This document shows, piece after piece, positions 1-37,457 of a stretch of DNA of 37,457 nt. Positions within the stretch are counted from its first letter, which is position 1, and each line of letters begins with the position of its first letter. Origin of the DNA: Cladosporium halotolerans (taxonomy: Eukaryota); the NCBI RefSeq assembly GCF_011745625.1, contig NW_027191503.1, forward strand, positions 62,001 through 99,457, read 5' to 3'. Position numbers and translations under genes: made by a program. Under the pieces are notes generated by a model. That model was not told where the DNA came from, did not search any database, and worked only from the letters and a program-made list of their open reading frames with translations.

Positions 1-1065
1 AGAGGCAAGGAGGAGGAAGTTTATGGCAAACCCAGGTAGAGAGCTCGCATGCACATACATACGTGGCACATGTTTTTTTGATGGCCAGGCTACCTGTGGG
101 ATAAAAATCAACACACATGAGTAATGCAATGTATTTCCAGATGCATAGGAGCACAGGTCAGTGAAATCTGGGCATCCCAACCGAAGTCCCCTATTCTCAC
201 CTTCCTATCTGACGTGATCGCCCCTGATGATTAAATCCTAGCTAAATTCCTCGGGGATTAGGCTGAGTCTGGCTCAGGTGTGACGATCGATGGGAGTTCG
301 AAAGCAGACTTCGCGATTGCAAACTAAGCCATAAGAAATCGATACAACCAGGCACATGCCTGTTCCCAGCTCTTATTGATCTCCTGTCAATGATGTTCAG
401 ATCTTCGTTTCTCATGCTTGCTTCTTGGCTTCTGAGCACCCTGTCGCTGGATCTTGATTCATAATTCTGTGCGATGGGACCTGATCTTACAACCTTAGAC
501 AGGAGTCTAGCGGTCTCTGTAAAAAAGGAATACGCTCATCCGGCCAGGTTCGTACATATCGCCGCGACTAGCCCTCATCCGGTGACACTACGTCTGCGTC
601 GTATGCTAGTCTGCACTATCAGGTCAAGGACCTCAAAGCAGGTTTCAGATATCGAGCGGCGGTAATCCTGTGACACGCGTGAAAGCCACGTTCCTGGAAC
701 GCGGAAAGGCGGGCCTACTGTACTCTCCACGCCGCTTTTCCGAATCAATTTCTCCACTCGCCATCGTTGCATTTTAGTGCGCATTCAGGTCATTTGGTTT
801 GCATATGAGCATGAACGCCAAGATGGAGCATGAGCGAGGCCAATCTAAGTGGAGAAGCCCTCGTTCAACCATCAGCCGAAGAGGAAGCAGATGAAGAGAT
901 GCTTATTGGCTATTCACCCGCCGTCTTGGGCCACCTAATCTATCTAAGCGCCAGTCAAGTCATGTCACATATCCCACTTTTCCCATAAGCTCTGGTTGCT
1001 CCGTACAACAGCGCCCACTCTATGAGTGTCCCCTTCTTCCGTCTTGCTATTTTTCAAGTGGCATT

Positions 1066-3249
1066 ATGAATAGTGCGCAAATGAGCCATCACTCTTATAA
1101 CAATACGAGCATCAGTGGAGATGCGCGAGCTCACTTGGGAAACGTCTTCAACTTCTCGTCGGCAGATTCTGAAGAACAAGACATGCTCGATTGGTTAACA
1201 ACACTCAACCCTTCTGCTAGCCATGATCATGCTTGCAAGCAATACCAAGAGGGCACGCTCCGCTGGATTTTTGACCATGCTACGTTTCGGAATTGGCGCG
1301 ATCGACCAAACACCTTGTTGCCTCAAGCTCTTTGGTGCAGAGGGGGCATAGGAACTGGAAAGACCACCCTGGTAGCGCGAATCTTGAACCACCTCCAAGA
1401 AAGAGGCAAGCCAAGAGGGACCTTGGCTGTGGTGTACTGTCAATACTCCAAACGAGATATTCTGACTGTTGAGACTGTCATGGGCTCTATTTTAGCTCAG
1501 CTGTACCAGCACAGTGAGGGAGGTTTTGGGATACCCGCACACATCAAGGCAGCATACAAATCCCAACCTCGATTCTGGAGAAGGAGTCCGACTCTAGAGC
1601 AGCTTAAAACCTGGTTTCGTCTGAGGCTGGAAGATGAAAATGCTGTGTTTGTGCTGGTGGATGCAGTTGATGAACTCACTCCCAAGCTTCGAAGAAAACT
1701 GCTTCACTCGATGCAATCGACGTCTCGACTGAAGCTCCTAGTTACGAGTCGAGATGCACCAGAAATGGAAACGGACGTGTTTGAAAAGCAAGAGGTAGAG
1801 ATCCGAGCTCACGAGACTGATCTCCAGATCTTGGTGAAAAGCAAACTCCGCGAGGAGGGCACAGAAGCATTGAGACGGCTTATACTAAGCAAACCTGGAA
1901 ATGATCTGTCTTTCTCGACCGATGAAGAACAGATTGTATCTAAAGTCACTCAATTGGCTCAGGAAATGTGCGCTCAGTACCACCATGGCTTTTCGTAAGT
2001 ATGGTAACAGCTAACATATATAGGTTTTTGCATGCGGCGCTGAACTTGGATCGTGTGCTGGAGTGCCAGAGACTGGAAGATGTCGGCCATTCGTTGAACC
2101 ATCTCCATATCAAATTGGATTCATATTACGACAAGGCCTGGGAAAGAGCAACCGACGACCAAACCCAGCTGAGATGTCAACGCGCAAAGCTTATCCTGAT
2201 GTGGGCAACTCTTGCTAAGCAGCCGCTCACAGTAGCGGCGCTGAGAGAAGCGATCCGAGCTTCCGGAGGTGGAGTGAAGGATGAAGTCCTTGCTGAAGAA
2301 GAAATTGAATCATATTGTGCAGGGCTTATCCGCGTGGAGCCACTGCCATTGCGACGATGCTCGTCCAAGAAAGTCGAAACAGTATCTGGAAGCGTAGATG
2401 GCGGAACTTCAAGCAACTCTGTGATTGCATTCCGTCATGTGAGTGCTCACCACTATTTCGAAAGGATGCAAGATACACACTTTCCTTCCTCAAGCAAGGC
2501 GATCGTGGCCGCATGCTTGTTGCACTCTAGTCCAGCCGAAGCACTCTCTGCACTACCAATGTGCCACATCCTAAGCACTGAGTAAAGCACCCCTAGGTTA
2601 AGCATTTCTCAGTCAAATCAAATGACTAATGTGAAGCAGTATACCGTTGCTGGTTGCTCTCCTTTTTGTTTTCAGTATTCTTCGGACAATACTGGACTTA
2701 CTGATTGTCACGCTCGGGATCTGGCTTTTTTACTGGACACCACGCAGGTACTGTCAAGATGTTCTTCTCTCGTTCTCTCCGGCACCAGCCGCCCTGACGT
2801 TCTCTGGGTACATACACATCTTTTTGCGCAGGCACGTGGCTGCGGCCCCTCTGTCTTCGAAAGTACAGACGCTGGGTAAGATCATCAAAAGTCCATCGTT
2901 TTACGGGTACATGTTGCTGAGCGAGCTGCTTATATTGGCAATGATGTGTGAAGAAAAGTCTTTAGGGAGTAGCTTCCTGAGATTGCGGATCGTAACTCTG
3001 ACTTTGTTCGCCTTATGGGTGTCAACCAGGCCTATCTGGATAGTGAATGTTAGGTGGATGAGATGGGCGGATGGCGAGATATATGGCCATCTGTATCTAA
3101 AACATTGGATGTTTCCTAGCGTCATAATGTCCATTATTGGGCTGTATATTTATCCGGAAACTCTAACCCTCAGCTTGGTCCCTGCATTGTTTGTTGCGAT
3201 AGCATTGGAATTGCCCCGGTGGTGCGGACGTAGAGCTGAGAACACATAA
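1066..3249 (+). CDS. Fungal NLR-like NACHT NTPase with N-terminal HET-s-related amyloid motif and hydrophobic multi-TM C-terminus (~689 aa; exons 1066-1967, 2024-2581, 2640-3249)
   Basis: Pre-NACHT segment (LDWL..., QEGTLRWIFDHATFRNW), Walker A GGIGTGKT, Walker B FVLVDAVDE, LLVTSR. Intron 1968-2023 (GTGCGC..GCTAAC..TAG) restores the typical EMFLHAALNL motif. Intron 2582-2639 (GTAAAG..ACTAAT..CAG) joins in frame to the hydrophobic 2647-3249 ORF. Exon 3 linkage is less certain than the NACHT call. Confidence 0.8.
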
Positions 3250-4212
3250 AAAGACCACTCATATACTCATAATTTTATCGTTTTCGTTGGCTTTGAAACG
3301 ACAACACAACTATAGAGGTATATCATAAGTCTCAGATATAGAAGATATTCCAGGCCTCAATCAGTGTATATCTTCAAGCTGAGAGCCTTTTAGTTTTCAA
3401 GACACGATATACCAATTTTCGGAAACATAACGCAGCCTCCCTGCCTCAAGCTCACCGCTTTCGGCATCATCCGCAATCCTCTCACATATCCATGTCCAAT
3501 TCGGCCCTCGACCAATTCTTTTCCGATGCGAACACCGCGTGTAGATCGTATGAGTACGAAGACGCTCAATCGACGCTGATGACTTCGGACGACATCGCTA
3601 TCATCGGACCTAGAATCGAGTCTCCGATCGCATATCGACTCCCTCAATTCCGCCTTTCTCAGGATTCTAGTCGACCCGGATCATTGACTTTGCACTGCGA
3701 TATCTCGATCAGACAGACATCTCCCCGTCGAACATCATCATCTCCCACGAGCGATCAAACCAGGATTCAACTTGCCTGCTCCTCTCGGAAAATGGACGAA
3801 CCGATGATGTACAGGCCTCCGTGCAGACATGCTCGGATGTCAGGTCTGCTGTTGTTCCCTTGACGACGATCGAGATGGGATGTGGTGATTATGAGAGCCA
3901 GCTTAGCACAAGCTATCCAGACTCGGGTGGAGTCTTGAGGATATCGGTGCGTAATCGTTATTAAAGTAATGATGAGGAGACATCACCTCTTTTGGTCTTG
4001 GGAATTGATCCACAACGATTGGAAACCAAATTGAGAGGTCGCCACTCGTCAAAGCCTCAGTCCGTTTTCTTTCCCAGATTGAGGTTCGACAGTAAAGGAA
4101 TGAAATACAAGGCACGATCCATCAGGATACGTCGCCATAAGGCAGCGGCAAGGACCAAGATTCTACGTCAGAAAGCCGAGGTTTACATAGAAAATCAATG
4201 CTACCAAATGGA

Positions 4213-5484
4213 TCACGCAGCGGTCGTCTCCCCTGCCGCCAGCGCCATGAGCCTTTCGACAAGGGATGTTCGGCAAACACGGGACTGGCGCTTGACGCCA
4301 TCATCAGCAGGTAGTGACTGGACCGTGGGTGTCTCTCCTTCCGCAGGAGCGTCTATTTCAATCATCCACCATCCTGAAGCTGGCCTAAGACAATCCAGCA
4401 GCTGGCTCTCGCCTTCTTCAAGGTCCGCAACGCTACTTGTGGCTTGGATCCCAACCGAGCCAGCGACCATTTTGGTATGGTAGATCTGGCCATTGTCGTT
4501 CACTGTAACCGGAACAGAGGCCGCGCCGGACGGTATGTTGTTGGTGTCGACTCGATGGTAGAAGATGCCATCAAGCTCGCATCCAGCTGCCCGTCCCTGG
4601 AAGCACTGCAAGCTGACCGGCGGTTGGGCGCATCCTTTATACAGACTCCTTCCTTTCTCGTTCCAAAAGCAGAACGCTGTGATCCACCCTGAGAGATAAA
4701 AGGGTCCACTACCTCCAGTCTCATGGGCGATCTTGCCCCAGAAATCCTTCACAGCTGACGAGGCTGGATGATCGAACGTTTCGATGAAGTGGCCCACGAT
4801 CGGCTTCAGCAGTTCTCCAAATTGCTCCGGCTCCTTCCCCAAGTATTTGAGTTTCTCCAGTCGAGTTTGGATTTCGACCCAATCCTCGCGTTCGCCAAGT
4901 AGGGTAACGGACGGGATACCACAGGACAACGTCATCTTGTACGAGAAATACTCCTGCATCGCCCCCATCATCATGATGGCAAAGACGACTCGGTCCGTCT
5001 CTGTCGTCGTGCTGAAGCTGGGCATGATCCAAGCTCTGAGGTCTGGGTCCACGACGTTCTTCTGGATTTCTCCAGTCATGCGTTGAGCCATCACACCAAA
5101 ATCGGCGGAGTGCAGGCTTCCTATATCCATGACTTCAAGCTCCTTCTGTCCTTCGTGCGACACGAAGAAGTGTCGCAGCTCTTCTGCGTGCGCATTGACA
5201 AAGTATCCTGTCTGGCAAAGAATCGCAGACCAAACGTCGTCCGGCCTGAGTGTGAGGTGATGATGGCGGCTGTATGCATGATACGCAGCATACACAAGAC
5301 CGTTCTCGGAGGGCGAGATATGGTTCTGTTCCAAGAAGCTGCGTGAGAACGAACTCTGGACGATGCCCTTGCTTGCTTCGAAATGCTGTGGACAAGATCC
5401 TTTGAGCAAGTCCTTCTCCGATTCGGCTTTGGAGTTCCTCCAAGCATCAGCTGGGCGGTTGGCAACCGCTATCGTGACAGGCAT
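4213..5484 (-). CDS. DUF4419-family protein (~423 aa; in-frame upstream ATG at 5730 is an alternative start)
   Basis: Motifs NGLVYAAYHAYSRHHHLTLRPDDVW, FSTTT, CGIPSVTLLGEREDW and SGWITAFCFW are characteristic of DUF4419 proteins; intronless ORF. Confidence 0.8.
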   Translation of the reverse strand: MPVTIAVANRPADAWRNSKAESEKDLLKGSCPQHFEASKGIVQSSFSRSFLEQNHISPSENGLVYAAYHAYSRHHHLTLRPDDVWSAILCQTGYFVNAHAEELRHFFVSHEGQKELEVMDIGSLHSADFGVMAQRMTGEIQKNVVDPDLRAWIMPSFSTTTETDRVVFAIMMMGAMQEYFSYKMTLSCGIPSVTLLGEREDWVEIQTRLEKLKYLGKEPEQFGELLKPIVGHFIETFDHPASSAVKDFWGKIAHETGGSGPFYLSGWITAFCFWNEKGRSLYKGCAQPPVSLQCFQGRAAGCELDGIFYHRVDTNNIPSGAASVPVTVNDNGQIYHTKMVAGSVGIQATSSVADLEEGESQLLDCLRPASGWWMIEIDAPAEGETPTVQSLPADDGVKRQSRVCRTSLVERLMALAAGETTAA

Positions 5485-5529
5485 CTTCAATCTTTTATCA
5501 CTACAGGGTGCAAGGAAATGGGTGTGCGA

Positions 5530-5680
5530 TTGATGCTCTTTTGTAGAAGATGAAACCGGTGAAGAGATCAGTTGAGCCAAGATTCGAGCAGACTGATCAC
5601 CGCAACGGCCAAGGAATGGTTGATGCTCTTTGGTAGAAACGGAAACCGGTGAACAGCTCGCCACCAGCTGAAAGAGGATT
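5530..5680. repeat. Degenerate direct repeat, two copies 90 bp apart
   Basis: TTGATGCTCTTTTGTAGAAGATGAAACCGGTGAA at 5530 vs TTGATGCTCTTTGGTAGAAACGGAAACCGGTGAA at 5620. Confidence 0.75.
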
Positions 5681-7398
5681 TGTGCGGGGCTGTGCAGCCG
5701 ATTCGACGTATGCGCTATACCGTGACACATGTTCAAATACTTTCTCCAACCCTCAATTGTATGACTCTTCGCAAAGATATCCCCAAAAGTGAGTGGCCAG
5801 TTTTAAAGTTAGCGGAAATGTTATCGTAGACGAGATCGGTATCCGTTTCACAGATGTTAGATCCGAAAGATCATGATCACTTAGTCAGTCACCTGTAGCG
5901 GGCGAGTGTTATATACAGTGTAATGCATTTTGACATCAAATCAGACAGAAGTTTTAGTGGCAAGCTCTCTGCGGACGCGCAAGAATGCTACCTCCAAGGG
6001 GTGATGCTATATCAGGAACATTCCACCCTTCGTGTATAGGGATGAGACGACGTTGCTCACTTGACGTTCCACCCGATTCTCACCTCTGGCTTCTCCGGCC
6101 AACAGCGTTTTCGTCCTACTCGAGAAGTGTCCGTTGTGACCTACGGTGAAGCCTCCCAATCGTCCAGCAAGTCAATAGCAACGAAAGGGTCAAAATGGTC
6201 ACTGCCAATGCTACTCCGGCTACACTGGTCATCAAGAGCCCGGTGATATCTAGATACTTTGTTTGCATTGGTGAAGGGAACGCAGCGCCCGCCTCTAAGA
6301 GCCGAAACTTGCCGCTAAGATGGTTCGTGGGAGGGATATCGGTTGTGAGCCTCAGACGGAAAAAGGTGTCTGTCTCAATGTCGGTCAGGATTGTCCAGCG
6401 GTAGAGCATTACACCGACGAAGTCATATTTGCACAAGGTGTCGAGTCGCGAGATGGCCATCGAGTAGTTGCCCTGTTCACCGAATGGCGCGCCGCCTTTC
6501 CAGAATGCAGAAGAATTGGTGGGTGCTGTGGTCTCCTGTAAACATGCTTGCGCGACGATACGTCGATGGGAAGGGGGACGGACGCATTATTTCACGCAAT
6601 ATCTTTGAAGTGTCATCGTCTCCGACAATCTCGATAGAAAATTGCGCGGAATTGTTGAAAGGCCGTTCGAACGGATGACCTGGCTGCGGTTCAGCTTGAG
6701 GGTTGCCTTTGAAAGAGATCCATGAGCTCTCTACCATGCTTCCAGGTTCGTAGTTTTCCGAGCTCAATGACCCCTGGCACCGTAAAAGTGCCTGGCTCAG
6801 CGGATTGGATGTCGAAGTAGCCGACGTTGCCATTTGGATCCAGAAATGGGAGGTTGCACTTGTCCGCGATATCGATTGATAACTGTGAAGATGACATGAC
6901 TGTTCTGATCAGAAGCAAAAAGGAGCTCCTGCGGGCGATGTCGGACTGTGTGTAGATGTCAAGTGAATGACAAGAAGCCCTGCAGCGAGATGCATACCTG
7001 CTGCTATGCGAAGCGGCGAGCTGAGCAAAATAATTAACGACTCACGAATGCAGGGTGCAACCCCGGCGCATCTTGATTGCCTGATCCTGGCGGCAAGCTG
7101 GTTCCCCTACCCGCCAATCTCGCGTAAACGCGCGGCTACAGAGGTGACCAACAGATGAAGAGCGGCGTCCTAGCTTGCATTCGGGCACCTGTCCGCCAGT
7201 TACAAAAAGTCGGCGGTAACCCCTCTTGACGATGAATGTCACGTGATAGCTCTCAGTCACGCTCATAGTCTTATTTCAAGTGACTCAAGCAGAAGCACGT
7301 GCGCTCAGCTCTCGAACGAAGTGAAGCAGCGCTAGTCTCCTGCCTCGCAGCCTCAGGCCTGTGCCAAGCCCCGCGCTGCGGTCGCCGCGCGACGCCAG

Positions 7399-7404
7399 TA
7401 TAAA
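7399..7404 (+). promoter_or_regulatory. TATA box of the U1 snRNA gene
   Basis: TATAAA 47 bp upstream of the U1 5' end, followed by a pyrimidine-rich tract. Confidence 0.55.
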
Positions 7405-7445
7405 TTCCAGCTCCCAGCTCCGATCTATTCCTCCTTTCTTTCTTC

Positions 7446-7606
7446 ATACTTACCTTGCGACGTCGGGAGCGATCACGAAGGCTCCTTAGGCTAGCAGAGT
7501 TTCCTGCATTGCACAGCGCGGCGAGACTCTGTTACAAGTTGGTTTCGGCCACCTTGGTCGTGCAATTTTTGATGTCCACCTCATGCGAAAGCAAGCACTT
7601 TCATCA
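7446..7606 (+). ncRNA. U1: U1 spliceosomal snRNA (3' end approximate)
   Basis: 5' ATACTTACCT (5' splice-site pairing). SL1 GGGAGC/GCTCCT with U1-70K loop GATCACGAAG (7471-7480). SL2 TAGCAGAGTTTC/GAGACTCTGTTA with U1A loop ATTGCAC (7508-7514). SL3 CAAG-TGGT-TTCG-GCCA-CTTG. Helix H TGCGAC/GTCGTG. Sm site AATTTTTG (7564-7571). All in canonical order. Confidence 0.95.
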
Positions 7607-8008
7607 GATCGTTCATGGTCTCATCGACCATGGGCCTGGAGAAGGTTGTATAGATAGTCTTCCTCAGATGTGTGAGTAGGCGCACATAGGTAGGGAGAAG
7701 AAAAAGTGATGGTGTTCCTGCGAGTACACGACTTGTGTTTATGTACCTCTTCTGTCGAAGGATTGCGTGACTACGATGGTGATGCTGTCTTACTGATCCA
7801 TACTCGCTATCTCCCAATATTGAACCCGCATCAGTATCTAATCATCAGAAGCTGCTGCATAGCACAACTATAATGCGGTAAGGCAAGAACTCCATCATTG
7901 TTGATCACGCTTTCCACAGGCACAACATCGCTCCAATTCTCGAGACCCTCGAAGCTTATCACTTCTCCACCGTAAACAAACCCTATCCTCACCAACATCA
8001 CCGCCGCC

Positions 8009-9085
8009 ATGCTCTCCCTCCCCCTCATACCACCGCAAGACGACCACTCCACCTTACTAGGCAGCTCATGGCGCCCACGCGCCGACTCTCCACCACCCTC
8101 AAACCCCCAAACCGCCGCGCAACATCCACAACAGCACCGTCAAAACCGCCAGCTCCGGGATGAAGAAAAACGCCAACAGCAAGCGCGAAGCCCGCTGGCG
8201 CTGCTCGCCGCTGACGAAGCCGCCATAGCGCAGCGCAAGGCCGCGATCCGCAACTTCGGCGCGTACTGGATCCGGCCGCCGGGCATCCCCAAGACGCTAC
8301 AGGCCATGAACGAGGAGGAGCAGGAGCGCCGCGAGCAGGAGGAGATCGAGCGTCGCGAGCGCGGCATGCTGGACATGCAGGCTCAGCAGCAGCTGGCGGA
8401 GGCGCAGCAGCGGGGCGCCGAGGCCATGGCTGAGCAGGAGGACCCCGAGGCGCCGGAGGAGAGGGATCTGGATGATGATATCCCCGAGGCGGAGATCACG
8501 GGCGATGTTACGGGTGATATTACGGGGGTCACGGATGACGTTACGGCGGAAGATACGTTTAATGAGGAGAGTATGATGGAGGGCAGCATGCTGCAGCAAG
8601 AGCAGTACGCTGAGATGGAGGAGGCGGAGCTCACTGGCATTGCCCAGGAAGAGGAGGATCTGGGGATTGAGGGGGACGAGGAAGAAGAGAGGGACTTGGA
8701 CGATGATGTGCCGGACGCAGGCAGCTATCAGCATACGGACACTGAGGAGGAGGACTCGAGTTCGAGTTCGGAGGAAGAGAGCTCTGAAGTGCAGGACTCT
8801 TTCGCGCAGCAAAGTGCAAGGCGGTCGGCGAGAGTTTCGGCACAGCGGCAGCAACAACAACAGCAGCAGCAGCTTTCCATGCAGACTCCGGTAATGGGAA
8901 GCCTACAGGAGAGGATGAGAGCACAGGTTGGTGCCGCGGACAGTCTACCCAGGAGTCCAGGGAGTGTCAATCTCTCGAGCTCGATTCTGGAGAGCTCTTT
9001 CATCGGCAGCAGCCCTATGATGCAACGCGGAAACCAAGGACCACGGGCAAGAGGTAGAGCGAACAGACGTGGGAGGCTGAGTTGA
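8009..9085 (+). CDS. APC15: Anaphase-promoting complex subunit Apc15/Mnd2 family protein
   Basis: N-terminal MLSLPLIPP, LLAADEAAIAQRKAAIRNFGAYWIRPPGIPKT and repeated acidic ERDLDDD(I/V)P(E/D)A motifs typical of fungal Apc15p. Confidence 0.8.
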   Translation: MLSLPLIPPQDDHSTLLGSSWRPRADSPPPSNPQTAAQHPQQHRQNRQLRDEEKRQQQARSPLALLAADEAAIAQRKAAIRNFGAYWIRPPGIPKTLQAMNEEEQERREQEEIERRERGMLDMQAQQQLAEAQQRGAEAMAEQEDPEAPEERDLDDDIPEAEITGDVTGDITGVTDDVTAEDTFNEESMMEGSMLQQEQYAEMEEAELTGIAQEEEDLGIEGDEEEERDLDDDVPDAGSYQHTDTEEEDSSSSSEEESSEVQDSFAQQSARRSARVSAQRQQQQQQQQLSMQTPVMGSLQERMRAQVGAADSLPRSPGSVNLSSSILESSFIGSSPMMQRGNQGPRARGRANRRGRLS

Positions 9086-10020
9086 GATACCCATGATACG
9101 CAAAACTACCAGCAGCTGCTTGACACGATTCGATGACGATCAATACGACCGAAAGAGGGCATTATTCAGCTCATAGACGCCCTGCAGAAGGCGCATCACC
9201 AACAGGCTTTGTGCTTATTCATTCGAGTGTGACATCCTCGCGTATCTCCACTTGCGATACGCTCCTCACGCTAGACAGATCTGCTTGTCGGACTATGCTT
9301 GTTTCTCGTCGACGGAACGCGACCATGGCCCCGCATTGCCGGATGGTGAGGTGCCGGCAGCACGTCGGTCCCTGCGATGTCCCCACGACAAATTCGGAGG
9401 GGAGATCGGCACTGACAATTGTTTTCATTGATCTGCGTCGATAATGATCGACCGGGTAGACATCGCATCGTCGCCAACGAGTGAGGTCCATTTTGAGTCA
9501 ATGCCTTCTACGAATCTCCACACTATGATTTCTGTTGCCAGGTTCAGGGGTAGCATGACGATCTTCCGTCCACCAAGCGTCTGCGCTTCGCGGGCTGGCT
9601 GATGAGGCTGGAACTTCTGGAGAAGTACGATCCAACTGCATGAAAGTATGCCAAAGCGTACCCACCAACAGTACAAGCAACCTCACACGTTTTTCAAAAG
9701 CTGTAGCCTCGACCGTAATGATTTTGATTCGTACTTTACAGCGATTTGACTCTCACACATGAGTCGGGAGCCTTTCGCCTTAGATTCGGGTCTCGAGTCA
9801 TTCAATACGCTACCACCACTCAAATGGGGTAGTGGTGCACCTATCATCTCAAACTCGACGCTGCCAACGGTCGCCGAGACTATGTGAAATAGCTTAGTGT
9901 GAAGAAGCATGGTTGGAAAAGCGTACATATACACAGGTTTCGTCGGCGTCCCTAGGGTTTCGAGAGGTAGGGCTCCCTTCGCTAACCCTTGTCGCTCATT
10001 ACCCACGCTCTCTATACATA

Positions 10021-11812
10021 ATGTTGTTTTCTCTGATTGTGTGCTTTCTAAGTGCCAAGGTCCTTTCTGCTCCGCTGCTCGATGGCAACCTGAATGTCTC
10101 GTTGCTCGAAGGTCCGTCAGTCACCATCGATGACGGCACCATCAAAGGCGCTTCGTTCCTGGGCGTGGACTCTTTCAAAGGCATTCCCTTCGCTCAGCCC
10201 CCGATTGGAAACCTTCGCCTGAAGCCACCACAGCCCCTCAACTCTTCCTATGGCAAGATCGAAGCCGTAGGTATACCAGCAGCCTGCCCTCAATTCTACA
10301 CACAGGTCCAGTCTGAGAACTTGCTCTCCAATGTGCTCGGGACGCTGTTGAACACTCCTCTTTTGCAACAGGTCACAAGCCAGGATGAGGATTGTCTGAC
10401 GCTCGATGTGCAGCGTCCTTCCGGCGTTGATTCTTCGTCGAAACTTCCTGTTTTAGTTTGGATCTATGGTGGTGGATTCGAGTTCGGTGCTACCCAGCTG
10501 TACGATGGCGCGAGCATTGTTCAAAGATCGAAGACGAACGATGAGCCGATCGTCTACGTGGCCATCAACTACAGGTATGGATCGCTAGATTTATATGTAC
10601 AATCGCATCCAGACACTGACGCTTCTCGACAGACTTGGTGCCCACGGTTTCCTTGCCGGCGAGGAGCTGACAGCCGAAGGATCGACCAACCTGGGTCTTC
10701 GTGATCAACGCCTAGCACTCCAGTGGGTGGCTGATAACATAGATTCTTTTGGCGGAGATCCGGATAAGGTCACAATCTGGGGCGAGTCCGCGGGAGCCAT
10801 CTCTGTGATGGACCACACCATCATCAACGGCGGCGACAACACATACAAGGGCAAGCCCCTATTCCGCGCTGGAATCATGAACTCGGGCTCTGTCCTGCCA
10901 TCACAGCCAGTGACCGCTCCAAAGGCACAAGCCATCTACGACAGAGTCGTCGAGAACGCTGGTTGCACGGGTCAAGACTCTCTTTCTTGCCTGCGAGGTC
11001 TCAGCTCGAACGACTTTTTGAGAGCATCGACTTCAGTCCCCGGCCTGTTTGGATACCATTCCCTCGACCTCTCCTACCTGCCTCGCCCAGACACGAACGA
11101 CAACTTCTTCCCCGAATCTGCCGAAGTCCCCTTGAAAGAAGGCAGATACTTCAAGATGCCCATCATCATCGGCGATCAGGAAGACGAAGGCACTCTCTTC
11201 AGTCTTGCCCCGCTCAACCTCACCACCGACGACGACCTCGCCACCTACCTGACCACCTTCTTCGACTCCGACGCGAGCCAATCCGCCGCCGACAAAGCAA
11301 AGGTCGAAATGCTGCTCGCCAAGTATCCAAACGAGCCGCTGAAGGGCCAGCCTGCCGGCTCGCCCTTCAACACCGGTGCGCTCAACAATGTCTACCCGCA
11401 GTTCAAGCGCCTCGCGGCCTTCCTCGGCGACGTCCCCTTCACGATTGCGCGCCGCGTCTACCTCGAACATGTTGCTTCAGAGATGCCCGCGTGGTCGTCC
11501 ATCGCCACGTACCTCCACGACACGCCTGTGCTGGGCACGTTCCACGCCAGCGACCTGCTGTACAGCTTCGGCATCTTGCCCGGCTTGTTGTTACCCACAC
11601 GCACGACTCAGAACTACTACCTCAATTTCGTCAACCATTTGAACCCGAACAAGGGGACGCAGGAGTCGTACTTGGTCGAATGGCCGCAGTGGGAGAGCGA
11701 GTCGAGGCAGGTGGCGGAGTTTGGCGCGCTAGAGAACGGGCTGCTGAACGACACGTTCAGGCAGGGTGCGGCGGACGTTCTGGCCGAGAATCTGTCAGGG
11801 TACAGGATTTGA
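10021..11812 (+). CDS. Secreted type-B carboxylesterase / Candida rugosa-type lipase (~577 aa; exons 10021-10574, 10633-11812)
   Basis: Signal-peptide-like MLFSLIVCFLSAKVLSA; FKGIPFAQPP, EDCL, WIYGGGF, catalytic GESAG, EDEGT and FHASD. Intron 10575-10632 (GTATGG..CTGAC..CAG) restores INYRLG. Confidence 0.92.
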
Positions 11813-12334
11813 AGAGCCAGTGCTTTTGGAGAGTATGTCGGAGGGAGAAGTACGCTGGTGGCATTGTCCATGTAGATTGCTGATCTATAAGGTACGCATA
11901 GACGGAGACTGGGGAGACTTGAGGAGGAAGCGAGGCTCGTGCTGTGTTCGCGATATATGGTTTTTATAGCTCGAAATAGGAACGCTGATGCAGTGGACCT
12001 GGCTCAAGTCAGTATGGCATGTGTCGTGTAATTTGAGATGCAAATGACAACATAACTTCTCCTCTGCACATTATCGGGTTCTCGCTCAATAAGTGAGGTA
12101 CTCCGATGACTTATGTTCGGGGTCCGCGAGAGCTTGGACATGATATAAGGTTTCTCTGGCAGAGCATACGTGTCGTCAAATCCGACTGTCGAGCAGGCAA
12201 GCATAACGTATACGTCGTCGTACTTGCTGAACTGTATAGTTTACATCCGGTCTCATGCTCTTACAGACGCGCCATTAAACGCCGCGCGATGCTGCATTCC
12301 CATTTCCCATCCGGCATTTTCATCAGCCTCGCGA

Positions 12335-13223
12335 TCATGAATCATCAACCTCCATGCCCTCTCCGCCTGCAGCCGGCTCCTGTTCCTTGTTCTCGAATGT
12401 CGTCTCCAGGAACTCGGCGATGTCCTGGCCCTCATAGAGCTTGAAGTCCTCGCCGATCCCGCTAATGCCCAAGCTCGTATTGTCGACCGTCAGCTCCTTG
12501 TCCTGTGCCAGGCTCTCCTTCAGCGAGCGCAGCGCGTGCCGGATCAGCTCCTCGCGCGAGCTGCCCTCGAACTCGTCCAGATTCCGCTCCAGGTAAGTCC
12601 GCGCCATCTGGCTGCGCGCGCCGATGCCGCACGCCACCATCTCCTGCGTCACGCCGCTGGGCTGGAACTCGAACAGATGGGGGCCCCGCGCGTCCACGCC
12701 GGCGATCAGCAGGCCTACACCGTAAGGTCGGCGTCCGTACTGCTGCGTGTTGGTCTGCGCGCGGTCGGCAATGCGCGAAGTGATGTCGGAGAGGAGGATG
12801 GGGCGGTCGTATGTCAGGCGCGAGGAGAGGGATTGCTGGCGCATGAAGTTGGAGAGGACGCGGGCGTCGGAGGCGAGACCGGCGAGGGCAACGCCATAGT
12901 GCGTGTCGATGGGGATGACTTTCTTCTGGTAGGATGAGAGTTCTTCTGCGTTACGCTGCGAATGGGTGTCAGAAGGGCGAGCTGGTGTGGAGGTGTGATC
13001 GATGGTTGGATTACCTTTATGGCGGCGAGGACGGCGTGGGTTTTGCTGACGATGCCGACGACGACAGAACCCTGCTTCACAGCTTCTTGTGCATATTCGA
13101 CCTGGAAGATACGGCCTTGAGGGGAGCTACGTTGGTTGTCAGTCGCTAATTCGAAGAGTTTAGTCGAATACAAAGGCGGGCTCACAATGTGACGGAGTCG
13201 TTGTCGTAGTTGTTTCTGAACAT
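12335..13223 (-). CDS. PRE5: 20S proteasome subunit alpha-6 (PSMA1-type; ~256 aa; exons 13223-13186, 13126-13015, 12955-12335)
   Basis: Spliced product [68 protein letters not shown]; two canonical GT-AG introns keep the frame. Confidence 0.95.
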
Positions 13224-13594
13224 CTTGCCAGATGAGTTGTATCAAGGCTTTGTGACTGGGGGTATCTGCAAAAGGAACAACAAAGCCAGATGAAGGAGTC
13301 GTGTGGGTGTGGGTGCGGTGGTGGTGTTTGTAATGGAGGTGCTCTGGGCTTCTGTGCTCGTCCAGGCGGCCAGTCGACGCGAATGATGAGGTCGCTCCAA
13401 ACGCCGCAGCCAGCACTGCAGGCCCAAGCTCCGACTCGACGGCCACTGCCGCTGCTGCTCTCCAGCCTCGCGCCCGCTTGCGCCGACGTCAAGGCCGCAG
13501 CTCGCGCGACCAACATCGCTGTACGTTCACTTACGACCACCCGCCGACTGCGACAAGTGCAACACCAATTCCACAGCCTCAGACAGTCGCAAAC

Positions 13595-14149
13595 ATGGCC
13601 GGCGTCAAGACGATCATCGTCCTCTCCTTCGTACGCGCCAACGCTCATTGCCGCCTATCGCAACCTCGCTGACCCGGTATAACCACTCTAGATCCTGGCC
13701 ATCGGCTTCATCCTCGTCATCCTCTCCTCCGCCCTCTATCACAACTACCTTACCCTCCTCGTTGTCGCAACATATGTCCTTGCTCCCGTGCCCAACTGGA
13801 TATGCAGCAAAGCCCAGAACAACGATGATTTTATGGATTCGGGAAGCAGCAGCGTGGTGGAATTGGGACGGTTCTTGACAGGCTTCTTCGTGGTAATGGG
13901 AATAGGTACGTGGGATTGTATCTCTTGCACAAAAGGGGCTTGAGGCCCTGGCTACGGATGCGCAATATCAGAAGGATTCTACATCGCGATCGGTTCACTA
14001 ACCCCACTATCACAGCACTCCCAGTCGTACTGGCGCACACCGAACAGATTAGGATCGAGGCCATGGTCATGAGTATTGTCGGCGGTCTGCTCATCTACAG
14101 CACGATCATAAGCTTCACCATGTTCTTCCGAGAACAAGAGGAATTCTGA
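13595..14149 (+). CDS. VPS55: Vacuolar protein sorting 55 (OB-RGRP family; 127 aa; exons 13595-13630, 13692-13905, 14016-14149)
   Basis: Spliced product MAGVKTIIVLSFILAIGFILVILSSALYHNY..APVPNWIC..ELGRFLTGFFVVMGIALPVVLAH..FFREQEEF; canonical introns. Confidence 0.93.
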
Positions 14150-14474
14150 TTCTGTACCTCCAAAGCGCCTCGGGTTTGAATCATCTCGAACGTTTCGGAC
14201 CTAATCTGGTGCACCCGATGTCATCTGCAAGATTAGAAGCATTTTGTACAGCTATTCAATTTCGTTGTTCTCGTTCACTATCCAATTCTAGCCCAAGCTG
14301 GGTTTAAGGAGGCAACAAGGCTTTCAACTGTTCAGCGTCGATCTGCTCTGATCCATCTCGCTCGTCGCGATCCAGCGATACCCAACGCAATGGCAGGCAG
14401 CTCGCAAACTTTCAAACACGCTCTACCTCCAGCAAACCCTCCAGCAGGCCCACTCCGTACCCACTCCATCGTCC

Positions 14475-15632
14475 TCAACCCCCTCTCTCCTCATCACTCG
14501 ACGAACTCTCGCTCCCATCCCCACCACCCTCCCCGTCCGTCTCATACTCATCCCCACTCGCGCTCTCCTCGTCCCCAGTCTCCGACCCACACCTCCCCTC
14601 CCTCGCCTCATTAACCCAAATCTTCATCTTCTTCCCCACCTTAACCTCACACCTGCGATCCTCCTCCCTAACCGGCAAACACCAAAACTCCCCTGCAAAA
14701 GCCCCCTCCGCATTCTCATCCCCCACCCACGTAAAACACGGCCTCCCCAACGCCACACACTCCCCGCACGCAAAGAACCCTTCGTCGCCCTCGCGCCAGA
14801 CCGTCCGGCGCTTCGCCAGCTTGCTCGAGACGCAGAGCCGGCGCCCGCGGCGTCTTCCCAGGTGCCTTGCAGGCGGCGGAGCAGGTGCCAGAAGGCGGAC
14901 ATGGCGCCCGCGAGGTCGGTGGAGGCGTGGAAGCTGCATTCGGTTTTGTCGGCGTTGGTATAGGAGATGATGAATTTGAATGTGAAGGGGGTGAATTCAG
15001 AGTATTGGGAGCGGGGGACGGGGGATTGGGTTGGTTCGCGGGAAGGGTTGGCGGCTTCGGACTCCAAAGTCGGGTTCGGGGTGGCGTTGGTCTCTTCGAT
15101 GGCGCGAGGGGGGTTTTCTTGTTGTGGTGGAGACGCATCGGTTGCGGCGGGTCTGTAGGGGGTTCTGGGGTCTGGGTCAGGCTTGATGAGAATCGGTGGG
15201 GAGGTGCGCTGTTGTGTCTCAAGTCGCGTCTTCTTTGGAGCGGTCAAGCTTGAGTCGAGGCATTCGGGCTCCTCCTCGTTTGTGATCGAGGCGCGTTTGC
15301 GTTTCTGCCCAGCCGGGTGCTCTGGTCCCGCGAGAGTACGGGCAATGCCGTTCGGGTCGGGCTTCTCGACCTTGACCCTCAACTGTCTATACGCCTTGTA
15401 GGTCAGCATTTACTGGTCGATTTATCACGAAGATTTAAACTTACTCAGGAATCTCTTCGTCATCGTCGCTGCTATAATGAAATGCTGAGCGCCTGTTGGA
15501 CGTTATTACTTGGCTACTGGAACCAAGGCTATTGAGTTGCCCCAACTCAAGTCTCAGCTGATCAACGCGCTCCTCAGCCTTCTCTAGTTCTTGCGCTATT
15601 TTCGCAGCGCGGCGACGATTGGTGGCGTTCAT
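14475..15632 (-). pseudogene. Orphan protein gene (coiled-coil N-terminus, Cys-containing C-terminal domain) with an apparent frameshift near 14840
   Basis: Exon 15632-15445 splices via GTAAGT..GCTGAC..TAG (15444-15387) into the 14624-15409 frame. After TWEDAAGAG the protein-like sequence (LCVSSKL..ACGECVALGRPCFTW..FWCLPV, acidic tail) continues in the 14475-14939 frame. Confidence 0.5.
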
Positions 15633-16254
15633 CTTGGCTCCGAACGACGGTGGGTGCGATCGTGGGATTGCTGATTGTGAATGATGCGGATGTTACTAGC
15701 GAAAAGGCACTTAGTGGTAGAGCAGTTGATCGTTGTTGACAGTACGATGTCGTGATCGACCTTGATGCGTCGATGCTCTTCGTGTTGTTGAGCGGTATTG
15801 TGGCCCTGTTGCGCAGTTAGCATATAGCGCCAATAGCGACGAAATCAGAAACGCTTGCAGTGTCCAACGAGGGCACTGAAGTGCTCGCGAAGTGGTCAAG
15901 TAGTCAAGTGGTCAAGTACGCCCAAGTGGCCAAATGGGTGTGAGACACAGAGATCTGTGGTTGTGGTGGTTCACGTGTTTGATTTCGTCTCTTCAGTTGT
16001 GAGGGTTCACTCGCGAGCGGGCAGGATGACATGTGACCGTGCGCTTGTTTTTGTTGATTGTTGACATGTTGACAATTCTGGAAACGGAAGGGCGGTGTGG
16101 AAGTTGAGGCTAGAAAGGGGGGCAACAAGTGAAAGAAGGGTGATGCTTTTGAGGCCTGCACGCGTTTGTGATGTGGTAGCGAGGTGTGTCATAATGGTAC
16201 TACGAGCGACTGGACGTCTCAGCAAAGTCACCCATACCTGCGACAACGCGATCG

Positions 16255-19200
16255 TCATTGTGTCAAATTGCTCTTGACCCCAACAGGCAGCCTGTCCATT
16301 GCCACTCTGAGGCTCTGCTCAGCCTGCATAGCACCGTTCATGTCGCCGTTGCGCATCAAGACATCCCTGTACATTCCGTCACCAACGCTCACCCAGAGCG
16401 GATCTTGCGTCTTGCGAGCCAACGTTCTCCCTGCGCTCGCACTGTTGACCGCCTGCTTCCCCACGATGCCGTCGAAGAATTGAGCTGTCATCGTGTTCAT
16501 GATGATGGTCAGTATGCGGCAGTTCTTAACCGCCTGAGCGGGGTGCAGGGCAGCTTGGAGACATTGCTTGATCTTGATGATGGTCATGCCAGGGTCTGGA
16601 TCATGGGCACGCAGGACGTGGTAGGCGGAGACGATGGCCTTGTTGGGGTTCGATTCGCAGTAAGGACCTAGATCCGCCAGGGTCTGTTCTGCAAATGCAG
16701 GGTCTCCAGACATGTTTCGTAAAATTGCGATGCTATTCAGGCCTGCGAGCGCTTGAATATCTTTGATGGGCGTGACCGTCTTGCCTTGGTTGAGCTTCAT
16801 CAATAGTTCGGGGGATTGGTAAGACTGAAGGGCCGCCAACTCTTCACCCATAGCTTGCTTGCAGACCGCAGTCAGGTACGTCAACGAGCATTTCATACAT
16901 CCATCCTGAGCCTGTGGCTTTTTTGCGAGATCCGAACGGAGGGACTCGATGGCTTGCAACGCTGTCGGCCAGGCTGCACGTCCACAGTATGCATGAATCT
17001 GCAGTAACTTCATCGAGCAACCAATACGATACTGCATGTCGTTGATGGACTCGGCAGTCTTCATAGACATTGAGGAATTGTCAGCGACTGGTCGATTCAG
17101 CTTCAAGCCTTCGATCAAAATGTGTTCGCCACGCTTGTCCTCGGCATTCGAGTTCATCTTGGAGAAAGCCCCGAGCATATATCCTATCATGTAAAGCTGA
17201 CTCCTAGAAAGCCACATGAATGCGAGCGCAATCTCGCCACTCGGAAATCTCTGAAAGATGCCTCCTGTATCAGCTTCGACGTTGCCGCGGCACGGTACAC
17301 CGAGTGGAAGAAGGAAGCTTCCATCAGCCGACCAGCCGGTCGTCTTGGATTTAGCATCAAGATTTTCGTGAAAGTGATTAAGTTTTTGCGCAGTCTGGTC
17401 GGCTGGGCTCGATTGCATGAAGGCGCAAGCGAGATCGAGTAGGTCCATCGTGGCCTGGAGCTGAGGTAGTTCGCCCATTATCGGCCCTAGCTGATGCGTG
17501 CGTGCCGAAGCCAGCGAGCGTGACGCTAAGTCAACAGCCATGGGATCACCAGATTGCAAATGGACCAGAGCATCCAGAGTTGCGGCGGCAACCTGAACAC
17601 CTATGTGACCATGAGATTCTGCACGATCGCCCAGAGTCGAAAGATGTCGCAGGATAGTTGATGTATCGGCCTTTCGATTTGATTGTACGCCTAGTGAAAT
17701 GCGCAAGAGTTTCACAGCGTAGATCCAGGCCGTGTTGTTCATTGCTTCAACTTCCTGAATGAGCTTCTCCAGCGACTTGATTGCGGCCGTCGGGTTGGTC
17801 TTATACATGACACGGACCAAGAGATGGTGCATGGCATACTTTGTGTCAGTCAGCCTGTTGCGCTCGCAGAACGCAACGCCTTTGCTGAGAGACTCTTCGG
17901 CGGCGATAGTGTTTTCCGTTTCATCAAAGAGAAGAGTTGCAAATCTCAATCGAATTCTGGCTTCTTTTCGTGCATCTTGTGGCCGATAGTTGACAATCAC
18001 CGACTCAAGACAGCCCAGTGCGGTAGCCATCAATTGGTGATACTGTTCCAAGTCCTTCTCCATTGCATCGGGAGAGCAAAGATGACCACTCATTGAATGC
18101 GCCGCTTGAACATATTCCTCGGATAATGAAAGCAATACAGATTGATAGTCGACATCAGGAGAAGGGGTCGGGGGTACGACTTGGGAAGAGGCTAGTTCCG
18201 TCAAGGGGGAAGACTCGGGCGGCTGGGGTATTTGCACATATGCGCCTTTTGGTGGAGGATTTTGCCGCTGTGGCTGATTTACAAGAATCGGCTTGCCTTC
18301 GTTCGAGCGCCTTCTCTTCGGCGTACGGTCTTGATGTGTTGATGGCATTGTATCGGGGCGGTACGACGGTATTTGTACATGTGTCAGGACCCGAGCGTTG
18401 GGTGTGGACTGGGGATGCGGAACAGAATGTGGCGTTTTTTGGGGTGTTTGCGCAAAGTTGGACGGTGACTGCTGCGTTGGTCTATTTGCTGGTTGAGAGG
18501 AATAGGGCTGCTGTAGACTAGCTGGCTGAGAGGGCTTTCGTTGATTTTGCTGGCCTTGTTGCTGATATGACTGCGAGTTACGTTGGCTGCTCGCTGGCGT
18601 GGCATGCGTTGGTGTTGACGGAACGCCTTGTTGCACCTGTCTACGAGGCGATGGTTGAGAAGGTTGCGGTTGCGACGGAATGATCGGCTGCTGTGTCGGT
18701 CTTGCTTGGTTCCCCGCTGAGTGGGTAGGGAGTCCAAGGTTCTGATGAGTGGCGAGCACTGGTGACGAAGCGCTAGGCTGTCTTGAGCGACTTTGACTCG
18801 GGATGAAAGGCTGCCCATTCACTGGCAGAGTGTGAGGTTGAGCTTGGCCATATGAGGGTTGATAAGGATTCGCATAGTTGGATGCTTGAGGCGCGGGCTG
18901 CCAAAACTGCTGGCTAGATGGTTCGTGAAGCTGCCCCGAGGCAAACTGCTGCAACGGAGATGGCTGCTGGTATTGTTGCGGTTGGCGGTTGGGGACTTGG
19001 TGGTTTTGATGGCCTTGATGCTGCGTTGGTGGCGGGACGAATTGCTGCGGATGGTACTGGTAAGCAGCCTGGGGTGGTTGCCAGGAGTTGTGCTGGCTCT
19101 GTTGAAATTGATGCTGCTCTTGAGGCATTGGGACGGAAGGAGCGCCCATGGCCTGCTGCTGCATTGGCAGGGCGGCCTGAGTCTGGCGGCCAGGCGCATA

Positions 19201-19284
19201 CGACACGTTCGGCTGGCCGTACGCAGCAAACTCGCCATACTGCCCGTAGCCGGCCTGCTGGTAGGCGTCGAAGGGAGGCGGCAT
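16255..19284 (-). CDS. SCC4: Cohesin loader subunit Scc4/MAU2/Ssl3 with long Q/P-rich N-terminal extension (1009 aa)
   Basis: YHQLMATALGCLE..EARIRLRFATLLFDETEN..AEESLSKG..KYAMHHLL matches the fungal cohesin-loading-factor domain; intronless ORF. Confidence 0.85.
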   Translation of the reverse strand: MPPPFDAYQQAGYGQYGEFAAYGQPNVSYAPGRQTQAALPMQQQAMGAPSVPMPQEQHQFQQSQHNSWQPPQAAYQYHPQQFVPPPTQHQGHQNHQVPNRQPQQYQQPSPLQQFASGQLHEPSSQQFWQPAPQASNYANPYQPSYGQAQPHTLPVNGQPFIPSQSRSRQPSASSPVLATHQNLGLPTHSAGNQARPTQQPIIPSQPQPSQPSPRRQVQQGVPSTPTHATPASSQRNSQSYQQQGQQNQRKPSQPASLQQPYSSQPANRPTQQSPSNFAQTPQKTPHSVPHPQSTPNARVLTHVQIPSYRPDTMPSTHQDRTPKRRRSNEGKPILVNQPQRQNPPPKGAYVQIPQPPESSPLTELASSQVVPPTPSPDVDYQSVLLSLSEEYVQAAHSMSGHLCSPDAMEKDLEQYHQLMATALGCLESVIVNYRPQDARKEARIRLRFATLLFDETENTIAAEESLSKGVAFCERNRLTDTKYAMHHLLVRVMYKTNPTAAIKSLEKLIQEVEAMNNTAWIYAVKLLRISLGVQSNRKADTSTILRHLSTLGDRAESHGHIGVQVAAATLDALVHLQSGDPMAVDLASRSLASARTHQLGPIMGELPQLQATMDLLDLACAFMQSSPADQTAQKLNHFHENLDAKSKTTGWSADGSFLLPLGVPCRGNVEADTGGIFQRFPSGEIALAFMWLSRSQLYMIGYMLGAFSKMNSNAEDKRGEHILIEGLKLNRPVADNSSMSMKTAESINDMQYRIGCSMKLLQIHAYCGRAAWPTALQAIESLRSDLAKKPQAQDGCMKCSLTYLTAVCKQAMGEELAALQSYQSPELLMKLNQGKTVTPIKDIQALAGLNSIAILRNMSGDPAFAEQTLADLGPYCESNPNKAIVSAYHVLRAHDPDPGMTIIKIKQCLQAALHPAQAVKNCRILTIIMNTMTAQFFDGIVGKQAVNSASAGRTLARKTQDPLWVSVGDGMYRDVLMRNGDMNGAMQAEQSLRVAMDRLPVGVKSNLTQ

Positions 19285-19572
19285 TGGCGCGACTTGCTCC
19301 CGCGAATGGATCGCGCCTTGAGAGCTATCGCTTGCGCGGCGTCATATATCTCTCACACCTCGCATCGACCTGTTCACTTCACGTCCGGCCGACGTTGGCG
19401 AGGCGGCGCGCGCACACCTCGCGTTGCCCCAAGCCACAGTGTGGCGCAAGCCGAGGCCAAAAAGTTCGAGACTGCCTTGCCCAAATTTCCATGCATCGCC
19501 AGTCGCATTGCCTTTCCTGTTGCTCTCCTCACACCCTCACACCTTTTTTCGACCTCGACACCCTCCTTCATA

Positions 19573-20214
19573 ATGGCTCCCGCACCTACCACAAAAAGTA
19601 ACAAGGCGCCCATGAGGACCGGCAAGAGTGGCCCTTCCAAGAGCATCGGAGGTTCCAAAGCCGGCCCCAAAGCGTCGTCCGCCGGAGTGAAGAAGAGCAA
19701 AAAGCCTCAAGGTCGGGTCAGCGGCGAGCAGGTCAAGTCCAAGTCGGCCGACAGTCGCAAGGATGCCAACAAGAAGAAGCAGAAGGTCTACACCGCCAAA
19801 GAGCTCGGTATCCCCGAGCTGAACGGCATCAGGCCGGAGGGAGTTTCGAAGCCGCCCAACATGAAGAAGGGCAAGAACTTCGTCGACGACAATGAGGGCA
19901 TGAATGCAATTATGGCGATGGTTATGGCTGAGAAGGAGGGCAACATCGAGAGCAAAATGCAGAAAGCGAGGCATCTGGAGCAGCTGAGGGAGGCGAAGAA
20001 GGCTGAGGCGGAGAAGAGGGCGCAGAGCAAGAAGGCCACATTCGAGGACAGGAAGAAGGGCATCAAAGAATCGGAGAGAAAGAAACGATCGGATGGGGAC
20101 AGCTCAGCTGTGGAGTCCCGCAAGTCGATGAAGAACGGCTACTTTGCAGGCTTCGGCGACGATGCGCCGCCCAAGGATGCGAAGAAGTCAAAGAAGCGTG
20201 TGAGCTTCGGTTGA
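19573..20214 (+). CDS. LOC1: 60S ribosomal subunit assembly/export protein Loc1-like (213 aa)
   Basis: Lys-rich; YTAKELGIPELN..KKGKNFVDD..IESKMQKARHLEQLREAK, ending KKRVSFG. ATG in good context (ATAATGG) after a pyrimidine-rich leader. Confidence 0.8.
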   Translation: MAPAPTTKSNKAPMRTGKSGPSKSIGGSKAGPKASSAGVKKSKKPQGRVSGEQVKSKSADSRKDANKKKQKVYTAKELGIPELNGIRPEGVSKPPNMKKGKNFVDDNEGMNAIMAMVMAEKEGNIESKMQKARHLEQLREAKKAEAEKRAQSKKATFEDRKKGIKESERKKRSDGDSSAVESRKSMKNGYFAGFGDDAPPKDAKKSKKRVSFG

Positions 20215-20288
20215 TTTGTGACGGGTTTGGGAATCTATGGTCTATTTTCTTTCGGAGCTTCTATCCGCCTATTGGGGCGTTCTAATCA

Positions 20289-21847
20289 TTACTGGTCACT
20301 ACCGGCGACGTGCGCCTTCCTGCGCATCGGATCAAATGCGAACGGCGTCTTGTGCCCTCCCACGGGCCCTTTTCCTGGCATCTTCGGCGGCTCGATCTTG
20401 TCAAAGTCCACATCTCTCGCCATCGCATTCAAGAAATTCACCGCCTTCTCCAAAGTCAGCTAAAGCTCTCTCTGGCTTGTAAACGATTCACTCACCGGCT
20501 TCGCATGCCACCTGCCACCTCCAAGCTCAAACCAACTCAAATGGCCACCACCGCTCGTCGCGCACATAACCACCCACGGTGTCTGTCTGATCTCCTCATA
20601 TGGTACCGCCTCATCGCACGCAATCGGATCGTCTCTTGCATGCAGACACATGGTTGGCACCCGAATGCCAAACAAGCTGTCCGCGCTGGTCGCGTCTCTG
20701 TAGTACGCACCCTCCGTCGGATACCCCCACGTCGCACACTGCACCTCGCGGTCAAACTCGTGCAGGTACTTGATCGAATGGATCTTCTCGGGCAATAGCG
20801 CCTTGTTCTGCGAGATTTCTTCAACGTGCGTGTCGTAGAGCGCACGCATGGATTTACCCATGGCCTTGCTGTAGACGTTCATTCCGATCCAGCTGCGCTG
20901 CAGCGAGAGCGAGGCGACTTCGAGCTTCCACGGGTTGGAGATGACGAGGGCGGCGGAAAGGGGACACGCGTCTCCCTCTTCTCCTAGATACTAGAACACA
21001 GAAAGACACTCGAATCAACAAAACCGAATCCCTCAAAAACATCTTCATGCATTTCACCTCTACAGAAGAGCGGCAAAGGACAGGACAAGGTACCTACAGT
21101 CGTGAGAATGTTCGCGCCCAGCGAGAAGCCCACCCCGAAAATGCGCCTGCGCGGCCAGCGCTCGCGCGCCCACTTCACCACCTGCCGCACGTCCCACGTC
21201 GCCCGCGCGTTGTACAGCATGCTGTTCGTGATCTTACTGCCCGCGCAGCCGCGCGAGTTGACCACGAGCGCCTCCCACTCGCCGCCGCTCAGCCCGCCGG
21301 CTTTGGCGCCCGCCGCGCTCGGCGCTACCAGCGGCGCCAGCACATGCCGGAGGTACGTCTCGTAGCTGCCGCCGCTGAGCCCGTGCAGACACACGAGCAG
21401 TGGCTTGTCGTCGTCGGCGCCCAGGGTTGAGAACTCCTCATCGGTGAAGTACGTCGTGCGGGGCGGGAGGTAGTGGTGGCCGACGCCGACGGGGTCGGTG
21501 GTTGGGCCTTGGTCGTGTGCGATGTTGCCTTCGGCGTCTTTCTCGAGCGAGGCGGGGGGCGGGGCGGCGGTGACGAAGTCGACGGTGAAGTGGCCTGGGA
21601 AGGTGTCCTGCGAGGCGGCAAAGGTGCGGCGTTTGTAGTGGATGGGCGGACCGTCGAATTTCATCGCTGTCCAGGCAGTCTGGAAGTGCCCGTTCGGTAG
21701 GAAGGGGTTGAGGTTGCAGGCGGGCACGGCATCTTTGATCAGTTCGGGGAGCGCTCTGGAGGGGCCGGATTTCGTGGGGAGGGTGAGGGGTTCGTCGCTG
21801 TGTGTGTAGTCTATAGAACAAGAGCCGGGGAAGTAGGAAAACGCCAT
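20289..21847 (-). CDS. Alpha/beta hydrolase of the Eht1/Eeb1/YheT (AB hydrolase 4) family (~466 aa; exons 21847-21098, 20990-20496, 20444-20289)
   Basis: NGHFQT, LHGLSGGSYE, NSRGC, nucleophile GFSLGANIL, YLGEEG after splicing, HARDDP, GGHLSWF; two GT-AG introns keep the frame. Confidence 0.9.
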
Positions 21848-22345
21848 TATGAAACGAGTGTATGTGGATGAGAGGGGAGAGGGAGGGTTGGTGGTTTATT
21901 TCACATGATGAGATGAACGTCGAACAGCTGGCTGCGCAATCGATGGCGCGGGATTGCACGTGGGAACAGGAAGTAGCGCCGGCGTGCCGAGGTTGCATTG
22001 ACCTTGTGCATCACTTTACGGCCGTTAATACAATTTGACAGGCTCGAGCGGACTGCTGTATGGGTGAATGGAAGAAGAAAGAGAATTGTTCTTGTCTTGG
22101 AAACCCTCAGCGACCCAGGCGTTCCTGGCGAACATTTTCATGTGATTCTGAGGCGTGCAGCCATCTCGCATACGTCAGAAGGCTGCTGCCACGACGGGCG
22201 GAGCCGCAGAGCCGCAACGACAGCTCCAGCCTCACCTCGAGCTTGTGACCAAGTCAGCGCACATCACCTCACGCGACAGCCCGATACCGTCTCTGCAAGA
22301 CGTTGCGACCATCACCCTACCGGAAACAGACACTCGCGATCGATC

Positions 22346-22981
22346 ATGGAGGGCGAGCGACTCTTCCGTTTCCCCAAGCCACAATGGCTCAACAGCGCGA
22401 ACACGCGCACCGCAGGCGTCTACCTGGCCGGTGGTCTTGTACGTTATCAGTATTCATCTTTACAATGAGCTACGTACTGACTATTGCCCCACACAGTTCT
22501 CGATCGCACTCTTCATCCTGATCGATGCCGCCAGCTACTCCAAATCACCTCTCAACGGCTCGAACTTCCACATCACCTTCGTCGACTGGATCCCCGCAAT
22601 CTTCTCCGCTCTCGGCATGCTGGTCATCAACAGCATAGATAAGACGCGCCTTTCGGGCGATGGATTCAGTTACAGTGGTGACGGTGTGGCATGGAAGGCG
22701 AGGGTGGTGCTGTTCATGGGATTTGCTGCGATGGCTGGAGGTCTTGCTGGTGGTGTCTGCGTGCTGGTGCTGAAGTACATTGTCGCGGAAGCCAGCTGGC
22801 CCACGGCTTGGATGGGCGTGGCTAATGTCGTAACGAACGGCTTGGTCATGTTGAGGTGAGTTCTGAAGTTAATACTTCCGTCTGAAAGTGAACGACTGCT
22901 AATTTTCCAATCCGCAGCTCCGTCATCCTCTGGGTGAGCCAGAACATGGAGGATGACTACACCTACAACCTTGCCTTGTGA
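22346..22981 (+). CDS. VPS68: Vacuolar protein sorting 68 (UPF0220/TMEM50 family; 171 aa; exons 22346-22438, 22497-22855, 22918-22981)
   Basis: Spliced product RLFRFPKPQWLNSANTRTAGVYLAGGLFS..HITFVDWIP..GMLVINSIDK..AWKARVVLFMGFA..LWVSQNMEDDYTYNLAL; canonical introns. Confidence 0.92.
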
Positions 22982-23389
22982 TGGATACGAATGCCTCATC
23001 TTTGTGCATTACCACTTCTCGTACAGTGTACACTGACCAAATTATCGCGAATCTATTCTTTTCACGTGCTCACATTTCCTCTGGATCACATGCTTGTGTG
23101 AGTGACCAGTGATCTATCGCGAGCTCTCACATGTGCCATGCGCGAGTGAAGCTCATTCACCTTCAATCGCGCCCAAGCGACGGCACCTCCTCGCCCAATA
23201 AAGTTCTGTCGCTTTCCACGCAACACCAACACCAAACACCACCCAGCAACCAAATCAAAACAGGTCACCTAGCATCACCTACCTCGCGAACTGACAACCT
23301 CGTCGCGCTATTCACGCCACAAGATAAATCATCCAAACAACGTGACGCAACAAAACCTACGACACGCCACCAAACACCAACCCAACAAG

Positions 23390-24106
23390 ATGGCCTCCCA
23401 ATCCACCGACGTCTACCCCCTCCCCGAATCCCCCAACTCCCCCGAACGCCTCGCCCTAACCCCAAACACGCACTCCACGCCCCCCAACGAACCGTCTTAC
23501 ACCCTCCCGCCCATCAGGACCGGCTCTGATAACGCCCTGTGCAACGCCAACATTACAATCGCAGCCCTGCAGCAACAGCTCGCGACCTCGGAGCGCCACG
23601 CGCACGAGCTCGGCGCCGCCGCCGCCGAAGACGCCGCGCGCCTCGACTACGAGCTGCGCTGCTCCCGCGCGCGCGAGGCCCAGCTCGAGCACAACATCAC
23701 TTACCTCTCCACCGAGGTCGAAAAGGCGAATGCGTACAATCACGAGCTGAACACGCACATTAGGTTCTTTCACCGGTATTCGCAGCAGCAGACGATCCCG
23801 GCGCAGCAGGTGCAGGAGCAGCAGATCATGGTCGGGCAGGAGAGCGAGGGGGAGGGTCAGAGCCAGGGGAAGATGCAGACGGCTGTTGCGGCGCCGGGGA
23901 TGGCGCCGGCGCAGGTGGCGGATGGGAGTGGGCATGGGAATGGGGAGCAGGGTTCTGCGGCGCCCCCGAAGAGGATGCCACCGTCTCAGAATGCGGAGCT
24001 TTTGCTGTCGCATAGTCAGAATATCATTCGGTCGCTGAGGTCGGAGATCAGGAAGTTGAAGGCGAAGAGGGCCGAGTTGGAGGGCCGGCTGGCTGCGCTG
24101 GGGTAG
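23390..24106 (+). CDS. Hypothetical coiled-coil protein (238 aa)
   Basis: Open frame with ATG in CAAGATGG context after a CAA-rich leader, strong GC3 bias and heptad-like segments; no recognisable family. Confidence 0.65.
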   Translation: MASQSTDVYPLPESPNSPERLALTPNTHSTPPNEPSYTLPPIRTGSDNALCNANITIAALQQQLATSERHAHELGAAAAEDAARLDYELRCSRAREAQLEHNITYLSTEVEKANAYNHELNTHIRFFHRYSQQQTIPAQQVQEQQIMVGQESEGEGQSQGKMQTAVAAPGMAPAQVADGSGHGNGEQGSAAPPKRMPPSQNAELLLSHSQNIIRSLRSEIRKLKAKRAELEGRLAALG

Positions 24107-25438
24107 CCTGGAGAGCACGAGGTATTTCGAGGTGGAGCTGTGCTGTCGACGGGCATGCGAGGGGTATGCGGAGGTCTTGTTGGCCTGTTTGTGAATGTTG
24201 CTTTGCTTTGGGGAAATTGCTCGAAGGGGCCATGGAACGCCGAGAGGAGGCCACTACTCTGCGAATGGGACATTATCGAGAAATTGTAGTCAGTGTTCAG
24301 TGGAATGCAACTTTATTGTGGCGTGTATATACCGGCAGAGGTGTCAAGCGCTTCATGAGTTCCTATGTTAAGAATCATAAACACTACACCCGAGTGAGGT
24401 TCTGTGAAACTAACCCCACTCCCAATCCTTATTGACGGTCACCAACGCTAGGTGCCCTCGTTTACACGATTATCTCGACCTTGAATAAGGTAAGCAGGGT
24501 CTTGTATGACATTCTACATATGCGTGACTACTATGCGGCCGACTATACATGACAGCGTGATGATGGCCGAGGTTGAAGCCTTGTGAGCCTTGCAACGACG
24601 CCAATTTCCTCACCATCCCTCTTAAACTAGCTGCCCTGCTATCCTCACACGGGAAAGGATATCGGAAGGGCTCATATCTTCCGAGGCCTTGAGTATTACC
24701 TCAATAATACTCGTAAATAATCAGCTTGCTGATTCGCACGGGCACTCCCTACAAGCACGCTGCCAGGTAGGCGCCTTCAACAAAGCCGGCGTGCTGGCCG
24801 GTTTAGGCCGCAATCTGTCTAGGATCTTTCGCGGAATAAGGGCATATCCACTTCAATGGTGGGCCTTCACTCATGGGCCTTTCGCGGTCCTACACGAGCA
24901 CTGCACGCAGACCAAGCCATCCTGCCGGGACACAAGAGCAGCCTTTCCATCACAACAAACGCCGAAAACGAATGTCAGCGACAAGTCCAACCTGCCTATA
25001 TCGGCATGTCTGGCCTCTGCCCATTTGCCGGAGGGCCAACCTAGCAAAGTCAAAACAGCGGATCGCTTCTTTATCGGCAACTTGACACCCCGCTTCGTTC
25101 GCCACGCTACGACAGCTGGTCGGCGGCGGGGGCGCTGAGAGGTGAAAAGAGGCTCAGGTCCCACTTGCGACTCGAGGACGGCAGTTCGAAAAGCGCCAGC
25201 AAGCCGCGTTCGGCTGCCCTGAGTAGCAATGGTCTACACTCGCCTGCTACGCGACGGCCGGTTGCGACGAGAAAATCTATGCCGGGGCCGAGCAGGAGGT
25301 ATGACTGCCGAATGACACGGGTAGGGGACCGAACACCGTTCCTTTCTTCCTTTCAGACGAGATACTACCAGAACTCCCTCCCCTCTCACTCCTCCCCTCT
25401 CCCACACTCTCCCCAACATACCCCTCCACCATACCACC

Positions 25439-26632
25439 ATGCCTGTCACCAAACTCCCCTTCCACGCCGACCACATCGGCTCCCTCATCCGCCCCGACTC
25501 CGTCTCCTCCGCCCAGGAAAAGGCGTCCAAGGGCGAGATCACTCAGGATGAGCTCAAGAAGACCCAGGACGTCGCGATCCAGGACATCGTCGACAAGCAG
25601 CTGAAGAACGACATCCGCGCGATCAGCAACGGCGAGTTCGACCGCAAGTACTACTTCTCGGGCTTCTTCGAGAAGCTCGAGGGCATGCGCGAGATTGAGA
25701 ACGTCCCCTGGGACCTGGCCCGCCTCAGCGCGCCGCCCATCGCCGCGCTCAAGAAGGCCGGCAAGAACTACCCCATGGCCGTCGTCTGCGAGGGCAAGAT
25801 CAAGTACACGCAGAGCCCCTACCTGGCCAACTGGCGCCAGCTCAAGGCCACCGTGCCCGCCGACAAGGTCGCCGACCTCAAGTTCACCATGCCCCCGCCC
25901 TGCTACTTCCACCTGCGCCTCGCGCCCGGCAAGTGCTACAGCAAGGACGCCTACTCCTCGGACCCTGCCTTCTTCGCCGACCTCGCCGCCGCCTACCGCC
26001 AGGAGTTCCAGACCCTGTACGCCGACGGCCTGCGCAACATCCAGATCGACGACCCGACGCTCGCCTACTTCTGCTCGGACGACATGCTCGCGGGGCTGAA
26101 GTCCGACGGCGAGGACCCGGACGCGCTCTTCGACATGTACCTCAAGGCGCACAACGACACGCTGCTCGACCGCCCGGCGGACCTGCACGTCGGCCTGCAC
26201 GTGTGCCGCGGCAACTTCAGCAAGAGCATGCACTTCAGCGAGGGCTCGTACGAGAAGATCGCGGAGCGCTTCTTCAAGACGCTCAACTACGACACCTTCT
26301 ACCTCGAGTACGACAACCCGCGCAGCGGCGGCTTCGAGCCGCTGCGCTTCCTGCCGGCGCACAAGAACGTCGTTCTGGGCGTGGTCACGACCAAGGACCC
26401 GGAGCTCGAGGACAAGGAGGCGATCAAGCAGAAGGTGCTGGAGGCGGCGAAGATCATTGCTGACGGCCAGGGCAGGAGCCAGAAGGAGGCGATGGAGAAC
26501 ATTGGTATCAGCCCGCAGTGTGGCTTTGCGAGTGTCGCTGTTGGCGCGGAGGGCATGACGGAGGAGAAGATGTTTGCCAAGCTGAGGCTTGTCAAGGAGG
26601 TTGCTAAGGAGCTGTGGCCCGACAGGGCTTAA
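25439..26632 (+). CDS. Single-barrel cobalamin-independent methionine synthase-like protein (Meth_synt_2 / YxjH-like; 397 aa)
   Basis: ADHIGSLIRP, SNGEF, IQIDDP, zinc ligands H-x-C (LHVCRGN), E (LEYD) and C (SPQCGFAS); lacks the N-terminal barrel of full-length MetE/Met6; intronless. Confidence 0.88.
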   Translation: MPVTKLPFHADHIGSLIRPDSVSSAQEKASKGEITQDELKKTQDVAIQDIVDKQLKNDIRAISNGEFDRKYYFSGFFEKLEGMREIENVPWDLARLSAPPIAALKKAGKNYPMAVVCEGKIKYTQSPYLANWRQLKATVPADKVADLKFTMPPPCYFHLRLAPGKCYSKDAYSSDPAFFADLAAAYRQEFQTLYADGLRNIQIDDPTLAYFCSDDMLAGLKSDGEDPDALFDMYLKAHNDTLLDRPADLHVGLHVCRGNFSKSMHFSEGSYEKIAERFFKTLNYDTFYLEYDNPRSGGFEPLRFLPAHKNVVLGVVTTKDPELEDKEAIKQKVLEAAKIIADGQGRSQKEAMENIGISPQCGFASVAVGAEGMTEEKMFAKLRLVKEVAKELWPDRA

Positions 26633-27024
26633 ATTTGTTAGTGCTGAGGACGGGGAGGATTTGAACGAGGTGGTCTGATGATGGGGTCTACGATTAATGA
26701 TATTTCAACATGAACAAGCATCGGGAGTTGTTGGGCGGTTGTTGTTGCGGAGAGCGTGCATGGCGGCAGCGAATTCAACGGCAGCTGCGAGAGCTTTGCG
26801 ACGGACGTAGATGATGAAGGACGGAAGTAGTCATCGAGATGACCGAGGCGAGGATAAAGGATGAGGAACGAAAGTAGTTCGTCCCAATACAAAAAAAAAA
26901 AAGAAATCCATATTACCCAATGCCTGTCTGTCTCATCCCATCAAGGTCATCAGGCCTCCATGCTGTGACTCCACGCCTCCATCACACCTCAGCCGCTCAT
27001 GACTACTGCACTGTAGCCCGCCTG

Positions 27025-27074
27025 ACCTTACTACTGTCCTAACCTTACTACTGTCCTAACCTTACTACTGTCCT
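27025..27074. repeat. 17-bp tandem repeat ACCTTACTACTGTCCTA, ~2.9 perfect copies
   Basis: Read directly from the sequence. Confidence 0.95.
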
Positions 27075-29129
27075 CACTTAAGCCTGACTGTATGTATGTA
27101 GCCATGCGTCAGCCACGAGAAAGTTCCGGAGGCACCTCCAGGCTTGAGAGGAGACATCATGGGTACATGCATCGTCGTCCGTCACACTCACCACAGATCG
27201 TTCCAACAAACCAGCCGCGGCTGTCTTCACATGCCGTCTGCCGCAGTCAACACAGGCCGTGTACAGCGCATGGCATCGCATCGCAGAAAGCTCCGAGTCG
27301 ACGACTCTTGCCTCGGCGCCGCGTCGAGTAGGACGAACCCTGTGTCGACAAGAGTCTGGGGCCGCGAGTCGATCTCGAACCCAAGGCGCGCCATCGGCCA
27401 CTCAAACTCCATCATCTGATCAAGCGAGGAGTCCACGACCGACATCAAAAGGAACGCATTTTCACATGAAAAACATCCCCTCTCAGCCCAACCCATCATC
27501 TGATCGCATCCTATCAACAAAGTCCCACCTTCACATGAAAAGATACCCCTCCTCCACGCCCGCCTCTCAATCCAATGGCAGAGCAGACCGCCAATCCCCT
27601 CCCAAGCATCCCCCACGCGCGCACGCTCTGCCAAACCTACCGCGCAAACTCTCCCGCCAGACAGACACACAGTACCAGCATGTGAAGTGCAAAGTGACGT
27701 CCCGGCAGGCGCGTCAGCCCAGCCCTGCCGACGCCACGAGGTCATCGGGCGCGGGCGCAGCGCAGCGCAGCGAAACAGGTAACTTTCTGAGATGGAAGCT
27801 CACGCGCGGTGGCAGCAAAGCTCGCAGGCATGCCGCTGAGCTCAACCGGGTGACGATCGCACGAGCGAGGACTGGAAGGCGGGCGAGACGCGAACGTTGC
27901 CTTTTCCTCTCGCGCCGTTTCGCCGCAACGGCCGCGCCGCCGCCCTGTCTCAGGCCCTGCAGAACTGCCTGGGCGGGCGCGAGGCGAGGCTATGGATGGA
28001 TGCGTGGCTCTATGACTACTATACAGCGCTACTATAGACGACCAGCGCGGTGTGTTTCTCGCTCGCACAGACGGCTGCTCAAGAACGGCCCAGAAGGCGG
28101 GTGGAAGAGGGCGGCGCTGGGACGGCGGCGTGCGATGCGGCGCTAGGCGGGCAGCAGACGCAGGGCGAGGGAAGAATCGGAGGGCGGTGGGGACTTTTTG
28201 GGTGAGTGGATGGCGGCATGTTGGGAGGGCCTGGGGGTCTCTTCGGCGCGGCGTCTGGACGGGTTTTGCGCGGGCGGCGGACGGCGATCGTCGTTGTCTT
28301 GGTGGAGGCACTGGAGGCTTCGAGCGGTTTGGCTTGGCCCGCGGCTGTTTTTCTTGCTGCCGGGCCTGTTTGATTTTCGCCTGCCTTGCTGGGCCAGCAG
28401 CCTGGGGCGAGCGCAGCGCGTGGGCAAGGGACCGACTGCCGCAGCTCGCCCACCCACCCATCCACTGCGGCGGCGAGAGCCCTGCAGATCCCCCTGGGCC
28501 ACGCTGGCTGTCAACATCGAAATTCCCCCGTGTGCGCGCGGTGACAGCCTGCCCACGCCCGTCAATCCAGACATCGACAGAGCATATCGATGGACCGCCT
28601 GATCAATTACGCATCGATACATAGAATTATTACGGGCCAATGGATAGGTCAGGGCGCCCGCACGGCACGCGCGCGCAGGAAGCATCCCCATGCTGGCTCG
28701 AGCGCGGTGAAGCATGTCGATGCCACGCTAGCCAGATGCTCGGCCTGTATCGCCTGCGGGTTGGTCGAAAATCGAGGGTCAGGCCCGAACATCGCTCGCC
28801 GCCACTCCTCCTCCCCCAGGCCCGTCCTGCTTGTCCTTTTCTTCCCTCGTCCGCCCCGCCTGCACCTCTTTCTGCTCGTCTTCCTCCATCTCCTCAAGCC
28901 ACCGGCGCCCCTCCGTCCCTCGTTGCTGCACCGAGCCTCCCTGCACCCGAGTCCCAACCGCCAAGCTCGCTCCCAGCTTTGCGATCCCCAACGACTGTTT
29001 TTGCTCAGGACAGCTTGCTGCAGCTCCAGAGCGATTGCCGAGTCGGTCGACAACAGCTCGGTCTACTCCCCAATCGACGTCGTCCACACTCTCTCCACCA
29101 CACCTCATTCCTCCTAAACGACCGTCACA

Positions 29130-30646
29130 ATGAGCACCTCTGCTCTGCCGCCCAGGGCGGCCACCAGGCGCACAGTCACCGCCGACTCTGTCCCCTCCAC
29201 TGTCAATGCGACTCCGGACGACTCGCCCACCGCCTCTGCCTCCTCCACCTCTCTCTCCTCGCTCGCCTCCGAGGATGAGGTCCAGACCAAGAGCCAGCCG
29301 CAGAAGTTTGTCGACGGCTACGGCAACGAGTTCGAGCTGCCCAACTACACCATGAAGGACATAAGAGATGCCATACCCAAGCACTGCTTTGAGCGCTCCG
29401 GCGCCATGGGCCTGTACTATGTCTTCCGCGACATTGCAATCCTGGCCACGGTCTTCACCGTCTTCAACAAGTTCTGCACGCCCGAGTACATTCCCTCGTA
29501 CGGCCTTCGTGCCGCCCTCTGGGCCGGCTACACCGTCATTCAGGGCCTCGTTGGCACTGGTCTCTGGGTCCTCGCCCACGAGTGTGGTCACCAGTCTTTC
29601 TCTCCCAGCAAGACGCTCAACGACACCGTCGGCTGGATCTGCCACTCTGCTCTGCTCGTCCCGTACTTCTCCTGGAAGATCAGCCACGGCAAGCACCACA
29701 AGGCCACCGGCAACATGGAGCGCGACATGGTCTTCGTACCCAGGACCCGCGAGGAGCAGTCCTCCCGCACCGGCTGGCTTCTCCACGAGATGCACGAGCT
29801 GATGGAGGAGACTCCCCTCTACACCGCCGGCCACATGATCGCCCAGCAGCTCTTTGGCTGGCCCATGTACCTCATCTACAACGTCACCGGCCACAACAAC
29901 CACGCCAAGCAGACCGAGGGCAAGGGCGTCGGCCGCAAGAACGGCGACGGCTCCGTCAACCACTTCCTCCCCAGCAGCCCTCTGTACGAGCGCAAGGACG
30001 AGAAGTTGATCCTCCTCAGTGACCTCGGCATCGGCATCACCGCCACCATCCTCGGCCTTGTCGGCAAGACCTACGGCTTCCAGAACCTCCTCGTTTGGTA
30101 CCTGATCCCCTACCTCTGGGTCAACCACTGGCTCGGTAAGTCTCCCCCTTGAAATCTCGATATCCCACCATAAACACCTGAAGAACTCATCTAACACTCC
30201 CCCCAACAGTCGCCATCACCTACCTCCAGCACACCGACCCCTCCCTGCCCCACTACACCGGCGAGACCTGGAACTTCGCCCGCGGCGCCGCCGCCACCAT
30301 CGACCGCGAGTTCGGCTTCATCGGCCGCCACATCTTCCACGGCATCATCGAGACGCACGTCCTGCACCACTACATCTCGACCATCCCCTTCTACCACGCC
30401 GACGAGGCGACCGAGGCCATCAAGCCCGTCATGGGCCGCCACTACCGCGCCGACGTCGAGGGCGGCCCGCTCGGCTTCCTGCGCGCCATGTACAAGAGCG
30501 CGCGCTGGTGCCAGTGGGTCGAGCCGAACGAGGGCGCCGAGGGCGAGCGGAGGAACGTGCTGTTCTTCCGCAACAGGAACGGCAACGGCGTCGCGCCCGC
30601 GAGGCTTGCGGAGAAGAAGACGGTCATCGTCGGCGCGGACGAGTAG
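29130..30646 (+). CDS. FAD2: Delta-12 (omega-6/oleate) fatty acid desaturase (~480 aa; exons 29130-30135, 30210-30646)
   Basis: IRDAIPKHCFERS and three His boxes HECGH, HGKHH, HVLHH. Intron 30136-30209 (GTAAGT..CTAAC..CAG) restores NHWLVAITYLQHTDP. Confidence 0.93.
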
Positions 30647-31184
30647 GAGTTTCTGTCTGAGAAGAGAAAAAAGTTTAGCCTGGAGTTTTATCGCTATGGA
30701 ACAATAAGAAGAAAACTGAAAAAGAAAGAAAGGTGGGAAAGACACCAACGCCGCTCGCTCGCTTCCGAGCAAGCAGAAGCAGAATGGATCCCGCTCGCTT
30801 TCGCCAACGGCGCCCCGCAGCTCCCTGCTACTACCGCCCAACATCAAGCCCTCCACACCTACGATACGCAGGCGCCACTGGCGTCGGGGCGCGGCTCACA
30901 CGCACACAAAGACCAACCACACACACAAAAAAAACACAGCTTCTGCTTCGCTATTAGTACTTCCTGGTGCGCTCAAGCGCGGCGTTTTTCGAAGGAGGTT
31001 GACTTTCTAGGATTGGAGCGGTGGGGGGTTCGGAAGGGCTTTTGAGGGGCGTATTGATTGATCGATTGCCATTCTTCTAATCCATCGACTTTTCCAAAGT
31101 TCATTTCTTCTCCTGCTGGAAGCCCGAGACCGTCGATAGAACGTCCGATACAGCCTAGACCGTCGCCTTGTGGTATTTTGCTGG

Positions 31185-31217
31185 GAAGAAGAAGAAGAAG
31201 AAGAAGAAGAAGAAGAA
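31185..31217 (+). repeat. (GAA)11 microsatellite
   Basis: Read directly from the sequence. Confidence 0.95.
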
Positions 31218-33506
31218 GAGGCGGGGGCTTGCGGTGCGTGTAGGTACCTTAGTTTCTGCATGTTTCGGACCCTGTTGCGAGATGGAGGTGGTGGTCTTCT
31301 GCCTTCCGAGAGACGGGAACAACAATAAAAAAATTGAGATTCTTCAACTTCAACTTCGTTCCAACGCGGCTTTTTTTTCTCATCTGTGTGTGTGTGCCAT
31401 GCCACGAAATTCCTGCCGGTGTTGCCCTACCTTATGGACGTCAGTTCCCTCGACAGGACTGGCATACGGAGGAGGTAGCGGATGCGGTCAGCGGGAAATG
31501 GACGGCGTTCTCAACTGCTCTCATCACCGTCAACGAGAGCGTAGAACACGGCTGGAACGGCGCGCGTCGGAGTGTGGCGGCGGACGATGACGTGCAGCAG
31601 TAGCAGCAGCTACATACTGTACCACGGAGACTGCTACGTCGTCAAGGCCAGGCTCAGGCTCGGGGCTCGAGCTCGTGACTGAGGTGCGCAGGCACGACGG
31701 GATTGGCCGCTCGGACTCTTGAAATGTCATTGTAGGTGGTGTCTGCGCGAGAAAGCTCCGGCTGCTTTTGTGGATGGTCCTGCCGCTCTGGATGGCTATC
31801 CGACCGCTTTTGGGACCGGCCCGGCGGTATGGCGGCGTTGCTTGGGAATAACGTTACAATGCAGGCTAGGGACGGGGTCTCGGTGTATGATGGCTTGGAG
31901 AGAGAGAGGTTGACAGGTCAGATTGTTACATAGCTACTGATACGGATCTCACCTGATGGAGAGATTACAGTAGTCTCAGTGCTAGCTCTACACAAGTGCC
32001 AGCGGCAGGTGCCGGACGGGAAGGATCAAGATGGGGACTTCGCAAATAATCTGTCATCCCAATCAATCGTGGACCTCGAGCAAACACGTTCACCCGCGCC
32101 TGTGGGGCGCTGATTTCACGGTGACAGCGAGGCGTGCGCGGCCAGACGCTTCGCTGCCGCTGCCCGCCAACAACATGCCGAATCGAGCACGGCGCGATGA
32201 AGTCTCTCCTCGAACCCCGGCCGTCGGCTGTGTATACCAGGTATACCTCAATAAACTCCAAACCAGGGCCTGCTCGGGAGATGCCTAGCTGAAGATCCGT
32301 GATGACACATCGGGTGATCGAGATGAAGGGCAATATATGTCAGCTGGATGGGCACAGCCGGAGGGCGGCTGTGCAGACAGGGTATTGTGTGTGAGTAGGG
32401 ATTCAGGAGTGGTGGTGACGGGTCAGTATAATCAATGCTCGACCGGGGATGAGCTATTCATGTCGGATGCCGAGGCGGTGGCATGTCTGGGGCGGGTGTG
32501 CCCTGCCTGCCAGTATGCATGTGGTGCTGCTTTTGGAACGGCTTGAAGAGTGACGGACATGCTGAGGATTCTCACTGCCGTGAACGAAAGAGCATCGTCC
32601 AGGCTCGCCAGGATGGAAAGAGGTCAAGAGAAGGTTCGGATCCAACACGGGTCCATGCCAGGGCCGCAGCACTGGGACGATGAAGGCGATCGATTCAGGG
32701 CACGGCCTTGGGACCTGGAGGGCCAGCTTTGTCAGCACACAGCGTGTTTTCTTCTTGCAGTTAGAAGCTGGCGGGCCGACGGGTGGCAGTATGGTCCACG
32801 ACGCTACGAATGTACAGTAACAGGGCAGCAATCGGGCAATCCAGGGCTGCGGCGGAGACGCGTGGGCGAAGCAGGCGGACATGGTTTCGTCGCCGTCTCC
32901 AGATTATTGATGAATGCTGAATCTCGGCACCGTCGTGCCTCTCGCCCCCCTATGGCTGCTCATTGGCCTGCGGGTGGTATTAGCTGACGCACGTCTGGCG
33001 CCCGTGATCGACGCACCCTGGCGTGCCTGGGCGCCGCCCGGCCTGTCATCCGCCTCAGCGAGCTCGAGCATCCGCCTGCTCGCCCACCTGCGCGTGGTAC
33101 TAGAAGTCTAGCACGCCTCCTCCAGCCAACGTGACGGCGGCCTGACACCGTGCGGACTGCCTCTCTGTCCTTCTCTCCCCTTCGTCTCCTCGAATCCTTC
33201 CGTGGCTCCACTGCCTGCCGTCTGCTTGTGCCTTATATCACTAACCTACATACAGCTCGCTCCCGCGCCTTGTGCTCCCCAAGCCCCATCCTCCGAACCG
33301 CGCAAAACTCTAACTGCTGTCCCTCCACCGTCACCCGAGCTCGTCCCAGCTGAACCTCTGTGATCGTCTGCCGGGGCTTCGCCGATACCTGGCCTGGGAT
33401 ATTAGGCCTATGCCTGCTTCCCAACCCTGGCCTGCCACATCCTACGCACCAACGCGCACATGACACGCCTCCTGCTCTTGCGGTAGACCACTTCTACCTT
33501 GGCCTC

Positions 33507-34904
33507 ATGGTGCCACAAAACCCGAACGCTGCCCGTGAAGAGAGGGGCGGCAGCGGCAGCGGTAAGGCCAGCAACAAGGCCACCAACTCCTCCGCTTCCC
33601 GACCCAGCGCACCGGCTCCGAACCCACGTGCCCAGGGCGGCATCTCTTTCGTCGCTTTTGATGCAGGCATAAGCAAGGAGAACAGGAAGGCAGTGCGTGT
33701 CCAGGCTGCGAAGGCCAGTGCCGCCGCGCGCAAAGCAACCATCGCGCGCAAGCTCGCCGCGCGGAAAAAGGGCGAAGATGAGGCAGACAAGGCCGATGCG
33801 CCGGTCGACAAGGCGGCACCCGCTCCAAAGGAATCAGCACCATCAAAGCAAAAGGGAGCTGGGAGCAACACGTCTGTTGGATCTACATCACAACAATACG
33901 TTTTCGGCCACCTCGTGCGGACAGAGCCGCACGCCGTTCAGTCGCCCTCGTCGATAAGCTCGGCAAGCTCCAAGGTCTGGTCTGATGCCAGTACTGTCAA
34001 CTCAAGACCGTCTCGTCCGACCTCACCTGCCCTCTCACATCAATATGCGCGGCGGTGTTCGCGACAAAAATCGCCAAACCGTCCATGCCACTGCCCAGAA
34101 TGCAAGCACACCACACCCGCCTCCTCAGTCGAGAGCTCGCCCAAGCCCGAAGTGCAATACGAACTGGGGCCCTGCGAGCAGATCGAAACTATGCGAGCTA
34201 TCTTGCATTATTCTGTCCCTCGCCCGGAAAGAATTGGTGTCGGTCGACATGATCCCTTCAGCTGCTATCCCGTACAATGGCAACCCTGGTACGATGGGCT
34301 GCTACACTACATGATGGTCGTTTTCGCACCCCGGGCTTGGCCAGTACTGCAGATCACTCAGACGCAGGGCGCACGATGGGAATGGTTCATGACTCAGCAC
34401 GCCATGGAGGAGCCTGCGCTCTTCTTTGTACGTCTGCTTTTCGCTTCAGGTGACTTGGTCAGAATCGGTGCCCTCGGCCGAGAGTGCTCGTATTGGTTGC
34501 AGTCACAAGCGATCAAGGCGATCAACGAGGCGCTCTCTGAACCGCAGAGATCTGTCTCTGACGGCTTGATCCTGGCTGTCGGTCGCATTGCCTTGCACGA
34601 GTGTATGTACGGCGACAGAAACGCCGCCAACACAATACACAGACCTGCACAAAGGCGAATGATAGACCTCCGCGGTGGCATGGCGAAGCTCGGATTCCCA
34701 GAACTCGTGAAGAAGCTCATGCGATGGTCCGACCGGGTGATGTCAATGCAGGGGAACACCAAGCGCTTTCTACCAGACGAAGAGGATCAGGGCAACACGA
34801 CGTACGGCGTGCGGCAGAGTGTCGACGTTTTCGAAACATGGGCCCCTGAACCAGGTCAGGCTCTACGCAAGAAGATCGCCATAGCCGATTTGCTAACAGA
34901 CTGA
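33507..34904 (+). CDS. Fungal transcription-factor-like protein without a Zn2Cys6 cluster (465 aa)
   Basis: ISFV..NRKAVRVQAA N-terminal motif, GRHDPFSCYP, QAIKAINEAL..VSDGLILAV and MIDLRGG resemble the C-terminal regulatory domains of fungal-specific TFs. Confidence 0.7.
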   Translation: MVPQNPNAAREERGGSGSGKASNKATNSSASRPSAPAPNPRAQGGISFVAFDAGISKENRKAVRVQAAKASAAARKATIARKLAARKKGEDEADKADAPVDKAAPAPKESAPSKQKGAGSNTSVGSTSQQYVFGHLVRTEPHAVQSPSSISSASSKVWSDASTVNSRPSRPTSPALSHQYARRCSRQKSPNRPCHCPECKHTTPASSVESSPKPEVQYELGPCEQIETMRAILHYSVPRPERIGVGRHDPFSCYPVQWQPWYDGLLHYMMVVFAPRAWPVLQITQTQGARWEWFMTQHAMEEPALFFVRLLFASGDLVRIGALGRECSYWLQSQAIKAINEALSEPQRSVSDGLILAVGRIALHECMYGDRNAANTIHRPAQRRMIDLRGGMAKLGFPELVKKLMRWSDRVMSMQGNTKRFLPDEEDQGNTTYGVRQSVDVFETWAPEPGQALRKKIAIADLLTD

Positions 34905-35083
34905 AGCGCGAGAGTTGAGAAAAAAGGTGCCCGGCAAGCGCCTCCCGCCTTCTTTTGGCATGCTGAGCAACATGGACCCGAAGATCCTCAATGGGATTGC
35001 AAAGTTCTACATTGAAATCTTGAGTGGTTCGAATTCAGCCCGCCGCGACTCCGCCGTGGAACCCAACCGCGTCGTCCCGGTCG

Positions 35084-36494
35084 TCAATTATCCAGAATCT
35101 GCACCTTCACAGCCTTCGCGGCAGGCGTAGACGCGGCTTCGAATGCTTCCACGGCTTGCTCCAACGGGAATCGATGCGTGACCAGCGGTTTCAGGTCGAT
35201 CAGCCCTTCCGACACGAGCGTTATAGCCTTTGGATATGTCTCGTGGTACCGGAACTGGAATCGTATATCGATCTCCCGGAACGAGGCATACATGAACGGG
35301 ATCGTCTGGAAATCCTTCCCGACGCCGATGATGTACACGGAGCCGCCGAACCGAGTCGCCTGGGATAGATGTCAGCCCAAAGTTATCCCACGGCGCACAA
35401 CACTGCAACTCACATAAATCGCCCCGTGGATACTGCTCTCCACCCCCGTACACTCCAACACCAACCCCGCCTCCCTCCCCAACGCCTCCTTCACCCTGCC
35501 CGCCACCCCCTCGGGCCCCTCTCCCTTCCCAACCAACACAGTCCTCGCCCTCGGCACCAACCCCCTCGCAAACTCCAACCTCCCCTCATCAACATCCGTC
35601 ACCACAACCGGCGCCGCCCCCGCCGCATTCGCCGCCAGCAAACAACACAGCCCGATCGGCCCCGCGCCGCAGATCACCAGCGCATCGCCCAATCTCAACC
35701 CCGCGCGCTCGATCCCCGCCAGCGCGACGGACAGCGGCTCGAGCAAGGCGCCTTCTTCGAAGCTTAGGGAGTCTGGTAGACGGTGCAGCCAGGCGGCGGG
35801 GTGCGCGTGGTAGCGCCGCAGGGTCCCGTCGACGGGCGGCGAGGAGAAGAAGGTTATGGACGGGCAGCCGTGGTAGGCGCCGGTGCGGCAGGGCGTGCAG
35901 GAGGGGAGGGAGCAGGGGATGCCGTTTTCGAGCGCGACGCGGTCGCCTGTTGGGGAGAAGGGATGGGTTAGCGAGTGGGGTTTGTATGATTATCCGGCCG
36001 TCCTTTGCTCTTTTTCTATCTTTCTCGCTCTTGCCTTTCCGAGCGGAAAAAGCAGCCTTCGTAGCGTTCTAGCCAGCAGCAAATATCCCCAGACCGGACA
36101 GGACGACGACGCGCGACGAGCCAAACAGCAGCGCAAGGCTGGCTCCCCGCTGCCCGTCTGCTCGCTCGCTGCCATCGTTCGTCCTGCCTACCTTACTATC
36201 TCCTCGATTTCAAAATCAAAGAAAAAATCAAAACTTACCAACCCGCCACCCCTCCACCCCGTCCCCAACCCCCACCACCTCCCCCGCACTCTCGTGCCCC
36301 AGTCCCAGCTCGCCCGTCACTTTCGACGAGCCGATCGCCCCGTCTTTCCAGAAGTGCACGTCGCTGCCGCAGATCCCCGTCGCGCGCATGTGGATGAGGC
36401 ATTCGGTTGGTTTCGGGATGGGGATGGGGACGGGGGAGAGGCGAAGGGTGTGGGTGGGGGAGGTTGTTAGGGCGAGGTTGGGTTTGGTGGCCAT
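35084..36494 (-). CDS. Zinc-dependent polyol dehydrogenase, L-arabinitol 4-dehydrogenase-like (354 aa; exons 36494-36239, 35946-35414, 35359-35084)
   Basis: [23 protein letters not shown] after splicing, four-Cys structural zinc loop, GAGPIG and IPFM.AS.REID..FQFRY; two canonical introns keep the frame. Confidence 0.92.
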
Positions 36495-37457
36495 GGTTTG
36501 GTTGGATGTTTGAATTGGAAGATTGATTTGGTGGGTGGTGTTGTGGGATTGGTTGGAGGGGACCTGGGAAGGAGAGGTGTGGTTTTGGATAGATGGATGT
36601 AGAGAGATGGGAGGCGTCGGTGGAAGCTTACTGTACAGTAACCTTATGTATGCATTGAGTGCATATGGCTATAAGGGACCTGGAGTCCAATACCTCTGGC
36701 TGAAGATGTCTTCTCTTTCAGACCGCCGATCCCCAAAATGGACACCGAAGGCAGTGTCTCACGTTTCTTCCCAGCTTGTTCCATCTTCCATGCGTCTTTC
36801 ACACGTGCCACCGCCCTCTCGAAACGCCCCATGATCGTCGGATGCTCATGCGGGCGGCGGGCGGCGACCTCGCAGGAGGCAACCCCGCAGCGGAGTTCAA
36901 AGCGACCTGACGTCTTCAGCTCGACGTCGGTGTTTTCCAGTCCGGGCAGGTCACTAGGCCGATTGATATTGAATGCGTATCTGTGCCTCTCGTTTTGACC
37001 GGAGAGTCTCTGCAATCAAGTGAAAGCTTAACAGTACTGGCACGAGTGTGTTCGCTTGGGCTTGTGACTTTCGTCCCACGCAACTGTCCACGAGGAACGA
37101 CATGCATGGCCCGATGATCCCAGCTTGTCCTCCAGACGCAATCTTTGCACCCTCGATACTCATACATTGTTTGCGGTTCTCCTCACTGAGATGACGAGCC
37201 GCAGCTGTCTGAGCAGCATTGCGACGAGGTATAGCCCGACGCGTAGCATTTTAAGAGCCGTGTGAACGGAGTTGTCTAAGGAACGCCGACAAGTGGACAG
37301 CGTAGAAGCCAATCGCTCACGGACGAGGGTGTTGCGGACTGCATCAGGTCAAACAACAAAGACAGTGGCTTTCGCTGGACTAGCCCGCCGGTCTGGACCT
37401 CTGGCCCTGCGCCCATCCGTTCAATGTCTCTTTCAGTCAAGGCCTTCCAACCATTTC

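What the first reader, a model, noticed from the sequence alone, without database searches (positions are those of the whole stretch)
1066..3249. Amyloid-motif NLR whose sensor repeats appear replaced by a multi-pass membrane domain
Seen: the NACHT protein has no N-terminal effector domain, only ~35 residues. These contain HSYNNTSISGDARAHLGNV (from 1090), which aligns without gaps to HET-s repeat 1 as I recall it (NSAKDIRTEERARVQLGNV). After the NACHT and helical region there are no WD40, ankyrin or TPR repeats; a predicted in-frame exon instead encodes about 5-6 hydrophobic segments. Known: NWD2-type fungal NLRs use a single N-terminal HET-s-related amyloid motif (HRAM) to template a separate HeLo-type cell-death effector, and normally sense through C-terminal repeats. 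Inference: a membrane-anchored amyloid-signalling receptor, an architecture I do not recognise as characterised.
Basis: partly seen in the sequence, partly recalled or inferred. Interest (0 to 1): 0.75.

Follow-up and report, generated by a model that had tools for sequence, protein, structure and literature searches.

The report
Amyloid-motif NLR with membrane tail
A fungal immune-receptor-type gene starts with the short prion-like signalling motif known from the NWD2/HET-S cell-death system but ends in a hydrophobic, probably membrane-spanning tail where such receptors normally carry sensor repeats, and a few relatives share this layout.

Summary
Window 1066-3249 (+) reads as a three-exon gene (1066-1967, 2024-2581, 2640-3249; 689 aa). 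It has three parts. (1) A 21-24 residue N-terminal motif at 1084-1155. (2) An NPHP3_N/NACHT NTPase with a helical/winged-helix region. (3) A 200-aa hydrophobic tail with no WD40, ankyrin or TPR repeats.

The motif is present in 12 of 12 relatives. It fits the published HRAM rule and closely resembles NLR-side "r0" motifs tabulated by Daskalov et al. 2015, including NWD2's own. The same motif heads an ordinary NACHT-WD40 NLR on metagenome contigs L004/L005.

The NACHT-to-hydrophobic-tail order recurs in three more full-length relatives: P0001, P0002 and my model on L002. L002 keeps both intron positions and phases. The tails are only weakly alike.

Several things are not shown:
- Splicing: no spliced reads were found.
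- Membrane insertion: this rests on hydropathy only, and the AF2 model was poor.
- Amyloid behaviour.
- A partner effector: none lies in the DNA held, and no genome was available.

Best reading: a membrane-tethered HRAM-signalling NLR, a new variant of the NWD2 type. Interest is moderate.

The parts
1066..1967 (+). Exon 1: N-terminal motif, linker and NPHP3_N/NACHT NTPase (residues 1-300 plus two bases of codon 301)
   Evidence: ORF from ATG 1066. Pfam NPHP3_N 5e-28 and NACHT 2.4e-6. 44-47% identity to P0001, P0002 and P0007.
1084..1155 (+). HRAM-type (r0-like) motif, residues 7-30; the 21-residue core is residues 7-27
   Evidence: Coordinates checked. G19 and R/K15 of the HRAM numbering are present in 12 of 12 family members. 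G18, H23, G25 and N29 are invariant in 4 of 4 full alignments. It resembles the r0 motifs listed in the PMC4518210 supplement.
1252..1752 (+). NPHP3_N / NACHT P-loop NTPase core (residues 63-229)
   Evidence: Pfam PF24883 98.8 bits against a cut-off of 24.8; PF05729 27.9 against 26.7.
1342..1368 (+). Walker A (GGIGTGKTT)
   Evidence: Translation. G96, T97, G98, K99, T100 and T101 are invariant.
1645..1674 (+). Walker B region (VFVLVDAVDE)
   Evidence: Translation. D199, A200, D202 and E203 are invariant.
1968..2023 (+). Intron 1 (56 nt, GTGCGC...GCTAAC...TAG). The alternative in-frame donors at 1977 (47 nt) and 1995 (29 nt) are not excluded.
   Evidence: Frame change between ORFs 1066-1998 and 1968-2585. 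The model is in frame. P0002, P0007 and L002 have no residues between the M and F flanking this site. L002 has an intron at the same place and phase. An RNA-library contig (X9) keeps it.
2024..2581 (+). Exon 2: helical/winged-helix region after the NACHT (residues 301-486 plus two bases of codon 487)
   Evidence: 46% identity over all 186 residues to P0001 329-514, E 1e-56. GPIID_WHD 2.2e-4, below the cut-off.
2582..2639 (+). Intron 2 (58 nt, GTAAAG...CTAAT...CAG). The in-frame TAA at 2583-2585 lies inside the donor.
   Evidence: Sequence; in frame. L002 has an intron at the same codon and phase, with IPLL/VPLL following it. No spliced read was found.
2640..3249 (+). Exon 3: about 200-aa hydrophobic C-terminal tail, with stop at 3247-3249
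   Evidence: 204-codon open frame. It has no ATG before its residue 91. P0005 is 50% identical over 187 aa, E 6e-41, and P0004 is 91% identical. It is collinear with the P0001 tail, E 1e-5. GRAVY is +0.71 against -0.37 for the rest of the protein.
2647..2739 (+). Hydrophobic segment A (31 residues, KD peak 2.46)
2785..2850 (+). Best-conserved tail element (Y-x-H...H-x-x-x-A). This is the part that links the tails of all relatives.
   Evidence: BLASTP hits between tails all fall here. Alignments.
2890..2952 (+). Weaker hydrophobic segment B (KD 1.4)
2989..3051 (+). Hydrophobic segment C (KD 1.65)
3109..3228 (+). Hydrophobic segments D (KD 1.48) and E (KD 1.84), overlapping windows

Best explanation
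The locus encodes a 689-aa NLR-type STAND NTPase of a filamentous ascomycete, built from three exons.

N-terminus. It is a single HET-s-related amyloid motif of the NLR-side (r0) kind.

Centre. It is an NPHP3_N/NACHT NTPase with intact Walker A and B motifs, followed by a helical/winged-helix region.

C-terminus. Instead of WD40, ankyrin or TPR repeats there is a tail of about 200 aa with 3 to 5 hydrophobic helices. This tail most likely sits in a membrane.

Inferred mechanism, by analogy with NWD2/HET-S:
1. An activating cue lets the NACHT oligomerise.
2. This brings several r0 motifs together so that they adopt a beta-solenoid amyloid nucleus.
3. That nucleus templates the matching C-terminal HRAM region of a separate HeLo/HeLo-like (or PNP_UDP) cell-death effector encoded elsewhere in the genome.
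4. The tail would tether this signalosome to a membrane and may take the regulatory or input role of the missing repeats.

Shown: sequence anatomy, conservation of the motif, conservation of the NACHT-to-hydrophobic-tail order, and likeness to published r0 motifs.

Inferred: splicing, membrane insertion, amyloid templating, the existence of a partner, and any sensing role of the tail.
For: Gene model. It is in frame with one terminal stop. Both intron positions and phases are the same in the 53%-identical relative on L002. P0002 and P0007 have no residues between the M and F flanking the intron-1 site.

NTPase. NPHP3_N 5e-28; NACHT above its cut-off. Walker A and B are invariant.

Motif.
- G19 and R/K15 occur in 12 of 12 instances. 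At least 4 of the 5 core positions are hydrophobic in 8 of 12, and 3 of 5 in the other 4. Background is 51 of 58,819 six-frame 21-mers. The rule is taken from PMC4518210, Results.
- It is conserved about as well as the NACHT (35-43% against 43-48% in distant relatives; 70-91% against 69-97% in close ones). Residues 1-7 are not conserved.
- Published r0 motifs share long runs with it. One table entry has ISGDAR-x-H-x-GN, another ARAHIGNV, and NWD2's own r0 has G-x-AR-x-H-x-GN. P0002's RQHNG and P0007's GHT...ASGN...VHLGD recur in two Dothideomycete r0 entries. In part 1 of that table, 12 of 19 r0 motifs have H at position 17, as here.
- It is rich in S and H and poor in D, E and K, as the paper says of r0 motifs.
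- The same motif heads a NACHT-WD40 NLR on L004/L005.

Tail.
- It is hydrophobic in 4 of 4 full-length family members, with 3-4 distinct segments at KD >=1.6 each.
- The P0001 tail matches the tails of the window, L002, P0002 and P0005 at E 3e-6 to 3e-5 over the same element.
- P0001 is listed as one 751-aa protein from ORF-type callers in several assemblies.
- A relative (X1) carries a +1/-1 indel pair 6 bases apart in exon 3, which keeps the frame.
Against: - No spliced read or contig was found. All four laid runs gave genomic-like contigs, and one contig from an RNA library keeps intron 1. Both donors are non-consensus (GTGCGC, GTAAAG).
- No HET-s-type Pfam hit at E<=1, and no HET-s or other amyloid entry in a profile search of PDB sequences at E<=10.
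- No second copy of the motif occurs in the window (1 kb upstream, 34 kb downstream) or in L001-L005.
- The motif-profile search returned 10 of 10 NACHT proteins and no effector.
- Tail homology is weak. Window against L002 gives E 1.5 and against P0002 E 0.015.
- Hydropathy profiles correlate only at r 0.22-0.66 between distant members, and for several pairs this does not exceed the best shifted control.
- The AF2 model of the tail is all-helical but unreliable (pLDDT 43.7).
- No dedicated TM predictor was available.
- P0007, a paralogue in Cladosporium fusiforme, is annotated as ending at 510 aa without a tail.
Confidence: 0.5

Rival explanations
1. The hydrophobic tail is the executioner, not an anchor or sensor. 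NACHT-driven oligomerisation would cluster the tails into a membrane lesion or channel. The N-terminal r0 motif would serve to receive or spread activation between r0-bearing NLRs, for example from a repeat-bearing NACHT-WD40 sensor with the same motif. This would be a sensor/helper pair joined by amyloid templating.
For: The same motif sits on a NACHT-WD40 NLR (L004/L005). No HeLo, HeLo-like or PNP_UDP partner was found anywhere I could look. The protein has no recognisable ligand-binding repeats.
Against: L004/L005 come from other, unnamed organisms, so co-occurrence in one genome is not shown. The effector search was weak by design (word index, 40-aa profile). In the published pairs r0 motifs go with HeLo-related partners, but only 98 of 155 are adjacent, so absence nearby says little. 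Nothing in the tail resembles a known pore former.
Confidence: 0.15
2. The motif is not an amyloid-forming signalling element. It would be a conserved N-terminal peptide with another role, such as autoinhibitory contact with the NACHT, a degron or a targeting signal. Its likeness to HRAM would then be convergent.
For: There is no Pfam HET-s hit and no PDB HET-s hit. The positional rule is loose: 168 of 58,819 random 21-mers pass with 3 hydrophobic positions. Position 8 is T, not hydrophobic, in 7 of 12 members. No partner was found.
Against: Long identical runs are shared with published r0 motifs of NLRs that sit next to HRAM-bearing HeLo proteins. The motif occurs on two different NLR classes at the same N-terminal position. 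Only 38 of 155 accepted HRAM proteins match the Pfam model, so a Pfam miss weighs little.
Confidence: 0.15
3. The gene model is wrong. On this reading a repeat-less, truncated NACHT protein ends at the TAA at 2583-2585, and 2647-3249 is either a separate small membrane-protein gene or a non-coding open frame.
For: An in-frame stop lies at 2583-2585, and an orthologue's ORF (P0012) ends at the same residue. ORF callers list the tail as separate proteins (P0004, P0005, P0018). No spliced read was found.
Against: Those separate proteins come from callers that do not model introns. Exon 3 has no ATG before its residue 91. P0001 and the NCBI model P0002 run from the NACHT into a hydrophobic tail in one protein. 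L002 has an intron at the same codon and phase, and its frame reopens into a hydrophobic tail. The tail is conserved as protein (50% identity, E 6e-41).
Confidence: 0.1

Closest known systems
NWD2 / HET-S amyloid signalosome of Podospora anserina
   Same: Both have a single N-terminal HRAM (r0) motif directly ahead of a NACHT NTPase and no globular effector domain. The NWD2 r0 printed shares G12, A14, R15, H17, G19 and N20 with the window motif (6 of 21, my count).
   Different: NWD2 ends in WD40 repeats and lies next to het-S (paper text). Here the C-terminus is a hydrophobic tail, and no HeLo gene lies within 1 kb upstream or 34 kb downstream.
NLR r0 motifs paired with HeLo/HeLo-like/SesA proteins (Daskalov, Dyrka and Saupe 2015, PMC4518210, supplementary table)
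   Same: Same position, length and pattern. Table entries share runs such as ISGDAR-x-H-x-GN and ARAHIGNV with the window. They share RQHNG with P0002 and GHT...ASGN...VHLGD with P0007. H at position 3 (window, P0001, P0007, P0009) is the paper's mark of HRAM3, and Q (5 members) that of HRAM2.
   Different: Those NLRs were found through an adjacent effector, and none is seen here. I could not run the authors' profiles, because the .hmm and .fa supplements of PMC9815663 are unreadable here. Subfamily assignment is therefore by eye.
NACHT-WD40 NLR on metagenome contigs L004/L005
   Same: It has nearly the same N-terminal motif (ISDSAKAHLGNIYNF against the window's ISGDARAHLGNVFNF) and an NPHP3_N/NACHT core.
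   Different: It has canonical WD40 repeats at the C-terminus and a different NACHT lineage. An intron lies directly after the motif.
PNP_UDP-NACHT-ankyrin NLR (P0003, Aspergillus venezuelensis)
   Same: It is the nearest repeat-bearing NACHT relative returned: 30% identity over 91% of exon 1.
   Different: It has a fused N-terminal enzymatic effector domain and a long ankyrin array, with no amyloid motif and no hydrophobic tail.
HRAM3-like motif NLR12 of Wojciechowski et al. 2022 (PMC9815663)
   Same: It is an HRAM relative on short NLR N-termini whose effectors are often not adjacent (NLR:effector ratio 5.7:1) and carry one motif copy on PNP_UDP. This would fit the lack of a neighbour here.
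   Different: It is reported mainly from Sordariomycetes. Six motif strings from this family gave 0 occurrences in the supplementary files that could be searched. Two archives and the .fa/.hmm files could not be read.

Membership tests
NLR / STAND NTPase of the NACHT (NPHP3_N) type | P-loop NTPase domain scoring above the curated Pfam cut-off | tested here: met
   PF24883 98.8 bits (cut-off 24.8); PF05729 27.9 bits (cut-off 26.7).
NLR / STAND NTPase of the NACHT (NPHP3_N) type | Intact Walker A (GxxxxGKT) and Walker B (hhhhD..DE) | tested here: met
   GGIGTGKTT at 1342-1368 and VFVLVDAVDE at 1645-1674; invariant in 4 of 4 sequences.
NLR / STAND NTPase of the NACHT (NPHP3_N) type | Winged-helix/helical module after the NTPase | tested here: inconclusive
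   GPIID_WHD 22 bits, below the cut-off of 27. The region is 46% identical to P0001.
NLR / STAND NTPase of the NACHT (NPHP3_N) type | C-terminal superstructure-forming repeats (WD40, ANK, TPR, LRR) | tested here: not met
   No repeat family at E<=1 in exons 2 and 3, nor in P0001, P0002 or the L002 tail at E<=0.01.
HET-s-related amyloid motif (HRAM), NLR-side r0 | Invariant G at position 19 of a 21-residue motif | tested here: met
   12 of 12 family instances; rule from PMC4518210 Results.
HET-s-related amyloid motif (HRAM), NLR-side r0 | Hydrophobic residues at positions 5, 8, 10, 16, 18 and R/K at 15 | tested here: met
   R/K15 in 12 of 12. For the window, 4 of 5 positions are hydrophobic (Y, T, I, A, L). 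Across the family, >=4 of 5 in 8 of 12 and 3 of 5 in 4 of 12. Position 8 is T in 7 of 12. Background is 51 of 58,819 for the >=4 rule.
HET-s-related amyloid motif (HRAM), NLR-side r0 | Single copy within the first residues of an NLR, ahead of the NOD | tested here: met
   G19 lies at residue 25-32 in 11 of 12 instances and at residue 80 in P0008. HRAMs mostly start at positions 5-9 of NLR N-termini (PMC9815663).
HET-s-related amyloid motif (HRAM), NLR-side r0 | Sequence likeness to accepted r0 motifs | tested here: met
   Compared by eye with the r0 column of the PMC4518210 table. By my count, 9 of 21 residues match the closest entry seen. No profile score could be computed.
HET-s-related amyloid motif (HRAM), NLR-side r0 | Match to Pfam HET-s_218-289 (PF11558) or to solved HET-s/HELLF chains | tested here: not met
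   No hit at E<=1 and none in PDB at E<=10. Only 38 of 155 accepted HRAM proteins match PF11558.
HET-s-related amyloid motif (HRAM), NLR-side r0 | Cognate effector with matching C-terminal motif(s), often in the adjacent gene | tested here: not met
   There is no second motif in the window or in L001-L005. 10 of 10 profile hits are NACHT proteins. The whole genome is not held, so non-adjacent partners are untested. Adjacency holds for 98 of 155 published cases.
HET-s-related amyloid motif (HRAM), NLR-side r0 | Forms a beta-solenoid amyloid and templates its partner | not testable with these tools
   Needs peptide ThT/EM and in vivo prion assays.
Integral (multi-pass) membrane domain | Several hydrophobic stretches of about 20 residues at TM grade | tested here: met
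   Kyte-Doolittle, 19-residue window: 3 segments at >=1.6 and about 5 at >=1.2. Tail GRAVY is +0.71. There are 3-4 distinct segments in P0001, P0002 and L002.
Integral (multi-pass) membrane domain | Prediction by a trained TM/topology method, or a confident helical-bundle model | tested here: inconclusive
   No TM predictor was on hand. The AF2 model has seven helices at pLDDT 43.7, too poor for a fold search.

The most novel reading that the evidence does not exclude
This is a membrane-embedded NLR in which the multi-helix tail is itself the death-executing or membrane-sensing module. The r0 amyloid motif would wire it to other r0-bearing NLRs, such as the NACHT-WD40 type carrying the same motif. 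That would be a fungal sensor/helper NLR network coupled by prion-like templating at a membrane, with no HeLo-type effector needed.
Probability: 0.15. Interest if true: 0.85.

Novelty: new variant of a known kind. Interest (0 to 1): 0.55.

Why it matters
Fungal amyloid-signalling NLRs described so far sense through soluble WD40, ANK or TPR repeats and act on a separate pore-forming partner. A conserved family that keeps the r0 amyloid motif and the NACHT but swaps the repeats for a membrane-type tail raises two possibilities. The signalosome may be assembled on a membrane, where HeLo effectors act. Alternatively, membrane state itself may be the input.

The family also gives a compact, testable case: a 24-residue peptide, one gene, and a predicted partner class. 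It can address how NLR input domains are exchanged. The two large surveys of fungal NLR architecture that I searched do not mention transmembrane segments at all. Three further full-text searches found no description of such an architecture.

Tried and rejected
- RNA evidence. One run search and one laying of four runs gave only genomic-like contigs and no joints. The X9 RNA-library contig covering 1906-2056 keeps intron 1 at depth 2. This could be DNA carry-over or pre-mRNA, and I draw no conclusion from it.
- Own genome. None is held, so no genome-wide partner search was possible.
- Tail homologues. phmmer of exon 3 against 1.84 billion representatives gave 3 hits. Two are ORF fragments of the same gene family. 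The third (P0006, 2529 aa, 26 stretches) has only a sub-threshold outer-membrane-transporter hit, and I treat it as a repeat or composition match.
- ESM Atlas on the tail. Best score 0.78, below the level that means anything.
- AF2 of the tail from a 5-row alignment. pLDDT 43.7, so I ran no fold search.
- Profile of the motif against PDB sequences. It returned only an archaeal hypothetical protein (E 0.07) and an IgA1 protease (E 0.83), with no amyloid entry.
- Pfam on 13 small frames of 1-1065 at E<=10. Nothing.
- Pfam on downstream frames. Housekeeping-type genes only, with no HeLo, SesA or PNP_UDP.
- Supplements of PMC9815663. Six motif strings gave 0 occurrences in the files that could be searched. 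Two archives and the .fa/.hmm files could not be read, so whether the authors' profiles would call this motif remains open.
- Dropped argument. I first thought that P0005 starts exactly at the exon-3 boundary. The alignments show it starts about 6 residues further in, at an ORF-caller start.
- Codon-position GC did not discriminate exon 3 from the flanks.
- Earlier findings of this scan. Three look-ups returned nothing.
Full report
GENE MODEL. The + strand holds three open frames in the order frame 1 (1066-1998), frame 0 (1968-2585) and frame 1 (2647-3249). Joining 1066-1967, 2024-2581 and 2640-3249 gives 2070 bases and 689 codons with one terminal stop.

Intron 1 is 56 nt (GTGCGC...GCTAAC...TAG). 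Donors at 1977 (47 nt) and 1995 (29 nt, too short for a fungal intron by general knowledge) are also in frame. I prefer 1968 for two reasons. P0002 and P0007 (NCBI models) and L002 have no residues between the M and F that flank this site. L002 also has an intron at the same place and phase.

Intron 2 is 58 nt (GTAAAG...CTAAT...CAG). The TAA at 2583-2585 lies inside its donor.

DOMAINS. Exon 1 carries NPHP3_N (5e-28, residues 63-229) and NACHT (27.9 bits against a cut-off of 26.7). Exon 2 has only a sub-threshold winged-helix hit. Exon 3 matches nothing. No WD40, ankyrin or TPR family appears at E<=1. Walker A and B are intact and invariant among relatives.

RELATIVES AND ARCHITECTURE. The word-indexed searches are thin. 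One search gave 3 hits among 7999 scored candidates, and one search gave 3 among 8000.

The hits include P0001 (751 aa, 46% identity), P0002 (737 aa, Cladosporium fusiforme, 45%) and P0007 (510 aa, a paralogue in the same species). The nearest repeat-bearing relative is a PNP_UDP-NACHT-ankyrin protein at 30% (P0003).

Exon 2 aligns with P0001 over all 186 residues, up to its last residue (E 1e-56). P0001 then runs on into a hydrophobic tail, whose residues 591-633 match exon-3 residues 51-93 (E 1e-5).

A metagenome scan gave 136 pattern matches and 5 confirmed loci. One is L002, which holds a 53%-identical relative. My model there (1203-2296, 2359-2925, 2991-3600; 756 aa) has both introns at the same codons and phases as the window. 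The codon split by intron 2 gives D in the window and E in L002. It is followed by IPLL and VPLL respectively.

All four full-length members have hydrophobic tails. Each has 3-4 distinct segments at Kyte-Doolittle >=1.6, and tail GRAVY runs from +0.25 to +0.93 against -0.19 to -0.60 for the rest of the protein.

Tail sequences diverge fast, at 21-28% identity to the window. Of 10 pairwise BLASTP comparisons, 5 reach E<1e-4. Four of these involve P0001 and fall on the same element, around Y-x-H...H. Window against L002 gives only E 1.5, and L002 against P0005 gives nothing. Hydropathy profiles correlate at r 0.22-0.66 between distant members, not always above the best shifted control.

So the order NACHT, helical region, hydrophobic tail is conserved. 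Homology of the tails is real but weak. P0007 is annotated without a tail, and I could not check its downstream DNA.

IS EXON 3 CODING, AND IS IT PART OF THIS GENE? Evidence for:
- phmmer against 1.84 billion representatives found P0005 (50% identity over 187 aa, E 6e-41) and P0004 (91%). Both come from ORF-style callers on metagenome or run assemblies, so they say nothing about exon structure.
- Exon 3 has no ATG before its residue 91.
- A close relative (X1) carries a +1 and a -1 indel six bases apart at 3164/3170, which keeps the frame.

Evidence against: no spliced contig was seen in four runs, and an RNA-library contig (X9, depth 2) runs unspliced through intron 1. Splicing therefore rests on comparative evidence only.

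THE N-TERMINAL MOTIF. Twelve distinct instances were collected. They are the window, P0001, P0002, P0007-P0014 and L004; L005 and L001 repeat L004 and L002.

In the 21-residue numbering of Daskalov et al. 2015 (PMC4518210, Results read), the HRAM rule has four parts:
- G is invariant at position 19.
- Positions 5, 8, 10, 16 and 18 are hydrophobic.
- R or K is preferred at position 15.
- Position 3 is N, Q or H according to subfamily.

Here G19 and R/K15 hold in 12 of 12. At least 4 of the 5 core positions are hydrophobic in 8 of 12, and exactly 3 in the other 4. Position 3 is H in 4, Q in 5 and R in 3. The same rule passes 51 of 58,819 six-frame 21-mers.

The motif is conserved about as well as the NACHT, while residues 1-7 drift.

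The strongest evidence is the paper's own supplementary table, which prints the r0 motifs of NLRs found next to HRAM-bearing HeLo-related proteins:
- NWD2's r0 shares G12, A14, R15, H17, G19 and N20 with the window.
- One entry shares ISGDAR-x-H-x-GN, and another shares ARAHIGNV.
- Two Dothideomycete entries match P0002 (RQHNG) and P0007 (GHT...ASGN...VHLGD).
- An effector-side repeat in the table ends in AR-x-HLGNI.

In part 1 of the table, 12 of 19 r0 motifs have H at position 17, as here; I did not read parts 2-5 in full. The paper also notes that r0 motifs are enriched in S and H and poor in D, E and K, which fits this motif.

It aligns without gaps at 7 of 21 identities (my count).

Against membership, there is no PF11558 hit and no amyloid entry in a PDB profile search. 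However, only 38 of 155 accepted HRAM proteins match that Pfam model.

The same motif also heads a NACHT-WD40 NLR on L004/L005, where an intron follows it directly. It therefore behaves as a module shared between NLR classes.

PARTNER. No second copy of the motif exists in the window or in L001-L005. An hmmsearch with all filters off over 1490 six-frame pieces placed only the five NLR N-termini above the inclusion threshold (see also the regular-expression scan).

The window shows only 1065 bases upstream, with no Pfam hit in 13 frames at E<=10. Downstream lie DUF4419, Apc15, a carboxylesterase, a proteasome subunit, a cohesin loader and others.

A motif-profile search of the protein collection gave 10 hits among 1035 candidates, all NACHT proteins. 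That search depends on shared 5-residue words and is weak for a 40-aa profile.

The genome is not held. In the published set, 98 of 155 HeLo-related proteins have an adjacent NLR. For the HRAM3-like NLR12 motif, non-adjacent partners are common. The missing neighbour therefore does not weigh heavily, but the partner remains unshown.

MECHANISM. My best reading (0.5) is a membrane-tethered, NWD2-like amyloid-signalling NLR, as set out under Best explanation. My sub-claims are:
- Architecture is real: about 0.85.
- Motif belongs to the r0/HRAM class: about 0.8.
- Tail is membrane-embedded: about 0.7.
- Signalling goes to a separate effector: about 0.55.
- Tail acts as sensor: about 0.3.

The rivals are tail as executioner with r0-to-r0 coupling (0.15), motif not amyloid (0.15), and a wrong gene model (0.1).

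NOVELTY. The N-terminal r0 plus NACHT is known. The replacement of repeats by a hydrophobic multi-helix tail is not mentioned in Dyrka et al. 2014 (0 occurrences of 'transmembrane') or in Wojciechowski et al. 2022 (0 occurrences). Full-text searches for NACHT with transmembrane terms returned nothing on such fungal proteins. One 2026 paper lists a 'TMH' label in a legend on NLR architectures across domains of life (passage only). I rate this a new variant of a known kind.

The family looks small in the data I could reach: four full-length members plus orthologue fragments. That may reflect the limits of the searches.

Noticed in passing
L004:1439-3733 and L005:1599-2775: A NACHT-WD40 NLR from metagenome contigs carries almost the same N-terminal motif as the window gene. 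An intron follows immediately after the motif (GTAAGC...CTGAC...TAG). No effector-like gene lies in the 1.4-1.6 kb upstream; there is a C2H2-like frame in L004 and an alcohol-dehydrogenase-like frame in L005.
   Followed up: partly
window 4213-5802 (-): The next gene downstream is a DUF4419 protein (Pfam 1.6e-115). Its function is unknown, and it is convergent with the NLR gene.
   Followed up: no
window 1066-3249: The NLR gene is less G+C-rich (0.48-0.51 per exon) than the window as a whole (0.56). Its flanks 1-1065 and 3250-3900 are likewise low (0.49, 0.47).
   Followed up: no
window 3164-3170: A 96%-identical relative (run X1) has a one-base insertion after 3164 and a one-base deletion at 3170. 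This compensating pair keeps the exon-3 frame. The same contig diverges completely just after the stop at 3249.
   Followed up: partly
window 1906-2056: A 151-base contig from a library recorded as RNA (X9, depth 2) covers intron 1 unspliced. It could be pre-mRNA or DNA carry-over.
   Followed up: no
window 1111-1146 (motif residues 16-27): The motif profile's second-best PDB match (E 0.83, not significant) is a stretch of an IgA1 protease chain (SNITASDNAKVHIG). The motif may simply look like a generic beta-solenoid rung.
   Followed up: no
window 7976-30215: The rest of the window holds ordinary housekeeping-type genes: Apc15, a carboxylesterase in two frames (an intron is likely), a proteasome alpha-type subunit, a cohesin loading factor, an alpha/beta hydrolase, UPF0220, a Meth_synt_2 protein and a fatty-acid desaturase. 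It is not an NLR cluster.
   Followed up: no
P0001 residues about 309-328 and 515-534: The 751-aa ORF-caller protein P0001 has two insertions of about 20 residues, exactly where the window and L002 have introns. They look like in-frame, stop-free retained introns. I had no DNA for it.
   Followed up: no
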